NCBI GenBank assembly: GCA_023266055.1
Contig: JAHFRW010000005.1
Coordinates: 13,106-77,105 of the forward strand
From: Gammaproteobacteria bacterium
GTDB lineage: Bacteria; Pseudomonadota; Gammaproteobacteria; Ga0077554; Ga007554
Length of the DNA stretch: 64,000 nt
Direction of reading: 5' to 3'
Shown here: positions 1 through 64,000 of the stretch, in pieces
Layout of the letters: every line of letters begins with the position of its first letter
Numbering within the stretch: position 1 is the first letter of the stretch
Notes under the pieces: model-generated
Told to the model about the DNA's origin: nothing
What the model saw: the letters and a program-made list of their open reading frames with translations, nothing else
The model's database searches: none
Made by a program: the position numbers and the translations under genes

Positions 1-484
1 CGTTTGCTTCCCTGGGTTCATCGGCCACACATAGCAGATGCCGCAGCTTTTGCCGTGCACGATGAATCAGGCTAAGCACCGAGCCGCGTGGCTGCGCCGT
101 AATAGCGCTGATTTCCTGTGCCGTATAGCCTTCAATCACGGCGAGAAACAGCGCTTCACGCTCCAGTGGCCGCAGCGTAGCCAGGGCATTTTCCAGTGCT
201 GTTTCGCTGACGGCGAACAGTGGATCGTTATCCTGTAAATGGTCGTCGACACCCCATTCCAGCGCGGTTTCTTCGATAGACACCATGGGTACTAGCCGTT
301 CGCGTTTATGCTGATTGAGAAAACGACTGCGGATCGCGCGAAATAAATATGGTTTATTGTGCGGTCCTCCTGCCTGCAGAGTGGCTACCCATGCGTCCTG
401 TAATATATCTTCCGCACTTGCCGGATGGTGAGTGAGTGACAATGCATAACGATATCCACTATGCAGCAGTTTTTGCAACGCCAT
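1..484 (-). CDS. ECF (sigma-70 family) RNA polymerase sigma factor; 3' end runs off the window start
   Basis: Manual reverse-strand translation from the ATG (complement of 482-484) gives MALQKLLHSGYRYALSLTHHPASAEDILQDAWVATLQAGG... (region 2) through ...TLRPLEREALFLAVIEGYTAQEISAITAQPRGSVLSLIHRARQKLRHLL (region 4 HTH). An in-frame TGA lies just upstream of the ATG. No stop occurs before position 1, so it is absent from the ORF track. Confidence 0.6.
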   Translation of the reverse strand, partial: MALQKLLHSGYRYALSLTHHPASAEDILQDAWVATLQAGGPHNKPYLFRAIRSRFLNQHKRERLVPMVSIEETALEWGVDDHLQDNDPLFAVSETALENALATLRPLEREALFLAVIEGYTAQEISAITAQPRGSVLSLIHRARQKLRHLLCVADEPREAN

Positions 485-501
485 TGTCGCGGTTGTTGTG
501 G

Positions 502-1312
502 TCACGGTCGGGCTGGAAACGGCAACACATCATATTCAGGAAGTTCAGGTGCCACCACGAGGATGGGGTCGCCGCTCAGGCTTTCGAGAAATGCACGCAA
601 TGCGGCTTTCTCGTCTGCCGTCAATCGTAACGGTTTGAGCAATGATGATTTCGTGCCGAATGGATCAGCATCACCGCCACGGTCGTAAAAATCGATGACA
701 GCCTCCAGTGAATCGAATGCTCCATTATGCATGTAGGGGCCAGTATATTTCAGTTCACGTAATGTGGGGGTGCGAAACTTGCCCTTATCCCCGGCGTGTT
801 TGGTGTCCAGAAAACGGCCTGGATCACGATCCAGTACGAGATAGTCAGCCTCCGCAATGCCTTTGGATTTAATGCGTTCGCGCATGGCGATTTGCCGTTG
901 CGGATCGGTCTCGAACGCTTTGTTGGGAGGAACTCCCACATTATGAAACGCCTGATCAGTGAGCATGGCACCATGATGGCATTGTATGCACCCGGCTTTG
1001 CCTTTAAACAGCGCCATACCTTTCATTTGCGCCGGATGGAGCGCCTTTTTATCACCGTTCATATACTGGTCAAATGGCACGTTCCTGGAGACGAGAGTGC
1101 GCTCAAACGCCGCGAGTACGTTTTCAAAAATAGGTGCCGTGCCAAAGGCGTCCTTAAAGCGTTTTACATAGGCTGGAATCTGCTTGAGCCGCTCTTCAGC
1201 TAACCCTGGATTCATGTTCTGCGCAAGCGGTCCGGTGATAGCTCTTTTGGTCTGTGCTTCAAGGGTGGGTGAGGAGCCGGTCCAGAAAAACTTGTTCAGA
1301 TAAGCGGTATTG
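502..1312 (-). pseudogene. di-haem cytochrome c peroxidase (CCP/MauG family), C-terminal fragment cut off from its N-terminal half by the 1313-5828 insertion
   Basis: The ORF 502..1383 contains the second haem motif CIQCHHG and GPYMHNGAFDSLEAVIDFY. Its true reading frame enters from the junction at 1312 (...VNTAYLNKFFWTGSSPTLEAQ). The MGHSTHRECPFYSGYLSLSEQYW 'N-terminus' in the track is read-through of the repeat and IS3 end. Confidence 0.75.
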
Positions 1313-1334
1313 ACCCAATACTGTTCGGATAAAC
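1313..1334 (+). repeat. left terminal inverted repeat of the katG unit (ACCCAATACTGTTCGGATAAAC)
   Basis: Exact reverse-complement match to 5807-5828. Confidence 0.85.
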
Positions 1335-1395
1335 TGAGGTAGCCTGAATAAAACGGACACTCCCGATGGGTAGAATGGCCCATCAGGAGAGCAAC

Positions 1396-1707
1396 ATGAG
1401 TAAACGAGATAAGACATACACGCCGGAATTTCGGTCGGAGGCAGTAAAGAGGGTATTAGAACAGGGACTCCGGCCAGAAGAGGCCGCCCATCGGCTGGGG
1501 ATTCCCAAGGGGACGTTGGCGGGTTGGATGGCCGCCGCGAAGTCGTCGAAAACACCCGCCGCCCCCGGCGCCCGCTCAGCGGGTGAACTTGAAGTGGAGA
1601 ATGCCCGGTTACGTAAAGAGTTGGTCGAGGCCCGGATGGAGCGCGACATCCTAAAAAAAGTGACGGCGTATTTTGCAAGGGAGTCATTGCCAGGTACGCG
1701 TTCATGA
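1396..1707 (+). CDS. IS3-family transposase OrfA (HTH DNA-binding part)
   Basis: MSKRDKTYTPEFRSEAVKRVLEQG...leucine-zipper-like C-terminus. RBS caggagag precedes the ATG at 1396. The ORF-track start at 1366 is probably too early. Confidence 0.85.
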   Translation: MSKRDKTYTPEFRSEAVKRVLEQGLRPEEAAHRLGIPKGTLAGWMAAAKSSKTPAAPGARSAGELEVENARLRKELVEARMERDILKKVTAYFARESLPGTRS

Positions 1708-2564
1708 AAGAGTGGCGACTCCAATTTCCCATCGAGACGATGAGCCGGGTATTTGAGGTATCGCGGAGCGGCTACTCCGACTGGCTCAAGCGCAAACCCT
1801 CGGCACGCGCCCAGGCGAACGAACAGTTGAAGATCGCGATTCGCGTTGCCCATAAGCGCTGCCGTGAAGTCTACGGGGCACTCCGCCTGCCACCCGAACG
1901 GGTGGCAGATGGGTTTATCGCGGGGCGGGATCGCATCATCAGGTTACGCAAGGAGAGGGGGATACGTTGTAAACAGAAACGTAAATTCATAGCGCCGACG
2001 AACTCGAATCACGCCTTGCCGGTTGCGCCGAACCTGCTGGAACAGAAGTTCAACGCCACGTGCCCGAATCAGGCGTGGGTGGCCGACATTACCTACATTC
2101 CCACCGAAGAGAGCTGGCTCTATCTGGCGGGGATAAAGGACCTGTTCAGTTGTCAGATCGTGGGCTATGCGATGGGGGCAAGGATGACGCAAGAGCTGAC
2201 AGGGCAGGCGCTCTTTCGTGCAGTGAAGAACAAACGACCGGAGGCAGGGTTGATCCACCACTCTGATCGAGGCAGTCAGTATTGCGCCCACGACTACCGC
2301 CGGATGGTAGAACAGTTTGGGATGCAGGCTTCCATGTCACGGCGCGGCAATTGCTATGACAATGCGCCAATGGAGAGCTTCTGGGGTAGCCTGAAAAATG
2401 AACTGGTGCATCATCGCCGTTACGCCACGCGCGCCGAGGCGGAGGCTTCGATCCGGGAGTACATCGAGATTTTCTATAACCGCCAACGACGCCACTCGCG
2501 CCTTGGCTATGTAGCACCGGCTGTGTTTGTGGATAGTTTCAACAAACAACAGGCCAGTGCTTGA
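1704..2564 (+). CDS. IS3-family transposase OrfB (DDE integrase core), made as an OrfAB fusion by -1 frameshifting
   Basis: 286-aa ORF with D..D..E integrase-core signatures (ADITYIPT...HSDRGSQY...DNAPMESFWGSLK). It sits in the -1 frame relative to orfA and overlaps the A7G motif. Confidence 0.85.
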   Translation: MKEWRLQFPIETMSRVFEVSRSGYSDWLKRKPSARAQANEQLKIAIRVAHKRCREVYGALRLPPERVADGFIAGRDRIIRLRKERGIRCKQKRKFIAPTNSNHALPVAPNLLEQKFNATCPNQAWVADITYIPTEESWLYLAGIKDLFSCQIVGYAMGARMTQELTGQALFRAVKNKRPEAGLIHHSDRGSQYCAHDYRRMVEQFGMQASMSRRGNCYDNAPMESFWGSLKNELVHHRRYATRAEAEASIREYIEIFYNRQRRHSRLGYVAPAVFVDSFNKQQASA

Positions 2565-2612
2565 GGTGGGTGTGTCCATTATTGACAGTACACCTCATTA
2601 TATGCCCAGCGT

Positions 2613-3074
2613 ATGCGTATCGAGGTGCAGTTTCGAGACACCAAGAATCTGGCGCTCGGCATGGGTTTATCGCAATCAAGGAGTCAGGGGCAGCAACGGT
2701 TACAGGCGCTGCTGCTGATTGCGCACATCGCAGAATTGGCAAAGCGCTTAATCGGCGAGGCGTCGCAGGCGCGACAACTGGAACTGCGACTGATGAGCAA
2801 CAACATAACAAAACGCAAAACAATCATCGGTGATGACGCTCGCCGCGCGCGTCATCGAGAGGGCAGACTTGTTACGCGAAATTACCGATGCGTGGTCATA
2901 CTTGCAAACCTTGCGAAGACAGGCGACATCGGCGGTTACTCAAGCGACGGGTGGGGCGTAATTCGTGGGGAAACCTCAGGGGCAGACCCCATTGAACTCT
3001 ATAAATTCGATCAAGGTGCGGGGGCAAGGCGAAAAGGGGCGGAAAAGCCACGCTCCGTCCGTAAAAAAATATAG
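2613..3074 (+). pseudogene. C-terminal remnant of a DDE transposase (IS4/IS701-like tail) truncated by the IS3 insertion
   Basis: ...RIEVQFRDTKNLALGMGLSQSRSQGQQRLQALLLIAHIAELAKRL resembles the conserved C-terminal R-x-IE-x-F-x-x-x-K block of IS4-type transposases. It begins 16 bp after the IS3 right end and has no upstream partner. Family assignment is from memory only. Confidence 0.4.
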
Positions 3075-3219
3075 ACAAAGTCTAAATTACCTGTTTAAAT
3101 TAGACTTATTCTAATTCGCGTGACGGATTGGAGACAAATTCACTTATAGAACATTGACCTGATTAACTTGCGGCATCGCTAACAGTTGTACACTTACCAT
3201 ATAACGAGGAGAATTATAC

Positions 3220-5436
3220 ATGTTAAAACAATACAGACCGTTGTTCTCTGCCATGTCAATTTCTGTATCTATGGCAATATCAGCAGGCTTTGCCGTCGCA
3301 GGGCCTATAGCTAATTCGAATCAATTCTGGTGGCCGGAAAAGCTGAACATTGAGCAACTGCGCGCTCATGATTCGACATCGAATCCCTATGGGGATAAGT
3401 TCGATTATGCCAAGGCATTTGCGAGTGTTGACATGAAAGCGCTGAAGGCCGATATTGAAAAAGCCTTGACCACATCTCAGGACTGGTGGCCTGCAGATTG
3501 GGGTCACTATGGTGGCCTGATGATCAGATCGGCGTGGCACAGCGCAGGTACCTACCGTATTCATGATGGTCGTGGTGGCTCGGACGGCGGTCAAATTCGC
3601 TATGAATCACAAAATAGCTGGCCGGATAATGCTAACTTGGACAAGGCACGTCGATTGCTGTGGCCGGTAAAGCAAAAATATGGCCGTAGTGTGTCCTGGG
3701 GAGACCTGATTATCCTGGCCGGTAATGTTTCGCTGGAGTCCATGGGCTTTAAAACGCTGGGCTTTGCCGGTGGCCGTGCAGACGACTGGGCGGCTGACAA
3801 GGTATATTGGGGTTCAGAAACAAAATGGCTTTCCAATGCTGAGCGCTATAAAGGCGGTAAACTGGAAAAACCATTGGCCGCTGTGCAAATGGGCTTGATC
3901 TACGTGAACCCGGAAGGTCCAAACGCAAATCACGACCCGCTTGCTGCTGCCGCAGATATGCGTGACTCGTTTGGCCGCATGGCGATGAACGACGAGGAAA
4001 TTGTGGCGCTTGTCGCGGGTGGACATACCTTGGGTAAAGCCCATGGTGCCAAGTCGGGTGAATGTGTCGGTCCAGAACCGGCTGCCGCCGGTATCGAGGA
4101 GCAAGGTTTCGGCTGGAAGAACAAATGTGGCAAAGGAAATGCTGAAGACACCATGACCAGTGGTCTGGAGGGTGCGTGGACTTCCACGCCGACGGCCTGG
4201 TCGATACTCTTCCTGGATAACCTGATGAGATTCGAGTGGAAGCAGACCAAGAGCCCTGCCGGTGCTCATCAGTGGATTCCGACGGATGAAGCGGCGGCAA
4301 ACCTGGTGCCGGATGCTCACATCAAGGGTAAGCGACATGCGCCGATCATGTTTACAACGGACATAGCGCTGAAAAATGATCCGGGGTTCCGTAAAGTCTC
4401 CGAGCATTTCCTGAAGAATCCAAAAGCATTTGATCAGGCCTTTGCGAGTGCCTGGTTCAAGCTGACGCATCGTGACTTGGGTCCCCGTGCACGCTATGTG
4501 GGTGCAGAAATCCCAAGCGAGGTGTTTACATGGCAAGATCCGATTCCAGCGGTTAATCATAAGCTGATTAACAGTGGGGACGTTGCCAAGCTGAAGTCGA
4601 AAATTCTCGACTCCGGCCTGAGTGTGCCTGAACTGGTTAGAACTGCGTGGGCATCGGCCGCGACTTTCCGTGGCTCTGATATGCGCGGCGGCGCCAATGG
4701 CTCACGTATTCAGCTGGCTCCTCAGAAAGACTGGGCAGTTAATAATCCGGCTGAACTGTCAAAAGTGCTGGCTAAGCTGAAGAGTATTCAGTCATCATTC
4801 AATCAGTCACTGAGTGGCGGGAAAAAAGTGTCGCTGGGAGACGTGGTCGTGCTTGGTGGTGCAGCGGCGATCGAAAAATCTGCTAAAGCGGCGGGTTACA
4901 AGGTTGAGGTTCCTTTCAAGCCAGGCCGTATGGATGCCTCTCAGGAACAAACGGATGTCAATTCGTTTGCTGTGCTGGAACCAACTGCTGACGCTTTCCG
5001 TAACTACTACACGGAGAGCTATGGGTCGCCGACAGAGATGCTGGTGGAAAAAGCTGACCTGTTAACGTTGACAGTACCGGAGATGACGGTACTTGTGGGC
5101 GGTATGCGCTCTCTGGATGCAAATAGTGGTGGTTCAAAACATGGTGTATTCACAGATCGCCCAGGTACCTTGAGTAACGACTTTTTCGTCAATCTGCTGA
5201 ATATGTCCACCAAGTGGTCCCCGACATCTTCTGAAGGAATTTACGAAGGTCGTGATCGTTTAACGGGTCAAGTTAAATGGACGGCGACACCGGTTGATTT
5301 GATCTTCGGCTCAAACTCGGAGTTACGTGCTGTTGCCGAAGTTTATGCCGCCAACGACGGACGTGAAAAGTTTGTAAACGATTTCGTTGCTGCATGGGCC
5401 AAGGTGATGATGCTGGATCGATTTGATCTGAACTAA
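3220..5436 (+). CDS. katG: catalase-peroxidase KatG with an N-terminal signal peptide (periplasmic, KatP-like)
   Basis: 738 aa. It has the haem-peroxidase motifs [11 protein letters not shown] and [10 protein letters not shown] and a duplicated two-domain architecture. The N-terminus [28 protein letters not shown] looks like a Sec signal. A strong RBS aggaga precedes the ATG. Confidence 0.93.
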
Positions 5437-5581
5437 TCTTCAATCAAAGGGGCTCTATGTGAAATACAGTGGGTAATCGAATTTCATCTTTCCACAGAGG
5501 AAGTAAATCATATTGATAACTGATGTTACGCGCCCCGCAGTGAGAAATTTGCTATCCTGCGGAGATGAAAAAAGCAGACCT

Positions 5582-5685
5582 TGAGGGCACCTCTAATAAT
5601 TAGAGGTGCCCGTGCGGTACAGGACGTGCCGCCATTTATCAATCTCTGCAAGAGATTGATAAATGAAGAAAAGAAAAAATCACAC
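5582..5685 (+). repeat. copy A of a ~104-bp structured intergenic repeat (two hairpins); its partner copy is at 44336-44439 in inverted orientation
   Basis: Hand alignment of the reverse complement of 5582-5685 against 44336-44439 gives about 90% identity. It contains GGGCACCTCTAATAATTAGAGGTGCCC and a 15-bp stem CATTTATCAATCTCT-gca-AGAGATTGATAAATG. Confidence 0.75.
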
Positions 5686-5702
5686 ATCAAAGGGGTCAGT
5701 CT

Positions 5703-5721
5703 CAATACTGTCCGGATAAAC
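5703..5721 (+). repeat. internal 19-bp copy of the unit's terminal repeat (CAATACTGTCCGGATAAAC, 1 mismatch), oriented like the left IR
   Basis: 18/19 match to CAATACTGTTCGGATAAAC within 1313-1334. Together with 5807-5828 it delimits a 126-bp MITE-like mini-element. Confidence 0.7.
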
Positions 5722-5806
5722 CATCCAAGCCAAAAATCCGTTCGGGCTGAGCTTGTCGAAGCCTGGCGTCACAGCGACTTCCCTTTGATAGGCTCAGGGC
5801 GAACAG

Positions 5807-5828
5807 GTTTATCCGAACAGTATTGGGT
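5807..5828 (-). repeat. right terminal inverted repeat of the katG unit
   Basis: GTTTATCCGAACAGTATTGGGT is the exact reverse complement of 1313-1334. Confidence 0.85.
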
Positions 5829-6128
5829 ATTGACCACCGTTTGCGAATTGCGCCAATGCACGGTGCCGGGATAGCCGATGGATAATTCATTACCGTCGCC
5901 CCAGCCGCGCTGGGGATCATGGCAGGTGGCACAGCTGGTGGTGGCATCACCCGAAAGGCGCGGATCGAAGAACAGCATTTTGCCAAGCTCAATTTTGGCG
6001 GGTGATTGCGGATTGCTTTCCAGTATGGGCACCGGCGGCAGGGCCGCCAGGGGATCAGATGCAACCGCGACGACCGGGAACGGGAGTAACAAGAGAGCGG
6101 CGCAGCGCGAGCGTAGAGCAATACGCAT
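5829..6128 (-). pseudogene. di-haem cytochrome c peroxidase, N-terminal fragment (signal peptide plus first haem CATCH), truncated by the insertion
   Basis: MRIALRSRCAALLLLPFPVVAVA...GKMLFFDPRLSGDATTSCATCHDPQRGWGDG...HWRNSQTVVNT, then read-through into the IR (QYCSDKP...*). RBS ttaaggagaac precedes the ATG at 6128. The ORF-track start at 6227 is too early. Confidence 0.75.
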
Positions 6129-6370
6129 GATGTTCTCCTTAAATATATTTAAAGATAGGGAAGATTTTGGCCCGCAGTTTTTCATACGGTTATCATGAAG
6201 ACAGTCGGTGCGTGTTTTTGATTGCAAAAGAAGCGAATGAATCGGGATGAGGGTAAGCGTTGTGCCGATCCGGTACGCACAATAAAGCGGCTATGAACCC
6301 CCGAAAAGGTAGCTCATGGCCGCAGTATTACGTCAGTAACTGATTGATGAAGGGTTCGGGAGAGCTGAAT

Positions 6371-6808
6371 TTACTGTATTTTACCCATGTATTCATCCAG
6401 GCGTTCAGCACCCATTGCCATTTTTTTGGAAAGCTCTGCGGCAGCCACCTTGGCCGCTGCGAGGTTAACGGGCTTGCCAACCTGAATAACCGCTACCATG
6501 CCCAGCATTTTATGCAGGTCGCATTCGTAAAGATAAATGCCTTCTTTTTTCAGGGTAACAGTGAAACCCTGGTTCACGGTGCCTTTCCAGTTATCTGCGC
6601 CTGGCGGCACATGGCGGGAGATCACGTTATGGCCGGGATCGTGAACCACAAAGGTTACGGTATCGCCTACCTTGGCTTGCAGGAAGCCCGGCTCGAAAAT
6701 CATGTTGCCTTCGGCGCCTTCGTCAACCATTTTGACCTTATGGTCTGCGGCAAATACGCTGGAGGTTGCCAGCAACCCCATGATTAATACCAGTCGTGCG
6801 GTGTTCAT
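6371..6808 (-). CDS. pseudoazurin-type blue copper protein with signal peptide
   Basis: 145 aa. Cupredoxin ligand pattern (...HN...YECDLHKMLGMVAVIQVG), signal peptide, and typical pseudoazurin length. Confidence 0.75.
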   Translation of the reverse strand: MNTARLVLIMGLLATSSVFAADHKVKMVDEGAEGNMIFEPGFLQAKVGDTVTFVVHDPGHNVISRHVPPGADNWKGTVNQGFTVTLKKEGIYLYECDLHKMLGMVAVIQVGKPVNLAAAKVAAAELSKKMAMGAERLDEYMGKIQ

Positions 6809-6967
6809 GCGGCGTTTTACTCCTTAATAATAATGTTTAGAGGCGCGAAAAGATGAGCTATTTTATCCTTTTTACAAAGGGTTGTGTACAAATAAAGAAC
6901 AAATTGGGTGTTTTTGACCTAGGTGCATAGGGCCCGCCGGATGTTACCTTAACGTAGCGGCGTCACC

Positions 6968-7321
6968 CTACAGGATCTCCAGTACCTTTTCGGGCGGACG
7001 TCCCAATGCCGCTTTGCCATTGGCCAGCACAATGGGGCGCTCAATGAGTGCGGGGTGTTCCCGCATGGCGGTAATTAACTCGTCCGCACTCAGTGCCAGG
7101 TTGGCTAGATCTAACTCTTTGTAAATGGATTCTTTTTTTCTCATTAGTTCGCGTGGGGTCATATCCAGCAGGCGTAAAATGCTCTTTAATTGTGCTTTGC
7201 TGGGAGGTGACTTAAGGTATTCGATGATTTCTGGTTGTACGCCCTGCTCATGTAAAAGCTGAAGGGTTTGCCGGGATTTGCTACAATGCGGATTATGATA
7301 AAATACAATTTTGGCGAGCAC
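6968..7321 (-). CDS. ArsC/Spx-family protein (glutaredoxin-type arsenate reductase family, YffB-like)
   Basis: N-terminal IVFYHNPHCSKSRQTL matches the ArsC-family catalytic Cys motif. 117 aa. Confidence 0.7.
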   Translation of the reverse strand: MLAKIVFYHNPHCSKSRQTLQLLHEQGVQPEIIEYLKSPPSKAQLKSILRLLDMTPRELMRKKESIYKELDLANLALSADELITAMREHPALIERPIVLANGKAALGRPPEKVLEIL

Positions 7322-7453
7322 GTGTTCATCCTCAAAAAACCGTATTAAAAGAACCTTCCGATTCAGTCAGAGTTCCCTAAAATTTCGGGCCTTGTAGCCG
7401 CTATCTTAGCAGGCTCTGATTATTGTGCGCCACGCCAAATGAGACAGCGAGTG

Positions 7454-7837
7454 ATGAATAGTAGTATCGACCATAACGTCAAGGTGCAAACTGAGGCTTT
7501 CTTCATAGAAGAACAATCACTTCCTGAACGCGGCCAATACGTTTTCGCGTACCGGATTACGATTCGCAACGATGGCAAGATTCCTGCCAAGCTGATCACC
7601 CGTCACTGGGTTATTACCGATGCCAACGGCAAGGTTCAGGAAGTGCATGGAGAGGGTGTTGTCGGTGAGCAGCCCTATCTACGTCCCGGCGAAGAGTTTC
7701 AGTACACCAGTGGTGCGATTCTGGAAACACCTGTGGGTACCATGCAAGGTTCATATCAAATGATTGCCGATAACGGCACGCATTTTGACGCTGAAATACC
7801 GGCGTTTACCCTGGCCATTCCCCGAACATTACACTAG
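7454..7837 (+). CDS. apaG: ApaG (DUF525) protein
   Basis: ...ERGQYVFAYRITIRNDGKIPAKLITRHWVITDANGKVQEVHGEGVVGEQPYLRPGEEFQYTSGAILETPVGTMQGSYQM aligns closely with E. coli ApaG. The start is chosen by that alignment (MNSSID...); the track starts at 7439. Confidence 0.85.
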   Translation: MNSSIDHNVKVQTEAFFIEEQSLPERGQYVFAYRITIRNDGKIPAKLITRHWVITDANGKVQEVHGEGVVGEQPYLRPGEEFQYTSGAILETPVGTMQGSYQMIADNGTHFDAEIPAFTLAIPRTLH

Positions 7838-8003
7838 ATTTTCGCTGCATTCATTCAGGCAGCGTGATGGCTGTGCCCATCGTCTGACAGCTTTTCAGGC
7901 TGATCGCCATAATTACCGCCAAGGATGACAGTATGACCAACATACGTTCAGGAATCATGTCGAGTAGCCTCCCATTGATCATTGCTCCCGAATTTAGAGC
8001 ACG

Positions 8004-8423
8004 TCATTCCACCGAAAGTTCCTTTAATCTTATCTCGAGTCGCTGCCTGAGTGTAGCTTGATCAGCAGGGTGTACCTGCCCTTCACGTTGTGCGGTGGCC
8101 CATATTGGGTCAGGAAAATGGGCGTCATCCGTAAAGCGTGGAATGACATGCCAATGCAGATGAGGCACCTGATTGCCGAGTGATGCCAGATTAATCTTGT
8201 CTGGCCGCAGGGTTTCGCGTAACACCGCTTCCACACCAAACACCACCGCCATGAAATATTGCCGTTGTTCTGTGCGCAGATCCGACATTTCCTTGACATG
8301 CGCCTGCCAGATCACCCGGCAGAATCCGCCGTAATGCGCATGGGGGACCAGAATAATGCGGCACGCACTGCCCTGCCACAGGAGTGTTTCGTGTTCGGGC
8401 GTGCAAAGTGGACAGCTAGGCAT
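8004..8423 (-). CDS. HIT (histidine triad) family nucleotide hydrolase/transferase
   Basis: HLHWHVIPR histidine-triad motif. 139 aa. Confidence 0.75.
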   Translation of the reverse strand: MPSCPLCTPEHETLLWQGSACRIILVPHAHYGGFCRVIWQAHVKEMSDLRTEQRQYFMAVVFGVEAVLRETLRPDKINLASLGNQVPHLHWHVIPRFTDDAHFPDPIWATAQREGQVHPADQATLRQRLEIRLKELSVE

Positions 8424-8561
8424 GGGGGTGTTGTCTGACGTAATGAGAGCAAGTAGTTTATAATTTGAAATAAGGCGGCTGATCGTTTCTATAGTGAACT
8501 ATTCATCCCCTACGGGGATCACACAGTGCATACATACAGTGTAACAAAAAAGGTCAGCAGC

Positions 8562-10571
8562 ATGCTTCACAGAACAAAAATTATCATTATCTTGTGCTGT
8601 ACTGTATGGGTGAGTAGTCAATCCAGCGCTGCATCCGTGGCGCCTGTCCAGGAAGCGGCTGACCGTGCACCGCAGGATTTTACACGGCAGCGTCTGGATT
8701 TTGCAGCTGCCGAGCAGGCGCTGCGGCAAAACAACCCGGCAGAGTTTCAACGCCTGTTGAAAAAACTGGTGGACTATCCTCTTGTTCCATATTTACTGTA
8801 TCAGGAGCTGCGTCCGCGTCTCAATAAGGCACCCTCTGCCGAAGTGTATGGCTTTTTGTGGGCGTATGCGGATTCACCGATAGCGTGGCGCTTATACGAT
8901 GCCTGGCTACGTGAGCTGGCGGATCAGGGGCGTTGGCAGGACTTTCTGGTTGACTGCCCGGTGAGCACCGTGAGTGACGGCGGTGAAATTCCATGCCTGT
9001 ATCGCCGTGCCTTGATCAATACCGGTAATACGGTGGATGCTTTTACCAATATGGATGCCGTGTGGCTCACCGGGCAATCCTTGCCAGCGGTGTGTGATAG
9101 CGTCATTGAAACGTGGCGCAAAGCCGGTGGCTTGAGTGACGCGCTGGTGTGGCAGCGCCTGGGTCTGGCGATTGAGGCCGGACAAATCGATCTGGCGCGG
9201 CATTTGAGCCGTCTTCTGCCCGCCGCTGATCAGCCGTGGGCGGAGTGGTGGATAGAGTTACATCAACGTCCTGAGCGTGTTAAAACACCCCCTGCGCTGA
9301 ATACACAGCATCGCTGGTTGCCCAATATTCTTGTGTATGGCATCAAGCGTCTGGCATCAAGCGACGTGACGGCTGCGATTAATGTCTGGCAGGCCAGCCG
9401 CACGGCGCAACCGTTTACAGCCGCGCAAATCGCCGTTGTAAACCGTAACATTGCCCTGGCGCTGGCCGCCCGGAATGATCCGCAGGCGAGCGCCTGGCTG
9501 GGTGCCTTGGATGTCAGCGAAGAAGATCAGCGCGTGCGCGAGCGGCGCGTATTACTGGCCATGAACAGCGGTGACTGGAGTGCCGTGCTGACGTGGATCG
9601 GGCGGCTGAGCCTGGAGGAGCAGACCTCATCCCGCTGGCGTTACTGGCAGGCGCGTGCACTGGGTCACCTGGGTTTTTCGGAGCAGGCGGCGGCTATTTA
9701 TACCCGTTTGATGGGGCGCGATTATTACGGCTTGCTGGCCGCAGATCGCCTTGAACAACCCTATGCCATTGCGCATCGCCCACTCCAGTTTAGTCGTCAG
9801 GAAATGGCGGTGATCGAGCAAGTGCCGGGTATTCAGCGCGCCCGTGAGTTTTATGCATTGGGACGTATTATAGACACGCGCCGCGAATGGAACTACGCCC
9901 TCCAGAACTTTGATGAAAATCTCAAGTTGCGCGCGGCCAGACTCGCGCATGATTGGGGGTGGCGGGATGGTGCCATTTTTACCATTGCCCAGGCGCCTCG
10001 GCAGGATGATCTGGAGCTGCTGTTTCCGCTTGATCACCGCGATTATGTAGAGCTGCGCGCCAAAGACAGCGCTATTGATGCGGCCTGGGCATTTGCCGTG
10101 CTGCGGCAGGAGAGCGCCTTTGTGCCCGACGCGCGCTCCCCAGCGGGTGCACTGGGATTAATGCAGCTCATGCCTGCTACCGCGCGCATGGTCGCCAAAG
10201 GCATTAACATGCCCCTGAAGAATACGGATAACCTGCTGCTGCCAGACATTAACATCCGGTTGGGCACGGCTTATTTGCGTACCGGGCTCGACCGTTTTGC
10301 CGCCAATCCCATGCTGGCAACGGCCGCCTATAATGCCGGTGTGGGGCGTGTGCGGCAGTGGGTGCCGGAAAGCGGCGCCGTATCCGCCGAATTGTGGGTG
10401 GAAAATATCCCTTTCAAGGAAACCCGTGACTACGTGCGCCGTGTCATGGCTTTTACCGTCATCTACCAATACCGTTTGGGGGGCGAGCCCATCTCCCTGT
10501 CCAGATTAATGCAATCCGTGGGCGAGGAGCCCGCCCCGGTGGCGGATGCCGAGCCACGTCCTCGAAAATAA
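8562..10571 (+). CDS. slt: soluble lytic murein transglycosylase (Slt70 family)
   Basis: C-terminal SLT domain (ESAFVPDARSPAGALGLMQLMPATA...AYNAGVGRV) after a long superhelical N-terminal region. Signal peptide from the ATG at 8562. Confidence 0.85.
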   Translation: MLHRTKIIIILCCTVWVSSQSSAASVAPVQEAADRAPQDFTRQRLDFAAAEQALRQNNPAEFQRLLKKLVDYPLVPYLLYQELRPRLNKAPSAEVYGFLWAYADSPIAWRLYDAWLRELADQGRWQDFLVDCPVSTVSDGGEIPCLYRRALINTGNTVDAFTNMDAVWLTGQSLPAVCDSVIETWRKAGGLSDALVWQRLGLAIEAGQIDLARHLSRLLPAADQPWAEWWIELHQRPERVKTPPALNTQHRWLPNILVYGIKRLASSDVTAAINVWQASRTAQPFTAAQIAVVNRNIALALAARNDPQASAWLGALDVSEEDQRVRERRVLLAMNSGDWSAVLTWIGRLSLEEQTSSRWRYWQARALGHLGFSEQAAAIYTRLMGRDYYGLLAADRLEQPYAIAHRPLQFSRQEMAVIEQVPGIQRAREFYALGRIIDTRREWNYALQNFDENLKLRAARLAHDWGWRDGAIFTIAQAPRQDDLELLFPLDHRDYVELRAKDSAIDAAWAFAVLRQESAFVPDARSPAGALGLMQLMPATARMVAKGINMPLKNTDNLLLPDINIRLGTAYLRTGLDRFAANPMLATAAYNAGVGRVRQWVPESGAVSAELWVENIPFKETRDYVRRVMAFTVIYQYRLGGEPISLSRLMQSVGEEPAPVADAEPRPRK

Positions 10572-10795
10572 ATAATTTATTTTCAACAAGTTATCCGGGA
10601 TCGCTGGGAGGCCGCGATGGTTACGCTCAGGCCATTGAAAAATAGAGCGTTTTGACCGCCTTTTTTGTCGGGTGCAACACCATTTTATTGGCAAAGATGT
10701 GATATAGTTAGCACAAATCTTATCCTGTTACGATGCAGTTAACCTGAAAATAACGCCATTTTCAGGTTAAAACCAAACTATATGAGGCCTTTTTC

Positions 10796-11281
10796 ATGAA
10801 AATCACTCACGGTATGGTTGTTGCCATGCACTATGAGCTTACCGACGAAAATAATGACACGCTTGATGCAACTGAAAATGGCGATTTGTTTACCTATTTG
10901 CACGGGCATGGCAACATCATTCCCGGTTTGGAAAACGGTCTGGACGGTCTGGGGGTGGGTGACAAGGCGCATATTATTGTCCACCCGGCCCAGGGCTATG
11001 GCGCACATGACCCGCAGGCCCGTATCGAAATGCCACGCTCACAGTTTCCCGACGATGCAGATTTGTCACCCGGTGACCGGGTAGCGATTGACGGCCCGGA
11101 AGGCGAAAAAATCTTTACCATTATCGAGATGACGGATGTCAACGTCACGCTTGATGGCAATCATCCTCTGGCGGGCATGATTTTACACTTTGATATTGAA
11201 GTTGCCGAAATTCGTCCTGCCACCGAAGAGGAGTTGGCGCATGGCCATGCCCATAGCGGCGGCGATCACCATCATCACTAA
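10796..11281 (+). CDS. slyD: FKBP-type peptidyl-prolyl isomerase SlyD with His-rich metal-binding tail
   Basis: MKITHGMVVAMHYELTDENNDTLD...FKBP and IF domains, and a C-terminal HGHAHSGGDHHHH. Confidence 0.85.
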   Translation: MKITHGMVVAMHYELTDENNDTLDATENGDLFTYLHGHGNIIPGLENGLDGLGVGDKAHIIVHPAQGYGAHDPQARIEMPRSQFPDDADLSPGDRVAIDGPEGEKIFTIIEMTDVNVTLDGNHPLAGMILHFDIEVAEIRPATEEELAHGHAHSGGDHHHH

Positions 11282-11285
11282 TGCC

Positions 11286-11678
11286 ATGATAACCTTTGAC
11301 TTTGATGAATGGGCAGCCCTGGCAAAGACCGATCCCGAGGCCTTTGCGCAACGCCGTGCTGCGGTTATTGAAGCGGTTATTGTCGGTGCGCCCGTCGAGC
11401 GGCAGCCGCAGTTGCGCGGCCTGCAATGGCGCATCGACATGGAGCGCCAGCGCTGCAAGAACCCCATGCATGCCTGCATACATCTCTTCAACAAAATGTG
11501 GAGCTCTGTTTACAGTGAGCGTGGTCTGCTGAATGCTATGCTGATGCTGCGGAACCCGCACTTTCCTGGCATCACCCTGGTGGGTGGTTCAAACACGCCC
11601 TCAAAATCATCGGCTTCCGCCCGTGCTACGGCATCGGCCACCATTCTGCCATTCACCCGCTCCAAGGCCGTTATGTAA
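11286..11678 (+). CDS. conserved hypothetical protein (DUF3135-like)
   Basis: MITFDFDEWAALAKTDPEAFAQRRAAVIEAVI...GLQWRIDMERQR. Start set at the ATG right after the slyD stop. Family recalled, not verified. Confidence 0.5.
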   Translation: MITFDFDEWAALAKTDPEAFAQRRAAVIEAVIVGAPVERQPQLRGLQWRIDMERQRCKNPMHACIHLFNKMWSSVYSERGLLNAMLMLRNPHFPGITLVGGSNTPSKSSASARATASATILPFTRSKAVM

Positions 11679-11707
11679 TTTGGAGTTTAAAGTGTTGCGG
11701 AGGATAT

Positions 11708-12271
11708 ATGTTTAAATTGCGTTACGCTATTTTAGGTCTGTGCCTGCTCTCAACCAGCATCGCTTCTGCAAATCAGCCCATCCCATCACCCTATGCCGGA
11801 CAGGAGCAGCGCGATATAAAAGCCCTGTCACCGGATGAAATCAAAAGTTATCTGGCCGGCAGCGGCGCGGGCTTTGCAAAAGCTGCCGAGCTGAATCATT
11901 ACCCCGGTCCCGCACATGTACTGGCGTTATCACAACAACTTCAGCTTTCCCCCGAGCAACACGCCCGCACCGAGCAACAGTTCAATAGTATGCAAGCCGA
12001 CGCCATGCGGCTAGGCAAGGCGCTGGTCGAACAGGAACAATGGCTCGACACCTTATTTGCCACCGCCAGCATCAGCACAGACACGCTGCAATCCACCCTG
12101 AAGGACATTGCAACACTGCAAGCGCAGATACGCCAGGTTCATCTTGAGGCGCATCTGGTGCAAAAGACTATCCTGACCCCGGATCAGGTAAAGCATTATG
12201 ATGCATTGCGTGGGTATGGTGCGTCTGAAGATCGGGCGCCCGACCAGGGAACACATCATCATACGCATTAA
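11708..12271 (+). CDS. periplasmic LTXXQ-motif protein (Spy/CpxP/ZraP family) with His-rich C-terminus
   Basis: Signal peptide, two LxP[ED]Q motifs (LSPEQHARTEQ, LTPDQVKHYDAL), and C-terminal GTHHHTH. Confidence 0.55.
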   Translation: MFKLRYAILGLCLLSTSIASANQPIPSPYAGQEQRDIKALSPDEIKSYLAGSGAGFAKAAELNHYPGPAHVLALSQQLQLSPEQHARTEQQFNSMQADAMRLGKALVEQEQWLDTLFATASISTDTLQSTLKDIATLQAQIRQVHLEAHLVQKTILTPDQVKHYDALRGYGASEDRAPDQGTHHHTH

Positions 12272-12430
12272 CTTATGATGAATTATGCGCTGCTTCTATT
12301 ATCCTGACGCCGGAGCTCGGTGTGATGAGGCAAATCGCCTTTGTTGTTCGTGATATTGACAAGGCGATGGATGGCTGGACGCAGACGTTAAAGAGTAACC
12401 GTTACAACGATGTCGTGTAACCTTGCCGTC

Positions 12431-12721
12431 TTATTCTGGCTCAGGGTAGCGGTCACTGTGCCCCAGCGGCTTATCCGGTGCGATGCAATCACGCACCCGC
12501 TGTTTAAGTTCCTTGGATTCCGGGAAGTGGTTCTGAGCCTTGCGCGAGAAAATAATCTGATCGCCCAGCCGTACTTCAAAAATACCTCCGGTGCCCGGTA
12601 CCAGCGTGACCCCGCCCAGTTCGGTCTCGAACGTTACCAGCAGTTCCTGTGCCATCCATGCAGCGCGTAACAGCCAGCGGCATTGGGTGCAGTATTCAAT
12701 TTCCAGTCGTGGCTTGTTCAT
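12431..12721 (-). CDS. SelW/SelT/Rdx-family thioredoxin-fold redox protein (CxxC)
   Basis: MNKPRLEIEYCTQCRWLLRAAWMAQELL...GGIFEV...FPESKELKQRVRD is a typical Rdx signature. Confidence 0.8.
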   Translation of the reverse strand: MNKPRLEIEYCTQCRWLLRAAWMAQELLVTFETELGGVTLVPGTGGIFEVRLGDQIIFSRKAQNHFPESKELKQRVRDCIAPDKPLGHSDRYPEPE

Positions 12722-13704
12722 GGCGTCTCCGGTGTGCGCATCGCTTGCTGCGCAATAATCTGTTGCAGGGTTTCCTGATAGATTGTGAATAATGCGTTGC
12801 TGGGTGTGGTCAGGTGAATGGCTTGCCGCGCGGCATTTTCGGCAGCATGTAATTGACCCTGATCCGCCAGTGTTTGCGCAAGATTATTATAAGCGGGTGC
12901 AAAGCCCGGGTCTTGTTGTGTAACATGGCGATACGCTGCCTCAGCGCCACGCAGATCATGTAATGCATACCGGCTATTGCCCAGCCCCATGCGTGCGGTG
13001 ATGCTGTCCGGCCACTGTGTCAGTGCTGTCGTGTAGGCGGTGGCGGTATCCTGCCAGCGTTGCAGCCGCTCTAATGGCACCACAGCGTTCAGATAGGGAA
13101 TTTCCTCGGCGCTCACGGGTAAATGATCAGGTGTGGTGACGGTGATCGCCCAATAATCACCACGCCGCCAGGTGCGCTCAAATAGTTTGATAGGCACCAC
13201 GTGCCGCTGTTCTCGCCCGGAACGCAGAATGATCTGATCCTGCTGTAAATCAAAGCCCACCACCACAGCATAATGCCATTTCTGATACCAGCTCAGCCCG
13301 AGATTTTGCAGCACCAGCACCGGATGCCCGGCACGCACTTCGTTAATCAGCGTTTCCAGTTCGGGTCGTAACCCATAAGGAATGCGCCCGTGGCGACGCG
13401 TGGCGGCCAGCAACTCGATCTGTAAACTGCCCTGGCGCCCTGGCAGATACACCTGGGGAGCAAGGTTTTCAGGCGTAAGTTGTGTGCCCGACCAATTCAG
13501 CACCGTGGCCAGTGCCGCCGGGCCGCATTGAAATTCTTCCTGGGGAAAAAAGGGTACCGCTATGAGTTCTACAGGGGGCTGCTGTGCAGCAGGAGATTTC
13601 AGCAGTTGATAAGATTGCAGTGGCTGCGTTGCGCAGCCTGCCACCGCAAGCAGAGTCATCAACAAAACCACCCAGCCAATGCCGGGTGGTTGTACAGGCT
13701 TCAT
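12718..13704 (-). CDS. lipoprotein C39-like cysteine peptidase with C-terminal TPR repeats (PA2778-family-like)
   Basis: Lipobox LLAVAGC. QCGPAALATVLNW papain/C39-like catalytic Cys motif. TPR-like C-terminus (AYNNLAQTLADQGQLHAAE). 4-bp overlap with the downstream Rdx gene. Confidence 0.65.
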   Translation of the reverse strand: MKPVQPPGIGWVVLLMTLLAVAGCATQPLQSYQLLKSPAAQQPPVELIAVPFFPQEEFQCGPAALATVLNWSGTQLTPENLAPQVYLPGRQGSLQIELLAATRRHGRIPYGLRPELETLINEVRAGHPVLVLQNLGLSWYQKWHYAVVVGFDLQQDQIILRSGREQRHVVPIKLFERTWRRGDYWAITVTTPDHLPVSAEEIPYLNAVVPLERLQRWQDTATAYTTALTQWPDSITARMGLGNSRYALHDLRGAEAAYRHVTQQDPGFAPAYNNLAQTLADQGQLHAAENAARQAIHLTTPSNALFTIYQETLQQIIAQQAMRTPETP

Positions 13705-13713
13705 AAATGCGGG

Positions 13714-14121
13714 TTAGCGACGATGCTTTTTGACAAACGGAAAGACATCTGTCAAACCGAGGATATCGGTTACCAGGAGCACCAGAAAAATCAGCACAAT
13801 CACGCCCAGAATACTGTCACCGCCCGCCGGCAGCGAGTTCAATTGGTCGGCCAGTGCGTGAGTCTCCGTATCACTCAAGCTGTCCACGCGTGCCTTGGCT
13901 TGCTCCACCGTGACACCGTGGCTTATGAGTTGCTCCTGAATGTCCTTGCGATCCAGAAGATTCATGATCTGCACCCGGTCTTGCTGCACCTGTGCGGCGC
14001 TCACCAGCGTTTCGGTGCCTACAATGCTGGCGTGAGCGGCAGGCAATTGCAGCCCCAGCCAGAGAAAGCTGAAAATCACAAAATGACTAATGGGTTTGGC
14101 AATGCGGCGCAGATATTCCAT
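13714..14121 (-). CDS. small two-TM membrane protein (PA2779-family-like partner of the peptidase)
   Basis: MEYLRRIAKPISHFVIFSFLWLGLQLPAAHA...C-terminal hydrophobic LGVIVLIFLVLLVTDILGL. RBS aggaaagga precedes the ATG at 14121. The ORF-track start at 14166 is probably too early. Confidence 0.55.
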   Translation of the reverse strand: MEYLRRIAKPISHFVIFSFLWLGLQLPAAHASIVGTETLVSAAQVQQDRVQIMNLLDRKDIQEQLISHGVTVEQAKARVDSLSDTETHALADQLNSLPAGGDSILGVIVLIFLVLLVTDILGLTDVFPFVKKHRR

Positions 14122-14277
14122 GGCGATGTCCTTTCCTGTGTGAGATGCATGTTTAACAGACAGCATTATACCATGTTCGGGATATTGGGTAGCGTGGATA
14201 ACGCCGGGTCGGTGTTTCCCGCAACGTCGGCTAGGTATAATAGGATATCATTCTGAATGACAAATAAAAGGGTCGCC

Positions 14278-14685
14278 ATGTCCATCATTAAGCTGCCACG
14301 TCCACTGGTCAACGAGTTACTGCATCAGGCACAACGGGGGGCGGATTGTGAAGTATGTGGTTTGATCAGCGCCTGCAATGGCGTGCCAGCGCATTGTTAT
14401 CCCGTGCCCAACATTGCCGTTGCGCCACAGCAGCGCTTCAGCATGGATCCCAAAGCGCAAATTGACGCGTTACGCCACATGCGTGATCGTGGAGAAGATC
14501 TGTTCGCCATTTACCATTCCCACCCCACCGCTCCCGCCGCGCCGTCGGCAATGGATCGCGATGAAGCGGGTTATCCTGAAGTGCTTTATCTGATTATTTC
14601 CCTCAACACCCGAGGCGTGCTGGAAATGCGCGGGTTTTATATTCAAGATCAGAATGTGACAGAGGTGGCGCTGGAACTGCTTTAA
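14278..14685 (+). CDS. Mov34/MPN/JAB-domain (JAMM) metalloprotease family protein
   Basis: JAMM motif E..CG...(x)n...AIYHSHPTAPAAPSAMD (HxHx7Sx2D). A -10 TATAAT lies at 14236-14241. The ATG at 14278 has RBS aaaggg. Confidence 0.75.
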   Translation: MSIIKLPRPLVNELLHQAQRGADCEVCGLISACNGVPAHCYPVPNIAVAPQQRFSMDPKAQIDALRHMRDRGEDLFAIYHSHPTAPAAPSAMDRDEAGYPEVLYLIISLNTRGVLEMRGFYIQDQNVTEVALELL

Positions 14686-15162
14686 AACAGGATGTGCGGA
14701 ATCCATGACCCGGCAGTGTAACGTGGGCTGGATTAGGCGCGCCCGCCTGAAAAATGTATTTCAGCCTGGATGAGGCCGAGCATAGAATAAAAACTGATAC
14801 GGATACAGAAAACAACAATCTCGGTGCAATCCCAAGAGGTCACGAGGCCGGATAAACACGCCAGGGAGAGCGACGCGGAAGCGAGCGGTGGCGGGCAACC
14901 CCCGGATAGCCGAGGTTTCCCTGTTTTGTCGGAATGTGTGCGATAGCCCCCGTGTAGACAACATGGGGAAACAACGACAGGCGTAGCGGTCGCCGAGCGC
15001 AGTCATTTTGGGGGCGGGGATGTCCCAAAATGGTTCGCGAGCACGGCGACACACTTTAAATCAGAATCAGTATTGATTTTAAACAAAAAATAGAGTTAAA
15101 TCCGGCCTTAGGCCACCGCCTGATAAAATTTTAGGTATTTTGATTGATGTCTGCTTTTAGTT

Positions 15163-15591
15163 ATGTTCCCTGAGACTTCGCTTACTGTTCAGGTTTCTCA
15201 AGCCTATGTAGGCAAGTGGCTTGCTCTAACAGCCTGGCTGTCAAGTGCAATCCCTTTAGGTCTTGGTGCTTTTATGTGGCACTTCGGTTTTAATGCTGCA
15301 ATTGCATTTGGTGTAGCCATCACAGTTATTTTCTTGGCCTGGGTTCTATTACGAACTTACAGCCAGGGCCTGAAACAGGCTATTCACCTGCATCCGAACA
15401 AAATTATCTTTGACTACATCACTTACAAACAAGAATTATCGTTTGGGTCGCCTGGCGAGTGGCATATCAGCGAAGAGAAAGGCAATTGGAAAATTAAGTC
15501 TTTGTCCGACCAGTCTTTCAAGCTTGTGCCAAAGTCCGCCTTTCCCCAACTTAAAGCTATCGCCGGCAGGTTTTATGCAGCCGAAACATAA
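15163..15591 (+). CDS. hypothetical membrane protein (2 TM plus a small C-terminal soluble domain); first gene of the low-GC island
   Basis: 142 aa with hydrophobic segments ALTAWLSSAIPLGLGAFMW and AIAFGVAITVIFLAWVLL. AT-rich codon usage unlike the flanking genes. Confidence 0.55.
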   Translation: MFPETSLTVQVSQAYVGKWLALTAWLSSAIPLGLGAFMWHFGFNAAIAFGVAITVIFLAWVLLRTYSQGLKQAIHLHPNKIIFDYITYKQELSFGSPGEWHISEEKGNWKIKSLSDQSFKLVPKSAFPQLKAIAGRFYAAET

Positions 15592-15839
15592 CCCTGCGCT
15601 CAACACGGACGCCCTACTTGCCGCTTCGCGTCATTCCGGGCGCCGATTAGCACCACGTTGAGCCTGTAGAAAAACTCATTGCTGAGGATATATAATGTGA
15701 GAGTCAAGCAACCGGCTTCACTAGATGCTCTAGGGTCGACGATCTCAGTGGTGAGAGGGGGTTTAGTATCCCCTATTGTTGAGATTTTTTCGCCGGAAGT
15801 GGTTTTTCTACAGGCTCGTTAGATTGCAATGGAGTCATC

Positions 15840-16589
15840 ATGACAGCTCGAAGAATTAGCAATCTAGCTCAACTACTCCAAGGTCTGAAAGAGGATGTCG
15901 GCTCCTACAATGGATCATTATGGTTCCGTGGCCATTCAAACAGTAGTTGGCAGCTCCTCCCCGGCTACTTAAGACTGACGGATGCGCCATCCGAGGGAAC
16001 GCTGCTAAAGAGGTTCAAACAGAGCGCGGCCTTGCTTGTACATCGAGAGCCAAAGGATAGCTATGACTGGCTTTTTTTGATGCAACACTATGGGTTGCCA
16101 ACAAGACTTCTGGATTGGTCTGAAAGTCCCTTGGTCGCTCTGTATTTTGCAGTCAATGACGCACTAGCAGATCATGAAGGGGATTCTGCTCTCTGGGTAC
16201 TCAAGCCATCAGAGCTAAACAAAGAAGCGCACATCAATGATCAAAGTGAAGAGTTCTTTGTTCCTTCCTTTGAAGACGAAGAATTAAGCAACTACAAGCT
16301 GGAAACGCTCGCCGCTGGACCAAAACGAACACGTCTTCTGCCGATTGCCAGCATAGCAACTAGAAATAACTCACGGATACAGGCTCAGTTAGGTGCATTT
16401 ACCATTCATCATCTCGACAATATTGCACTTGAAGATGTAGGATCAAAAACGCATGTAATAAAGTATGAAATCCCGCCAAGTTCTCGCGATGTTTTCAGGC
16501 GCGAATTGAAGCTTCTTGGGTATTCAAAATTTTCTCTATTTCCAGAATTATCAAGCATCGGTGAAAATATTCGGAGCACGCTGAGATGA
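15840..16589 (+). CDS. FRG-domain protein
   Basis: N-terminal ...YNGSLWFRGHSNSSWQLLPGYLR is the eponymous FRG motif. 249 aa, low GC. RBS ggag precedes the ATG. The stop overlaps the next start (ATGA). Confidence 0.6.
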   Translation: MTARRISNLAQLLQGLKEDVGSYNGSLWFRGHSNSSWQLLPGYLRLTDAPSEGTLLKRFKQSAALLVHREPKDSYDWLFLMQHYGLPTRLLDWSESPLVALYFAVNDALADHEGDSALWVLKPSELNKEAHINDQSEEFFVPSFEDEELSNYKLETLAAGPKRTRLLPIASIATRNNSRIQAQLGAFTIHHLDNIALEDVGSKTHVIKYEIPPSSRDVFRRELKLLGYSKFSLFPELSSIGENIRSTLR

Positions 16590-17656
16590 GTTACATTGAA
16601 ACATTTCCAATGCAACACAGCACGATCATGCGTCTCTACTCAGAGAAGGATCTAATTAACGCAGATCCAGACTATCAGCGCGCCGGTGGAATTTGGACAC
16701 TTGAGAAAAAGCAACTACTCATCGACTCTATCCTAAATTCGTATGACATTCCAAAAATCTATCTTCATGCATTTACTCGAGAACAACGCAATCAAAATAA
16801 ATTCTATTATGCGATTATTGACGGCAAGCAAAGGCTAGAAGCAATATGGAAGTTCATGGAAGGAGAATTTGCTCTTTCACCAGATTTTGAATACCAAGAA
16901 GACACATCTATTAATCTTATGAGTCTTGGCTATAGTGATTTGGCTGCCTCATATCCGAAGTTGAAAATATATTTTGACTCATTCGTTCTTCCAATCGTGT
17001 GCGTCGAAACAGATGATATCGAATTGATCGAAGATATGTTTTCTCGCTTAAACGAAGCTGTCCCGCTAAATTCTGCTGAAAAAAGAAATGCAATTGGTGG
17101 CGATTTAGTCGCTGCAATTCGTGATACCTCATTGCACCCTCTTTTTCAGAGTAAAGTTTCTTTTAGTAATCGCAGATTTCAACATCGAGAAGTTTCGGCA
17201 CGCCTACTATTGATTGAACATAATCTAATTATGTTTGGTAAAATAGCAGATACAAAAAAAATCCATCTTGATTCTCTTGCGAGAAATTACAAAAGCGGAA
17301 AAGAGTCAGAAGTTTATAATCTTAAAATTCTAGTTAAAAATAATTTGGATCTCATGGACACATTATTTGTCGATGAAGATGAATTATTACACGCACAGGG
17401 AAGTATTGCCCTGTACTATTTATTAGTGAAAAATGCCAAAGCGTTGTCGTACACTCTTACTCGCGCAAAAATATTTGAATTCAGGGAAGCAGTTCGCCAG
17501 AATCGAGCCTCGGCAGAGCGAGAGTACGAAAACGCCAACTTTGAACTTCTAGAGTACGACCGTCTTTCCCAACAGGGTACAAATGACGCATCGAATCTTC
17601 GTGAGAGGCTCAGGATAATCTGCGGCTTTATGGATATTGCGCCGGTTGCAATCTAA
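16586..17656 (+). CDS. DUF262 (ParB/Srx-like NTPase, GmrSD-N/SspE-N/DndB-like) domain protein without a DUF1524/HNH nuclease domain
   Basis: DPDYQRAGGIWTLEKKQLLIDSILNSYDIPKIYL...YYAIIDGKQRLEAIW (DGQQR-type motif). The C-terminal ~200 aa are helical with no recognisable nuclease motif. Translationally coupled to the FRG gene. Confidence 0.65.
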   Translation: MSYIETFPMQHSTIMRLYSEKDLINADPDYQRAGGIWTLEKKQLLIDSILNSYDIPKIYLHAFTREQRNQNKFYYAIIDGKQRLEAIWKFMEGEFALSPDFEYQEDTSINLMSLGYSDLAASYPKLKIYFDSFVLPIVCVETDDIELIEDMFSRLNEAVPLNSAEKRNAIGGDLVAAIRDTSLHPLFQSKVSFSNRRFQHREVSARLLLIEHNLIMFGKIADTKKIHLDSLARNYKSGKESEVYNLKILVKNNLDLMDTLFVDEDELLHAQGSIALYYLLVKNAKALSYTLTRAKIFEFREAVRQNRASAEREYENANFELLEYDRLSQQGTNDASNLRERLRIICGFMDIAPVAI

Positions 17657-17809
17657 CAATTCGTTCAAGCCGACCCTGAACATCCCCCGATTTAGCAGAC
17701 ACAAACGTCTACCTGAATCGGAGAAAGAGAAAGCCAAAATATCAGTAACACAAGAAGACCCCTCGATACAGCAATGAATTTAAAACCAAAGCCGTCCAGC
17801 TGAGTTTAA

Positions 17810-18268
17810 ATGGATGGCGTCCAGGTCCAGGTAGTCGCCAAGACATTAGATATCCATCCCTTTATGCTGTCACGCTGGCGTAAAGAATATCGGCAGGGAA
17901 AGATCGTGCCAGACAAGCGCAAAAAGGTTGTCAGTCTCAAGCAAGAAAAAGTCGAGATGGACAAGATTAAGCGGCTAGACAATGAAAATGTACGCTTAAG
18001 ACAGGAAAATGACCGACTAAAAAAGGGGCAACGGTTTCTCGCGGAGGAACAACAGCGAGATTCCGATGCATCCACCGATATGGAAAAGAACCAGACATCA
18101 AATATCTGTGTGACTGGTTACAAGTGTCCCGCGGTGGCTATTATGCCGGGCGAGATCGGCCCCTATCATCTCGCGCAAAAGAAGACACTATGCTGTGAAG
18201 CAGGATACGTGACATTCATCAGGAAAACCGGGGTATCTATGGTAGCCCAAGAGTCTACAAAGCATTAA
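17810..18268 (+). pseudogene. IS3-family orfA fragment (frameshifted)
   Basis: See above. The N-terminus is missing from this frame. Confidence 0.7.
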
Positions 18269-18371
18269 AAAGCGAGGGTATTGCAGTTGGTAAGAAACGT
18301 GTCGAGCGATTGATGCGTGAACATGATCTAAAAGGGCGCGTCGTCAAAGTGACACGACGGATGTTAATCAA

Positions 18372-18848
18372 GTGTGGGAATCTGATATCACCTCTATCAA
18401 AGTAAAGGGCGTCTATAAGCATCTGATAGTGATTATGGACATCTACTCACGCAAGATACGGGGCTGGTCATTAAGCCATACAAGAACCAGCAAGGATACC
18501 GTGACAGTCCTGAAACGGGTAATCAAGGCACGTTCACCAAGTGAAGCGATGATATTCCATACTGACAGAGGCATAGAATTCACCGGCCAGCCGTTCAGGA
18601 AGGAGCGCCAAAAACATGGCATACGACCCAGTGTTAATCGGTCTGGCAAGTGTACAGATAATGGCCATATGGAATCATTCTTCCATAACTTAAAGGCCGA
18701 GCGGATACGTGGCAGAGTATATGGAACGATGAGCGACCCAAGGGGAGCCTTGAATGGATATATCAATCAGTTCTACAATCGGAAACGAATGCACTCAGGG
18801 ATTGGCTATTTATCACCTGTAGAATATGAAGAGAGAGTAGTAGAATAA
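18372..18848 (+). pseudogene. IS3-family orfB integrase-core fragment
   Basis: DDE core motifs. Lacks its N-terminal part in-frame. Confidence 0.7.
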
Positions 18849-18908
18849 TGCGCGTGTCTATTTTATCGGGGGAAGATCAAGGCGGCACCCTGTTGTTTCA
18901 GCGCTTTT

Positions 18909-20357
18909 TTAGCCGCCCAGCTTTTTCTTCAGCAGTTCGTTCAACAGCGCCGGGTTCGCCTTGCCCTGCGTGGCTTTCATTGCCTGACCGACGAAGAAGC
19001 CGAACAGTTTTTCCTGCCCGCCATGATATTGTTCAAGCTGTTTAGGGTTGTTGGCAACAACAGCGTTGATGGCGGCTTCAATTGCGCCGGTGTCTGTGAC
19101 CTGCTTCAAACCTTTTTTCTCGATTACGGTGTCAGCATCACCTTCGCCATTCCACATCGCCTCGAATACTTCCTTGGCGATTTTGCCGGAGATGGTGTTG
19201 TCGGAGATGCGTTGGATCATGCCGCCTAGCCTATGTGCGGTGACCGGGCTGGCGGTGATGTCGAGGTTGGCTTTATTCAAGGCGCCGGATAAGTCGCCCA
19301 TCACCCAGTTGGCGGCGAGCTTGGCCGTGCCGCCAGACGCTTTTTCAGTCACCTCAAAAAAGTCGGCGAGTTCGCGACTGGCAGTGAGCACGCTGGCATC
19401 GTAGGGGGTGAGTCCGAATTGATGTACAAAGCGCTCGCGTTTTTCATCGGGTAATTCGGGCAGGGTTTTGCGCGTGGCTTCGATGAAGGCATCATCCAGA
19501 ATTACCGGCAATAAATCCGGGTCAGGGAAGTAACGGTAGTCCATCGCTTCTTCCTTGCTGCGCATGGAGCGGGTTTCGTCCTTGTTGGCATCGTACAGGC
19601 GCGTTTCCTGAATGACGGTGCCGCCGCGCTCCAGAAGATCCGTTTGCCGCTCGATTTCGTAATTAATGGCGCGTTCCACAAAACGGAAGGAGTTGATGTT
19701 TTTGATTTCTGCGCGAGTGCCGAATTTTCCCTGACCCTTGGGGCGCATGGAGACGTTGGCGTCGCAACGGAATGAACCTTCCTGCATGTTGCCGTCACAG
19801 ATTTCGAGGTAACGTACCAGCGAGTGAATTTTTTTCATGTAGGCGACGGCTTCTTTGGCGGAGCGCAAATCAGGTTCCGACACGATTTCCAGCAGCGGTG
19901 TTCCCGCGCGATTCAGGTCAACACCGGTCAGATCATGAAAGTCTTCATGCAATGATTTGCCGGCATCTTCTTCGAGGTGCGCGCGTGTGATGCCGATGGT
20001 TTTTCCAATCGTGTTGCCGGCACCGTCATCCAGCTGAATTTCCAGTGTACCTTGCGCGACGATGGGCAGCTCGTACTGGCTGATCTGGTAGCCTTTGGGC
20101 AGGTCGGGGTAAAAATAATTCTTGCGCGCAAATACCGAGCGTGGCGCAATTTTGCAGCCGGTGGCCAAGCCAAATTTTACTGCCATACGCACTGCTTCGG
20201 CATTCAATACTGGCAACACGCCGGGCATGCCCAGATCAACGACGCAGGCTTGTGTGTTGGGTGCCGCGCCATAGGCGGTGGCTGCGCCTGAGAAGATCTT
20301 GCTTTTGGTGGCAAGTTGGGCGTGAATTTCAAGACCGATGACGACTTCCCATTCCAT
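18909..20357 (-). CDS. gatB: Asp-tRNA(Asn)/Glu-tRNA(Gln) amidotransferase subunit B
   Basis: [25 protein letters not shown]...full-length GatB. The start is at the conserved MEWEVV. The track's 20390 start adds 11 residues. Confidence 0.9.
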
Positions 20358-20442
20358 TTTATTTAGAATCTCTATCTGTTGTTGAGCCACGAAGCGCCTG
20401 GAGAAGAATGGTTTTATGGAATCTCTGCATGTGCGTGGTTAA

Positions 20443-21897
20443 TTACTTAAAGCCTTCCGGGGCACGTTGATGCCAATCCGTGACCTGCTGGTATTTATGC
20501 GCCGTATTTAACAGCCGCGCTTCATCAAAATAATTGCCGATAATCTGTAGTCCCACCGGACGCTGGCCGACAAACCCTGCCGGTATCGACATGCCGGGTA
20601 GACCTGCAAGGTTGACGGCGATGGTGTAGATGTCAGACAGGTACATGGTTACCGGGTCAGCAAGTTTTTCGCCCAGGTTAAAGGCGACGGTGGGTGATGT
20701 GGGGCCCATGATGACATCCACTTGTTTGAATGCCTGTGTAAAATCTTCGCTGATCAGGCGGCGCAATTGTTGTGCTTTCAGGTAATAGGCGTCGTAGTAG
20801 CCTGCCGATAACGCATAGGTGCCGATCATGATGCGGCGTTTGACTTCGGCGCCAAAGCCTTCGCCACGCGAGCGTTTGTAAAGGTCGGCGAGGTCTTTGG
20901 GGTCTGTGCAGCGATAGCCAAAGCGCACGCCGTCGAAACGCGACAGATTGGATGAGCATTCGGCAGGTGCGACGACATAATAAGTCGGCACCGAGAGCAT
21001 GGTGTTGGGCAGTGTGATGTCGACAATCTCGGCACCCAGTGCGCGGTATTGTTTGATGGCATCGTCGATGACTTTACCCACCTGGGCATCCAGACCCTTG
21101 CCGAAATATTCTCTGGGCAGGCCGATTTTCAGACCTTGCAGCGGGTTATTGAGGTTGGCGCGGTAGTCTGGCACGGGTGTGTCTACGCTGGTGGAGTCGA
21201 GCGCATCAAAACCGGCCATGGCGCCGAGCAGTATGGCGCAATCTTCAGCGCTGCGCGCCATGGGCCCGGCCTGGTCAAGGCTGGAGGCAAATGCGATCAT
21301 GCCGTAGCGCGATACGCGGCCATAGGTGGGTTTGATGCCGGTAATGCCGCACAATGCCGCTGGCTGACGAATCGAGCCGCCAGTGTCCGTGCCGGTGGCG
21401 GCGGGTGCGAGGCGCGCGGCGACCACGGCGGCTGAGCCACCCGATGAGCCGCCGGGCACGGCGTTGAGATCCCACGGGTTACGCACCGGACCGTAGAAAC
21501 TGGTTTCGTTGGACGAGCCCATGGCGAATTCATCCATGTTGGCTTTGCCCAGCATGACGGTGCCCGCGTCTTTCAGTTTGATGACGGTGGTGGCGTCATA
21601 GGGGGCGATGAAGTTATCGAGCATCTTCGAGCCACAGGTGGTTTTTACGCCCAGTGTGCAGAAAATATCTTTTTGAATGAGGGGAATGCCGGTGAGCGGC
21701 CCGGCTGTGCCACGCGCCAGTTGCGCATCGGCATGGCGCGCGCTGGTCAAGGCTTGTTCGCCGGTCAGTGTTACCAGTGCATTAAGCTGTGGGTTGAATT
21801 TATCGATACGCGCCAGAAAGGTGCGCGTCAGTTCTTCGCTGGAGTATTTTTTTGCATGTAAGTCAGCGGATAATTCAACGATAGTTTTATTGTGCAT
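20443..21897 (-). CDS. gatA: Asp-tRNA(Asn)/Glu-tRNA(Gln) amidotransferase subunit A (amidase)
   Basis: [28 protein letters not shown]...amidase signature [13 protein letters not shown]. The ORF-track start at 21972 is a TTG read as M. Confidence 0.9.
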
Positions 21898-22220
21898 TGG
21901 TTCTTGTATGAGGTTGTGAGCAAGAAAGCCGTGTGGTGCCAGGCATTTTTTAATTATCCCATGTTGCCACAATTATTAAAACCCGGCAGGGATTAATTGT
22001 GGATTCATGAAATTGGCAGGTTGCTGGATGGTGGGCGCACAGGTCCTGTTGGACTGGAAAGGCCGGACACGGTACGTACGATCACGTGCATCGTTCAAAG
22101 AAAAGCGGTATGGTTGGAATATCCTGGCGGCGCCTATTCATGACCTGCGCAAAAAAACGGGGTCAATTGATGGGGTGTGAAATGTGGGTGGCGTGAATAT
22201 CCACGGTCTTTCGTTGGTCG

Positions 22221-22508
22221 TTATTCGATCACTTTCGGCACCAGATATAACCCAGCTTCCACGTGTGGGGCAATGGATTGAAACAGTGTGCGCTGGTCAG
22301 TTTCTGTCACTTCGTCAGGGCGCAGGCGCTGCCGGGCATCCAGCGGGTGCGCCATGATCTCCACACCCGTTGTATCAACGGCCCCCATCTGTTCAACCAG
22401 ATGTAAAATGTTTGATAAGCTGGTGGCGTAATGTGGAATGTCGGCCTCTGCAATCTGAAGCCGCGCCAGTTGCGCAATTTTTTCAACATCCGACTTGTTT
22501 AGGCTCAT
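22221..22508 (-). CDS. gatC: Asp-tRNA(Asn)/Glu-tRNA(Gln) amidotransferase subunit C
   Basis: [41 protein letters not shown]... is a typical GatC. Note the unusual 324-bp gap to gatA. Confidence 0.8.
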
Positions 22509-22677
22509 GAAAGTTACTCGTGGTACGATATATACAATACTAGGCTGGAAGCTTACCATATTCCCGATATATTAAGGGAGCTTGCTCAAAAGGCTCCTCA
22601 TTGGTAGATTACGGCATTTTTTAGCATAATTATTGCGCGGTATTTTTTAGCAACCCCCATCATGGAACGAACGACAC

Positions 22678-23727
22678 ATGTTTAAACGCCTACGCGGACT
22701 CTTCTCCAGTGACCTTTCAATCGATTTAGGCACGGCTAACACGCTGATTTATGTGCGTGGTCAAGGTATTGTACTGAATGAACCCTCCGTTGTGGCAGTA
22801 CGCCAGGATCGTGGGCCGGGCAGCCCCAAGACCATTGCAGCGGTCGGTGCCGAAGCCAAGTTGATGATTGGTCGAACCCCCGGTAACATTACCGCGATCC
22901 GCCCGTTGAAAGATGGCGTGATTGCTGATTTTACGATCACCGAAAAAATGCTTCAGCATTTTATTCATAAAGTGCATGAAACACGTTTTTTTCGCCCCAG
23001 CCCGCGAGTGCTGATCTGTGTGCCGTGTGGTTCTACCCAGGTGGAGCGGCGCGCCATCAAGGAATCGGCGGCAGGTGCAGGTGCGCGCGAAGTTTATTTG
23101 ATTGAGGAACCCATGGCCGCTGCATTGGGCGCAGGCATGCCCGTCGGTGAGGCCAGTGGTTCGATGGTGCTGGACATTGGGGGTGGCACGACCGAGGTGG
23201 CCATTATTTCATTGAACGGTATTGTGTATGCTGCTTCAGTGCGCATTGGCGGTGACCGGCTTGATGATGCGATTGTCAATTACGTGCGCCGCAATTATGG
23301 TACCTTGATCGGTGAATCCACCGCTGAGCGCATCAAGATTGAAATTGGTGCCGCGTATCCCGGCAAGGAAATCCGGGAGATCGAAGTCAGAGGGCGCAAC
23401 CTCTCCGAGGGTGTACCGCGCAGCTTCACACTGAATAGTAACGAAATTCTGGAAGCGCTTCAGGAACCCCTGGCAGGTATCGTAGGCGCGGTGCGTACCG
23501 CGCTGGAGCAAACCCCGCCCGATCTTGGTTCAGACATCGCTGAGCGCGGCATGGTGCTGACGGGCGGTGGCGCGCTATTGCGTGATCTTGACCGTTTGCT
23601 GACGGAAGAAACCGGTTTGCCTGTCGTGATTGCTGAAGACCCGCTCACCTGCGTGGCACGTGGTGGTGGCCGTGCGCTTGAGATGATAGACGAAGGTGGC
23701 GGCATGGATTTGTTTGCGTCCGAATAA
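22678..23727 (+). CDS. mreB: rod shape-determining actin homologue MreB
   Basis: [26 protein letters not shown]...full-length MreB. Confidence 0.95.
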
Positions 23728-23836
23728 GATCGGACACGCATGACGGCAATGTTATTGTCATTTTCAGGATAATTTTTAATTCAAGAGGTCCGCCATCAAA
23801 CCCTTATTTATACAGGGACCTTCCATTACGCTCCGG

Positions 23837-24856
23837 TTGGTAGTGCTGGCACTGGTTTCATTTGCGTTAATGACCGCAGATCATCGCCAGCGCTATCTGG
23901 AAGTGGTGCGCACCGGGTTATCGGCAGCAGTCTACCCCCTTTATTACGTTGTTAATTTGCCGATTGTCGCCGGCGGCTGGGTAGGGGCAAACTTCACCAC
24001 GCATCAGTCCCTGAAAACCGAAAATGATCAGTTGCGTAGTGAGCACTTGCTGCTTAATGCAAAAGTCCAGACATTGGCGGCACTGGATGCGGAAAACGAT
24101 CGGCTGCGTACCCTGCTGGAGGCTTCTGCCAAGGTCAGTGAACGTGTATCCGTCGCTGAAATTGTGGCGGTTGATATAGACCCTTATGCCCGTAAGCTGG
24201 TACTTAATAAAGGTGCGCAAGAAGGTGTTTATGAAGGCCAGCCGTTAATTAGCGGTGAAGGTGTTCTGGGTCAGGTGATTAAGGTAGGTGGGCCCTCCAG
24301 CATTGCCATGCTGATTACCGACACCGGCCACTCCCTGCCGGTTATGCTCAACCGTACCGGTTTGCGTGCCATTGCCGTGGGCATGGGGGCCTCTGGGGCA
24401 TTGGATCTTTCTCATCTTCCCAATAGTACCGATATTAAAGTGGGTGATTTGCTGGTCACGTCCGGGCTGGACGGACGTTTTCCGCCTAATTATCCCGCTG
24501 CCGTAGTCACTCACGCCGAAAAAATGTCAAGCCAGCCATTTATGCAGGTGCGTGCTGTGCCTGCGGCGCATCTGGAGCATAACCGTGAAGTGTTATTGGT
24601 GTGGCACGTGCCGCCTGCGCCTGTGGTCACCAAATGCGATCCCGCAAAACAAAAATGCGCCGTACAGGGAAGTACAAGTGCCGCGCAAGGCAGAGTGCCG
24701 GAAGCGGCCGCCGTACAGGGAAGTGCGCCCGCAGCGATTTCTGTACCCGCCGCCAGTGGTGGCGCATCGTTGATGCCTGCCAGCCCATCTGTCACCGTAC
24801 CCGCTAAACCGACCCAAGCCCCTGTGGCTCCGGCTACGAATCAGGTGATTCCATGA
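23837..24856 (+). CDS. mreC: rod shape-determining protein MreC (Ala/Pro-rich C-terminal tail)
   Basis: MreC core, e.g. SGEGVLGQVIKVG. The in-frame upstream sequence AIKPLFIQGPSITLRL matches the conserved MreC N-terminus, so translation may start at 23795 from an ATC codon behind RBS aagagg. The 23837 start in the track is a TTG. Confidence 0.8.
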   Translation: MVVLALVSFALMTADHRQRYLEVVRTGLSAAVYPLYYVVNLPIVAGGWVGANFTTHQSLKTENDQLRSEHLLLNAKVQTLAALDAENDRLRTLLEASAKVSERVSVAEIVAVDIDPYARKLVLNKGAQEGVYEGQPLISGEGVLGQVIKVGGPSSIAMLITDTGHSLPVMLNRTGLRAIAVGMGASGALDLSHLPNSTDIKVGDLLVTSGLDGRFPPNYPAAVVTHAEKMSSQPFMQVRAVPAAHLEHNREVLLVWHVPPAPVVTKCDPAKQKCAVQGSTSAAQGRVPEAAAVQGSAPAAISVPAASGGASLMPASPSVTVPAKPTQAPVAPATNQVIP

Positions 24857-25341
24857 CACAAATGCAATCGACACCCGCGAGTGGCTGGCTGATTGGCCTC
24901 AGTTTCATAGTGGCTTTTGTGTTGACCATCGTGCCTTTGCCGGAAGAGATAGAAGCGTTTCGCCCTGAATGGATTGTTCTGGCGATAATTTACTGGGCAT
25001 TGACCCAACCACAAAATGTAGGTGTCGGCGTTGCCTGGATAATAGGTCTATTGCTTGATATTGTGCACGGTGCCGTATTTGGCCAACATGCACTGGGCAT
25101 GATTTTTGTGGCATATATTGTGGTGTATCTGCATCAGAGGATACGCACCTATCCATTGTGGCAGCAATTGCTGGGTGTGCTGGTGCTGCTGGTCATTTAT
25201 AAATTATTGTTGTTATGGATTTTCGGTGTGGTTGGACGACCCCTGGATATGTCGCTCTATTGGTCCTCTCTGCTGACGAGTGTATTGCTTTGGCCCTGGT
25301 TGTCGTCGATCATGCGTAAACGCACCGCCGTGCAGCGATAA
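24853..25341 (+). CDS. mreD: rod shape-determining protein MreD
   Basis: 162-aa polytopic membrane protein. 4-bp overlap with mreC. Confidence 0.85.
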   Translation: MTQMQSTPASGWLIGLSFIVAFVLTIVPLPEEIEAFRPEWIVLAIIYWALTQPQNVGVGVAWIIGLLLDIVHGAVFGQHALGMIFVAYIVVYLHQRIRTYPLWQQLLGVLVLLVIYKLLLLWIFGVVGRPLDMSLYWSSLLTSVLLWPWLSSIMRKRTAVQR

Positions 25342-25356
25342 TAGTCATTTACTGGA

Positions 25357-27309
25357 ATGCTCAGACCTCCCCTCAAGGATTACCGGCGCGAAAGCAAGAT
25401 ACTTAATAATCGCCTGATTGTGGCGAGTATCGTTATTGTAATACTAACGCTCGCCGTGATTTCCCGCCTGTTTTATTTACAGATTATAAGCTACGAGCAT
25501 TATGCAACGCTATCACAGGAGAATCGCGTTACATTGGTGCCGGTGCCCCCCCAGCGTGGTGTAATTTATGATCGTAATGGTGTCGTGCTGGCGCAGGATG
25601 CGCCCTCATTCAGTCTGGAAGTAACCTCCGACGAAGTTGATGATATGGATGCCATGCTCAAGGCATTGGGAGAGGTGATCACTCTCTCTGAGCGTGAAGT
25701 AAAGCGGTTTCGCCGCGAATTAAAGCAAAAACGGCGTTTTGAAGCGGTGCCCCTGAGGTTTAATCTTGACGATGAGGAAATGGCGCGTTTTGCGGTGAAT
25801 CGCTATCGTTTTCCGGGTGTAGGTGTCAAGGCGCGCATGGTGCGTCATTATCCTCTGGGTGAGCTGGGTGTACACGCACTGGGTTATGTAGGGCGCATTA
25901 ACGAAGCGGAGTTGAAAAAGCTTGATACAAATTACAGCGGTACCACGCACATCGGTAAATTGGGCATAGAAAAATCTTATGAAAGTATTCTGCATGGTAC
26001 GGTTGGTGTTGAACAGATTGAAACTACTGCCAGAGGGGATGCATTACGGGTGCTGGGTCATATTTTACCGGTGGCAGGTAAGGATATTTATTTGACATTG
26101 GATATTAACTTGCAGGCAGTGGCTGAAGGTGCGCTGGGTGGCAAGCGTGGTGCTGTGGTGGCCATTAATCCAAAGACGGGTGAGATACTGGCGTTTGCCA
26201 GCATGCCCAACTATGATGCCAATCTGTTTGTGAATGGTATTTCCTACGAGGATTATGACGCGCTGCAAACATCGTTGGACAAGCCACTGGTTAACCGTGC
26301 CTTGCAGGGGCAATATCCTCCCGGCTCTACTGTTAAACCATTTTACGCGCTGGCGGGTCTGGAATATAACAAGATCAAACCCAACGATACCGTGTCATGC
26401 CGTGGTTTTTTTCAACTGCCGGGTGTGGCGCATCGTTACCGTGACTGGAAAAAGGAAGGGCATGGCTCCGTTAATCTGGATACGGCGGTGGCGCAATCGT
26501 GTGACGTATACTTCTATACACTCGCGCAGTCACTGGGTATTGATGCCATGGCCACATTTATGGGTCAGTTTGGTCTGGGTAAAAAGACCGGCATTGATAT
26601 ACCGGGTGAAATGAGTGGTGCGATGCCGTCGTCTGCATGGAAACGCAAAATGTTCAATCAGCCGTGGTACGGTGGCGAAACACTGATAGCAGGTATTGGC
26701 CAGGGTTATGTGTTGACGACGCCATTACAGTTGGCGGCCATCACTGCGACACTGGCTAACAATGGTGTTCAGATGCAACCACATCTGCTGCGTGGCACCC
26801 ACGAACTGGGTAGCCCAACCATGACCGCAAAAGTGCCTGAGATCAGCCAGCGCGTGCCGGTTGTCAATGATGAAAACTGGCGTGCAGCCATCAATGCCAT
26901 GGTCAGTGTGGTGCATAGCCCGCGCGGCACGGCCTACGGCATGGGTGCGCGGTCGCCGTATAAAATTGCGGGGAAAACCGGTACAGCACAAGTGGTGGGT
27001 ATCAAGCAGGGTGAACGTTACAAGGAAAGTGAAACCCCGGAGCGTTTTCGCGATCATGCGTTGTTCGTTGCATTTGCGCCCGTGGAAGATCCGCAAATTG
27101 CAGTGGCCGTGCTGGTGGAAAATGGTGGGCACGGCAGCAGTGCCGCTGCTCCGGTTGCACGCACGCTGATGGATTATTATCTGCGGGATTCATATCCATC
27201 GTCGCGTGATGGGCAAACAGGCTCTGCTGGCATAAGGTCTCCGGTTGTTACGCCGACCCCTGCTGTTCCAGCATTGCCCGCCACCACGGCACCCGGTTCG
27301 TCATTGTGA
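25357..27309 (+). CDS. mrdA: penicillin-binding protein 2 (elongasome transpeptidase)
   Basis: N-terminal TM, PBP dimerisation and transpeptidase domains (STVKP, SCD, KTGT motifs). Confidence 0.9.
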   Translation: MLRPPLKDYRRESKILNNRLIVASIVIVILTLAVISRLFYLQIISYEHYATLSQENRVTLVPVPPQRGVIYDRNGVVLAQDAPSFSLEVTSDEVDDMDAMLKALGEVITLSEREVKRFRRELKQKRRFEAVPLRFNLDDEEMARFAVNRYRFPGVGVKARMVRHYPLGELGVHALGYVGRINEAELKKLDTNYSGTTHIGKLGIEKSYESILHGTVGVEQIETTARGDALRVLGHILPVAGKDIYLTLDINLQAVAEGALGGKRGAVVAINPKTGEILAFASMPNYDANLFVNGISYEDYDALQTSLDKPLVNRALQGQYPPGSTVKPFYALAGLEYNKIKPNDTVSCRGFFQLPGVAHRYRDWKKEGHGSVNLDTAVAQSCDVYFYTLAQSLGIDAMATFMGQFGLGKKTGIDIPGEMSGAMPSSAWKRKMFNQPWYGGETLIAGIGQGYVLTTPLQLAAITATLANNGVQMQPHLLRGTHELGSPTMTAKVPEISQRVPVVNDENWRAAINAMVSVVHSPRGTAYGMGARSPYKIAGKTGTAQVVGIKQGERYKESETPERFRDHALFVAFAPVEDPQIAVAVLVENGGHGSSAAAPVARTLMDYYLRDSYPSSRDGQTGSAGIRSPVVTPTPAVPALPATTAPGSSL

Positions 27310-27319
27310 GGGCTGTATC

Positions 27320-28456
27320 ATGATGCAGAAAGGAACGCATGCGTATCCCACGCCCAATGGCCCGGGGTTCTGGTTTAAGTTGATGCAACGTATTCACGTT
27401 GATATCCCGTTGTTATCGGGATTGTTGCTGTTGTCGCTGGCGGGGTTGGTCATCCTGTACAGTGCGGGCGGGCAAAGCATGGACGTGCTGGGTCGGCAAT
27501 TGGTACGTCTGGGGCTGGCATTTACGGTCATGATGGTGCTGGCGCAGATTCATCCCCAGCATTTGCAGCGCTGGGCGCCGCTGTTGTTTTCGGCGGGGGT
27601 AGCGTTGCTGGTGGCGGTATTGCTGGTGGGTGATATCGGTAAAGGCGCGCAACGCTGGCTGGAGTTTGGAGCGTTTCGTTTTCAGCCCTCGGAAATAATG
27701 CGCATTGCCGTGCCCATGATGGTTGCCTGGTATTTTGCAGAGCGCAACCTGCCGCCGCACCCGTTACGTTTATTGGTGGGCGCTGCATTGACGGTGGTTC
27801 CTGCGGCGATGATTGCCAAGCAACCTGATCTTGGTACGGCGTTGTTGATCACGTCCTCGGGTATTTTTGTGTTATTCCTGGCCGGAATGCGTTGGGCGCA
27901 TATTGCAGTGGTGGGTGGCATCGTGGCGGGATTGGTGCCCATTGCCTGGTCGATGATGCATGATTATCAGCGTCAACGCGTTCTTACTTTTCTGAATCCC
28001 GAGAGTGATCCATTGGGGAGCGGTTATCATATTATTCAATCAAAAATTGCCATTGGCTCGGGAGGTTTGTATGGTAAGGGTTGGCTGAATGGCACGCAGT
28101 CTTACCTGGAATTTATTCCCGAGCGCTCTACCGATTTTATTTTTGCCGTGCTCAGCGAAGAATTTGGCTTGATGGGTATTATCGTAGTATTATTGATCTA
28201 TCTGTTTATTGTGATGCGTGGTTTATATATTGCCTCACAGGCACATGATACCTTTACACGGTTGTTTGCAGGCAGCCTGATTCTTTCGTTCTCGGTGTAT
28301 ATCTTTGTCAATATTGGCATGGTTACCGCATTATTGCCTGTGGTAGGTGTGCCGTTACCGCTGATTAGTTACGGTGGAACATCCATGGTGACGATGATGG
28401 CCGCATTCGGTATCCTGATGTCCATACACACCCATCGCAAACTGGTGCCTACTTAA
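27320..28456 (+). CDS. mrdB: peptidoglycan glycosyltransferase RodA (SEDS family)
   Basis: MMQKGTHAYPTPN...ten-TM SEDS protein. RBS gaggg precedes the ATG at 27320. The track start at 27245 overlaps mrdA. Confidence 0.9.
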   Translation: MMQKGTHAYPTPNGPGFWFKLMQRIHVDIPLLSGLLLLSLAGLVILYSAGGQSMDVLGRQLVRLGLAFTVMMVLAQIHPQHLQRWAPLLFSAGVALLVAVLLVGDIGKGAQRWLEFGAFRFQPSEIMRIAVPMMVAWYFAERNLPPHPLRLLVGAALTVVPAAMIAKQPDLGTALLITSSGIFVLFLAGMRWAHIAVVGGIVAGLVPIAWSMMHDYQRQRVLTFLNPESDPLGSGYHIIQSKIAIGSGGLYGKGWLNGTQSYLEFIPERSTDFIFAVLSEEFGLMGIIVVLLIYLFIVMRGLYIASQAHDTFTRLFAGSLILSFSVYIFVNIGMVTALLPVVGVPLPLISYGGTSMVTMMAAFGILMSIHTHRKLVPT

Positions 28457-29502
28457 TGAATAGAGTAATTAACAAATTATTTGTTGGCGCGTCATTTAGT
28501 CTCATTCTGACCCTGCAGGTGCCGCATGTGTTGGCAGATGGTGTGTCATTACGCCCGGAAGTACGTCAGTTTGTCGAGCAAATGGCAAGCAGGCATCAGT
28601 TTAGTCGTAATGAGCTGGTTGCCCTGTTTGGTCAGGTGCAGTCGCGTCAGGACATTATTGCCGCAATGACCCGACCGGCTGAAGGCAAACCCTGGTTTCA
28701 ATACCGTCCGATTTTTGTTAATGATGCACGTGTTCAGGGTGGTGTCGAGTTCTGGAAAAAACATGAATCCGTGCTGGCAAAGGCGCAGGCTGATTATGGC
28801 GTGCCGCCTGAAATCATCACGGCGATTATCGGTGTGGAAACACGGTACGGCAAGCACACTGGCACTTACCGTGTTCTTGATGCGCTGTATACGTTAGGTT
28901 TTGATTATCCGCCACGCAGCACATTTTTCATGAGCGAGCTGGAACAATATCTGTTGCTCACACGTGAGGAAAAGCTGGATCCGGCTCTGCTGAAGGGTTC
29001 TTATGCCGGTGCGATGGGCCAGTCACAATTCATTTCCAGCAGTTATCGCCGATATGCGGTTGATTTTGATAATGACGGCGTACGTGACTTATGGCAAAGC
29101 ATTCCGGATATTATTGGCAGTGTGGCCAACTATTTTCAGGCATTTGGCTGGCGTGCGAATGAGCCGGTTGTCGCCCGGGCACAAGTGAGTGGTGAAGAAT
29201 ACAAGGCTTTACTGGACAATATCAAACCTAATATTACGATTGCCAATCTCAAGCAGAAAGGCGTCACGATTACCGATGATATTGCGCCAGATCAGTTAAG
29301 CGCCCTCATCGAATATCAGGGCGAGTCGGATATGGAATATTGGCTGGGCCTGCAGAATTTTTACGTTATTACCCGTTACAATCGTAGTCCCTTGTATGCC
29401 ATGGCAGTGTATCAACTGGCTCAGGAGATTCGCGCGTTGCATGATGCTCAGCACGTCAAGGATAAAACGTCTGCGGTTACCACCAAGCGCAAAGGAAAGT
29501 AA
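28456..29502 (+). CDS. mltB: lytic murein transglycosylase B
   Basis: AIIGVETRYGKHTGTYRVLDALYTLGFDYPPRS...YAGAMGQSQFISSSYRRYAVDFDNDG is an MltB-family signature. Confidence 0.85.
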   Translation: MNRVINKLFVGASFSLILTLQVPHVLADGVSLRPEVRQFVEQMASRHQFSRNELVALFGQVQSRQDIIAAMTRPAEGKPWFQYRPIFVNDARVQGGVEFWKKHESVLAKAQADYGVPPEIITAIIGVETRYGKHTGTYRVLDALYTLGFDYPPRSTFFMSELEQYLLLTREEKLDPALLKGSYAGAMGQSQFISSSYRRYAVDFDNDGVRDLWQSIPDIIGSVANYFQAFGWRANEPVVARAQVSGEEYKALLDNIKPNITIANLKQKGVTITDDIAPDQLSALIEYQGESDMEYWLGLQNFYVITRYNRSPLYAMAVYQLAQEIRALHDAQHVKDKTSAVTTKRKGK

Positions 29503-29504
29503 AC

Positions 29505-30425
29505 GTGCTTGTAAGTCGAAGATGGTTGTTATGGCTGTTGCCGGTATTTTTGACGGCCTGTGGTACGGTAACGCCACCCCGTGATGGTGTGGCGCCGGAC
29601 GTGACGCGTGACGGCGCGCCATCCCAGGCGCAAAAGATAGATATTGCGTCCATTCCGGATGCGGTGCCACGGGCCGAGCCACGTAGTAAGTACGGTAATC
29701 CGGAAACCTATGTAGTGGCCAATAAGACCTACCGCACCCTGTCCGCGAGTGAAGGCTATCTTGAGAGCGGTATCGCCTCATGGTACGGCACCAAGTTTCA
29801 TGGTCGTCGCACCTCCAGTGGTGAACCGTATGACATGCATGGCATGACTGCTGCCCATAAAATCTTGCCGTTGCCGACCTACGCTGAAATAACCAATCTC
29901 CAGAATGGGCGCAAAGTAACGGTCAAGATTAATGATCGTGGCCCATTTCATGAGAACCGCCTGATAGATTTATCGTATGCGGCTGCCAGTAAACTGGGTA
30001 TTCTGGCTACCGGTACCGGCCTGGTCGAGGTGCGCGCTATAACGCCGGGCACCGCCATGACGGATGCGCCTGCGTTGGGTGCCGCAGTAGTAGCTGCTGA
30101 GCGCGTTAGCCTGCCCTTGGGGCAAAGATCGCGTGTGGCGAAACTCTATCTGCAGGTGGGGGCTTTTAGCAACCGCGACAATGCTGAACGGTTACGCATC
30201 CGCCTGGCGGCGGTTCCTGTGCATCCCTGCACTCACCGCACTGGGGCGTCCTGCCCGGCGGATGAAGCCGCCTCCAGCAATGCACGGATTATTGAAAGAC
30301 CAGCGGCAGGTGATTCACTCTACCGTGTGCGCCTTGGCCCGTTTGCCAGTGTTGAGGAAATGGATCGCTTTGCCAGTAAACTGAGCGGGCTGGGGATTCG
30401 GGATACTCAAGCCATCATTGACTGA
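29505..30425 (+). CDS. rlpA: septal ring lytic transglycosylase RlpA (DPBB domain plus C-terminal SPOR domain)
   Basis: Lipobox LTAC. DPBB core GIASWYGTKFHGRRTSSGEPYDMHGMTAAHKILPLPTYAEITNL. SPOR domain at the C-terminus (LYLQVGAFSNRDNAERLRIRL...YRVRLGPF). Confidence 0.85.
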   Translation: MLVSRRWLLWLLPVFLTACGTVTPPRDGVAPDVTRDGAPSQAQKIDIASIPDAVPRAEPRSKYGNPETYVVANKTYRTLSASEGYLESGIASWYGTKFHGRRTSSGEPYDMHGMTAAHKILPLPTYAEITNLQNGRKVTVKINDRGPFHENRLIDLSYAAASKLGILATGTGLVEVRAITPGTAMTDAPALGAAVVAAERVSLPLGQRSRVAKLYLQVGAFSNRDNAERLRIRLAAVPVHPCTHRTGASCPADEAASSNARIIERPAAGDSLYRVRLGPFASVEEMDRFASKLSGLGIRDTQAIID

Positions 30426-30462
30426 TCTTTTTCGTTCGGCGCAATAATCTTTTACTAAAGCG

Positions 30463-30525
30463 CACTATTGCGCACCATGTTGGCGCGCCTCCCCGCATAG
30501 GCGCGCCAACATGGTGCGCAACCTT
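30463..30525 (+). terminator. rho-independent terminator after rlpA
   Basis: Perfect 23-bp stem TTGCGCACCATGTTGGCGCGCCT/AGGCGCGCCAACATGGTGCGCAA, followed by a T-rich tract. Confidence 0.7.
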
Positions 30526-30693
30526 TTCTTTTCCCCCCGCCTTGTAAATATAATATATTGTTTATTATAAAGATATTTTTATGGCATGGAATCTGCAATT
30601 TGCTGGATGAGTGCGGTCCATACCATCGGTTGCCCGTTATTTTTTGCAAAAAATCACATCCGCCGGGCAGGACGCCCAAGTGCGGTGAGTGCA

Positions 30694-30735
30694 GGGATGC
30701 GCAGGCGACTGCAGGGATGCAGGAGGTAGAGCACG
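30694..30735 (+). promoter_or_regulatory. pair of 11-bp direct repeats TGCAGGGATGC spaced 20 bp apart, upstream of the porin gene; possible response-regulator binding site
   Basis: tgcagggatgcgcaggcgactgcagggatgcaggaggtag seen directly; function inferred. Confidence 0.3.
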
Positions 30736-30791
30736 CCGGGAGCGGTTGCCGGAACCGCCCGGCCCTGTCCGGAAACCGTAGAGGGGAAATC

Positions 30792-31907
30792 ATGAACAAA
30801 GTCACAAATACACTTTTTGCCGCTGGCCTGCTGGTCAGTGTTCCTGTAATTGCCGCAGAGGAAACGATGCCGGACAAACCGGGGGTGCCCAGCCTGGGGG
30901 CAATCATGGGGGTTTCCGGGATCAATGTGTCGGGTTATATTGACACTTCCTATAACTATTTGTCGGGTACAGGGTCATTCACTGGAGGTACCGCCAACCG
31001 TGTTTACGACAGGGAGCGTAACAGCTTCAACGTCAATATGATTGACGTGACCGTATCTTCCTTACCCTCGGACGGTGTGGGCGGGCTGGTCAACCTGAAT
31101 TTCGGCCCTGACACCAATGTTAATGCCTCGGCAGGTACAGGCGCCGCCGATGAATTCGACATCCAGGCCGCCTATGTGCACTATGCCAGCGGATCCTTCA
31201 TGGCCATTGCCGGTAAATATGTCACCCTCGCGGGCGCCGAAGTCATCAAGGCCCCGGCCAACTTGAACTACTCACGATCCATCCTGTTTGGTTATGCGAT
31301 TCCCTTCAGCCACACGGGTGCGCGCATGACCTACACCGTCAACGACAAGCTGGTGTTGATTGCCGGCATCAACAACGGCTGGGACGTGCTGAAGGAGTCG
31401 GCATCCGATGACGAAAAGACGCTGGAGCTGGGCATCTCTGCGCCCGCCATTGGTCCACTGGCGCTATCAGGCGTGATCTACACTGGTAACGAGCTAGGCG
31501 CAGCCGTTGGCAATCGCACCCTGTTTGATCTGGTCGCCACCTACAACGCCACCGACGCCCTGAGCTTTGTGCTCAATTACGACTATGCCACCCAGGAAGA
31601 TGCCGTGACCGTGGGCCAAAAGGCCAAGTGGTCGGGCGTGGCCGGTTATGTCAACTACAAGTTCACCGACACCTGGCGTGCGGCACTGCGTGCCGAAACC
31701 TTCGATGACAAGGACGGCTTCCGTACTGGCGTGGTGCAGAAGTGGGACGAAGTGACGGTGACGCTTGCCTACGCGCCCAACGCAAACGTGGAACTGCGTG
31801 GCGAAGTGCGTGGCGATAAATCCGACAAACAATCCTTCCTGCAAGCCGATGGCACTGCCAAGGACAAGCAAACTTCCGTCGGCCTGCAGGCCATTTATAA
31901 ATTTTAA
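30792..31907 (+). CDS. outer-membrane beta-barrel protein, putative porin (signal peptide, C-terminal aromatic IYKF)
   Basis: MNKVTNTLFAAGLLVSVPVIAAEE...alternating amphipathic beta-strand pattern, terminal F. RBS gagggg. The ORF-track start at 30558 is too early. Confidence 0.7.
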   Translation: MNKVTNTLFAAGLLVSVPVIAAEETMPDKPGVPSLGAIMGVSGINVSGYIDTSYNYLSGTGSFTGGTANRVYDRERNSFNVNMIDVTVSSLPSDGVGGLVNLNFGPDTNVNASAGTGAADEFDIQAAYVHYASGSFMAIAGKYVTLAGAEVIKAPANLNYSRSILFGYAIPFSHTGARMTYTVNDKLVLIAGINNGWDVLKESASDDEKTLELGISAPAIGPLALSGVIYTGNELGAAVGNRTLFDLVATYNATDALSFVLNYDYATQEDAVTVGQKAKWSGVAGYVNYKFTDTWRAALRAETFDDKDGFRTGVVQKWDEVTVTLAYAPNANVELRGEVRGDKSDKQSFLQADGTAKDKQTSVGLQAIYKF

Positions 31908-31990
31908 GGCACCCCTAAAAATTCACATTGCGTCATTCCGCCCGGGTCGGCGCCGGTGTGACGAATTTTTAGAGGTTCCCTGTAGCCAGC

Positions 31991-32029
31991 AGGCCGGACG
32001 GCGCAATGCTGTCCGGCCTGATTTTGTTG
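31991..32029 (+). terminator. rho-independent terminator after the porin gene
   Basis: GGCCGGACggcgcaatgctGTCCGGCC followed by TGATTTTGTTG. Confidence 0.7.
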
Positions 32030-32202
32030 ATGTTTTTTTGATATTTGCCAGCATTCCTCAATTTATCGGCGTGTGGGGTTTTTTGTGCGCCCGTTCCGCA
32101 GTAAAATAGCCCACCCGTTCGAATCTTTCATGCGGTCAGACTAAATTGTCGCCGTTCTGTTTTTTCAACGAAAATACCGGTTTTCAGAGGGAAGTACCCA
32201 TC

Positions 32203-33372
32203 GTGAATATTTCACTGCATCGTTTTTCTTTAGCCGCACGGCTGAAAGTTACTGGCATCTGGTTGCTATTGCTTGCCTGCACCAGCGTGGCTGCCGCCCC
32301 AACAAACGTGCCTGGCGCACCGCCGATTGCCGCGCGCGGTTACATTCTGCAAGACTTTCAAAGCGGTGCTGTGCTGGCTGCCTTGAATGCCGACCAGCGC
32401 ATGGAGCCTGCCAGCCTTACCAAATTAATGGCGGCCTATCTGATATTTGATGAGTTACGCACGGGCAAAATCAAGATGAGTGATATGGTCACCATCAGCG
32501 AAACGGCGTGGCGTATGGAAGGCTCGCGTACCTTTGCCAAGGTGGGCTCCCAGGTTTCAGTGGAAGACCTGCTTAAGGGCATGATTGTGCAATCGGGTAA
32601 TGATGCCACGGTGGCGTTGGCCGAACATGTGGCGGGTACGGAGTCTGTGTTTGCCAGCATGATGAATCAGCGTGCCAAACAATTGGGCATGACGGGCAGT
32701 CATTTCGTGAACAGTGCAGGTATGCCTGATCCGGAACATTACACCACGGCACGTGATCTGGCGATTTTGACACGTGCGCTGATTCACGACTTTCCTCAAC
32801 ATTACAAGCTCTACTCCATGCGTGAGTTCATGTTTAATGGCATCACTCAACCTAACCGCAACCTGTTGCTGGGGCGAGATTCTACCGTGGATGGTGTGAA
32901 AACCGGTCATACCAAATCAGCAGGTTTTTGTCTGGTGTCATCAGCGTTGCGTAATAATATGCGATTGATCTCGGTGGTGCTGGGCGCTACTAGCGAAAAC
33001 GCTCGCGCCAACGAAAGTCAGACGTTATTGAATTATGGCTTCCGGTTTTATCAAACGCATCGACTGTATGCGGCGAACAAACCACTTTCCACGGTGCGTA
33101 TCTGGAAAGGCGAGGCGGAAAACCTGACATTGGGTTTGAACAAGGATCTTTACCTGACGATCCCGCGTGGCCAATACAAGAGTCTTGCGGCATCAATGAG
33201 TGTCTCCCCCCAGATTACCGCCCCCGTCGTACAGGGGCAGGCGTATGGTGCGGTCAGGGTTGTGCTTGACGGCAAGGAAGTCGCCAGGCAGCCTTTGGTC
33301 GCCCTTCAGGCCATTAATGAAGGTGGTCTATGGCGCCGTTTTGTGGATTGGGTATCGCTGTTGATTGGATAG
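32203..33372 (+). CDS. dacA: D-alanyl-D-alanine carboxypeptidase (PBP5/6 family)
   Basis: Signal peptide, SLTK, SGN and KTGHT active-site motifs, and a C-terminal domain. Probable GTG start. Confidence 0.88.
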   Translation: MNISLHRFSLAARLKVTGIWLLLLACTSVAAAPTNVPGAPPIAARGYILQDFQSGAVLAALNADQRMEPASLTKLMAAYLIFDELRTGKIKMSDMVTISETAWRMEGSRTFAKVGSQVSVEDLLKGMIVQSGNDATVALAEHVAGTESVFASMMNQRAKQLGMTGSHFVNSAGMPDPEHYTTARDLAILTRALIHDFPQHYKLYSMREFMFNGITQPNRNLLLGRDSTVDGVKTGHTKSAGFCLVSSALRNNMRLISVVLGATSENARANESQTLLNYGFRFYQTHRLYAANKPLSTVRIWKGEAENLTLGLNKDLYLTIPRGQYKSLAASMSVSPQITAPVVQGQAYGAVRVVLDGKEVARQPLVALQAINEGGLWRRFVDWVSLLIG

Positions 33373-33399
33373 TCATCGTTAATATTGTTGGAGACCCTT

Positions 33400-34269
33400 A
33401 TGTCTGAATATATGCCCATCGTCTATCTACATGATGCGTTCATGCCCATTGATCAAGCCCATGTGCCGGTGCTGGATCGTGGTTTTATTTTTGGCGATGG
33501 CGTGTATGAAGTGATTCCTGTCTATTCGCGGCGCCCGTTTCGTTTGCAGGAGCATCTGCAACGCCTGCAGCACAGCCTTGATGGTATTCGTCTCCAGAAT
33601 CCTCATGCTGATCAGGAGTGGGCGGATTTGGTGACACAGTTGATCGCACGCAATGACGGCGACGATCAGTCCGTGTATATGCAGATCACTCGCGGTGTCG
33701 CCAGGCGTGACCATGCTTTTCCGCCCGGTATCAAGCCCACCGTTTTCATGATGAGCAATCCGATGACAGTACCCCCCGCAGAGTTACGTGACACGGGCGT
33801 CAGCGCGATTACAGCGCCGGATAATCGCTGGTTGCGTTGTGACATCAAGGCCACTTCCTTATTATCAAATGTCCTGTTGCGTCAATTGGCAGTGGATGCC
33901 GGTGCCGTGGAAGTGATATTGCTACGTGATCAGTTTCTTACCGAAGGTGCAGCCAGCAACATTTTTGTGGTGCAAAATGGTATGTTACTCGCACCACCCA
34001 AAAATCATCTCATGCTGCCTGGTATAACCTATGACGTCGTTATAGAGCTGGCGGTGGCAAATAATATACTCTGTGAGGTACGTCCCATTGCCGAGCATGA
34101 AGTGCGCACGGCACAGGAGTTGTGGCAAACATCCTCATTGCGTGAAGTGATGCCCATCACCCTGCTGGACGGCAATCCCGTGGGTGATGGCAAGCCCGGG
34201 CCATTATTCCAGAAAATGTACGCGCTCTACCAGGACTACAAGCAGGCTGTGCGTGCCGGTAAAGGTTAG
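33400..34269 (+). CDS. dat: D-amino-acid (class IV) aminotransferase
   Basis: MSEYMPIVYLHDAFMPIDQAHVPVLDRGFIFGDGVYEVIPVY is the class IV aminotransferase signature. RBS ggagac. Confidence 0.85.
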   Translation: MSEYMPIVYLHDAFMPIDQAHVPVLDRGFIFGDGVYEVIPVYSRRPFRLQEHLQRLQHSLDGIRLQNPHADQEWADLVTQLIARNDGDDQSVYMQITRGVARRDHAFPPGIKPTVFMMSNPMTVPPAELRDTGVSAITAPDNRWLRCDIKATSLLSNVLLRQLAVDAGAVEVILLRDQFLTEGAASNIFVVQNGMLLAPPKNHLMLPGITYDVVIELAVANNILCEVRPIAEHEVRTAQELWQTSSLREVMPITLLDGNPVGDGKPGPLFQKMYALYQDYKQAVRAGKG

Positions 34270-34273
34270 TGCA

Positions 34274-34552
34274 ATGAGTGAGAGCGCTCCCGAACCGGAA
34301 TCCCTGCTGGTATTCCCCTGCGAATTTCCCATCAAGGTAATAGGAAACGCCAGTGATACCTTTGAAGCACAGGTCCTCGAGATTGTGTGTCGCCACGCGC
34401 CAGATATGGACAAGACAGCCATCACCCGGCGTTCCAGTCAGGGTGGCAATTACCTGGCGATTACGGTCACCCTACAGGCTACCAGCCGCGCCCAGCTGGA
34501 TGCCATTTACCAGGATTTAACGGCATGCAAGCTGGTGTTAATGGCGCTGTAA
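34274..34552 (+). CDS. ybeD: YbeD/UPF0250 (DUF493) protein
   Basis: MSESAPEPESLLVFPCEFPIKVIG... Conserved position after dacA as in enterobacteria. Confidence 0.85.
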   Translation: MSESAPEPESLLVFPCEFPIKVIGNASDTFEAQVLEIVCRHAPDMDKTAITRRSSQGGNYLAITVTLQATSRAQLDAIYQDLTACKLVLMAL

Positions 34553-34558
34553 GCAAAG

Positions 34559-35704
34559 CTACAGCAACGCCGGTATTTCCTTTGCCAACGCATTCTTTTC
34601 ACCCGCCACGCTGCCGGTAACAACAAAGCCGCGCAGTTTTTCTTCGGCATCGAAATACAAGGCACGCACGCCGCCTTCCGGTGTTTCAATGCGCCATGCA
34701 CCCTCAATGCCCTGGGGTGGCGGCGACACAACCACCGGGTGTGCCGGGGTTTTCACGACAACAGGCATGGCAGGATACGTCACGGGCGTGGCCTGGCCTG
34801 CCAGCGTTTTTGCCAGTGCGCGGGCGGCGTTCATCAGCGGCATTACGAACAGCAATACCAGCCCTTCTACTTCCGCGCAATCACCCAGTGCATATACATC
34901 GGGTGCGCTGGTGGCCAGCAGGCGGTTGACCACAATGCCTTGACGTACGTGCAGGCCGGCGGTTTGCGCCAATGTAACACGTGGACGTAATCCCACACAT
35001 GACAACACAGCATCGGTGTTCAATGTGGTGCCATCCGAGAGCGTCAGTTGATAACCGCCCGCCGCGCTATTGTTTACCTGCGCCACGGTCTTGCCCAGAT
35101 GCCAATTCACGCCCAGCTGTGTCAGCCCCTGTTGCAATGCCTGCCCTGCGGGATCAGGTAACAGGCGATCCAGAGGTGTTTTGCTGGGCGCGATCACATC
35201 CACCGCCATACCCGCGTTACGCAAGTCATTGGCAAACTCGCAACCGATCAGACCCGCACCGATAATCGCCACACGTTTGGCATCACTTGTGGCCTGACGA
35301 AAACGTGTGTAATCCACAAGATCATTCACTGACATCACCGCCGATGCGGCATCACCTTCCATGGGTAGCCGGATCACATTGGCACCCAGCGCCAGCACCA
35401 GCCTGGTGTAGCTGATATCCTTGCCATTCAGGGTAATCGTGTGGCGTGTCGTATCAATAGCACTTACCCTTGCATCCGTATCAATGGTGGCATTTAATTG
35501 AGTGGACATTTGCACCGCATCGGCGGTGGCCAGTTGTCCGGGCTGTTTGCCGCTCGTGAGCGCGTTGGATAGCATGGGCTTGGAGTACGCACGCCCATCA
35601 TCCGCCGTAATGATATGCAGCGGCGTATCCTTGTCGAGTTTGCGAAATTCGCGTGCCAGCGAATAGCCCGCTAAACCGCTACCTATAATGATGATGGGGT
35701 GCAT
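34559..35704 (-). CDS. NAD(P)H:rubredoxin reductase (FAD-dependent pyridine nucleotide-disulfide oxidoreductase)
   Basis: MHPIIIIGSGLAGY...two Rossmann GxGxxG motifs (IIGSGLAGY, VAIIGAGLIGCEFA). Immediately downstream of rubredoxin. Confidence 0.8.
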   Translation of the reverse strand: MHPIIIIGSGLAGYSLAREFRKLDKDTPLHIITADDGRAYSKPMLSNALTSGKQPGQLATADAVQMSTQLNATIDTDARVSAIDTTRHTITLNGKDISYTRLVLALGANVIRLPMEGDAASAVMSVNDLVDYTRFRQATSDAKRVAIIGAGLIGCEFANDLRNAGMAVDVIAPSKTPLDRLLPDPAGQALQQGLTQLGVNWHLGKTVAQVNNSAAGGYQLTLSDGTTLNTDAVLSCVGLRPRVTLAQTAGLHVRQGIVVNRLLATSAPDVYALGDCAEVEGLVLLFVMPLMNAARALAKTLAGQATPVTYPAMPVVVKTPAHPVVVSPPPQGIEGAWRIETPEGGVRALYFDAEEKLRGFVVTGSVAGEKNALAKEIPALL

Positions 35705-35733
35705 GTTCTCTCCAATCCAATGATCGTTTTTAA

Positions 35734-35901
35734 TTAAGCGATGGGTATCATTTCGAAGTCGGCTTTCTCCACACCGCAATCCGGGCATGCCCAGGTTGCG
35801 GGGATGTCGGCCCAGCGTGTGCCGGGTGCAATACCATCTTCCGGCATGCCCATACTTTCGTCATAGATAAAACCGCATACAATACATTGCCATTTTTGCA
35901 T
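35734..35901 (-). CDS. rubredoxin (55 aa; two CxxCG knuckles)
   Basis: Manual translation: [55 protein letters not shown]. Absent from the ORF track because it is under 60 aa. Confidence 0.9.
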
Positions 35902-35946
35902 AATAAACTCCTTTGTGTTGAATGATAGTGTTCTGTTTAATAAAAT

Positions 35947-36420
35947 TTATCTCTTCACCTTGGCAAGCGTGGCCCGGTAATGATTCGCATGGCGCTCTTC
36001 AACCCTGGCCAATGCAGCGAAGCGTTTCGCGGCTTTTTCCAATGTGGCCTTGAAGCGCTGCGCGTGGTCAATGGATTCGGCGATCTGCTCATCAAATTCA
36101 CGTACTGCCTGTTCGTTGTTTTCCTGCATCGCCAAATGCCGGAACGTCGGATACATTTCGGTGTATTCATAGGTTTCACCGGCAATCGCCATATCCAGGC
36201 AGCGTTCAGCATTCATCTGATCCCTGGGGTAAAGCAAATCAAGATGACCAAACGCATGTTGCACTTCTTGCACGGCGGTGTCCTCAAACACCTTGGCGCT
36301 GGCTTCATCGCCCTGCGCGCGACAGATACCGGCGAAGTATAAATATTTGATATGCGCCATTGACTCGCCGGCAAAGGCGGATTCGAGATTTTTAATGGTA
36401 ATGGAATCACTGTGTTTCAT
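35947..36420 (-). CDS. rubrerythrin-family ferritin-like diiron protein (no rubredoxin domain)
   Basis: MKHSDSITIKNLESAFAGESMAHIKYLYFA...E..H diiron motifs (EVQHAFGH, EERHANHY). RBS gaggaga. Confidence 0.8.
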   Translation of the reverse strand: MKHSDSITIKNLESAFAGESMAHIKYLYFAGICRAQGDEASAKVFEDTAVQEVQHAFGHLDLLYPRDQMNAERCLDMAIAGETYEYTEMYPTFRHLAMQENNEQAVREFDEQIAESIDHAQRFKATLEKAAKRFAALARVEERHANHYRATLAKVKR

Positions 36421-36535
36421 GGTCGTGTTCTCCTCAATGTGATGGTATTTAATATGTGGTACGAACCACATGGATACATCATAGAGGCAGAGTGTCGATA
36501 GGTCTAATTGATTATTTATATAGAATCGATAGTTT

Positions 36536-37453
36536 TTAGCTATTTATATGCGTAATGCCGATGCTCTCAAAATCAAGGATTGTTTGCCGCAGCGCTTCCA
36601 CAGCCTCCGGCCGTGCATAGCTTTTGCGCCAGGCCAGTGCCACACGGCGGCTCGGCGCAGGCTTGACAAGCGGGCGTATGCTCAACATCTTGTCATGACG
36701 GCTGCCGCCTACAGAAGTGCTGGGCAGCACCGTAATACCTGCGCCGGAGGCAACCATCAAGCGAATGGTTTCCAGTGAACTGCCTTCCAGGGTTTTTTGC
36801 AGACCGTCACTGCTGCGATGACACGCCGGGCAGGCGCGTAATACCTGATCACGAAAACAATGCCCTGCTCCTAGCAACAATACCGTTTCATTGGCAATAT
36901 CGGCAGGGTTAAGCACGGTTTTTTTGCTTAATGGATGCCCCTTGGGCAACGCAACCACAAAGGACTCGTCATACAATGGTTGCGTGATAATGCCCGGTTC
37001 CTCAAACGGCAAGGCAATAATAATGGCATCCAGATCACCTTGTTGCAACCGTTTCGACAGCACGGCCGTGTAATTCTCATCAATTAATAACGGCATATGT
37101 GGCGCACGTGTACGCAGCAACGGAATCAATTGCGGTAATAAATAAGGTGCAACCGTATAAATAGCACCCAGACGTAATGGGCCTGTCAGCGGATCCTGTT
37201 CCTGTTTGGCAATGTGTTTGATCGCTGCCGCTTCATCCAGCACCCGCACCGCCTGGGCGATGATGCGCTCACCGGTTGCCGTTATGGTGATTTCATTCAC
37301 GCCCCGTTCAAACAGCGTCACACCCAGCTCACTCTCCAGTTTGCGCACGGCAACACTCAGGGTTGGCTGGCTCACAAAACATGCTTGTGCCGCACGCCCA
37401 AAATGGCGTTCGCGAGCGACGGCGACTATGTAACGCAATTCGCTCAGTGTCAT
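36536..37453 (-). CDS. oxyR: LysR-family hydrogen-peroxide sensor OxyR
   Basis: N-terminal HTH HFGRAAQACFVSQPTLSVAVRKLESELGVTLFER. Redox-active Cys pair in GAGHCFRDQVLRACPAC, aligning with E. coli C199/C208. Confidence 0.8.
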   Translation of the reverse strand: MTLSELRYIVAVARERHFGRAAQACFVSQPTLSVAVRKLESELGVTLFERGVNEITITATGERIIAQAVRVLDEAAAIKHIAKQEQDPLTGPLRLGAIYTVAPYLLPQLIPLLRTRAPHMPLLIDENYTAVLSKRLQQGDLDAIIIALPFEEPGIITQPLYDESFVVALPKGHPLSKKTVLNPADIANETVLLLGAGHCFRDQVLRACPACHRSSDGLQKTLEGSSLETIRLMVASGAGITVLPSTSVGGSRHDKMLSIRPLVKPAPSRRVALAWRKSYARPEAVEALRQTILDFESIGITHINS

Positions 37454-37628
37454 GAAAGGATCCCGGAAAAATTCAATGGCATGTCATGTTTTTTCATTGA
37501 ATAATTGTTATTAATTAATAGCTTGTACGTCTAAAGAAAAGCAATCGAACGTCGATATAAATGAATGAAGACTGGCGAATGACGCTATCTTCATGTGAAC
37601 AGTATAGGCGTACATGAGGTGTTTTAAA

Positions 37629-38441
37629 ATGGAAACTACCACGTCACCAACCCCCTTGGTTGAAACCCGTCAACCGCGTTTATTCCCGGCAAAATTACGC
37701 GCGGCGTTAATTCATGCAGGTATCAGCACGGTCATTTTCATGGCGTTTCTTTATCTGATTCTGGTCGAATGGTATCCCCCACCCTTTTTTACCACGGATG
37801 GTGGCTGGAATGGTGTTGTTATCATGGTGCTGGTCGACATTGTGCTTGGCCCTACCCTCACGTTCATTATTTTCAACCCGCGTAAATCCAGAAAAGAGAT
37901 TTTATTCGATCTGTCAATGATTGCATTGGTTCAATTCGGCGCACTTGCCTGGGGCGGATACACCGTCTACAGCCAGCGTCCGGTGGCTGTCATTGAGTGG
38001 GAGGGTGTGCTCAAGCCGCTGACCACAGAACCGTTGTATGTACAGGATAAAACCCTTGCCGATTTACAGCAGTTTAATACAGGATCAAGGCCCATTATTC
38101 GTGCTGAACCTCCCAAAACCAAAGATGAAATGGGCACCATGATGGAATTGGCATTGAATAAGGACATTGGCGAAACCCAGCAGTTCTGGATGTTTCGTTC
38201 GTTCAAGGGGGCTTTGGTCGAGATTAAAAAAAGCGCGCTGGATATCACTGCGGTAACCACAGACAATACCGAAATCAAGTCAGCACTGGATAAATTCCTG
38301 CAGCAAAACCACGGTAAAAAAGCGGAAGATTTTTTTTACCTCAAATTCGCGGGACGTTACAAGGACGCCATTTTTGTGTTTGATGCTGTGGGTGACGAGG
38401 TGGGTCATTTGATGTGGGGCGTACCGGAGCGGTTACCGTAG
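37629..38441 (+). CDS. hypothetical membrane protein (N-terminal TM pair, C-terminal soluble domain)
   Basis: RBS gaggtg precedes the ATG at 37629. No confidently recognised family. Confidence 0.5.
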   Translation: METTTSPTPLVETRQPRLFPAKLRAALIHAGISTVIFMAFLYLILVEWYPPPFFTTDGGWNGVVIMVLVDIVLGPTLTFIIFNPRKSRKEILFDLSMIALVQFGALAWGGYTVYSQRPVAVIEWEGVLKPLTTEPLYVQDKTLADLQQFNTGSRPIIRAEPPKTKDEMGTMMELALNKDIGETQQFWMFRSFKGALVEIKKSALDITAVTTDNTEIKSALDKFLQQNHGKKAEDFFYLKFAGRYKDAIFVFDAVGDEVGHLMWGVPERLP

Positions 38442-38491
38442 GATGCAAGGTGGACATCCTTCCGTGTTATTTCCGCTCAACGACAGTGTGT

Positions 38492-40522
38492 CTAATCTTT
38501 TGGCTTATCCTCCGCAATATTCTTCGGCGCTATGAAAAAATCCAGCGGCGCGGCCGCAAAGCGTGTGAGCAGTGCCTTGATCAATTTTGGCCATTGCGTG
38601 ACACGCACCTGACGCGAGCGTAGTGCGACGAAGAGCGCCAGGGAGAAGCTTACCAGCAGATTTACCGCACCAATGCTCAAGACCCCTACAAACGAAATAA
38701 CCGTAGTTTGCCATGTTATATAATGTTCCAGGCCAACTAATGCAGTGGCGAAATTGGCGGAAGAAAAGGCAATATGGCGAATGTCGATAGGCAAACCGAG
38801 CAGGAAGCCCAGGGTGCCCATGCTGCCAAGAAACACGCCAAAATAAAAGTTACCCATGAGTCCGCCCAGATTATTTTCAATATAACCTGCAAATTTTACC
38901 TGGCGGGTTTCACCCAGCAGGCGACGCAGCCAATGTAGCTGCGCGATACGGAGGGGAATGTGTGCGTAGGCTGCCTTGTTGTCGTAGTAACCTGAAATCA
39001 ACCCCGCCACAAACAGGCACACCCCTGCAATAGCGGCATGAAATAGCGCAAGGCTGTGCAGGGGATCAATGTCGTGCAACATGTGTTCGGCTTTTCCCGG
39101 TGTTACTAGGTGCTGGCCTTGTATGGAAAAATATCCCCAGGCAATCATATAGGCGATGGGGAAGGCGATAATGATGTTGCCCAGCACGGCGACGAACTGG
39201 GTGCGTATTACTTTCGCGATCAGTTCCACTAGGCTATCGGTATCGATATGGCGGCCGTCGCGGCTGTGCAGTCCGGCGGCAATGCGGGAGGCAGTCATGG
39301 CCGGTTGCTTGGTCGCGATCGTGAAATGCAGCACGTGAATCAGCATAAAACCCAGTGAGTAATTCATGCTGTAAATAAAGGCTTCTACCAGGGGTGCTGC
39401 ACGCAGGTAGGATGCGAGCGTCTTGAGGGTGGCCATAAAACCAATGATAAAGCCCGCACCGGCAGCCGCGCGAAACATGGCGGTATATTCGCTGCGATTT
39501 TCCGCGACATAGTGTTCGCCCGTGCGACTGGCATTTTCCGTGACGTTGCGTGCCAGCAGGTTGATGTTGCTGGCGAACAGGTCTCGCATTACATACTTGC
39601 GATTATGTGCCTCAACCAGTTCCAGGCCCAGCGCCAGGGCGGCATCGTTGCGTGAAATGTGTTCGCCATTGACGACCACGCTTTTTGCTGTGATGGGGGC
39701 GGGTAAATCATGGGTGACATCCACCAGCACCAGCAGTTTGCGTAACCGGTCAATGCTTTGGGTCAGCCGTACCAGCAAATAGGTGAGCGCGACGCTGGTG
39801 CCCTGCCGCAGGACCACCGTCTCGCACTGCTCCAGCATGACCAGTAAATGTCTGGTATCTTCCGGTGGCTTGGGGTCGCCGCTCAGGAAGCGGTTGTAAT
39901 CATTGAGATAGCGTAGTGTTTCAACATTCTGCATCAAAAACGGTGATTCAAATGTTTTGAGATCCAGTTTGTTGCGAATTAATTCGGGTTCCAGCCCCAT
40001 CGCGCTAATGCGGTAAGACAAGGCCTGGATGGCGCCCAGCAACTGCATGATGGTTTTTTTTCGGTTTACAGCGTCTCCCTGCCCGGTGCCTGCAGTCGCC
40101 AATGTGTTATACAGCGCCAGCCAGTCATCCGCAGGCACGCCGCTCATCCACAGGTAATCAGTATTGACAGGCAGTATTCGATCCAGGCAGTCACGCAGGT
40201 AACGATCATCTACCGCCGGGGGTAACATGCGATAGGAAAGGCGCTGAAACAGCTCAGTAAAGAAGCCGTTGCTGGAGAGAATGCCGGTATCGGTATAGAG
40301 GCTGCTCTGGTGTCGTGTCGAAAATACGCGCAGTAGATAATGGCGGAGGGCAATGGCGTGGCTTTCCTTGCCCTGCAGTAGCTGTGTGAGGGTGCGGACA
40401 TTGGCGATAGCTTGATCAATTTGATGTGGCTTGTCCGGACGTAATTTCCGGACGAGTTCCGTCAGACCGTCAATGGCGTCGGTGTCAGGGTTGTCGGCGA
40501 TGCGTTCAAGTAGGGCCAGCAT
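38492..40522 (-). CDS. large polytopic membrane protein of the family historically annotated 'site-specific recombinase' (Gcr/PF10136-like)
   Basis: 676 aa with a long helical N-terminal region and a multi-TM C-terminus. Family assignment is from memory only. Confidence 0.45.
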   Translation of the reverse strand: MLALLERIADNPDTDAIDGLTELVRKLRPDKPHQIDQAIANVRTLTQLLQGKESHAIALRHYLLRVFSTRHQSSLYTDTGILSSNGFFTELFQRLSYRMLPPAVDDRYLRDCLDRILPVNTDYLWMSGVPADDWLALYNTLATAGTGQGDAVNRKKTIMQLLGAIQALSYRISAMGLEPELIRNKLDLKTFESPFLMQNVETLRYLNDYNRFLSGDPKPPEDTRHLLVMLEQCETVVLRQGTSVALTYLLVRLTQSIDRLRKLLVLVDVTHDLPAPITAKSVVVNGEHISRNDAALALGLELVEAHNRKYVMRDLFASNINLLARNVTENASRTGEHYVAENRSEYTAMFRAAAGAGFIIGFMATLKTLASYLRAAPLVEAFIYSMNYSLGFMLIHVLHFTIATKQPAMTASRIAAGLHSRDGRHIDTDSLVELIAKVIRTQFVAVLGNIIIAFPIAYMIAWGYFSIQGQHLVTPGKAEHMLHDIDPLHSLALFHAAIAGVCLFVAGLISGYYDNKAAYAHIPLRIAQLHWLRRLLGETRQVKFAGYIENNLGGLMGNFYFGVFLGSMGTLGFLLGLPIDIRHIAFSSANFATALVGLEHYITWQTTVISFVGVLSIGAVNLLVSFSLALFVALRSRQVRVTQWPKLIKALLTRFAAAPLDFFIAPKNIAEDKPKD

Positions 40523-40975
40523 TCAAAAAGTACAGTGCCAGTTCAGGCCAAGAGGGAGAGTTTACGAGGTGTGGGAGTGATAGGCAAGTGATGGACTCCG
40601 ATACTGATGAGCATCGCTGCGGGCATTTGGCTTGAGTATTTAAGGTGATGTTGGACGGATATGGCGGGTGGTGGTTTGATATGTGAGCACTATGTATAGA
40701 TTAGGGTGCGTATTCGGCATATTTTGACAAAGCCTGACAATTTTTTATTGCTTACTTTTTTCAAGGCCAGTATCTTTAGCGAGTGTCGGATGATGTGGTT
40801 GCATAGTGGGCTTGTCGTTATCTTTGCGCGCATTTATCTGTGTTCTTGAATTATTGCAAGACAGTGGAATAATCCGGATGGGAACGTTGATCAGGGGGCG
40901 TCACTTGACAACACCGGCGATTAAGCCATTATTTGGCTCAACATGTAAATGTGATGGGTGGGGCGATGCATATGA

Positions 40976-41772
40976 AAATTAAAAGTCTTGGTGCGTGCGT
41001 ACTGGTGGTGATGTCGTGTTTTTCCTCTTGGGTGTATGCCGTACCGATTGCGCTTGACCCGATTTTGCCCGGTGTATTTAACAACGGTAATGGCGTTAAC
41101 AGCGATTGGGTGCAAGTGAATCGGAACTGGAAGGGGTTGAGTTATTATGATGCCAGCTCCCCCTATTTTAATACTAATGGTATAAATGAATTGCGTGATT
41201 ATAATGCGGCCATGACAATGGATCGCGGTCCGTTGGGCGTCACTCAGGGTCTATACAACACCTGGACTGGTACGGTTGCAAACATTAATTTTGCAGATCA
41301 GGTGTTTAATAATGTGTGGGGCAGTGTGTGGGGTGATCGTCCCCTGGCGCCTGTGTTCACGGACAATTATCAGGACAATTTCGCTGTTCGTTTTACCGGT
41401 TATCTTGCCATTCCTGTGGCGGGTGAATATAACCTGGGCGTGTTGTTCGACGATGGCTTCCGCTTCGAGCTTATGGGAGATGGTGGTGCATCCGTGGTTT
41501 TATCCAAGGATGGACTGAATCCTCCCTGGGATATCATGAGCTTTGCTGATCCGCTATTGTTGGGCGTTGGCTTGTATGCTTTCAGTCTGGACAGCTACGA
41601 GCATTGGGAAGCCGGGGTGATCAGTTTGCTATGGCAGACAGCCAGTGGTGCGGATTGGAGTGTTATCCCCGATGACAGGTTTTTTACCCAGATACCAGAG
41701 CCTGCTACCTGGGGTATACTGCTGATCGGTTTTGTGGCTATGGCGGCGGCGCAACGCAAAAAAAAGCGCTAG
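40976..41772 (+). CDS. PEP-CTERM exosortase-sorted secreted protein with a PA14-like domain
   Basis: Signal peptide MKIKSLGACVLVVMSCFSSWVYA. PA14-like FAVRFTGYLAIPVAGEYNLGVLFDDGFRFEL. C-terminal PEPATWGILLIGFVAMAAAQRKKKR (PEP motif, TM, basic tail). Confidence 0.8.
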
Positions 41773-41776
41773 TGAC

Positions 41777-42709
41777 TTACCAGACGCTGATCAGGGTCAA
41801 TGTTCCAAGGCAGTAGCGATAGTTTGCGCTGCCTTGCCCTGTGCTTAATCCGCCCGCGTTGGAGCAGCTTGCCTTGGCTTCCAGTCCCAGCAACTCCGAA
41901 AACCAGCCTTTGATTTTCACCTCACCGTAAAACAGGCCGTTGCTATCCGTGCTGTCGATATCCTGCATCCCGGCACCTACCAGTGCGCCTGCACTCCAGC
42001 GCTCCGCGAGTATCGAACGGGTATAGCCCACCAGCGCCATGTATTCCCTTAGTTTACGGGGGCTGAAATAGCCAATCCCGCGAAAATCGCTGTCCACCCA
42101 CTTGACGCGCCCCTGTACATTGAGACCTTCGATTTGCGGGAGACTGTAAATGATACGGGCGACCTTGCCGGTGCGGTTATTGCTATCGGAAATGGATTGC
42201 GTATAGAGTGCGCCTACCAAGGTTAGCTCCGGGGTCAGTGCGTAGTCCACGGAGGCGCTGTAGGTGTCGGCACGATAACGGGATCGGATCGCGGTCACTG
42301 TATCAATGATGTCACGCTGGACAGACGCCTCCAAGTACCAGGGCCTCGGTGTTTTGTAGCTTATATTTACTTCACCCAGCGTGGGTGACCAGTCGCCGGA
42401 GAGTTGTGTAATGTCAACGCGGGAGCGCCATTGCCGCGCAGGGCCGGTATCATACTGAAGTTTCAGTGCGTCGAATTGCTCTTTGCCAACAGCGTCATTG
42501 AGTCGCCATTGTCCCAGTCGAATACCCGCTATGCCACCCGCCAAGGGTTTATCAACCGATTGATCCACTCCCAGATAATAACGCCATTGCCGTGCATTAT
42601 CGCTGTCATCGGAATACAGGTTGTCCATGATCACGCGTGCAGCGTTTGCTTCGGTTGCTACCAGGCACAACAGAAGCAGGCCGATGCTTTTCCCTATTTG
42701 GTTCCCCAT
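41777..42709 (-). CDS. outer-membrane beta-barrel protein (YaiO-like), co-transcribed with the GT2 synthase
   Basis: Signal peptide, beta-strand-rich, terminal W. 16-bp overlap with the upstream GT2 gene. The E. coli yaiP-yaiO pair has the same GT2-plus-barrel architecture. Confidence 0.55.
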   Translation of the reverse strand: MGNQIGKSIGLLLLCLVATEANAARVIMDNLYSDDSDNARQWRYYLGVDQSVDKPLAGGIAGIRLGQWRLNDAVGKEQFDALKLQYDTGPARQWRSRVDITQLSGDWSPTLGEVNISYKTPRPWYLEASVQRDIIDTVTAIRSRYRADTYSASVDYALTPELTLVGALYTQSISDSNNRTGKVARIIYSLPQIEGLNVQGRVKWVDSDFRGIGYFSPRKLREYMALVGYTRSILAERWSAGALVGAGMQDIDSTDSNGLFYGEVKIKGWFSELLGLEAKASCSNAGGLSTGQGSANYRYCLGTLTLISVW

Positions 42710-44064
42710 TTCTTCCTCATATTGAAGAGCTCGGCGGAATAACCCACCAGGCTGGCGGGTGACATCAGCAGCTGATAGATCAATGTGTACCAGAGAAAAC
42801 CGGCAAGATTGCGCCGTACCTTAAGGCCGTATTGGCGGAAGATCGAGCGCTGGTGTGTGAACATGATGGTGTTAACCAGCAATATCAGCGGGATCAGGAT
42901 CAGGGTTAACAGGCCAACCACGAGATAGTATTGAAAAAACACCGCCGCAATGAGACCCGGCACAAGCACTAGCAGGAATGCCAGGTCCAGATAAGGGAAC
43001 AGCAGATTGAGGTAGATAAAAGGCGTGTTGAATCTTGGTTTGATCAACACGCCAGGGTGATGTTTAAAGGCTTCGATGAGGCCGCGAGACCACCGTTTGC
43101 GCTGGCGGTAAAACTGTTTGTAGGATTCGGGAACATTGGTGAAAACGAAAGCGTTTTCCGCGTAACCGATACGGTAACCTTTGGTTAGCATGCCCCAGGT
43201 CAGCACGATATCTTCGCCTAATGTGGGCGGCCAGCCGCCCAGTTCCTCAAGAATATTCCGGCGATAAATGGAAAAAGCGCCTTGTGCCACCAGCGTGCCC
43301 TGGAATAACGACTGGATTCTTTTGGTGACGGCGATGCCGTGGAAATAGTCCCATTCCTGCAGGCGTGTGAGGAAATTCTTGCGGGAGTTGCGTACCAGCA
43401 CGGTGCCTGCTACTGCGGCAGTGCTGGACGGGCCATCGACCAGATGACGTACGATAGCCGCAAGACTACCCTGTCGCATCCAGGTATCGGCGTCCACAGT
43501 AACGATCAGGTCATGTTTTGCTTGCTTGAGCCCCGTATTAAGTGCGTTGGCCTTACCGTTATTTTTCGGTACGCGAACCAGTTGCAGGGTAAAGTGGGGG
43601 TGTGGGTGTGTTTGCCCCATGATATCTTTCACGATGGCTGCCGTGCGGTCGGTGGAGCCATCATCAATGACAATGATTTCTACTGGAGAGTGATACTCCT
43701 GTCGTAACAGGGTATCGAGTGTTCCCGCCAGCGAGGACTCTTCATTGTAGGCCGCAACCAGAATGGAAACGGGTGGGAGCGGGTGTTTATGCTGATAAAC
43801 CGGGCGCTTATCAAGGAGCAGGCCGGCCACCAGAAAGGCGTTGGCAAACCCGGGAATGAGTGCTACCCCGATGACTGCCAGCCACGCTGGAATCGGTGTG
43901 ACCACGCTCGATAAATCATCTATCCAGGGCAAGGCAAGATACAGGCTCAGTCCGCACCACGCAAATGCGGCCAGGGTGGCCAGAACGAGCTTGTAACTGA
44001 CAGGAAGATACGCCCTGCGTTTGTCAGCAGGAGGGGTAGAATGGGTACTTTCCTTGTCCATCAT
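42694..44064 (-). CDS. processive family-2 glycosyltransferase (PgaC/NodC/YaiP-like polysaccharide synthase), membrane-embedded
   Basis: N-terminal TMs, VEIIVIDDGSTDRT, TVDADT (DxD), QRKRWSRG (QxxRW), and a multi-TM C-terminus. Confidence 0.8.
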   Translation of the reverse strand: MMDKESTHSTPPADKRRAYLPVSYKLVLATLAAFAWCGLSLYLALPWIDDLSSVVTPIPAWLAVIGVALIPGFANAFLVAGLLLDKRPVYQHKHPLPPVSILVAAYNEESSLAGTLDTLLRQEYHSPVEIIVIDDGSTDRTAAIVKDIMGQTHPHPHFTLQLVRVPKNNGKANALNTGLKQAKHDLIVTVDADTWMRQGSLAAIVRHLVDGPSSTAAVAGTVLVRNSRKNFLTRLQEWDYFHGIAVTKRIQSLFQGTLVAQGAFSIYRRNILEELGGWPPTLGEDIVLTWGMLTKGYRIGYAENAFVFTNVPESYKQFYRQRKRWSRGLIEAFKHHPGVLIKPRFNTPFIYLNLLFPYLDLAFLLVLVPGLIAAVFFQYYLVVGLLTLILIPLILLVNTIMFTHQRSIFRQYGLKVRRNLAGFLWYTLIYQLLMSPASLVGYSAELFNMRKKWGTK

Positions 44065-44290
44065 TCGCTTGTGTTCCTCAGTCGCTCACGTGCTGCGTGC
44101 TGCAACGCCCTTCATCGCATCTTCTCAAGTTTCTACGGAGTTTGTCAACTTATGGGCGGCGGCATCCGAAAAGCAACTGTGTCGCCGTGCAATTATTACT
44201 TTTCTGGTTGGAGTTTATGCGATATTTTAAGTCGGGTCGGCCGTGTTCGGCGCCTGCTTTTTCAATGCTTGTCTTTTGTCTCATGGGAAT

Positions 44291-44322
44291 CTCTAAAAAT
44301 TCCATCCCTGGAATTTTTAGAG
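44291..44322 (+). repeat. perfect palindrome CTCTAAAAATTCCA-tccct-GGAATTTTTAGAG
   Basis: 14-bp arms, seen directly. Shares the CTCTAAWAATT core with the hairpins in the 104-bp repeat and at 31908-31980. Confidence 0.7.
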
Positions 44323-44335
44323 AAGAAAAGCAAAA

Positions 44336-44439
44336 ATGTCATTTTTTCTTTTCTTCATTTATCAATCACTTGAGTGATTGATAAATGGCGGCACATCCCT
44401 GCGCCGCACGGGCACCCCTAATTATTAGAGGTGCCCTCA
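44336..44439 (-). repeat. copy B of the ~104-bp structured repeat (inverted relative to copy A at 5582-5685)
   Basis: Contains CATTTATCAATCACT-tg-AGTGATTGATAAATG (15-bp stem) and GGGCACCCCTAATTATTAGAGGTGCCC. About 90% identical to copy A, with compensatory stem changes. Confidence 0.75.
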
Positions 44440-44607
44440 TGCTATATTCGCTTTGCCGATCAGTTCATGGCGTGAATGGCGCACGTTTCAATGACGTGGG
44501 CGGGGCTTGTGGTAATGTGTCATCATCACCCAAGGTGTTTGTCATATGGTGGCCTGTGTTAGACTCGCCGTATTCAATCAGGCCTTTTTGATTCATGTCC
44601 TTATAAT

Positions 44608-45264
44608 ATGATCAGCCCTTCCGACCCTTCTCGGCATCCTGCGCTGGCCGCGTCCCTGGCGCGCGGTCTGGAGCAGATGGCGTTGCCTTTGCCGGCTGCG
44701 GTGCAGGAAAAATTGCTGGCCTATGTCGGGCTGCTCGTCAAATGGAATCGTGTCTATAACCTTACCGCGGTGCGTGATCCGGCCGAGATGGTAACGCGCC
44801 ATCTGCTGGATAGTTTGTCGGTGGTGCCGCACATGCAGGGGCCGCGTGTGCTGGATGTCGGTAGTGGCGCCGGCTTGCCGGGTATTCCCCTGGCGCTGGT
44901 CAAGCCGGAATGGCAGTTTGTGCTGCTCGACAGCAATGGCAAAAAGACCCGCTTTATTACCCAATCCTGCATCGAGATGGGGTTGAGCAATGTGAGTGTA
45001 GAAACCTGTAGAATCGAGGATTATCGGCCCCAAGTTCCGTTTGATAGCGTTATTTCACGGGCATTTTCCGAATTATCGGCGATGCTTGTTGCCACGGGCC
45101 GGTTATGTCAACCTGAGGGTGTCATGTTGGCCATGAAGGGTGAATATCCCGCGCAGGAGCTGGCGGTGGTGCCTCCCGGGTTTGTCGTGCAATCGGTGAG
45201 CGTTTTGCAAGTGCCGGGGCTCGATGCGCAACGGCATGTGGTGCGTGTTGCCTTACAGGCGTAG
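44608..45264 (+). CDS. rsmG: 16S rRNA (guanine527-N7)-methyltransferase RsmG (GidB)
   Basis: LLVKWNRVYNLTAVRDPAEMVTRHLLDSL, SAM-binding LDVGSGAGLPGIPLA. Confidence 0.9.
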   Translation: MISPSDPSRHPALAASLARGLEQMALPLPAAVQEKLLAYVGLLVKWNRVYNLTAVRDPAEMVTRHLLDSLSVVPHMQGPRVLDVGSGAGLPGIPLALVKPEWQFVLLDSNGKKTRFITQSCIEMGLSNVSVETCRIEDYRPQVPFDSVISRAFSELSAMLVATGRLCQPEGVMLAMKGEYPAQELAVVPPGFVVQSVSVLQVPGLDAQRHVVRVALQA

Positions 45265-45300
45265 AATGTCCGGCATGCCGTGAAGGGAGCCGTAGCGAGA

Positions 45301-46077
45301 ATGGGCAAAATTATTGCCATAACAAATCAAAAAGGTGGGGTGGGTAAAACCACCACCAGCGTCAATCTTGCTGCGTCTCTGGCGGCGACCAGGCGCCGTG
45401 TGTTGCTGGTCGATCTTGATCCGCAAGGTAATGCCACCATGGGAAGTGGCGTCGATAAAAAGATGCTGGAGTACTCCAGTTACGACCTGTTGCTGGGTGA
45501 GCGCGACATGGCGGCGGTCACCGTCGTCACACCACACGCGGGGTACGCGCTGGTGCCCTCCAATGCCGATCTCACGGCGGCGGAGGTGCAGCTGATGTCC
45601 ATACCGCAGCGTGAACTGCGGTTGCGTCAGGCGCTGGAGTCCGTGTTGTCCTCGTATGACTATATATTGATTGATTGTCCGCCGTCGCTGAACATGCTGA
45701 CGGTTAACGCGCTGGTTGCGGCGCACTCTGTCATCATTCCCATGCAGTGCGAATACTATGCGTTGGAGGGGTTGTCGGCGCTGCTGGAAACCATAGATCA
45801 AATACGCGCCACCCTTAATCCACAGATCAAAATTGAGGGTTTGCTGCGTACCATGTATGACCCGCGCAACAACCTTGCCAGCGAAGTATCGGAGCAGCTT
45901 GCCCAGCATTTTGGTGATGCGCTTTACCGCACCGTGATTCCGCGTAATGTGCGGCTGGCCGAGGCGCCCAGTCATGGTCTGCCGGTATTGTTGTATGATA
46001 AAACTTCACGTGGCGCGCTGGCGTATCTGGCGCTGGCGGGCGAAATGCTGCGGCGCGAAGCGCTTGCCAGCGCTTGA
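45301..46077 (+). CDS. parA: chromosome partitioning ATPase ParA/Soj
   Basis: MGKIIAITNQKGGVGKTTTSVNLAASLA carries the deviant Walker A. Confidence 0.92.
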   Translation: MGKIIAITNQKGGVGKTTTSVNLAASLAATRRRVLLVDLDPQGNATMGSGVDKKMLEYSSYDLLLGERDMAAVTVVTPHAGYALVPSNADLTAAEVQLMSIPQRELRLRQALESVLSSYDYILIDCPPSLNMLTVNALVAAHSVIIPMQCEYYALEGLSALLETIDQIRATLNPQIKIEGLLRTMYDPRNNLASEVSEQLAQHFGDALYRTVIPRNVRLAEAPSHGLPVLLYDKTSRGALAYLALAGEMLRREALASA

Positions 46078-46189
46078 GTAGGCGGCGCCTGGCGATGTGC
46101 GAATAATAATACGGGTCTGCATCAAAGCGGCCGACCCGGGTTAAGTCCCAAATCTCATGAAGCGTCTGAATCAACTTTAGGAAATTGCA

Positions 46190-47122
46190 ATGCCCATTAA
46201 AAAACGCGGCCTGGGCAGAGGGTTGGATGCCCTGCTGGGGAGTATCGCATCTTCCCGTCCCATGCCCGGCGATGAGCCTCCCGATCATCCCTCCGGTGTG
46301 CAGACAGACGAATTGCGGCAACTGCCGGTCGATCTGATCCAGCGTGGCAAATACCAGCCGCGCACCGACATGCGCACGGAAAGCCTGGAAGATCTCGCCA
46401 GCTCCATCCGCGCCCAGGGTGTCGTTCAGCCTATTGTGGTGCGCCTGTTGCCGCCTGTGCCGGGGCGTGAGGCGTCACTGGCGCCGCGTCGTTACGAGAT
46501 CATTGCCGGTGAGCGTCGCTGGCGCGCTGCCCAGCTGGCGGGCTTGCAGGACATTCCTGCCATTGTGCGAGATGTGCCTGACGCCGCCGCCATTGCCATG
46601 GCGCTCATCGAGAATATCCAGCGCGAAAACCTCAGCCCCATGGAAGAGGCCGTTGCGTTGCAGCGACTGATTGACGAATTTCAGATGACTCACCAGGACG
46701 CCGCCGATGCGGTGGGCCGTTCGCGCGCTGCTGTCACCAATCTGCTGCGACTGCTGGGGCTGGTGGATGATGTGAAGCGCATGGTTGCGCGCGGTGGCCT
46801 GGAAATGGGCCATGCGCGTGCCCTGCTCGGACTGGAGGGCGCCGCCCAGCTTGCAGCGGCCCGGCAAGTGGTGGCGCAAAAATTGTCAGTGCGTGAAACT
46901 GAGCAATTAGTGCGCCGCATGCAACAATCCGGCGCGCCGCGCGCCGCGTCAGACAAGTCAAGCATGGTGCCGGATCCCAATATTCGCAATTTACAGGAAA
47001 ATTTGTCGGCAAAAATAGGCGCGAAGGTCGATATACAGTACACTCAGCGTGGCAAGGGCAAGCTGGTGATCCATTACGGCAGTCTCGACGAATTGGATGG
47101 CATTTTAGAGCACATTAAATAG
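46190..47122 (+). CDS. parB: chromosome partitioning protein ParB/Spo0J
   Basis: MPIKKRGLGRGLDALLG...ParB box IIAGERRWRAAQLAG, HTH and dimerisation domains. Confidence 0.92.
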   Translation: MPIKKRGLGRGLDALLGSIASSRPMPGDEPPDHPSGVQTDELRQLPVDLIQRGKYQPRTDMRTESLEDLASSIRAQGVVQPIVVRLLPPVPGREASLAPRRYEIIAGERRWRAAQLAGLQDIPAIVRDVPDAAAIAMALIENIQRENLSPMEEAVALQRLIDEFQMTHQDAADAVGRSRAAVTNLLRLLGLVDDVKRMVARGGLEMGHARALLGLEGAAQLAAARQVVAQKLSVRETEQLVRRMQQSGAPRAASDKSSMVPDPNIRNLQENLSAKIGAKVDIQYTQRGKGKLVIHYGSLDELDGILEHIK

Positions 47123-47277
47123 CCTCTGGCGTTTCCCGTTGAGCGATTCCCCGTCAGTGGATGGCGGATGCGGGCCAAAAAGGCGCGCTTTTTTGCGGCT
47201 TCAGGGTTGTGGCGCACCTGTCTCGGGTGTTAGAATGCCGCCCGTCTTTTTCTTTGTTTGCCTTGGTGTGATGCGAG

Positions 47278-47478
47278 ATGAAAAACCCGCCCCGCGTAGG
47301 CCTGTTGCTGGTGGGTGTTGGCACCCACATGGCGGCGATGGTCATCATGGGTTTCGTGCTGGGCTATGCGCTGGACGCCTGGCTGGGTAGCCAGCCGTGG
47401 TTTATGCTGCTTCTGGGTGGAATGGGGTTTGTAGGTGGAATCCTCAAGGCGCATAAGATGTTGAGCAGATGGGGTTAG
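47278..47478 (+). CDS. AtpZ/AtpI-family small membrane protein preceding the F-ATPase operon
   Basis: 66 aa, two TM helices, position immediately 5' of atpI. Confidence 0.6.
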   Translation: MKNPPRVGLLLVGVGTHMAAMVIMGFVLGYALDAWLGSQPWFMLLLGGMGFVGGILKAHKMLSRWG

Positions 47479-47879
47479 TCCTGAACAACGCAAGGGATGA
47501 CGCAAGCGGTGCCGGGCAAGATACGGCCAGGCAAACCCGCAGCATTATCGCTGCACAGATCGTGATCGGTGCATTGGTGGCGGCAGGATTTGGCATGGCC
47601 CACGGCATGGCGGGTGCGCAGGCGGCATTATATGGCGCGTTTGTCAGCGTATTTGTTGCCACCCTGTTGCGGCGCGGCATAAATCGCGCCAGCCAGATTG
47701 CCGGGCAAGACCCGAAAACAGCCATGCTGACGCTTTACGTGGGCGCCGTGGTGCGCTTTGTGCTGGTGCTGATACTGTTTGGTGTAGGGCTGGCAGGGTT
47801 AAAGCTTTTGCCGTTGCCCGTGATTGTCGGGTTTGGTCTGGCGCAGTGTGCGTACCTGATAGGCATGCGCCGGGCATGA
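47469..47879 (+). CDS. atpI: ATP synthase protein I
   Basis: 136-aa four-helix membrane protein directly upstream of atpB. Confidence 0.65.
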   Translation: MGLVLNNARDDASGAGQDTARQTRSIIAAQIVIGALVAAGFGMAHGMAGAQAALYGAFVSVFVATLLRRGINRASQIAGQDPKTAMLTLYVGAVVRFVLVLILFGVGLAGLKLLPLPVIVGFGLAQCAYLIGMRRA

Positions 47880-47972
47880 TGCGCGGCGCGTACCGCCGCT
47901 CCCGGCAAGTGTTGGATAAAAAAGAATTTGCAGAGGTTACCGGGCATGAATGGTCAGGTGATCCGGTTATAA

Positions 47973-48857
<885 letters not shown>

Positions 48858-48870
48858 CAACAGTTTTTAG

Positions 48871-49206
<336 letters not shown>

Positions 49207-49309
49207 TCTGTCAGCGCCTGTCGTTGCGTCCGGTCCTGTGAAGGTGTGGGTGCAAGGACAGAGACGACCGGATGCCCGTTATAGATAAAGGTGCCAAGAG
49301 GATGACGAC

Positions 49310-49780
49310 GTGAATATAACCGCAACCCTGATTGCCCAGATCATTGCCTTCGTGCTGCTGATCTGGTTCGTGAGCAAGGTGCTATGGGGGCCGATGTCCG
49401 CCATGCTGGCTGAGCGCCAGAAGCGTATCGCAGATGGCTTGGCCGCAGCAGAAAAAGGCAAATCTGATCTGGATCTCGCTGAAAAGCGTGTGCTGGAACA
49501 ATTGCACACTGCCAAAATCAAGGCCGCCGAAATTGTTGCGCAGGCCGAAAAACGTGCGGGTGCAATGGTGGAAGAGGCGCGCGCCACGGCGCGTGTGGAA
49601 GGTGAGCGTTTGGTGACGGCAGCACAGGCCGAAATTGAGCGTGAAGTGAATCGTGCCAGGGAACAATTGCGTGGCCAGGTGAGCGCGGTCGCTGTTGCGG
49701 GTGCTTCCCGGATTCTCAAGCGTGAAATTGATGCCAAGTCGCACAGTGATGTGCTTAACGATGTAATTGCGCAGATCTAG
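49310..49780 (+). CDS. atpF: F0F1 ATP synthase subunit b
   Basis: N-terminal TM then a long charged coiled coil. GTG start. Confidence 0.88.
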
Positions 49781-49782
49781 CC

Positions 49783-50322
49783 ATGGCCGAAAAAACTACC
49801 GTTGCCCGCCCCTATGCCCAAGCCGTTTTTGATCTGGCGCACAGTAAGGGTGCCTTGAGTGACTGGTCTGATACCTTGCAATTGGCGGTGGCAGTGATTG
49901 CCGATCCTCGGGTGCAGCGTATGATCAGCCACCCGCGTGTACGCAAGGAACAGATACAAAGTCTGGTGCTGGATGTAGGCGGCGCCGGATTCTCTGCGAA
50001 GGCGCAAAATTTTATCAAGGTGTTGATTGAGAACCGACGCCTGGATCTGCTGCCGGAAATCGCTGCGCAATATGAATTGTATCGTGCGGAAGCCGAGCGT
50101 ACCCTCGCGGCGGAGGTCGTTTCCGCGTTTCCTGTCAACAACGAACAGCAAGCCAAGATTATTGCCGCTTTGAAGAAACGTCTGGGGCGTGATATCACAT
50201 TAAGCTGCACGGTAGATGAAACTCTGCTGGGTGGCGCGATTATCCGCGCGGGCGACCTGGTAATTGATGGCTCAATCACGGGGCAATTAACCAAACTTAC
50301 CAGCGCCTTGGCGCATGCGTGA
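49783..50322 (+). CDS. atpH: F0F1 ATP synthase subunit delta
   Basis: MAEKTTVARPYAQAVFDLA is a typical OSCP/delta N-terminus. Confidence 0.9.
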   Translation: MAEKTTVARPYAQAVFDLAHSKGALSDWSDTLQLAVAVIADPRVQRMISHPRVRKEQIQSLVLDVGGAGFSAKAQNFIKVLIENRRLDLLPEIAAQYELYRAEAERTLAAEVVSAFPVNNEQQAKIIAALKKRLGRDITLSCTVDETLLGGAIIRAGDLVIDGSITGQLTKLTSALAHA

Positions 50323-50370
50323 CCCGCACCCACAATCGGATTTACAAGAGATTTATAGAGGATTAAGTAC

Positions 50371-51912
50371 ATGCAATTAAGCGCCACAGAAATCAGTGAA
50401 CTGATCAAGAAGCGAATTGAGAAGTTCGAGGTCGTTACCGAAGCCCGTACCGAAGGTACCGTGGTCAGTGTGACCGATGGTATCGTCCGTGTTCACGGTC
50501 TGGCCGATGTCATGCAGGGCGAAATGATTGAGTTTCCCGGCAATACCTACGGTATGGCGCTGAATCTGGAGCGTGATTCGGTGGGCGCGGTGATCCTGGG
50601 TGAGTACGAGCACATCAGCGAAGGTAACAGCGTCAAGTGCACCGGCAAAATTCTGGAAGTGCCCGTCGGTGAAGGTCTGCTCGGTCGCGTGGTTGATTCA
50701 CTGGGTAATCCCATCGACGGCAAAGGCCCCATCAAGGCCAGCGGCATGTCCGCTATTGAAAAAGTGGCGCCCGGCGTAATTAGTCGCCAGTCCGTCAGCC
50801 AGCCGATGCAAACCGGCCTGAAAGCCATTGATGCCATGGTGCCGATCGGTCGTGGGCAGCGTGAGTTGATCATTGGTGATCGCCAGACCGGCAAAACCGC
50901 CGTGGCAATTGACGCCATCATCAGCCAGAAAACCACGGGCGTAAAATGTATCTACGTTGCCATTGGTCAAAAGGCTTCATCCATTGCTGCCGTCGTGCGC
51001 AAGCTCGAAGAGCATGGTGCGCTGGCACACACCATTGTGGTTGCCGCCGCCGCCTCTGACTCGGCTGCCATGCAGTTTATCGCACCTTACGCGGGTTGTG
51101 CGATGGGTGAATTCTTCCGTGATCGTGGTGAAGATGCCTTGATTGTATATGATGATTTGACCAAGCAGGCCTGGGCATACCGTCAGGTATCGTTGCTGTT
51201 GCGTCGTCCGCCGGGCCGTGAAGCGTATCCAGGTGACGTGTTCTATTTGCACTCCCGTTTGCTGGAGCGTGCTGCACGCATCAATGCCGAGCACGTTGAA
51301 AAGATTACCAACGGTGCCGTGAAAGGCAAGACCGGCTCCTTGACGGCGTTGCCGATCATTGAAACCCAGGCGGGTGACGTGTCGGCGTTCGTGCCTACCA
51401 ACGTGATTTCCATTACCGACGGTCAGATCTTTCTTGAAACCGACCTGTTCAACTCCGGTATCCGTCCTGCAATTAACGCGGGCTTGTCGGTGTCGCGTGT
51501 GGGTGGTGCAGCACAAACCAAGATCATCAAAAAGCTCGGTGGCGGTGTGCGTCTGGATTTGGCGCAATACCGTGAGCTGGCGGCCTTTGCCCAGTTTGCT
51601 TCGGATCTGGATGAAACGACGCGTAAGCAGATTGAACGCGGTCAACGTGTCACCGAATTAATGAAGCAGAAGCAATATTCACCCTTAAGCGTGGCCGAAC
51701 AGGCGATTTCGCTGTTCGCGGCCAATGATGGCTTTCTGGATGATGTAGACCGCAAGAAAGTTGTGGAATTTGAACAGGCGCTGCATACCTATGTACGAGC
51801 CAACCACGCGGATCTGTTGGAGCGTATCAACAAGAGCGGTGATTACAATGATGAAATCGCCAATGGTATGCGTGACGCGATCAAGGCATTTAAAGCCAGC
51901 AGCGTCTGGTAA
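50371..51912 (+). CDS. atpA: F0F1 ATP synthase subunit alpha
   Basis: P-loop GDRQTGKTA, 513 aa. Confidence 0.95.
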
Positions 51913-51927
51913 GACGGGAGCACATCA

Positions 51928-52791
51928 ATGGCCGTAGGCAAAGAAATCCGCACCAAGATCAAAAGCGTCAAAAGCACGCAGAAGATCACGCGCGCGATGG
52001 AAATGGTGGCCGCCAGCAAAATGCGCAAGGCGCAGGAACGCATGGCTGCCGCACGTCCTTATGCCCATAAAATCCGTAACGTGATCAGCCATTTGTCGCA
52101 GGCTCACCCGGAATATAAACACCCTTACCTGCAGCATCGTGAAGTTAGGAAGGGTGTGGGCTTCATCGTCATTTCATCTGATCGCGGCCTGTGCGGTGGA
52201 TTGAACTCCAATATGTTCAAGGCCACCGTGCGTGCCATGCGTGAATGGAATGACAAAGGCGTAAAGATCGAGTTGTGCACCATCGGTGCCAAAGCCAATG
52301 CGTTTTTCAAGCGACTGGGCGGCAATGTGATTGCCCAGACATCGCATTTGGGTGACGGGCCGCAAGTGTCCGAGCTGATCGGTGTGGTCAAGGTCATGCT
52401 GGATGCATACGACCAGGGGCAAATTGATCGTTTGTTCGTGGTATATAATGAATTTGTAAATACCATGACGCAGCGTCCCAATGTGGAACAATTGTTGCCG
52501 ATTCATGGTATAGACGACCCGCAGCTCAAGCATCATTGGGACTACCTCTATGAGCCGGACGCCAAGGATGTGCTTGATGGTTTGCTGATGCGTTATATTG
52601 AATCATTGGTATATCAAGGTGTGGTTGAAAATCTTTCCTCGGAACAGGCGGCACGTATGGTGGCCATGAAGAGTGCTTCTGACAATGCCGGCGACCTGAT
52701 TGGTGATTTGCAATTGGCGTACAACAAGGCGCGTCAAGCGGCAATTACGCAAGAATTGTCAGAGATTGTTGCCGGTGCGGCAGCCGTTTAG
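51928..52791 (+). CDS. atpG: F0F1 ATP synthase subunit gamma
   Basis: [36 protein letters not shown]. Confidence 0.95.
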
Positions 52792-52854
52792 AGATACTTG
52801 CAGGGATAAGAGTACTTATCCATCCCTGTGCCAGGATTTTTATCTTTTGTGTGA

Positions 52855-54243
<1,389 letters not shown>

Positions 54244-54271
54244 TGTTTTTTAGAGCGAGCAGGAGTATATA

Positions 54272-54697
54272 ATGGCTATGACCGTACACGTGGATATCGT
54301 CAGTGCCGAAGAAGAAATCTTCTCCGGCCTGGCGCGCATGGTGTTCGCACCCGGTGTGATGGGCGAGCTGGGAATCATGCCGCGTCATGCACCTTTGCTG
54401 ACCCGTCTCAAGCCGGGTGAAGTACGTGTGCTTAATCTGGAAGGCGAAGAAGAGTCCTTCTATGTTTCCGGTGGTATTCTGGAAATCCAGCCGCACAGCA
54501 TTACTATCCTGAGCGACACAGCGCATCGCGCCAAGGATCTGGACGAAGCGGCCGCGCTGGAAGCCAAGCATCATGCCGAACAGAAGCTGCAGGAGCAAAG
54601 CTCCGAGTTTGATTATGCCCAGGCACAGACCGAGCTTGCCGAGGCGATGGCGCAATTACAGACCATTCAGAAGATGCGCAAGAAATTGGGGCGGTAA
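54272..54697 (+). CDS. atpC: F0F1 ATP synthase subunit epsilon
   Basis: 141 aa: beta-sandwich plus C-terminal helical hairpin. Confidence 0.9.
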
Positions 54698-54788
54698 TGT
54701 CTTATGTGCTGTACAGGGAAGAGCACCCGCGATGGGTTCTGCAAAAGCAGTTGTCCTGCTGACGTGCGATTTGAAAGATAGAAAGCAA

Positions 54789-54817
54789 GGCCGTCTTATG
54801 ACGGCCTTTTGCATTTG
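54789..54817 (+). terminator. rho-independent terminator after the atp operon
   Basis: GGCCGTCttatGACGGCC followed by TTTTGCATTT. Confidence 0.65.
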
Positions 54818-54835
54818 ACGCGATAGGTTATTGTT

Positions 54836-56257
54836 ATGAGTCTTGATGTCATTATTCTTGCTGCGGGCGCGGGTACGCGCATGCGTTCGGCATTGCCCAA
54901 GGTGTTGCATGGAGTGGGCGCCAAGCCCATGCTGGAGCATGTTGTCGATACGGCGCGGCAATTGAATGCGCGACATATTCAGGTAGTGTATGGGCATGGC
55001 GGTGTTGCAGTGCGAACCGTTTTGGCGCATCTGGACGTGATGTGGACAGAGCAGGGACAGCAGTTGGGTACGGGTCATGCCGTGGCGGCAGCACTGGGTG
55101 TTTCGCCACTCGCGCCTCTCAACCCTGGATTACCTCCTGTTAACGCGCATGATACTGTGCTGGTGTTATACGGTGACGTGCCGTTGATCGGCGCAGAGAC
55201 CTTGCAACGGGTCATCAGTGCCGCGCAGGATAATAGTCTGGGATTGCTGACGGTCGTGCTGGATAATCCACGGGGCTATGGCCGGATTTTACGCGATGCG
55301 CACAATAACGTGACGCGTATCGTTGAAGAAAAAGATGCCACTGACGAGCAGCGACAGGTGCGTGAAATCAATACCGGCATCCTGGCGGCGAGTAGTGAAA
55401 AGCTGCAAAAGTGGCTGGCGGTGCTCGACAACAACAATGCTCAAGGTGAATATTATCTTACCGATATTATTGCCATGGCGGTGCGTGATGGTGTGAAAGT
55501 GGTGCCGGTTGAGCCTGACTCAATAACGGAAACGCTGGGAGTTAATAACCGCATGCAACTTGCAGAAGCTGAGCGCTACTATCAGCGCACGCAAGCCGAG
55601 CGACTCATGTTGCAAGGCGCCACATTGCGTGATCCGGCGCGCATTGATGTACGGGGTGAAGTCAGTGTCGGTACAGATATCACGGTAGATGTAAATGTTA
55701 TTTTTGAAGGCAAGGTTGTGTTGGGCAATGGTGTGCGTGTTGGTGCAAACACGGTAATCCGCAACACCATCATTGGTGACCATGCTGAGATACTTGAAAA
55801 TTGCGTGATTGAAGATGCGGTCATTGGCCGGCATAGCCGCATTGGTCCCTTTGCACGGATTCGCCCTGAAACAGTTCTCGCTGATAACGTACACATTGGA
55901 AACTTTGTTGAAATCAAAAAAACGCGAGTTGATCAAGGTTCCAAAATCAATCACCTGAGTTATGTCGGTGATGCTACGGTGGGTCGTAACGTCAATATAG
56001 GCGCAGGCACCATCACCTGCAACTATGATGGCGCGAACAAATACCAGACCGTGATTGGCGACAATGTTTTTGTAGGTTCCGATTCACAGTTGGTAGCACC
56101 GGTTACGATTGGCGAAGGTGCCACCATCGGCGCCGGATCGACGATTACGCGTAATGCGCCACCGGGGGAATTAACCTTGAGTCGCACGCCGCAGCAAAGT
56201 AAAGCCGGGTGGAAGCGGCCAGCGAAGAAAAAGGATTCAGGCATCTCCAGCGGTTAA
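54836..56257 (+). CDS. glmU: bifunctional UDP-GlcNAc pyrophosphorylase/GlcN-1-P N-acetyltransferase
   Basis: MSLDVIILAAGAGTRMRS and C-terminal left-handed beta-helix hexapeptide repeats. Confidence 0.93.
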   Translation: MSLDVIILAAGAGTRMRSALPKVLHGVGAKPMLEHVVDTARQLNARHIQVVYGHGGVAVRTVLAHLDVMWTEQGQQLGTGHAVAAALGVSPLAPLNPGLPPVNAHDTVLVLYGDVPLIGAETLQRVISAAQDNSLGLLTVVLDNPRGYGRILRDAHNNVTRIVEEKDATDEQRQVREINTGILAASSEKLQKWLAVLDNNNAQGEYYLTDIIAMAVRDGVKVVPVEPDSITETLGVNNRMQLAEAERYYQRTQAERLMLQGATLRDPARIDVRGEVSVGTDITVDVNVIFEGKVVLGNGVRVGANTVIRNTIIGDHAEILENCVIEDAVIGRHSRIGPFARIRPETVLADNVHIGNFVEIKKTRVDQGSKINHLSYVGDATVGRNVNIGAGTITCNYDGANKYQTVIGDNVFVGSDSQLVAPVTIGEGATIGAGSTITRNAPPGELTLSRTPQQSKAGWKRPAKKKDSGISSG

Positions 56258-56387
56258 GTTTTAAATGAATGGTTATTTCGAGCGGTAGCAGGAAACCGGT
56301 TGCCGCCGATTTCATCGCTACTTGCAAGATAAAATATTTTTCCCTCTGATCGAAACCACAGAGGGCGAATGTTCAGGAGAGTTTGGT

Positions 56388-58214
56388 ATGTGTGGAATTG
56401 TAGGCGCGATTGCGCAGCGTAATGTTGTTCCGCTATTGATTGAAGGCTTGGGCCGTCTGGAATATCGCGGTTATGATTCCGCAGGGGTGGCGGTGCTTGA
56501 TGGCATCATCCGGCGGGTACGTGCTGTGGGGCGTGTCGCGGGCATGCAAACCAAGGCCGCGCAGGAGAACTTGCAAGGGCAGGTGGGTATCGGCCATACC
56601 CGCTGGGCAACCCATGGCGGAGTGACCGAGCACAATGCGCACCCGCATATTTCCCATGACGAGATTGCGGTGGTGCATAACGGCATCATTGAAAATCATG
56701 ATGAGCATCGCGCACATCTCCAGTCGCTGGGCTACGTGTTCGAATCACAGACCGATACGGAAGTTATCGCACATCTGGTGCACCATCATTATAGCGAATG
56801 CGGTGATTTGCTGATTTCCCTGCAGCGTGCCGTTGTTGAATTGGTGGGTGCCTATGCCATCGGTGTTGTTGCACTTAAGTCACCTGACATCATGGTATGC
56901 GCACGCATGGGCTGCCCGTTGCTGGTGGGGTTGGGTGACGGTGAAAATTTCATTGCCTCGGATGTATCAGCGGTGCTTGCAAGCACGCGTCGTGTGATTT
57001 ACCTGGAGGATGGTGATGTTGCCGCGCTTACGCGTGAACAGGTAACAATTTTCGACAAGGCCGGCCATCGCATTGAACGGCCTGTGCATGTCAGTGACGT
57101 TTCACTGGCCTCCATGGAGTTGGGTCCTTATAGCCATTTCATGCAGAAAGAAGTTTACGAGCAACCGCTGGCGCTTACGGATACTATTGAACCCGTTATC
57201 AGTGAAGATTTTAATCCTGCATTATTTGGTGATAATGCTGAAGCCATTTTCAGGGACATCAACAGTATTTTGATACTGGCGGCGGGCACTAGCTACTACG
57301 CCGGACTGACCGCCAAATACTGGCTGGAATCCATCGCGAAAATACCGGTATCGGTAGAAATCGCCAGTGAATACCGTTACCGCGAATCGGTACCGAATCC
57401 CCGGCAGATGATCATTACCCTGTCGCAGTCGGGTGAAACGCTGGACACCATGGAGGCATTGAAGCACGCCAAATCCTTGGGTCAGCCCTATACCCTGTCG
57501 ATTTGCAATGTGATGGAAAGTGCCATTCCACGCGCATCGAGCCTGGTGTTTTATACCCGTGCCGGTGCCGAAATTGGCGTGGCGTCTACCAAAGCCTTCA
57601 CTACGCAACTTGCAGCGTTATTTGCGCTGGCAGTAACGCTGGCCAAGCTGCGCGGCTTACTGACGTCCGAGAAAGATATCGAATATCGTGATTCATTGCG
57701 TCATCTGCCCGGCAGCGTACAGCATGCACTGAATCTGGAGCCGCAAATTGCCGAATGGGCCAAAGCCTTTGCCTCCAGGCATCACGCGCTGTTTCTTGGG
57801 CGCGGCATACATTACCCTATCGCACTGGAAGGCGCATTAAAGCTCAAGGAAATTTCATACATCCACGCCGAAGCCTACCCGGCCGGTGAGCTAAAGCATG
57901 GGCCATTGGCGCTGGTAGACAGTGATATGCCGGTGGTTGTCATTGCACCTAAAGATGCGTTGCTCGAAAAAGTAAAATCCAACATGCAGGAAGTCCGTGC
58001 GCGCGGTGGCGAGCTGTTTGTGTTCGCCGATCTGGATAGCCATTTTTCCGAAAGTGAGGGCGTTCGTGTTATTCGTACGCCACGCCATGTCGGCGTACTG
58101 TCACCGATTGTGCATGCCATACCCGTGCAATTACTGGCTTACCATGCCGCCTTGCAAAAAGGCACCGATGTGGACAAGCCGCGTAATCTTGCAAAGTCGG
58201 TGACGGTAGAATAA
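56388..58214 (+). CDS. glmS: glutamine--fructose-6-phosphate aminotransferase
   Basis: MCGIVGAI N-terminal nucleophile Cys2 and two SIS domains. RBS caggagag. The track start at 56322 is too early. Confidence 0.93.
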
Positions 58215-58513
58215 CGTATAAGCCAGCTTTCAGAGAAATGATGGATTCTGTTTGTTGTGCGGGCAGCGTCTATTATTCGTATTATGAATCTACAGGGAGT
58301 TGTAATCATAGTACAAAATGCTCATTTTCCGCGTCTTGATATTGTCCATAATGCCAGGCAGCGAATGTGTACCGCTGTGAGGAATGACGACACTATCTAG
58401 GTGCAGCTACCGTTTTTAGGGTAAACTACAATAACCCCATTAATGCATAACACCCAGAAAATTCTTCAGCTTATGTTGTAAATGCCTGATCCACGAAGTG
58501 CCTGATAATCCCT

Positions 58514-60778
58514 ATGACAAAATCAAGTGCTTTTTTCGCTACCGCCCCCAAAGGTATGGAGACATTGCTCGCTGATGAATTGCGAGCATTGGGTGCGTCA
58601 GCCGTTGCGGAATCTCGGGCGGGCGTCTCGTTTGAGGGATCGCTGACACTGGCATATCGTGTGTGCCTGTGGTCGCGCATCGCCAATCGCGTATTATTGC
58701 CGTTGGCCACATTTGCGGCGCCTACCCCCGAAGATCTCTATAATGGTGTGCGTACCATTCACTGGAACGAACATCTGGGGGTTGAAAATACGCTGGCGGT
58801 GGATTTCAGTGCATCAAATTCACAGATTACGCATACCCATTTTGGCGCGTTGAAGGTGAAGGATGCGATTGTTGATCAATTCCGTGATGCTACAGGCGAG
58901 CGGCCTTCAGTGGCGCGAGAATGCCCAGATGTGCGTATTAATCTTTATTTGTTGCGTGATGTGGCGACGATCAGTATTGATCTGGCGGGTGAGAGCCTGC
59001 ATCGCCGTGGTTACCGTGCGCTGGGTGTGGAGGCGCCGCTCAAGGAAAATCTTGCGGCAGCAATATTGTTGCGTGCTGGTTGGAGTGATATTGCGCGTGC
59101 CGGCGGCGCGTTGCTGGATCCCATGTGTGGTTCGGGCACGTTGCCGATAGAGGCTGCCTTGATTGCGGCGGATATTGCGCCCGGCTTGTTACGCACCTAT
59201 TACGGTTTCCTTCATTGGCGGCAACACGATGCTGCCGCGTGGGCGACATTAATGGTGGAGGCCACGCAACGTAAAGAGGCAGGCATGGCGCATTTGCCAT
59301 CTATTGTCGGTTATGACGCTGACCCGGCGGCGGTACGGCTGGCGTTGGCCAACGTCGAGGCGGCAGGTTTGCATGGCCACATTCATATCGAGCGCCGTGA
59401 GCTTGCGCATGTCGAGGCATTGCGTTCCACGGCGCCGGGTCTGGTGGCCGTTAACCCGCCTTATGGCGAGCGTTTGGGAGAAGTCACAGAGCTGCAACAT
59501 TTGTATAAGGCATTGGGTGACAAGCTCAAGGAATATTTTGTGGGCTGGAAGGCCGTGGTGATTACGGGTAATGTTGGCCTTGGCAAGAGCATTGGTATAC
59601 GCGCACGACGTATGCATACTTTATATAACGGTGCGATTGAATGTAAATTGCTGAGTTTTGAGGTCGATCCGCAATGGTATATGGGGCATCATGCAAGGAA
59701 TATAGCTGCTGCCGTCGTGGTGAAAGATGATCGGGTGCCGGATGAACAATCTCCGCTGCCTTCTATGCCGTCAGCGAAGCTGGAAGCATTGAGCACCACC
59801 ATCGAGTCATCAAATGCCTCGGTGGAGATACTAAACCCCGGTGCAGAAATGTTTGCTAATCGCCTGCGCAAAAATTTGAAGACGCTGGGGAAATGGGCGC
59901 AACGTGAGGGTGTATATTGTTATCGCGTCTACGATGCTGATTTGCCGGAATATGCGCTGGCGGTTGATATTTATGAGCAATGGGTGCATGTGCAGGAATA
60001 TCAGGCGCCCAGAACGATAGATCCTGCCAAGGCCGTTGCGCGCTTGCATGAGGCAATGGCGGTGTTGCCGCAAGTGCTGGGTGTTGCCAGGGAGCGCATT
60101 TTTCTCAAGGTGCGTCGTCAGCAAAAAGGCAAGGCGCAATATGAAAAGCAGGATGCATTGGGCGCATTGCATGAGGTTCGGGAAGGTGGCTGTAAATTTC
60201 TGGTCAATTTTACCGACTATCTCGATACAGGCCTGTTTCTTGATCACCGTCCGACGCGTGCGCTTATTCAGCAGCTTGCGAAAGGCCGGCGCGTTCTTAA
60301 CTTATTTGCATATACAGGGGCTGCGACAGTGCATGCTGTTGTAGGTGGTGCATCGGCAACAACTACCGTGGATATGTCAGCAACTTATCTTGCATGGGCG
60401 CGCCGCAATCTGGCGTTGAATGGCTTCAGTGATCGCAGACACGAATTCATTCAGACCGATTGTTTGGTGTGGCTGGACGAGGAAAAGCAACGTCGTTTTG
60501 ATTTGATTTTTCTTGACCCGCCCACGTTTTCTAATTCCAAGCGCATGGAGTATACGTTGGACATTCAGCGTGATCATGTCGCGCTGATTCAATCGGCAAT
60601 CAAATTACTGGACCGTGGTGGCGTGTTGTTGTTTTCGAATAATTACCGTAATTTTAAAATCGATGGTGCTGCATTGTCGGGATTGGTGCTGGAAGATATA
60701 TCGCGCGCGACCTTGCCCAGGGATTTTGAACGTAATCCGAAAATTCATAACTGCTGGAAAATTATGCGCGCCGAATAG
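58514..60778 (+). CDS. rlmL: bifunctional 23S rRNA m2G2445/m7G2069 methyltransferase RlmKL
   Basis: 754 aa: THUMP-like N-terminus, two SAM-MTase domains (VNPPYGERLG; LFAYTGAATVHAVVGGA). Confidence 0.85.
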   Translation: MTKSSAFFATAPKGMETLLADELRALGASAVAESRAGVSFEGSLTLAYRVCLWSRIANRVLLPLATFAAPTPEDLYNGVRTIHWNEHLGVENTLAVDFSASNSQITHTHFGALKVKDAIVDQFRDATGERPSVARECPDVRINLYLLRDVATISIDLAGESLHRRGYRALGVEAPLKENLAAAILLRAGWSDIARAGGALLDPMCGSGTLPIEAALIAADIAPGLLRTYYGFLHWRQHDAAAWATLMVEATQRKEAGMAHLPSIVGYDADPAAVRLALANVEAAGLHGHIHIERRELAHVEALRSTAPGLVAVNPPYGERLGEVTELQHLYKALGDKLKEYFVGWKAVVITGNVGLGKSIGIRARRMHTLYNGAIECKLLSFEVDPQWYMGHHARNIAAAVVVKDDRVPDEQSPLPSMPSAKLEALSTTIESSNASVEILNPGAEMFANRLRKNLKTLGKWAQREGVYCYRVYDADLPEYALAVDIYEQWVHVQEYQAPRTIDPAKAVARLHEAMAVLPQVLGVARERIFLKVRRQQKGKAQYEKQDALGALHEVREGGCKFLVNFTDYLDTGLFLDHRPTRALIQQLAKGRRVLNLFAYTGAATVHAVVGGASATTTVDMSATYLAWARRNLALNGFSDRRHEFIQTDCLVWLDEEKQRRFDLIFLDPPTFSNSKRMEYTLDIQRDHVALIQSAIKLLDRGGVLLFSNNYRNFKIDGAALSGLVLEDISRATLPRDFERNPKIHNCWKIMRAE

Positions 60779-60937
60779 GGCCGTGAAGATTTGCATGTGC
60801 GTGCATTCTGCTCCAGTCATGCATGACGGCGTGGTGTTTGAAAAAGTAGCAATTTGGCGTCGCCCACATGCTTGACTATTGTCGCGTAACCGGTTCAATA
60901 TGGAATCCTTGTGTTGCATTGCAGACAGGGAGGTCAT

Positions 60938-62650
60938 ATGGCTGGCGCACCTACTACCGTCAAAGATCTGGACTTTTCTGTTTCTTCGCCGTTGTACCCG
61001 TCACCCCTGGACTGGCGGGATCAGTTCATCTATTTTCTGCTGGTAGACCGTTTTGATAATAATACAGCCGCCATTCCGGCGTATTCTCCGGACAGCACCG
61101 CCACGGGACGGGATGCCGGCCAAGGTGCCATTTTTCAGGGCGGCAATCTGCAAGGCATTATCCGGCGCCTGGATTACATTCAGGGCTTGGGTTGCAATAC
61201 GTTATGGTTGAGTCCGATCTTCAAAAATCGCCAGGATCAGACAGATAGCTACCATGGCTATGGCATCCAGAATTTCCTCGATATTGATCCTCGTTTTGGC
61301 ACATTGGACGATTTACGCGAACTGGTCGCCAAAGCGCATGCGCATGGCATGTATGTGATTCAGGATATCATTTTGAACCACACGGGTGATGTATGGCGTT
61401 ATCCGGAGGGGCATCGCTATTTTTATTTTGAAGGCCAGCGTTTTGATTTTGGTGTATGGCGTGAAGCGGATGTTACACCAGATTTGCAATCTGACGATGG
61501 TGTCTGGCCAGTTGAATTACAGCGCGCAGATAATTTCAAGCGTATGGGAGAGATTCGTGACTGGAATAATCTTCAGGAGGCGCGCGACGGGGATTTTCTC
61601 AGCCTGAAAGAACTTGATCTGGCGCGCCCGCACGTGCTGGATACGCTGATCAAGGCATATAAATACTGGATCAGAAATGTTGACATTGATGGTTTTCGTA
61701 TTGATACCGTCAAGCATATGGAAGTGTCTGCCACCGCAGTTTTTTGCAATGCCATCCGCGAATATGCCCAGCGTGTGGGTAAGCACAATTTCTTTCTGTT
61801 TGGTGAGATCGTGGCGGACGATGCACTTATCCAGCAATATATTGGGCGTAACAGCCGTATCGAAAACAGTAACGAACGTTTTCCATCGCTTGATGCGGCG
61901 CTGGATTTTCCGCTGTATTTTGTGCTTGAAGAAACCATCAAAGGCGATCTCAATCCCGCAGTCCTGCGTCATCGCTATGATGCCTTCCGTGATTACTATG
62001 CTGATCATGGTGCGGCAGGGCGTTATTTTGTTACGTTTGTTGACAACCACGATCAAATGTCGCGACCGTATCGACGCTTTCTACATCACAGCGCGAATCC
62101 GTTACAGGCGATATTGGCTATCGGCTATCTGCTTACCAGCCAGGGTGTGCCCTGTATCTATTACGGCACCGAGCAGGGTTTTGACGGCGGTGGTGACAAC
62201 GACCGCTACGTGCGTGAGTGCATGTTTGGGGGGCGGTGGGGTGCCTTTAATACTACCGGCGTACATTTTTTTGATCCCGCGCATCCTCTGTATCAGGGAA
62301 TACGTGCCATTGCGCGGCTGCGCCAGCAGCAGCCTGCGCTACGTTACGGGCGACAATATTTCCGTGAAATATCAGGCAATGGTACAGATTTCGGTTTCCC
62401 GCTGGATGGGCATTGTACGCTCGCCTATTCCCGCATACTTGATAGCGAGGAAGTGCTGGTGGTATTGAATCTCGACAGCCAGCCGCGTGCCGACCATATT
62501 ACCGTGGATCGTAACCTTAGCGCGCCCGGACAGCAGATGCTCCATCTGCTGTCATCCGGAGGCCGTCTGCAAGTGCGTGAGAGTGGTGGCCGGGCCTGTG
62601 TGCAGGTGGCTTTACCGGCGTATGGCCTGGCGATACTCGCCTGTGGTTAA
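60938..62650 (+). CDS. GH13 alpha-amylase family glycoside hydrolase
   Basis: GH13 regions: DIILNHTG, GFRIDTVKHM, FGEIV, FVDNHDQ. RBS ggagg precedes the ATG at 60938. Confidence 0.8.
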   Translation: MAGAPTTVKDLDFSVSSPLYPSPLDWRDQFIYFLLVDRFDNNTAAIPAYSPDSTATGRDAGQGAIFQGGNLQGIIRRLDYIQGLGCNTLWLSPIFKNRQDQTDSYHGYGIQNFLDIDPRFGTLDDLRELVAKAHAHGMYVIQDIILNHTGDVWRYPEGHRYFYFEGQRFDFGVWREADVTPDLQSDDGVWPVELQRADNFKRMGEIRDWNNLQEARDGDFLSLKELDLARPHVLDTLIKAYKYWIRNVDIDGFRIDTVKHMEVSATAVFCNAIREYAQRVGKHNFFLFGEIVADDALIQQYIGRNSRIENSNERFPSLDAALDFPLYFVLEETIKGDLNPAVLRHRYDAFRDYYADHGAAGRYFVTFVDNHDQMSRPYRRFLHHSANPLQAILAIGYLLTSQGVPCIYYGTEQGFDGGGDNDRYVRECMFGGRWGAFNTTGVHFFDPAHPLYQGIRAIARLRQQQPALRYGRQYFREISGNGTDFGFPLDGHCTLAYSRILDSEEVLVVLNLDSQPRADHITVDRNLSAPGQQMLHLLSSGGRLQVRESGGRACVQVALPAYGLAILACG

Positions 62651-63018
62651 CCCCGTTGAGTGCTGAGCCGCAAGTGCTGCCAGTGACGAATGTGGCTTGA
62701 GTTTTTTGGGGTTTGCTTTCTTCGGTAGGCTTGTCCATGATATTTATAGCCTTCGTCACGCCGGGCGCCCCCTGATTGCGCATAATTAAAGCGATCCGCC
62801 ATTGTTTTTCTCACCGGATTACGCCAAAATTCTGTTTGCTTTGGCGTAGTTTTTGCGTATCATCAAGTACCTAAATAAGGCGCTGGTACTTGATATTTAA
62901 GAAAAACCCCTTATTAACAAAGGTGGTATCATGTTCTGCTAATCAGTAGAGCGATGCGCTGTGCGCGCCGCTATAGTGTGGTAGCTGAGATATATCACAC
63001 AATAACCATATATTTTTT

Positions 63019-63027
63019 ATGGTATAA
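63019..63027 (+). promoter_or_regulatory. extended -10 promoter element TGGTATAAT upstream of the desaturase gene
   Basis: Seen directly. About 40 bp upstream of the ATG at 63071. Confidence 0.4.
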
Positions 63028-63070
63028 TGGCGTTATTATTATTGCTGCACTTCGTGCAAAGAGAGAATAA

Positions 63071-64000
63071 ATGATTGATTGGACGTTGAATTTACTGGCT
63101 AATGGGCTTCTGGGCTTTTCCGTCTGGGGCTATATTGCCGCTGCATTGGTCATGACACATATTACCATCTCGGCAGTGACTATCTATCTGCATCGGCATC
63201 AGGCGCATCGCTCGCTGGATTTGCATCCGATCCCCAGCCATTTTTTCCGTTTCTGGTTGTGGTTGACGACCGGTATGGTCACCAAGGCCTGGTCGGCCAT
63301 TCATCGTAAACACCATGCCAAATGCGAGACGGAAGACGATCCACATAGCCCACAGGTGCTGGGCATTAAAAAAGTATTCTGGGAAGGCTCCGAGTTGTAT
63401 CGCAAGGAAGCCAGGAATCAGGAAACGCTTGAAAAGTACGGCCACGGTTCGCCGGACGACTGGATTGAACGCAACCTCTATACTCGCCACAGCCGTTACG
63501 GGATAGTGTTGATGCTGATAGTTAATATCATACTGTTTGGCATGGCGGGTATCTCCATCTGGGCAGTGCAGATGATCTGGATTCCGATCACGGCGGCGGG
63601 CATCATCAATGGCGTAGGTCATTACTGGGGTTACCGGAATTACGAGCCTGAAGATGCGTCCACCAATATTTCCCCGTGGGGTATTATCATTGGCGGTGAA
63701 GAGTTGCATAACAATCACCATGCCTTTCCGGGCTCTGCCAAGCTGTCGTCCAAGCCGTGGGAATTTGATATTGGCTGGTTCTACATTCGTGTGCTGGAGA
63801 TTTTGGGTCTGGCGCGGGTCAAGAAAGTGGCTCCGGAGCCGGTGATCACCCCGGGCAAACAGGAAGCGGACCTGGAAACCCTGCGTGCCGTGATTGTGAA
63901 TCGCCTGCATGTATTGTCCCACTATTGCCGCGATGTCATTGCGCCGGTTGTTAAAGATGAGTTGCACAAGGTGGGTAGTCCGCTGGAGCGTGCCAGGCGC
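63071..64000 (+). CDS. membrane fatty-acid (acyl-CoA/acyl-lipid delta-9-type) desaturase; 3' end beyond window
   Basis: Manual translation: MIDWTLNLLANGLL...with three His boxes HRHQAHR, HRKHHAKCE, HNNHHAF. No stop occurs before 64000, so it is absent from the ORF track. The minus-strand ORF 63092..63967 is its shadow. Confidence 0.8.
   Translation, partial: MIDWTLNLLANGLLGFSVWGYIAAALVMTHITISAVTIYLHRHQAHRSLDLHPIPSHFFRFWLWLTTGMVTKAWSAIHRKHHAKCETEDDPHSPQVLGIKKVFWEGSELYRKEARNQETLEKYGHGSPDDWIERNLYTRHSRYGIVLMLIVNIILFGMAGISIWAVQMIWIPITAAGIINGVGHYWGYRNYEPEDASTNISPWGIIIGGEELHNNHHAFPGSAKLSSKPWEFDIGWFYIRVLEILGLARVKKVAPEPVITPGKQEADLETLRAVIVNRLHVLSHYCRDVIAPVVKDELHKVGSPLERARR

Follow-up and report, generated by a model that had tools for sequence, protein, structure and literature searches.

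How did an intact catalase-peroxidase gene come to lie within, and to split, the gene of a di-haem cytochrome c peroxidase? This question is raised by positions 502-6128 of a 64-kb stretch of DNA, analysed as a whole and referred to here as the window. The evidence indicates that the 4,510 bp between positions 1316 and 5825 probably constitute a non-autonomous cassette of the mobile insertion cassette (MIC) type, equivalently described as a transposon with a solo IS end on one side and a MITE on the other, and would have been mobilised in trans.

The disrupted gene, ccp, is placed on the reverse strand. Its 3′ fragment (502-1315) presents a 9-bp in-frame deletion (AAI) near position 1110, and its 5′ fragment (5826-6128) encodes a signal peptide and the first haem motif, CATCH. 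When 4,520 bp corresponding to the unit and one copy of the tetranucleotide ATTG were removed in silico, a continuous ORF of 368 aa encoding both haem motifs, CATCH and CIQCHH, was restored; the frame was broken if both or neither of the ATTG copies were retained. The rejoined protein aligned with intact homologues at 65-95% identity, gap-free over the junction (...HWRNSQTVVNTAYLNKFFWTGS...), and two metagenomic contigs, L043 (91% nucleotide identity) and L052 (93%), were found to carry the uninterrupted site and to be syntenic with the window as far as a sigma-factor gene and across the intergenic region upstream. Both parts of the original prediction, that the unit had inserted into and split a gene of this family and that the two halves rejoin into one frame, were therefore borne out. 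Two circumstances that could have undermined it were also checked: the relatives L043 and L052 argue against a split ccp devoid of inverted repeats (IRs) as the ancestral state, and intact ccp homologues do not contain the IR. Since the rejoined ORF is intact, with a product 95% identical to P0001 and a dN/dS of 0.07 relative to L043, the disruption is considered recent.

The two CxxCH motifs, the signal peptide and the CCP_MauG domain (PF03150), the last of which is carried by close homologues of the rejoined protein, assign ccp to the CCP/MauG family. In a profile search the product scored below the equivalog cut-offs of both MauG (239 versus 444 bits) and MbnH (221 versus 363 bits), so that its assignment stops at the family level. 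Immediately upstream, outside the insert and sharing the strand of ccp, lies a gene for a pseudoazurin-like cupredoxin (6371-6808, reverse strand; PF00127 Copper-bind, 44 bits). This cupredoxin could plausibly have donated electrons to the lost peroxidase, and the arrangement would fit a peroxidase served by a pseudoazurin.

The unit starts with a terminal IR of 19 nt (CAATACTGTTCGGATAAAC; 1316-1334, forward strand) that is a perfect inverted copy of positions 5807-5825. Outside these ends, the 10-bp sequence GGTATTGACC is found at 1306-1315, within ccp, and again at 5826-5835; it is present as a single copy in the empty sites of L043 and L052, whose BLAST pieces against the window overlap by exactly 10 bp. 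The window contains three copies of the IR motif, whereas shuffled sequences give an expectation of 0.00. The left IR is a solo IS4-subgroup end, accompanied by no other trace of its parent element. The third copy, missed in the first reading of the sequence, lies at 5703-5721 (CAATACTGTCCGGATAAAC) in direct orientation relative to the left IR, with a single mismatch within its 19-nt core, and makes the right end a complete MITE of 123 bp (5703-5825, forward strand), formed by IRL′, an internal hairpin and an IRR (5807-5825) that at the same time terminates the whole unit on the right. Folded as DNA, the MITE reached -27.1 kcal/mol (z = -5.45). A homologous 123-bp MITE was found in a Gallionellaceae MAG (L013), and the MITE interior matches multi-copy unannotated repeats of Sphingobium and Variovorax replicons. 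A Tn3-like reading suggested by GGGGTCAG... before the inner IR was discarded, since the motif GGGGTCAGTCT was found only at 5691-5702, as a direct and not an inverted copy. Measured against the features of Tn3-family transposons (IRs of ~38 bp of the form GGGG...TAAG at both ends, TnpA and resolvase, and a 5-bp duplication), the unit has no TnpA or resolvase and a duplication of 10 bp.

The left IR is abutted by a complete IS3-family element of 1,263 bp (1335-2597, forward strand; orfA 1396-1707, orfB 1704-2564), whose right boundary was fixed by comparison with an uninterrupted IS10-like copy in L045. This IS shows TG..CA ends, IRs matching at 21 of 30 positions, an A7G slippery site at 1653-1660 for -1 frameshifting between orfA and orfB, a stop-free fused OrfAB of 389 aa, and a DDE transposase recognised by NF033516 (320.9 bits, cut-off 160), in agreement with the completeness first proposed for it. 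No direct repeat of 3-5 bp was found in its flanks, AAC on the left and TTA on the right, which implies that a deletion or a recombination between copies accompanied the IS3; this excludes a history of simple insertion and leaves the family membership unaffected. The earlier proposal that the IS3 had truncated an adjacent transposase by nested insertion thus holds as regards the position of the cut, exactly at the right end of the IS3, but not as regards a simple insertion.

Apart from the IS3 OrfAB, the only transposase gene within the unit is an IS10-like remnant (ends CTGACG...), and a tblastn search with IS4-subgroup transposases retrieved no match in the 64-kb window. The unit thus combines, as MICs do, the absence of a cognate transposase with an unrelated passenger, here katG, and would therefore have been moved in trans. 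The earlier claim that katG had moved as a transposon-like unit is upheld insofar as an IR-bounded insertion with an empty site exists, but it has to be amended, since the unit lacks its own transposase and terminates in a MITE on the right. A distinctly unlikely alternative is that a plain IS4-subgroup IS or a MITE entered ccp first, generating the 10-bp duplication, and that katG and the IS debris arrived later by homologous recombination or gene conversion with a locus having the same IS ends. The three IR copies and the left end reduced to 19 nt do show that the element was rearranged, and the IS3 devoid of flanking duplication points to at least one recombination or deletion inside the unit. 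However, with the ccp halves 4.5 kb apart, a double crossover would be required with a donor running from the end through katG to the MITE, which would already be the same composite; this involves more steps than a single transposition via the outer ends, and no ccp::IS or ccp::MITE intermediate was found.

The extent of the terminal repeats also needs to be considered. Positions 1313-1334 and 5807-5828 (22 nt each) show 100% complementarity, and ATTG stands directly outside both arms, from which perfect 22-bp IRs with a 4-bp target duplication had been deduced. It is the same string as 19 nt plus 10 bp, parsed differently. Judging from sequence comparisons, the ends appear best parsed as 19-nt IRs (1316-1334 and 5807-5825) flanked by a target duplication of 10 bp: the 22-nt complementarity is real, but the ends of family members set the boundary at 19 nt, and the ATTG repeats are present, but the empty sites and family MITEs show 10 bp. 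The identical 19-mer ends IS4-subgroup IS copies in many genomes of several phyla, with a variable flank before CAAT, and many contigs (Nodosilinea, Leptolyngbyaceae, Anaerolineales and other MAGs) end in IS copies that it terminates. It is exactly conserved among cyanobacteria, Chloroflexi, Proteobacteria and Bacillaceae. The transposase adjoining it contains Nterm_IS4 and DDE_Tnp_1 domains in L001 and matches NF033592 in L011. The 19-mer also fits the published end consensus of the IS4 subgroup, -AATR--------WTW----, for which direct repeats of 10-13 bp are listed (PMC2266710, Table 1), a range that includes the perfect 10-bp GGTATTGACC. The IR sequence itself was not found in a literature search. 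Four matches to the 19-mer were set aside as not being IS ends, three lying inside a conserved sequence block (L012, L022, L032) and one inside a TPR gene (L039).

The alternative parse, in which 22-bp IRs (ACCCAATACTG...) and a 4-bp ATTG duplication would make the unit an element of IS5/IS701/IS1182 type, is very unlikely. Its 22-nt complementarity and ATTG repeats are literally in the sequence, and the IS701 end consensus ---YACT-Y--YR fits the 19-mer in part. Nevertheless, the ends of relatives start at CAATACTG and are preceded by variable bases; two family MITEs are flanked by duplications of 10 bp and not 4 bp (perfect in L003, ATGACCACCC, and 9/10 in L013); the associated transposases belong to the IS4 subgroup (Nterm_IS4); and the outer ACC/GGT would have to match ccp on both sides by coincidence, at about 1 in 4,096. 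The IR looks longer and the duplication shorter than they are because the outer ACC/GGT belong to the target, whose own ends happen to be palindromic, a practical pitfall with any target of this kind.

It was also considered whether the contig could be a chimera in which katG and IS sequences were joined to ccp via repeated IS ends. The assembly is of metagenome type, IS ends are repetitive, and no second assembly covers the junction between the MITE and ccp on the right. Such an artefact is highly improbable, however, since a precise 10-bp duplication, matched inverted ends and a frame restored on excision are not expected from a chimera, and independent Logan assemblies reproduce positions 1-2435 and 2497-5484 at 100% identity, thereby covering the left junction and the stretch from the IS3 through the stub to katG. 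Exact-match scans of one metagenome collection returned no match to the junction between the IR and the IS3 (TGTTCGGATAAACTGAGGTAGCCTGAAT) or to the right end of the MITE (GAACRGGTTTATCCGRACAGTATTG), and by this weak test neither a second copy of the unit elsewhere nor a donor locus was detected, so that occurrence at several sites was not observed. Megablast with the whole unit retrieved no plasmid relative, the only match being a 71% identical katG of a Pseudoalteromonas replicon.

The segment that follows the IS3 (2598-2979, 382 bp, forward strand) is the 3′ remnant of an IS10-like, IS4-family element that retains its own right end, ...CCTCAG, at 2979. It encodes the C-terminal part of the transposase, starting at the YREK motif (Y-AQ-R-MRI-E-VQFRDT-K), interrupted by a +1 frameshift (an extra A near 2826), and is 96% identical to positions 1318-1698 of L045, where the full element (~351-1698, 1,348 bp) is bounded by CTGACGTTTCCCCAC. 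The CT... ends, the YREK motif and a length of ~1.3 kb characterise the IS10 subgroup, to which the segment belongs as a remnant only. The stub matched positions 235-303 of the profile NF033591 (IS4_2) with 46 bits, truncation of the protein keeping the score below the cut-off. It belongs to an element with different ends and is unrelated to the terminal repeats of the unit. Almost no weight can be given to the unit being an autonomous "transporter IS" whose own transposase (2598-2960) was inactivated by the IS3, for although an IS4-family transposase fragment does sit between its IRs, the full L045 copy has other ends, the right end of the stub is intact at 2979 within the unit, and its model, IS4_2, differs from the IS4_1 and Nterm_IS4 of the transposases beside the 19-nt ends.

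The passenger, katG (3220-5436, forward strand), encodes a catalase-peroxidase HPI of 738 aa and was confirmed to be intact: its full-length product exceeds the cut-offs of both curated profiles (NF011635, 1204.6 versus 981 bits; TIGR00198, 1073 versus 770 bits), and residues 27-737 align with PDB 5l05, a full-length match to solved KatG structures. Motifs including IYVNPEG were seen in the translation, which is predicted to form a two-domain class I peroxidase with the distal R/W/H, the proximal H and the residues of the Met-Tyr-Trp adduct. An N-terminal extension resembling a signal peptide would direct the enzyme to the periplasm. The ~240 bp upstream of katG (2980-3219, forward strand; 41.7% GC) contain LysR/OxyR-box-like ATAG..CTAA repeats, and a promoter scan indicated a weak promoter-like site at 3072-3101. 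The relatives found for katG are uncultured and Gammaproteobacteria-like, and among relatives the gene (84-92% identity) is always found beside a divergent lysR in ordinary chromosomal contexts, with lysR directly upstream in L047, L050 and L051. An alignment revealed that the lysR 5′ end common to these relatives is absent upstream of the katG of the unit, where no lysR remnant was found, and neither lepA nor a remnant of the donor site was found in the window. Between katG and the MITE, a genome-specific two-hairpin repeat of 104 bp (5582-5684, forward strand) has a second, inverted copy at 44337-44439 (91%), which suggests an origin of the cargo DNA in this genome or its lineage. In base composition, too, the cargo (51.9% GC) agrees with the window (52.5%).

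Genes resembling oxyR (36536-37453), rubrerythrin (35947-36471) and rubredoxin reductase (34559-35788) do exist in the window, as expected from the peroxide-defence neighbourhood described originally, but they lie ~30 kb from the unit, and the proposed link is too weak to be retained. The OxyR-like protein was also rejected as the lost partner of katG, being only 34% identical to the katG-linked LysR of L047. No RNA family was detected by an Rfam scan of positions 1-7000 at E <= 0.1, and the 64-kb window contains no tRNA genes.

The preferred history, a non-autonomous cassette mobilised in trans, could have unfolded as follows. The katG gene and its own upstream region would have been captured, along with IS debris, from a lysR-katG locus in a chromosome of the same lineage. 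An IS4-subgroup transposase, provided by a full-length IS at another place in the cell, would have cut at the two outermost 19-nt repeats and pasted the segment into ccp, the staggered cut generating the 10-bp duplication GGTATTGACC, typical of this subgroup. Before or after this jump, two IS3-family copies may have recombined, or the IS3 may have made an adjacent deletion, removing all that lay between the left 19-nt end and the central part of the IS10-like element; a single intact IS3 with flanks that do not match would have remained, and the cognate transposase gene was possibly deleted in the process. The left end comprises just 19 nt abutted by the IS3, and what originally moved could have been a larger or an autonomous element. 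On balance, a periplasmic di-haem cytochrome c peroxidase would have been lost, and a signal-peptide-bearing KatG devoid of its adjacent LysR regulator gained or relocated.

The unit does not change the current understanding of transposition and is a real, fairly ordinary non-autonomous MIC. Its value lies in being a clean, fully delimited natural case in which IS ends alone make a chromosomal stress gene mobile, and in what would be a gene-for-gene exchange in peroxide defence, with the periplasmic CCP out, the signal-peptide KatG in and the regulator left behind. It is rather unlikely that the cassette acts as an active, selectable module against oxidative stress and represents the first MIC with IS4-subgroup ends, in which a periplasmic KatG freed from LysR functionally replaces the cytochrome-c-dependent periplasmic peroxidase. 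If true, the conservation of the 19-nt end could let the resident transposases of very distant hosts pick up such cassettes.

Among known systems, IS4 of E. coli and the other IS of its subgroup resemble the unit in their end consensus and 10-13-bp duplications (PMC2266710), whereas the unit has no transposase gene and carries 4.5 kb of foreign cargo. Tn10 and Tn5 are similar in that IS4-family ends mobilise a gene and produce a 9-10-bp duplication; in contrast, no complete IS copies flank the unit, and its IS10-like fragment is a passenger remnant and not an end. A classical composite transposon was rejected on the same grounds, as two complete end IS are replaced by a solo 19-nt IR on the left and a 123-bp MITE on the right. 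In the integron mobilization units and the MITE-flanked integrons of Acinetobacter, short non-autonomous IS derivatives likewise provide mobile ends (PMC5444012). These composites, however, have a MITE at both ends, whereas the unit has only the right one, its left end being a bare repeat next to the IS3.

The mobilisation of MIC231 in trans was reportedly demonstrated experimentally by Chen et al. in 1999, whereas that of the present unit is proposed from its sequence. MIC231, of Bacillus cereus, has IS231/IS4-family ends and is cited in PMC2266710, and the modularity of IS231, with extra DNA and putative passenger genes, was as of 2008 unobserved in other IS4 subgroups (PMC2266710); the present unit would extend passenger-carrying cassettes from the IS231 to the IS4 subgroup. 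The MIC carrying qnrS2 in Aeromonas IncU plasmids has 22-bp IRs, disrupts mpR and contains a MITE (PMC5444012). For katG as a transposon passenger, a literature search retrieved papers on other topics, among them metabolic genes of conjugative plasmids and the mobilisation of IS by oxidative stress, and no MIC-type case. Both MICs and the unit share IS-type IRs around a passenger, no cognate transposase, a target duplication and a disrupted gene. The unit differs from MIC231 in its IS4-subgroup ends, and from both in pairing a solo 19-nt IR on the left with a whole MITE on the right, in a cargo that includes an intact IS3 and an IS10-like remnant, and in its passenger, a catalase-peroxidase.

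The di-haem peroxidase gene of the CCP/MauG family (ccp, minus strand) was inactivated by the insertion of the katG-carrying unit. Deletion of the unit together with one ATTG (4,520 bp) joined 502-1312 and 5833-6128 into an ORF of 368 aa, a frame that was broken when the excision was made 4 bp longer or shorter. The rejoined protein presented a signal peptide and two haem-binding motifs, and its family was indicated by PF03150 in close homologues, the matches to the MauG and MbnH models being sub-threshold. Its alignment with intact homologues of 65-95% identity was gap-free at the junction. The closest of them (P0001, 95% identity) is encoded by an uninterrupted gene on a 1,597-bp Logan contig (L043), which showed 91% DNA identity to both flanks of the insertion. 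A contig from another sample (L052, 93% DNA identity) spanned from the downstream sigma-factor gene into the upstream intergenic region, so that both empty sites are orthologous to the interrupted locus. The feature is real, and the core of the original prediction, a katG unit that had split a peroxidase gene, was right. Compared with the divergence from L043, the insertion is recent, since dN/dS between the two ccp genes was 0.07 (dS = 0.30) and the interrupted halves lacked stops and frameshifts. In the 3′ fragment (~1108-1115, minus strand), three codons present in 9/9 aligned homologues were missing (AAI in ...FENVLAAIAAFERT...), an in-frame 9-bp deletion within an AA-I-AA repeat that could represent early decay or polymorphism. 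A cupredoxin gene was found just upstream of ccp.

The arms of the unit, 1313-1334 and 5807-5828, were perfectly complementary over 22 nt, with ATTG outside both. Three copies of the terminal-repeat motif were counted in the 64-kb window, whereas shuffles gave an expectation of 0.00. The arms and the flanking ATTG had been described correctly and read as a 22-nt inverted repeat (IR) with a 4-bp target duplication; however, the same string can be parsed as a 19-nt IR with a 10-bp duplication. The sequence GGTATTGACC was found twice in the window (1306-1315 and 5826-5835) and once in each empty site, and the BLAST pieces of L043 and L052 on either side of the insertion overlapped by exactly 10 bp in both. 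Under the longer duplication, its palindromic ends (GGT...ACC) would be coincidental; the 22-nt reading is disfavoured by the coincidence that it needs and by comparison with the family. A search of the species-representative genome collection recovered the 19-mer CAATACTGTYCGGATAAAC from 42 stretches, belonging to cyanobacteria, Anaerolineae and one MAG each of Gallionellaceae, Hydrogenedentales and Bacillaceae, mostly at contig ends, in line with a multicopy IS, and the bases preceding CAAT differed among copies. Two MITE-sized members that kept both ends displayed 10-bp duplications, perfect in L003 (ATGACCACCC) and matching at 9/10 positions in L013. The transposases adjoining the 19-nt end presented Nterm_IS4 and DDE_Tnp_1 domains (L001) or matched the NCBIfam IS4_1 model (L011), and a cognate full-length IS would have CAATACTGTTCGGATAAAC ends and an Nterm_IS4 transposase. 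Moreover, the 19-mer agreed at every specified position with the published end consensus of the IS4 subgroup of the IS4 family (-AATR--------WTW----), for which direct repeats of 10-13 bp are tabulated (PMC2266710). Because of these variable bases, family duplications, IS4-type neighbours and consensus, the element is taken to span 1316-5825 (4,510 bp) and to be flanked by a 10-bp target duplication.

It was also observed that the 19-nt end was exactly kept in ISs with wholly different interiors (L001-L042, across the hosts named), an unusually strict conservation across phyla, since published IS4-subgroup consensuses fix only few positions (PMC2266710). In one Anaerolineae MAG (L027, 372-2390), an IS1595-type (ISXO2-like) transposase, rather than an IS4-type one, was placed on the opposite strand behind this end. 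This may represent a nested IS or, alternatively, a further cassette with the 19-nt ends. A literature search found no paper containing the IR sequence of the unit.

The right end of the unit was more complex than an IR, being formed by a 123-bp MITE (5703-5825) in which a third IR copy (5703-5721, one mismatch) and the right terminal IR enclosed 85 nt of hairpin-forming sequence, with a predicted DNA fold of -27.1 kcal/mol (z = -5.45). A homologous 123-bp MITE was carried by the Gallionellaceae MAG, and the interior (5730-5810, CGTTCGGGCTGAGCTTGTCGAAG ... CTCAGGGCGAAC) matched palindromic repeats that are multicopy (up to 13 places per record) and unannotated in proteobacterial replicons, among them those of Sphingobium and Variovorax. 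The 12 nt ahead of the inner IR (5691-5702, GGGGTCAGTCT) resembled the left flanks of the MITE-type copies L013 and L014, from the Gallionellaceae and Hydrogenedentales MAGs (GGGGACAGGTCT and GGGGTCAGGTCT, respectively), reflecting either a preferred target or a MITE lying within a larger conserved repeat; strong target specificity has been reported for IS4-subgroup elements (PMC2266710). Next to it, a 104-bp two-hairpin repeat (5582-5684; hairpins GGGCACCTCTAATAATTAGAGGTGCCC and CATTTATCAATCTCTGCAAGAGATTGATAAATG) had an inverted second copy of 91% identity at 44337-44439, upstream of rsmG. A compensatory pair (CTCT..AGAG vs CACT..AGTG) distinguished the second hairpins of the two copies, and no match to the repeat was found in Rfam.

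Directly inside the left IR, a complete IS3-family IS (1335-2597; IS3 model, 320.9 bits) was confirmed, with TG...CA ends, IRs agreeing at 21/30 positions, and orfA and orfB joined through an A7G slippery site at 1653 into a stop-free fused product of 389 aa. It was followed by the truncated transposase, an IS10-like remnant (2598-2979) showing 96% identity to the final 382 bp of a whole 1,348-bp element in L045, whose ends are CTGACGTTTCCCCAC, the same right end being intact at 2979. The remnant begins just before the YREK motif and has a one-base insertion near 2826. The L045 copy, having these other ends, ruled out the remnant as the unit's own transposase, and the remnant is unrelated to the terminal repeats. 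The simple nested insertion originally proposed did not hold either, as the flanks of the IS3 element (AAC and TTA) presented no duplication; the left 970 bp of the IS10-like element, with any DNA up to the 19-nt end, were lost by IS3-associated deletion or by recombination of two IS3 copies. In another metagenome (L046, 2640-2700), an IS630-type IS (DDE_3) interrupted the same IS10-like element within 1-2 bp of the IS3 cut at 2597/2598, and this TTATATG stretch may be an insertion hot spot. One more IS3-family remnant (HTH_Tnp_1, 17810-18268; rve, 18372-18848), unrelated to the IS of the unit, was located elsewhere, within 15840-18848. It adjoined FRG- and GmrSD_N-domain genes (15840-17656) and a Prok-JAB gene (14257-14685), and the region may form a small island of defence or mobile character.

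The katG gene (3220-5436) was intact, as predicted: its 738-aa product scored far above the curated catalase-peroxidase HPI cut-offs, aligned along its whole length with known KatG structures, kept the catalytic residues and presented a signal-like N-terminal extension. The upstream region (2980-3219) was AT-rich, with LysR-box-like repeats and only weak promoter-like sites. Relatives (same 90% cluster; homologues of 84-86% identity) were common in environmental assemblies, and in 3/3 with the upstream flank on the contig (L047, L050 and L051) katG had ordinary chromosomal surroundings and adjoined a divergent gene of the LysR family; a fourth contig (L048) started inside katG and had a chromosomal downstream context. 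Compared with these relatives, the unit lacked the lysR regulator or any remnant of it, and similarity to the 91-92% relatives extended no further than ~20 bp ahead of the start codon and ~14 bp past the stop. The unit carries a KatG that is deprived of its usual regulator and predicted to be exported. Because the GC content of katG equals that of the surrounding chromosome and the 104-bp cargo repeat is common to a distant part of the window, we infer that katG was probably captured within this lineage rather than by long-range transfer. The link to a peroxide-defence neighbourhood was weak: the cluster of OxyR-like LysR (245 bits vs a cut-off of 329), rubrerythrin-like and NorW-like rubredoxin reductase genes (34559-37453) lies ~30 kb from the unit, and the OxyR-like protein shares only 34% identity with the LysR accompanying katG in relatives.

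The simplest account is one cut-and-paste event, in which an IS4-family DDE transposase provided in trans acted on the two outermost ends. The unit is an IR-bounded insert, as the original prediction held, but not a transposon with its own transposase, none of the IS4 subgroup being encoded in it or in the 64-kb window. A plain IS or MITE may instead have inserted first and acquired its cargo later, a conceivable but less economical course, weighed down by the larger number of steps than a single transposition and by the composite structure that the donor must already hold. A chimeric assembly is unlikely, since the precise duplication argues strongly against it and independent Logan contigs are identical to 1-2435 and 2497-5484, the right junction being covered by this assembly only.

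The unit is read as a mobile insertion cassette (MIC) or a MITE-bounded transposon, such elements being defined by the lack of a cognate transposase. When the literature was searched by keyword for transposons with katG as passenger, papers on other topics only were retrieved, and by 2008 modular passenger-carrying elements had been reported for the IS231 subgroup only (PMC2266710). The closest known kind is the mobile insertion cassette. MIC231 has IS231 ends (PMC2266710), in contrast to the IS4-subgroup ends found here; the qnrS2 cassette of Aeromonas plasmids has 22-bp IRs, interrupts mpR and also holds a MITE (PMC5444012), and MITE-flanked integrons are likewise close. The unit is further set apart from known mobile insertion cassettes by its passenger, katG, by the asymmetry of its ends, of which one is a solo IR and the other a MITE, and by the IS debris among its cargo.

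Follow-up and report, generated by a model that had tools for sequence, protein, structure and literature searches.

Described families of bacterial MITEs include Correia/NEMIS of Neisseria, ERIC, RUP, SPRITE and QMITE (reviews PMC10969869, PMC2229807). The repeat described here is like them in being small, non-coding, multi-copy and IS-related, with inverted ends, short target-site duplications and stable predicted stem-loops, and its ~151-nt unit falls under the usual definition of a MITE as worded in PMC10969869. It is different from them in sequence, being unrelated to the families checked, and in architecture, since five separate hairpins lie next to each other in place of one long foldback of the two ends; the terminal-repeat motif is found again within hairpins 1 and 5, hairpin 3 containing a shorter part. 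ERIC is an imperfect palindrome of ~127 bp carrying the ERIC consensus and is found in Enterobacterales; set against this general description, the five-hairpin architecture and the host lineage argue for a different element. Another class of palindromic repeats, REP/BIME elements, is associated with RAYT enzymes and shows no target duplication. REP units measure 20-40 bp and bear a GTAG or CGTC tag, as described in PMC3733652. We propose, with a probability of roughly 0.88, that the repeat arose by deletion from an IS5-family IS, as a non-coding derivative of ~151 nt, and is thus a MITE.

A first-pass annotation of the window (the whole stretch of DNA analysed, 64 kb) had reported a repeat of ~104 bp, present twice in inverted orientation and ~90% identical between its copies. 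Both statements hold. A repeat finder returned copies A and B as an inverted pair, and each of three sub-patterns of the repeat occurs exactly twice in the window, where shuffled sequences lead one to expect 0.00-0.02 occurrences. Pairwise alignment gives 92/103 identical columns (~89-90% over ~101 nt), with 8 substitutions and 3 indels and with sharp edges at either end. The element itself starts with GGGCACC, at 5585 in copy A and at 44436 in copy B; the TGA that opened the annotated interval is flank, a coincidental likeness of the target sites TTGA and ATGA. The features of both copies are as follows, scores being those of the covariance model R1 described below.

5581..5584, + strand: presumed left target-site copy TTGA of copy A, its right partner being absent
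5585..5685, + strand: copy A, a 5' fragment of the MITE (hairpins 1-3 and the 5' arm of hairpin 4), R1 73.4 bits
5585..5611, + strand: hairpin 1 of copy A
5614..5632, + strand: hairpin 2 of copy A
5633..5665, + strand: hairpin 3 of copy A, CTCT..AGAG variant
44285..44436, - strand: copy B, a complete MITE of 152 nt, R1 positions 1-152, 153.6 bits, E 1e-37
44437..44440, - strand: target-site duplication ATGA, left flank of copy B, same 4-bp rule as in the family
44421..44436, - strand: left terminal inverted repeat of copy B, GGGCACCTCTAATAAT, also the 5' arm of hairpin 1
44410..44436, - strand: hairpin 1 of copy B
44388..44407, - strand: hairpin 2 of copy B, GC-rich, with a GGGA loop
44356..44387, - strand: hairpin 3 of copy B, CACT..AGTG variant
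44324..44354, - strand: hairpin 4 of copy B, an A/G-rich tail paired with a T/C-rich arm
44290..44323, - strand: hairpin 5 of copy B
44285..44300, - strand: right terminal inverted repeat of copy B, reverse complement GGGAATCTCTAAAAAT, also the 3' arm of hairpin 5
44281..44284, - strand: target-site duplication ATGA, right flank of copy B

The block common to both copies comprises three hairpins and half of a fourth, so that the two hairpins per copy of the first-pass annotation are too few. Copy B runs 51 nt past this block, to 44285, and folds into five consecutive hairpins over 147 of its 152 nt (MFE -80.4 kcal/mol). Copy A is cut after model position ~101, in the loop of hairpin 4; its R1 match is without model positions ~86-146, and hairpins 4-5 are missing. 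The folds of the two window copies are far more stable than those of shuffled sequence (z = -9.6 and -8.1). In hairpin 3 the exchange of CTCT..AGAG (copy A) for CACT..AGTG (copy B), which had been noticed earlier as preserving the pairing, was seen again in the alignment and in folding and is a true double change, and three other, one-sided stem changes lead to G.U pairs in the orientation of copy A. The copies show no coding capacity, with stops in most frames and the open ones extending over only ~35-50 residues, and a concatenate of all stop-free six-frame pieces had no match at E<=10 among 5.8 billion proteins. The 64 kb hold two copies only, an R1 scan of the window giving no match besides A and B.

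The ends of copy B are observed directly. Its left end and the reverse complement of its right end match at 13/16 positions; in the family consensus the left end GGGCACCTCGAAAAAT and the reverse complement of the right end, GGGGACCTCGAAAAAT, match at 15/16, and the consensus of the terminal repeat is GGGSACCTYGAAAAAT. The junctions of copy B read ..TAGCATGA / GGGCACC on the left and ..GATTCCC / ATGAGACA on the right, and the site without the element would read ..GCATGA followed by GACAAAAG.., with a single ATGA. In copy A the duplication is unscorable, because the copy is truncated and its right end is missing. Among 54 unique full-length copies of the family, the 4-bp flank repeat is perfect in 24 and matches at three or more of the four positions in 35, the chance of a perfect repeat being 1/256 per copy; the duplicated target sites of the family copies are biased to TNNA. 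About a third of the family copies are without a clean duplication, which we tentatively attribute to boundary error, decay or chimeric assembly.

That the repeat belongs to a dispersed family, as the first-pass annotation had supposed, follows from a search with the pattern GGGCACC-N13-GGTGCCCGTGCGG, which fixes the outer stem of hairpin 1 and its junction to hairpin 2 and leaves the inner stem free. This pattern occurs at 86 loci in public metagenomes, where the hairpin series continues past the block common to A and B, to ..TTCGAGGTCCCC, an extension that copy B has too. A covariance model, as proposed with the annotation, was applied to these loci: model R1, built from 34 distinct copies, scores at least 50 bits in 77 of the 86 and gives 169 hits over 566 kb of fetched loci, with several copies on some contigs. 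Full-length members measure 150-153 nt (~151 nt), and shorter deletion variants are present as well (for example L025, L026 and L092). Identity between the window copies and any retrieved member does not exceed 77%, and for this reason exact-word scans with the window subtype failed: a 19-mer gave 7 chance matches only in 185,579 GTDB species genomes, a 22-mer had no related match in JGI metagenomes, and two exact words found nothing in IMG/VR. By blastn, the window-type sequence had no match among plasmids, nor did a consensus family member, and segment 5454-5702 had short chance matches only among phages. Rfam gave no hit at gathering threshold in the window, the only ones at E<=10 being far below threshold, and no match to the MITE in four other family members; a literature search with the end sequences of the family returned nothing except unrelated primers. 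The family seems to be undescribed and unannotated.

Several observations were made on the sequences that carry the family. A search by phmmer with a 59-aa read-through ORF found one match, a spurious ORF made of two MITE copies. Two stretches of P0248, a 280-aa public protein cluster representative, are reverse-strand translations of the MITE (..NGGASCPARAPRIFRGAL..), and P0248 is a spurious gene call caused by the family. One 11.4-kb metagenomic contig (L089, Ga0209681_1000092) is dense in copies, with about six R1 hits on their own strand, reverse-strand or overlapping ones aside; it also bears two degraded IS copies and tandem or nested arrangements. Another MITE-bearing contig (L099) matches a group II intron domain model below threshold at 4695-4771 on the - strand (34.5 bits, gathering 40). 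In Logan contigs of SRR14366785 (L009, L109, L001, L010), unitigs identical to the window stop inside the hairpin 5 palindrome (44293 / 44320), and others end either side of copy A (5484, 5799); de Bruijn assemblies are broken at the element and at its neighbours. The Logan contigs offered no alternative allele at the window copies.

The link to an IS is likewise visible in the sequences. In two loci (L022 and L090), an ORF lies behind the left end and hairpins 1-2, at 157 nt from the end; it starts with MTEKKIESIIRYPSDLIDEEWEILEP, scores 35.6 bits against PF13340 DUF4096 (cut-off 34.3) and has annotated IS5-family transposases as its nearest tblastn matches. At L089:1430-2583 (1,154 bp) the left repeat, five hairpins (108 bits), degraded transposase pieces and the right repeat follow in this order, and the pieces represent DUF4096, DDE_Tnp_1 and DDE_Tnp_1_2, with PF01609 and PF13586 above their cut-offs. 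Together with L065 these are the relatives that share the ends of the family, and the transposase ORFs seen in them are all partial or degraded. From the anatomy of L022/L090 and L089 we infer that the ~151-nt unit is an IS whose transposase gene was deleted. In agreement with IS5-family ISs, the relatives combine DUF4096 with DDE_Tnp_1 / DDE_Tnp_1_2 in ~1.15 kb and have ends starting with GG, and the MITE family has a 4-bp, TNNA-biased duplication; the IS5 and IS427 groups produce duplications of 2-4 bp. The difference is that the window copies encode nothing, and no cognate transposase was found in the 64-kb window. To our knowledge, a 150-nt module of five hairpins between left end and promoter is unfamiliar among described IS5 members.

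Both copies lie where the first-pass annotation had placed them, copy A 3' of katG inside a transposon-like unit and copy B in the spacer by rsmG. Their surroundings comprise the following.

502-1383 and 5769-6227, - strand: fragments of a di-haem cytochrome c peroxidase gene
1306-1315 and 5826-5835: duplicated GGTATTGACC flanking the 4.5-kb unit
1316-5825: 4.5-kb transposon-like unit, interrupting the di-haem cytochrome c peroxidase gene
1316-1334 and 5807-5825: 19-nt inverted ends of the 4.5-kb unit, CAATACTGTTCGGATAAAC
38442-44528: variable island, absent from relatives L011 and L012

Copy A begins 148 nt past the katG stop codon, on the same strand. The 4.5-kb unit carries an IS3, an IS4-family transposase fragment, katG, the truncated MITE and a 123-bp mini-element. 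This mini-element (5703-5825), which has a left-type and a right-type copy of the end repeat of the 4.5-kb unit, is a second, unrelated MITE-like structure and provides the right end of the unit. A linkage of the element to katG was considered and dropped: close katG homologues (91% nt identity) share positions 3200-5450 only, so that copy A is not part of the native katG flank. In two of these relatives (L018, L019), 91% identical over the katG block 3200-5450, a LysR-type regulator gene sits upstream of katG; its place is occupied in the window by the IS4-family fragment, and the capture of katG thus appears, judging from this arrangement, to have left its regulator behind. Segment 5454-5686 (233 nt), which consists of 131 nt of unknown DNA and the truncated MITE, is bracketed by ATCAAAGGGG as a direct repeat of 10 nt (5444-5453 and 5687-5696). 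The first copy of ATCAAAGGGG is native katG flank, and the segment looks like an insertion with a 10-bp duplication, yet is without inverted ends.

The spacer that holds copy B is 543 bp long and separates a family-2 glycosyltransferase (GT2) gene from rsmG; the copy sits ~90 nt inside the right edge of the ~6-kb variable island. The island contains a PF10136 'site-specific recombinase' (38492-40522, - strand), a PEP-CTERM/PA14 protein, a porin-like protein and the GT2 glycosyltransferase; in L012 a different gene pair is found at its position. No element was found at the relative loci, where the surrounding spacer is absent too, and an empty site came to light for neither window copy; the closest of the relatives, at 94% in RsmG, diverges before the insertion point. 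The window itself belongs to the MAG of an uncultured gammaproteobacterium. One of the relatives comes from the drinking-water biofilter project PRJNA301005 (BioProject of PMC4863621). Elsewhere in the window, a pair of 49-nt arms in inverted orientation (30216-30264 / 30657-30705), with 96% complementarity and 392 nt between them, possibly marks another foldback or MITE-like element. Some further ideas on the repeat failed. An inversion between the two inverted copies is contradicted by segment 32156-38440, which keeps its orientation relative to rsmG in L012; a Neisseria DNA uptake sequence, prompted by a Neisseria match, is not present in the window in any dialect; and the three palindromes have no common half-site and a spacing that differs between the copies, which speaks against res-site, dif-like, attC and operator readings.

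Five distinct hairpins fill nearly the whole element, and their covariation is unusually clear. In 34 copies, 93.5% of 1,912 stem cells pair canonically, compared with 87.9% in shuffles and 35-48% with slid partners; 22/57 pairs changed on both sides, and the 108 cells with such changes contrast with 31 in shuffles. None of 500 shuffles reaches any of the five covariation measures, and RNAalifold recovered hairpins 1-4 independently from the alignment. Hairpins 1 and 5 have arms that repeat the terminal-repeat motif, and four positions in them change together: columns 9/19/121/149 read CGCG in 18 members and TATA in 8, and columns 10/18/122/148 read TATA in the window copy alone. Instead of selection on pairing, these four-way changes may reflect binding sites that co-evolve with the transposase, or else conversion. 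Compensatory change runs through the whole family, and the selection on pairing inferred in the first-pass annotation is weakened for hairpins 1 and 5 by these changes in their arms. The strand on which pairing matters is hardly marked. Wobble cells in the 34 members number 76 G.U and 47 A.C, 20 of the G.U coming from one column, and the transposase-sense strand is the more stable one in 28/34 members, which are related sequences. With a strand bias this weak, roles at the level of RNA, roles at the level of single-strand DNA and palindrome correction are indistinguishable.

The hairpins might insulate the transposase gene from outside transcription, acting as a bidirectional terminator inherited from the IS; we put this forward tentatively as our preferred reading, with the odds somewhat against it. 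The idea stems from hairpins 2 and 4, which are terminator-like in opposite directions in most members: on the sense strand, CATTTTT comes after the GC-rich hairpin 2, which is terminator-like by the scan rule in 15/34 members, and on the opposite strand TTCATTTTT comes after hairpin 4, which is terminator-like in 26/34. SPRITE offers a parallel for such a possible role as terminator. In L090 the hairpins are separated from the transposase start by a promoter-like TTGATT-17-TATATT, and with this sequence downstream of the hairpins, the module itself would receive transcription chiefly as read-through from outside. In the window copies, whose hairpins are AT-rich, a terminator scan flagged none, and a scan for consensus promoters and terminators around them gave no convincing pair. 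There is no evidence that the copies regulate katG, the glycosyltransferase gene or rsmG. It is quite improbable, in our judgement, that the hairpin module is a functional structured RNA or ssDNA required by the transposase or a host factor, or, in a milder form, a selected bidirectional insulator of transcription spread through host genomes by MITEs. A required RNA or ssDNA would bear a loose likeness to the non-coding RNAs known from IS110 and IS200/IS605 elements, and such a function, if real, would explain the strong compensatory constraint on the whole module in a MITE.

Matched arms could also arise without selection. Templated mutation is established for quasipalindromes, and intrastrand template switching or mismatch correction could keep the arms of the five hairpins alike by copying one onto the other, in which case the element would still be a MITE, and its compensatory changes would carry no information on function. 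Pairing that is nearly equal on both strands (GU in 29 pair columns, AC in 26) agrees with such a process, as does the concerted change of hairpins 1 and 5 at four positions. We consider it on balance unlikely as the reason for the pairing, given that a G.T wobble in hairpin 4 stays 'uncorrected' in 20/34 members, that the loop motifs GGA/GGGA are conserved, with GGGA frequent in hairpins 2 and 5, and that the order and spacing of the hairpins are fixed among members only 57-80% identical. The same GGGA loops, the strong covariation and the very stable predicted folds would suit host-selected small regulatory RNA genes or cis-acting RNA structures whose dispersal is incidental, and so would the slight preference for the transposase-sense orientation (28/34; 76 GU, 47 AC) and the position of copy A 3' of katG on the same strand. 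The dispersal is, however, accounted for without any host function by the inverted ends, the 4-bp duplications and the IS relative. There is no Rfam match to the repeat, hits at E<=10 lying far below threshold, and no convincing promoter/terminator pair at the window copies; relatives are without the element at the same place, and copy A is a truncated fragment. We regard such RNAs as very unlikely, and the description of the repeat as small-RNA-like in the first-pass annotation, for which the weak strand bias of the wobbles offers little, was not upheld.

The description as REP/ERIC-like was apt in a loose sense, for an interspersed structured repeat, and fails on the inverted ends, the 4-bp duplications and the IS5-family relative. 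REP and BIME elements, which can stabilise or terminate transcripts, are extragenic palindromic repeats, and the copies are likewise intergenic, palindromic and multi-copy, as would be palindromes moved by a RAYT (HUH) enzyme or kept as sites for DNA gyrase, IHF or termination. The unit is nevertheless a fixed ~151-nt array of five different hairpins that begins with GGGCACC; it is without a GTAG/CGTC tag, and the enzyme linked to it belongs to the DDE transposases, with DUF4096, and not to the RAYTs. With its terminal inverted repeats, its 4-bp duplication and its IS5-family transposase relative, it is to be taken as a MITE rather than a REP/BIME, and we give the latter reading hardly any credence. 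That the two copies go back to a ~100-bp segmental duplication or gene conversion confined to this genome, with no family behind it, is as good as refuted. Such an event would fit the presence of only two copies in 64 kb and the chance matches of the exact 19-mer and 22-mer scans. The structure-tolerant scan, in contrast, revealed the same architecture at 86 loci elsewhere, copy B has ends and a duplication of its own, and the two copies differ by 8 substitutions and 3 indels.

For the MITE derived from an IS5-family element, we propose the following course of events, which is the usual one for MITEs. The DDE transposase of a full-length relative located elsewhere would bind the terminal repeats and mobilise the unit in trans, excising or copying it and inserting it so that 4 bp of target, biased to TNNA, are duplicated. 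Copy B would represent an intact insertion in the GT2-rsmG spacer, and copy A a dead 5' fragment carried within the mosaic 4.5-kb katG transposon-like unit. The five hairpins would be inherited from the parent IS, at whose left end they precede the transposase promoter, and be kept by compensatory change, with hairpins 1 and 5 doubling as putative repeated motifs for transposase binding.

In this reading the repeat is selfish DNA with no regulatory part in the expression of katG or rsmG, and its two copies mark mobile or rearranged DNA in the window, namely a katG-carrying transposon-like unit and a variable island. Beyond this locus, the family breaks short-read assemblies and yields spurious 'proteins' in public databases, P0248 being an example. 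With dozens of variants that show compensatory changes in its five hairpins, it provides a clean natural test set for why some IS ends keep hairpins; candidate reasons for such elaborate hairpins are insulation from outside transcription, arrays of binding sites and the mutation bias of palindromes.

Follow-up and report, generated by a model that had tools for sequence, protein, structure and literature searches.

An FRG-DUF262 gene pair in a stranded integron cassette as a candidate two-gene defence system

The low-GC stretch next to gatB, in the 64-kb window, is best read as what is left of an integron cassette array, with a gene pair encoding an FRG-domain protein and a DUF262 protein as its main cargo. 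The two genes are passed on and evolve together, with their translational coupling conserved, and the unit moves horizontally between phyla. With moderate confidence, we regard the two-gene operon, contained in one integron cassette, as most likely a sensor-plus-effector pair directed against phages or other invading DNA. What is new here is the strict co-inheritance of the pair, its origin as an integron cassette and the full-length likeness of the DUF262 protein to NsnA. The region contains the following features:

15163-15591, forward strand: small ORF of 142 aa with two hydrophobic segments; a separate cassette, outside the conserved unit
15598-15663, forward strand: complete attC-like site of 66 nt, GCTCAAC...GTTGAGC (RYYYAAC...GTTRRRY, hairpin), from the strict attC finder
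15658-15817, forward strand: ORF-less segment with a perfect 16-nt inverted repeat (15660-15675 / 15802-15817)
15818-15829, forward strand: 5' cassette boundary GTTAGATTGCAA, containing the attC core GTTAGAT (GTTRRRY); complement of 17646-17657
15840-16589, forward strand: FRG-domain protein (PF08867), 249 aa, predicted effector
16586-16589, forward strand: ATGA shared by the FRG stop and the DUF262 start (overlap, translational coupling)
16586-17656, forward strand: nuclease-less DUF262 protein (PF03235), 356 aa, NsnA-like, predicted sensor
17646-17673, forward strand: 3' cassette boundary and 5' attC half, TTGCA-ATCTAAC then AATTCGTTCAAGCCGA, with the inverse core RYYYAAC
17674-18882, forward strand: decayed IS3-family element inserted in the attC, with inverted repeats at 17674-17702 and 18854-18882

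The FRG gene was found directly upstream of the DUF262 homologue in 78 of 80 species-level genomes, spanning Pseudomonadota, Bacteroidota, Nitrospirota, Desulfobacterota, Omnitrophota and other phyla, and in one of the two exceptions an IS has truncated the FRG gene. Conservation of the pair elsewhere, which the original prediction had named as a test of its reading, is thus borne out, and the ATGA overlap on which it had based coupled translation is present in the window and kept as a 4-nt [AG]TGA overlap in 67 of 79 loci, the remainder lying within 9 nt with one uncertain case excepted. The identity matrices of the two proteins correlate (r = 0.87), a value reached by 0 of 1000 Mantel permutations, over pairwise identities of 45-95% and 40-97%, respectively, and the pairing is still present at 43%/36% and at 34-39%/28-31% identity. 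Both genes encode entire proteins and not parts of larger ones, as homologues are uniformly about 249 aa (FRG) and about 356 aa (DUF262) and no FRG-DUF262 fusion was detected among the top 120 matches to a concatenated query, where a fusion would rank first. The translational coupling by itself suggests that the two proteins may form a physical complex.

Among 948 flanking ORFs, only the FRG and DUF262 genes are conserved, with no third conserved gene in 81 loci. The small membrane ORF, which the original prediction had counted into a possible three-gene system, is missing from 80 of 80 related loci and was therefore rejected as a component, leaving a two-gene unit. This ORF is bracketed by an 8-nt inverted repeat, GTTATGTT (15161-15168) and AACATAAC (15584-15591), and had no match in Pfam, PADLOC, NCBIfam or PHROG. 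In a collection of 185,579 species genomes, 223 stretches held a confirmed relative, a sporadic distribution. Many of the loci are solitary insertions amid housekeeping or metabolic genes, not defence islands; in P. fluorescens R124 the pair adjoins McrBC, Dcm and Vsr, and in Alcaligenes it adjoins an integrase and a Dcm/Vsr/McrC-like island. The frequent families around the loci, among those listed, include Vsr, Dcm, mad2/mad3, integrase and AAA_21.

Base composition sets the region apart from its surroundings. The segment 15056-17673 has a GC content of 42.6% (FRG gene 45.3%, DUF262 gene 38.7%, small ORF 45.2%), compared to 54.7% at 12000-15055, 54.9% at 18909-22000 and 52.5% for the window overall, so that the abrupt drop described originally stands with its flanks corrected from about 58% to about 55% GC. 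The three same-strand ORFs had been placed exactly. No tRNA or tmRNA was found within the window and no tyrosine recombinase or integrase in a scan of ten ORFs of 286-348 aa, in agreement with the absences first noted. A scan against Rfam yielded no family, its sole weak match being a chance lncRNA, and neither the tRNA/tmRNA nor the Rfam scan gave an explanation for the island borders or the GC-rich spacer at 14686-15055. An empty-site comparison found no JAB protein on record and gatB only on this same contig, and two exact-pattern metagenome scans for an island-free relative gave no match. The original prediction recognised no mobility mechanism, having overlooked the cassette boundaries and attC sites; an integron remnant would explain an island with neither integrase nor tRNA.

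The site at 15598-15663 is the sole match in the 64-kb window (dG -13.4/-17.6) to a strict attC finder that combines consensus cores with single-stranded DNA folding and yields 0.075 matches per shuffled locus. In a cassette, the bases after the 5' GTTRRRY should pair with the 3' RYYYAAC region of that same cassette, and in the window GTTAGATTGCAA (15818-15829) and TTGCAATCTAAC (17646-17657) are perfect complements (12/12). The GTTAGATTGCAA boundary is identical in the L003/L006 array cassette, and homology to L006 starts there and stops at 17673. In L003, a related metagenome-assembled genome, the same cassette sits within a 30-attC array whose boundaries give 7.3/8 matches to the next attC versus 4.6/8 to their own, and co-varying boundaries were found in 14 of 73 loci versus 1.5 expected. 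At the 3' end of the pair, the inverse core RYYYAAC overlaps the TAA stop of the DUF262 gene, and TAACAATTCGTTCAAGCCGA, which matches the L003 attC consensus exactly, has its only copy in the window here (0.03 expected). The first 23 nt of the pair's attC (17651-17673) remain, cut by the IS; the orthologous L003/L006 cassette has a complete attC of 107 nt, and complete attCs also lie 3' of the pair in L019, L025, L030, L036 and L073. A covariance model built from the L003 attC sites was too family-specific, detecting just two short attCs elsewhere and missing the truncated site in the window. The window thus holds one complete and one truncated attC; an integron calls for an intI integrase in the vicinity, and a CALIN is defined by at least two attC sites without intI (bioRxiv 10.1101/2025.06.18.660453).

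The IS3-family assignment of the element that cut this attC held, with Pfam matches to HTH_Tnp_1 (orfA, HTH) and rve/rve_2/rve_3 (orfB, DDE rve) and both reading frames broken by extra frameshifts; its extent, given originally as 17700-18860, is widened to 17674-18882 by the inverted repeats. The element has a GC content of 46.2% and ends 26 nt from the gatB stop (18909), and its insertion removed the rest of the attC and any further cassettes. The ORF-less segment at 15658-15817 is probably a small cassette that has lost its own attC. Within it, a promoter-like site at 15667-15696 (TAGAAA-18-TATAAT, 10/12 consensus match) faces the FRG gene, and the stranded copy may be transcribed from this site.

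Experiments have established that integron cassettes serve as reservoirs of defence systems (bioRxiv 10.1101/2024.07.02.601719; 10.64898/2026.03.17.712381), and two-gene defence cassettes are known, such as the cassette in V. cholerae W6G that encodes a DndB-like and an unknown protein (10.64898/2026.03.17.712381). The FRG-DUF262 cassette likewise carries two genes between GTTRRRY/RYYYAAC cores with an attC site, although the window copy differs in that it is stranded outside an integron and an IS has cut its attC. No mention of FRG or DUF262 cassettes was found in the searchable integron-cassette literature.

The FRG call is upheld by the PF08867 profile (E=1.4e-25, residues 27-111, 90.5 bits versus a cut-off of 25). 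Plasmids, temperate phages and chromosomes all commonly carry this domain, and a 2020 article by Burroughs and Aravind in J Bacteriol is reportedly the source cited for Frg as a predicted effector. In PADLOC, the protein matched 14 PDC-S15 models (best E=3.6e-52) and no others; PDC-S15 denotes a candidate for phage defence by a single FRG-domain gene (bioRxiv 10.1101/2024.01.29.577857), and Frg has been placed by the Aravind group in the ADP-ribosyltransferase (ART) superfamily as a predicted NADase effector (PMC9503650), so that the partner is not as wholly uncharacterised as originally thought. In the clade studied here, FRG differs from the PDC-S15 definition in being obligatorily paired with a DUF262 gene. 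The FRG structure model shows weak similarity to the ART fold, and its best structural neighbours are ART-fold toxins and effectors (DarT, RES/ParT, MbcT, Tpt1/KptA and bacterial ADP-ribosylating toxins), not nucleases, although they have no detectable sequence similarity to the FRG protein and such toxins are paired with a macrodomain or Xre antitoxin rather than a ParB-like NTPase. Across 35 FRG homologues, Pfam searches at E up to 10 detected no ART family and no nuclease family, and no nuclease motif was seen. If the fold is that of an ART, the usual catalytic glutamate position appears from the alignment to be occupied by Q-x-Q (Q181, Q183).

The DUF262 assignment is likewise secure (PF03235, GmrSD_N/DUF262; E=1.4e-16, residues 25-169, 61.6 bits versus a cut-off of 33.2), with the motifs Q31-R32...W37, D79-G80-x-Q82-R83 and F152...N156 invariant in 23 homologues. 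GmrSD_N is the sole Pfam match, with no DUF1524/HNH or any other domain, as expected from the originally proposed lack of a nuclease in the C-terminal half. The protein consists of a ParB-type NTPase domain followed by a helical C-terminal domain; that half, helical as first described, is not anonymous, given that the protein matches the PADLOC NsnA profile along its full length (E=5.6e-26, residues 4-345 on profile positions 46-375 of 385). In the literature, the NsnA-type architecture is given as ParB-DUF262 with a ParBDB DNA-binding domain (PMC12065111). In addition, phrog_2598 covers the protein at full length. NCBIfam had no model for the FRG protein, the DUF262 protein or the small ORF, no sequence relatives of either paired protein were found among solved structures, and the DUF262 structure model was poor in its N-terminal half, leaving the fold search uninformative.

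Comparison with named systems places the pair near several of them and within none. NsnA of Menshen (NsnABC), a predicted sensor (PMC12065111), has in common with the 356-aa protein the ParB-type DUF262 domain, the QR...W, DGxQR and FxxxN motifs, a helical C-terminus and the lack of DUF1524; however, Menshen also has the NsnB ABC-ATPase and the NsnC effector, neither of which is at the window locus (neighbours FRG, small ORF and IS), and its partners are downstream whereas FRG is encoded upstream. GmrSD, BrxU and SspE share the N-terminal DUF262 NTPase module, which on sensing modified DNA activates the effector attached to it (PMC10952713, PMC12065111), but they carry a fused or adjacent DUF1524/HNH, and in place of a fused nuclease effector the 356-aa protein has FRG, a separate ART-fold-like protein, as its sole conserved neighbour. 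PD-T4-2 and Dazbog likewise consist of two genes, a DUF262 protein without DUF1524 and a non-HNH partner. The DUF262 protein matched PD-T4-2_A weakly (2.2e-14, PADLOC), and PD-T4-2_B has a HEPN domain (PMC10952713) whereas FRG matches PDC-S15 only; neither protein matched a PADLOC model of Dazbog (DzbA, DzbB) at E up to 0.1. FRG-DUF262 does not conform to the multi-gene definition of Menshen, PD-T4-2, Dazbog or GmrSD, the four compared, and the original statement that no named defence system has this pairing agrees with its absence from the PADLOC v2 multi-gene models and the searchable literature, an earlier in-silico mention being possible.

Experimental work identifies DUF262 as the NTPase sensor in SspE and GmrSD (PMC12065111, PMC10952713), and DUF262 genes are required for defence by Menshen and Dazbog (PMC12065111, PMC10952713). 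By analogy, the DUF262 protein, whose ParB-type NTPase site is intact and whose C-terminal domain resembles that of NsnA, would bind DNA and hydrolyse NTP to report foreign or modified nucleic acid, as in GmrSD, BrxU and SspE. It would keep FRG in a complex and then release or activate it, and FRG, as a predicted ART-fold enzyme, would use up NAD+ or ADP-ribosylate a target, whereupon phage replication would be stopped or the infected cell arrested.

The same genes could instead form a toxin-antitoxin (addiction) cassette, in which an ART-fold FRG toxin (like DarT, ParT/RES or MbcT) is neutralised by the DUF262 protein and which mainly stabilises the array or host locus rather than sensing phage. 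We consider this unlikely, even though the pair is a compact operon of overlapping genes with patchy horizontal distribution, such cassettes are typical of chromosomal integron arrays (a YoeB/YefM pair occurs in the same L003 array) and the toxins RES, DarT, MbcT and ParT are among the FRG structural neighbours. At 356 aa the putative antitoxin is large, its gene is the downstream one and its NTPase site is invariant, and for these reasons it is better understood as a sensor or regulator than as a simple neutraliser; its homology to NsnA, too, is homology to a predicted sensor. Toxin-antitoxin and abortive-infection functions can coexist.

A split type IV-like restriction enzyme, with DUF262 recognising modified DNA and FRG an unrecognised nuclease in place of DUF1524/HNH, would suit the occurrence of DUF262 as the N-terminal module of GmrSD, BrxU and SspE (PMC10952713) and the several loci adjoining genes for Dcm/Vsr and McrBC, likewise concerned with modified DNA. 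This reading is highly improbable in light of an FRG protein that lacks nuclease motifs and nuclease-family matches and resembles ARTs structurally, and of a DUF262 protein nearer to NsnA than to GmrSD-type models. It is also quite improbable that the pair serves no defence role (e.g., DNA- or nucleoid-associated modification or regulation) or that the window copy is an inert, stranded and perhaps unexpressed passenger. Many loci are solitary amid metabolic genes, and the window copy no longer lies in an integron context and shows a promoter match at consensus level only; however, neither ORF is disrupted, strong purifying selection acts on both across phyla, the distribution is sporadic and the GC content is atypical for the host, features that fit accessory conflict genes, not housekeeping. 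A more far-reaching and tentative form of the preferred sensor-plus-effector reading is that FRG-DUF262 may be a widespread unnamed immune system, spread between phyla as an integron cassette, in which a ParB-like NTPase, on sensing DNA that is invading or modified, activates an ART-fold enzyme with an unusual active site (possibly R-S-Q in place of R-S-E or H-Y-E), and this enzyme either depletes NAD+ or adds ADP-ribose to nucleic acid or protein.

Nuclease-less DUF262 proteins are needed in Menshen, Dazbog and PD-T4-2. As a strongly conserved two-protein unit of 1.86 kb with an obligate partner, FRG-DUF262 would offer a tractable model for the control of a separate effector by a ParB-type NTPase sensor and for the role of FRG. 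It also illustrates concretely that a candidate defence system of more than one gene can travel in a single cassette, and that IS insertion into the attC of a cassette can leave it stranded in the chromosome. If the tentative reading is true, the FRG domain would gain its first assigned function, and this would be the first instance in which a DUF262 sensor drives an NAD+-dependent effector.

The segment between the JAB-domain gene and gatB shows the abrupt fall in GC content that had been described, to 42.6% at 15056-17673 and 38.7% in the DUF262 gene (window mean 52.5%), with flanks at ~55% rather than the predicted ~58%. It contains the three same-strand ORFs of the original prediction, namely a small 142-aa ORF (15163-15591) with no Pfam match and the FRG and DUF262 genes, both of whose domain calls were confirmed by Pfam profiles. 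The main features are as follows.

15840-16589, + strand, FRG protein gene (Pfam PF08867, E=1.4e-25)
16586-17656, + strand, GmrSD_N/DUF262 protein gene (PF03235, E=1.4e-16, residues 25-169)
17674-17702 and 18854-18882, inverted repeats of a decayed IS3-family copy with HTH_Tnp_1 and rve domains

The genes of the pair are coupled through the predicted ATGA overlap. No tRNA, tmRNA or Rfam family was found in the window and no tyrosine recombinase among ten scanned window ORFs of 286-348 aa, in agreement with the earlier statement that the island has neither an integrase nor an adjacent tRNA. Upstream of the island are a C39-like peptidase/TPR lipoprotein gene, a DUF6627 gene and the prokaryotic JAB-domain gene (12718-14685), followed by ~370 nt of GC-rich DNA (14686-15055) with no convincing ORF and no Rfam family even at relaxed thresholds, perhaps native to the intergenic space, derived from a decayed gene or left over from an attI/intI region. 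At 46190-48857 a canonical chromosomal ParB gene (ParB_N, HTH_ParB, ParB_C) precedes the beginning of the ATP synthase operon, which marks the window as ordinary core chromosome. Apart from sharing a superfamily, this ParB and the DUF262 protein are unrelated.

The pair is a conserved two-gene unit. When one genome from each of 185,579 species was scanned, relatives were confirmed in 223 stretches, and 80 of these were retrieved for analysis. The proposed check for co-occurrence elsewhere found the pair in 78 of these 80 loci, with the FRG homologue ending exactly where the DUF262 gene starts. The genes overlap by 4 nt ([AG]TGA) at 67 of 79 loci; elsewhere the distance between them is mostly 9 nt or less. 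Both families are tight: DUF262 homologues span 349-363 aa with 57-100% identity among the best 120 matches (from Pseudomonadota, Bacteroidota and Spirochaetota), and FRG homologues span 244-265 aa with 56-93% identity. Pairwise identities among the FRG proteins track those among the DUF262 proteins (matrix correlation r=0.87, a value reached in 0 of 1000 Mantel permutations), so the partners are co-inherited and have not been shuffled among lineages. All-against-all clustering of 948 flanking ORFs recovered only FRG and DUF262 as conserved genes, which places the small membrane ORF outside the unit and removes it as the suggested third gene of the system.

Two loci depart from the pairing. 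In Franzmannia pantelleriensis (L027, 141-368) the last 17 FRG codons remain, fused to an IS66-like fragment, beside an intact DUF262 gene, making this locus a natural "sensor-only" derivative. Only in a Bacteroidota MAG (L040, 5529-7071) is FRG missing altogether beside an intact DUF262 gene; there, a non-coding stretch of ~470 nt follows prfA, and a gene for a Dcm-type methylase comes immediately downstream. No fused FRG-DUF262 protein was found among close relatives, and no close homologues in the plasmid and phage record collections. The pair is still together at 43%/36% identity on viral contigs (only 7 loci in 2.9 million) and at 34-39%/28-31% identity on a Ralstonia megaplasmid and a Hymenobacter plasmid. 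On the Ralstonia solanacearum megaplasmid (L086, 1897-3744), the distant pair has a gene for a NERD-UvrD helicase fusion 400 nt upstream and is followed by an IS5 element.

The boundaries of the unit were delimited by comparison with its closest relative, in a gammaproteobacterial MAG (L003/L006; 93% identity for FRG, 83% for DUF262). Homology runs from ~22 nt 5' of the FRG start codon to 17 nt past the DUF262 stop, and a perfect 12-nt inverted repeat lies exactly at these limits, GTTAGATTGCAA (15818-15829) and TTGCAATCTAAC (17646-17657). GTTAGAT matches the attC core site GTTRRRY of integron cassettes, and ATCTAAC, which overlaps the TAA stop, matches the inverse core RYYYAAC. L003 contains 30 attC-type repeats of 107-112 nt each within 17 kb, of the form RYYYAAC-TATTCGTTCAAGCCGA...CGGCTTAACTCAGGT-GTTRRRY, and the pair fills one cassette between two of them. 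This array behaves as an integron should: the bases that come after a GTT core fit the inverse-core region of the following attC (mean 7.3/8, 14 of 27 perfect) rather than that of their own attC (mean 4.6/8, none perfect). The same array also carries a YoeB/YefM toxin-antitoxin cassette (5531-6033) and a repeated ~370-nt cassette in 8-10 copies.

In the window, TAACAATTCGTTCAAGCCGA after the DUF262 stop is an exact match to the L003 attC consensus and the sole copy in 64 kb, where 0.03 would be expected. A complete 66-nt attC was detected at 15598-15663, just past the small ORF, with a strict attC finder (0.075 matches per locus in shuffled controls), and the small ORF is flanked by GTTATGTT and AACATAAC. 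A 16-nt inverted repeat (15660-15675/15802-15817) encloses a segment that has a promoter-like site and no ORF, and 15660-15817 is probably a small cassette whose own attC has been lost. Elsewhere, in 14 of 73 other loci, the pair lies between the arms of a GTT-anchored inverted repeat that is 7 nt or longer, compared with 1.5 expected from permuting loci (never more than 6 in 500 permutations), and the repeat arms co-vary across loci (GTTATATTTCAA, GTTAGCAGAA, GTTAGCTATA, GTTATAGCGC and others). Complete attC hairpins lie 3' of the pair at six loci (L006, L019, L025, L030, L036 and L073); most of the remaining loci have no integron cassette signature, and in Methyloversatilis and Mucilaginibacter the pair is solitary among housekeeping genes. 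The island is thus an integron cassette remnant, which accounts for its low GC, the lack of an integrase and tRNA, and the tight boundaries of a unit that moves horizontally as a cassette.

The predicted IS3-family copy was confirmed by its domains, and its reading frames are disrupted by extra frameshifts; its inverted repeats extend it from 17700-18860 to 17674-18882, leaving only 26 nt to the gatB stop. Since the attC match breaks off at 17673, where the element begins, the IS inserted into the attC of the cassette and the remaining array is gone. In L003 (12768-13980), one attC likewise stops after ~50 nt and gives way to an IS3-family element (rve 12845-13498, HTH_Tnp_1 13693-13980). This recurrence of the same kind of event suggests that an IS3-group element tends to target attC sites for insertion. 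A second IS3-family element in the window (1704-2564), with an apparently intact OrfB (286 aa; HTH_21, rve, rve_2, rve_3), is not similar to the decayed copy at the DNA level.

R-S-E-type ADP-ribosyltransferases (ARTs) have the motif layout R / S-x-S / [QE]-x-E, which the invariant FRG residues W28-x-R30-G31, S94-E95-S96 and Q181-A-Q183 presumably resemble. No sequence-level link from FRG to ART families was found. Fold matches of the AF2 model of the FRG protein (pLDDT 67.8, pTM 0.70) are weak, and each of the best eight from Foldseek (E of at least 0.78) is an ART toxin or DarT; these weak model-based matches appear strikingly one-sided toward ART. The Aravind group places Frg in the ADP-ribosyltransferase superfamily, as what may be an NADase effector (PMC9503650). 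Distant FRG proteins also occur without DUF262. On conjugative plasmids, their genes have type I RM genes and a CBASS phospholipase gene as neighbours. Others form the C-terminal half of 454-456-aa proteins (phrog_4962) of two temperate phages, the P2-like Peduovirus P22H1 (L095, 320-1684) and Escherichia phage PhiR11_1 (L096, 2003-3373), behind a ~190-aa unannotated N-terminal region. Such occurrence apart from DUF262 is as expected of a modular effector. In PhiR11_1, the FRG-bearing gene is followed by one for a 350-aa protein without a Pfam match.

The DUF262 protein has an intact NTPase site, is nuclease-less as predicted, with no nuclease domain in the Pfam search, and is homologous to NsnA, the predicted sensor of Menshen (NsnABC). 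The locus differs from Menshen itself in lacking NsnB and NsnC, from PD-T4-2 in lacking a HEPN partner, from GmrSD-type enzymes in lacking DUF1524, and from Dazbog in giving no profile matches. PDC-S15 is matched on the FRG side only, its models being the only PADLOC matches of the FRG protein; it is one of 145 candidates, picked because members are embedded in BREX, DISARM or type I RM loci (bioRxiv 10.1101/2024.01.29.577857). As had been proposed, the pairing fits none of these named multi-gene systems, and no paper in the library searched links FRG with DUF262. The locus is therefore best described as a putative DUF262 sensor with a different predicted effector; the Menshen study itself described DUF262-centred systems as "not limited to" those it named.

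The best-supported reading of the pair is a sensor-plus-effector module, in which the NsnA-like ParB-type NTPase would recognise foreign or modified DNA and control the FRG effector, probably within a physical complex, and the effector may act on NAD+ or transfer ADP-ribose, with defence as the predicted outcome. The context supports this reading: McrBC, Dcm and Vsr adjoin the pair in P. fluorescens R124, and in Alcaligenes it adjoins an integron-unrelated integrase and a Dcm/Vsr/McrC-like island. Experiments have also established that integron cassettes can harbour defence systems (10.1101/2024.07.02.601719; 10.64898/2026.03.17.712381), a two-ORF cassette with a DndB-like protein among them. 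The rival readings are a toxin-antitoxin addiction cassette, a split type IV-like restriction enzyme, and a non-defence or inert function.

The FRG-DUF262 unit is one candidate among many, yet an unusually clean and tractable one. Well defined and widespread, it is a candidate of relevance to both phage defence and integron research, and might reveal a first function for the FRG domain.
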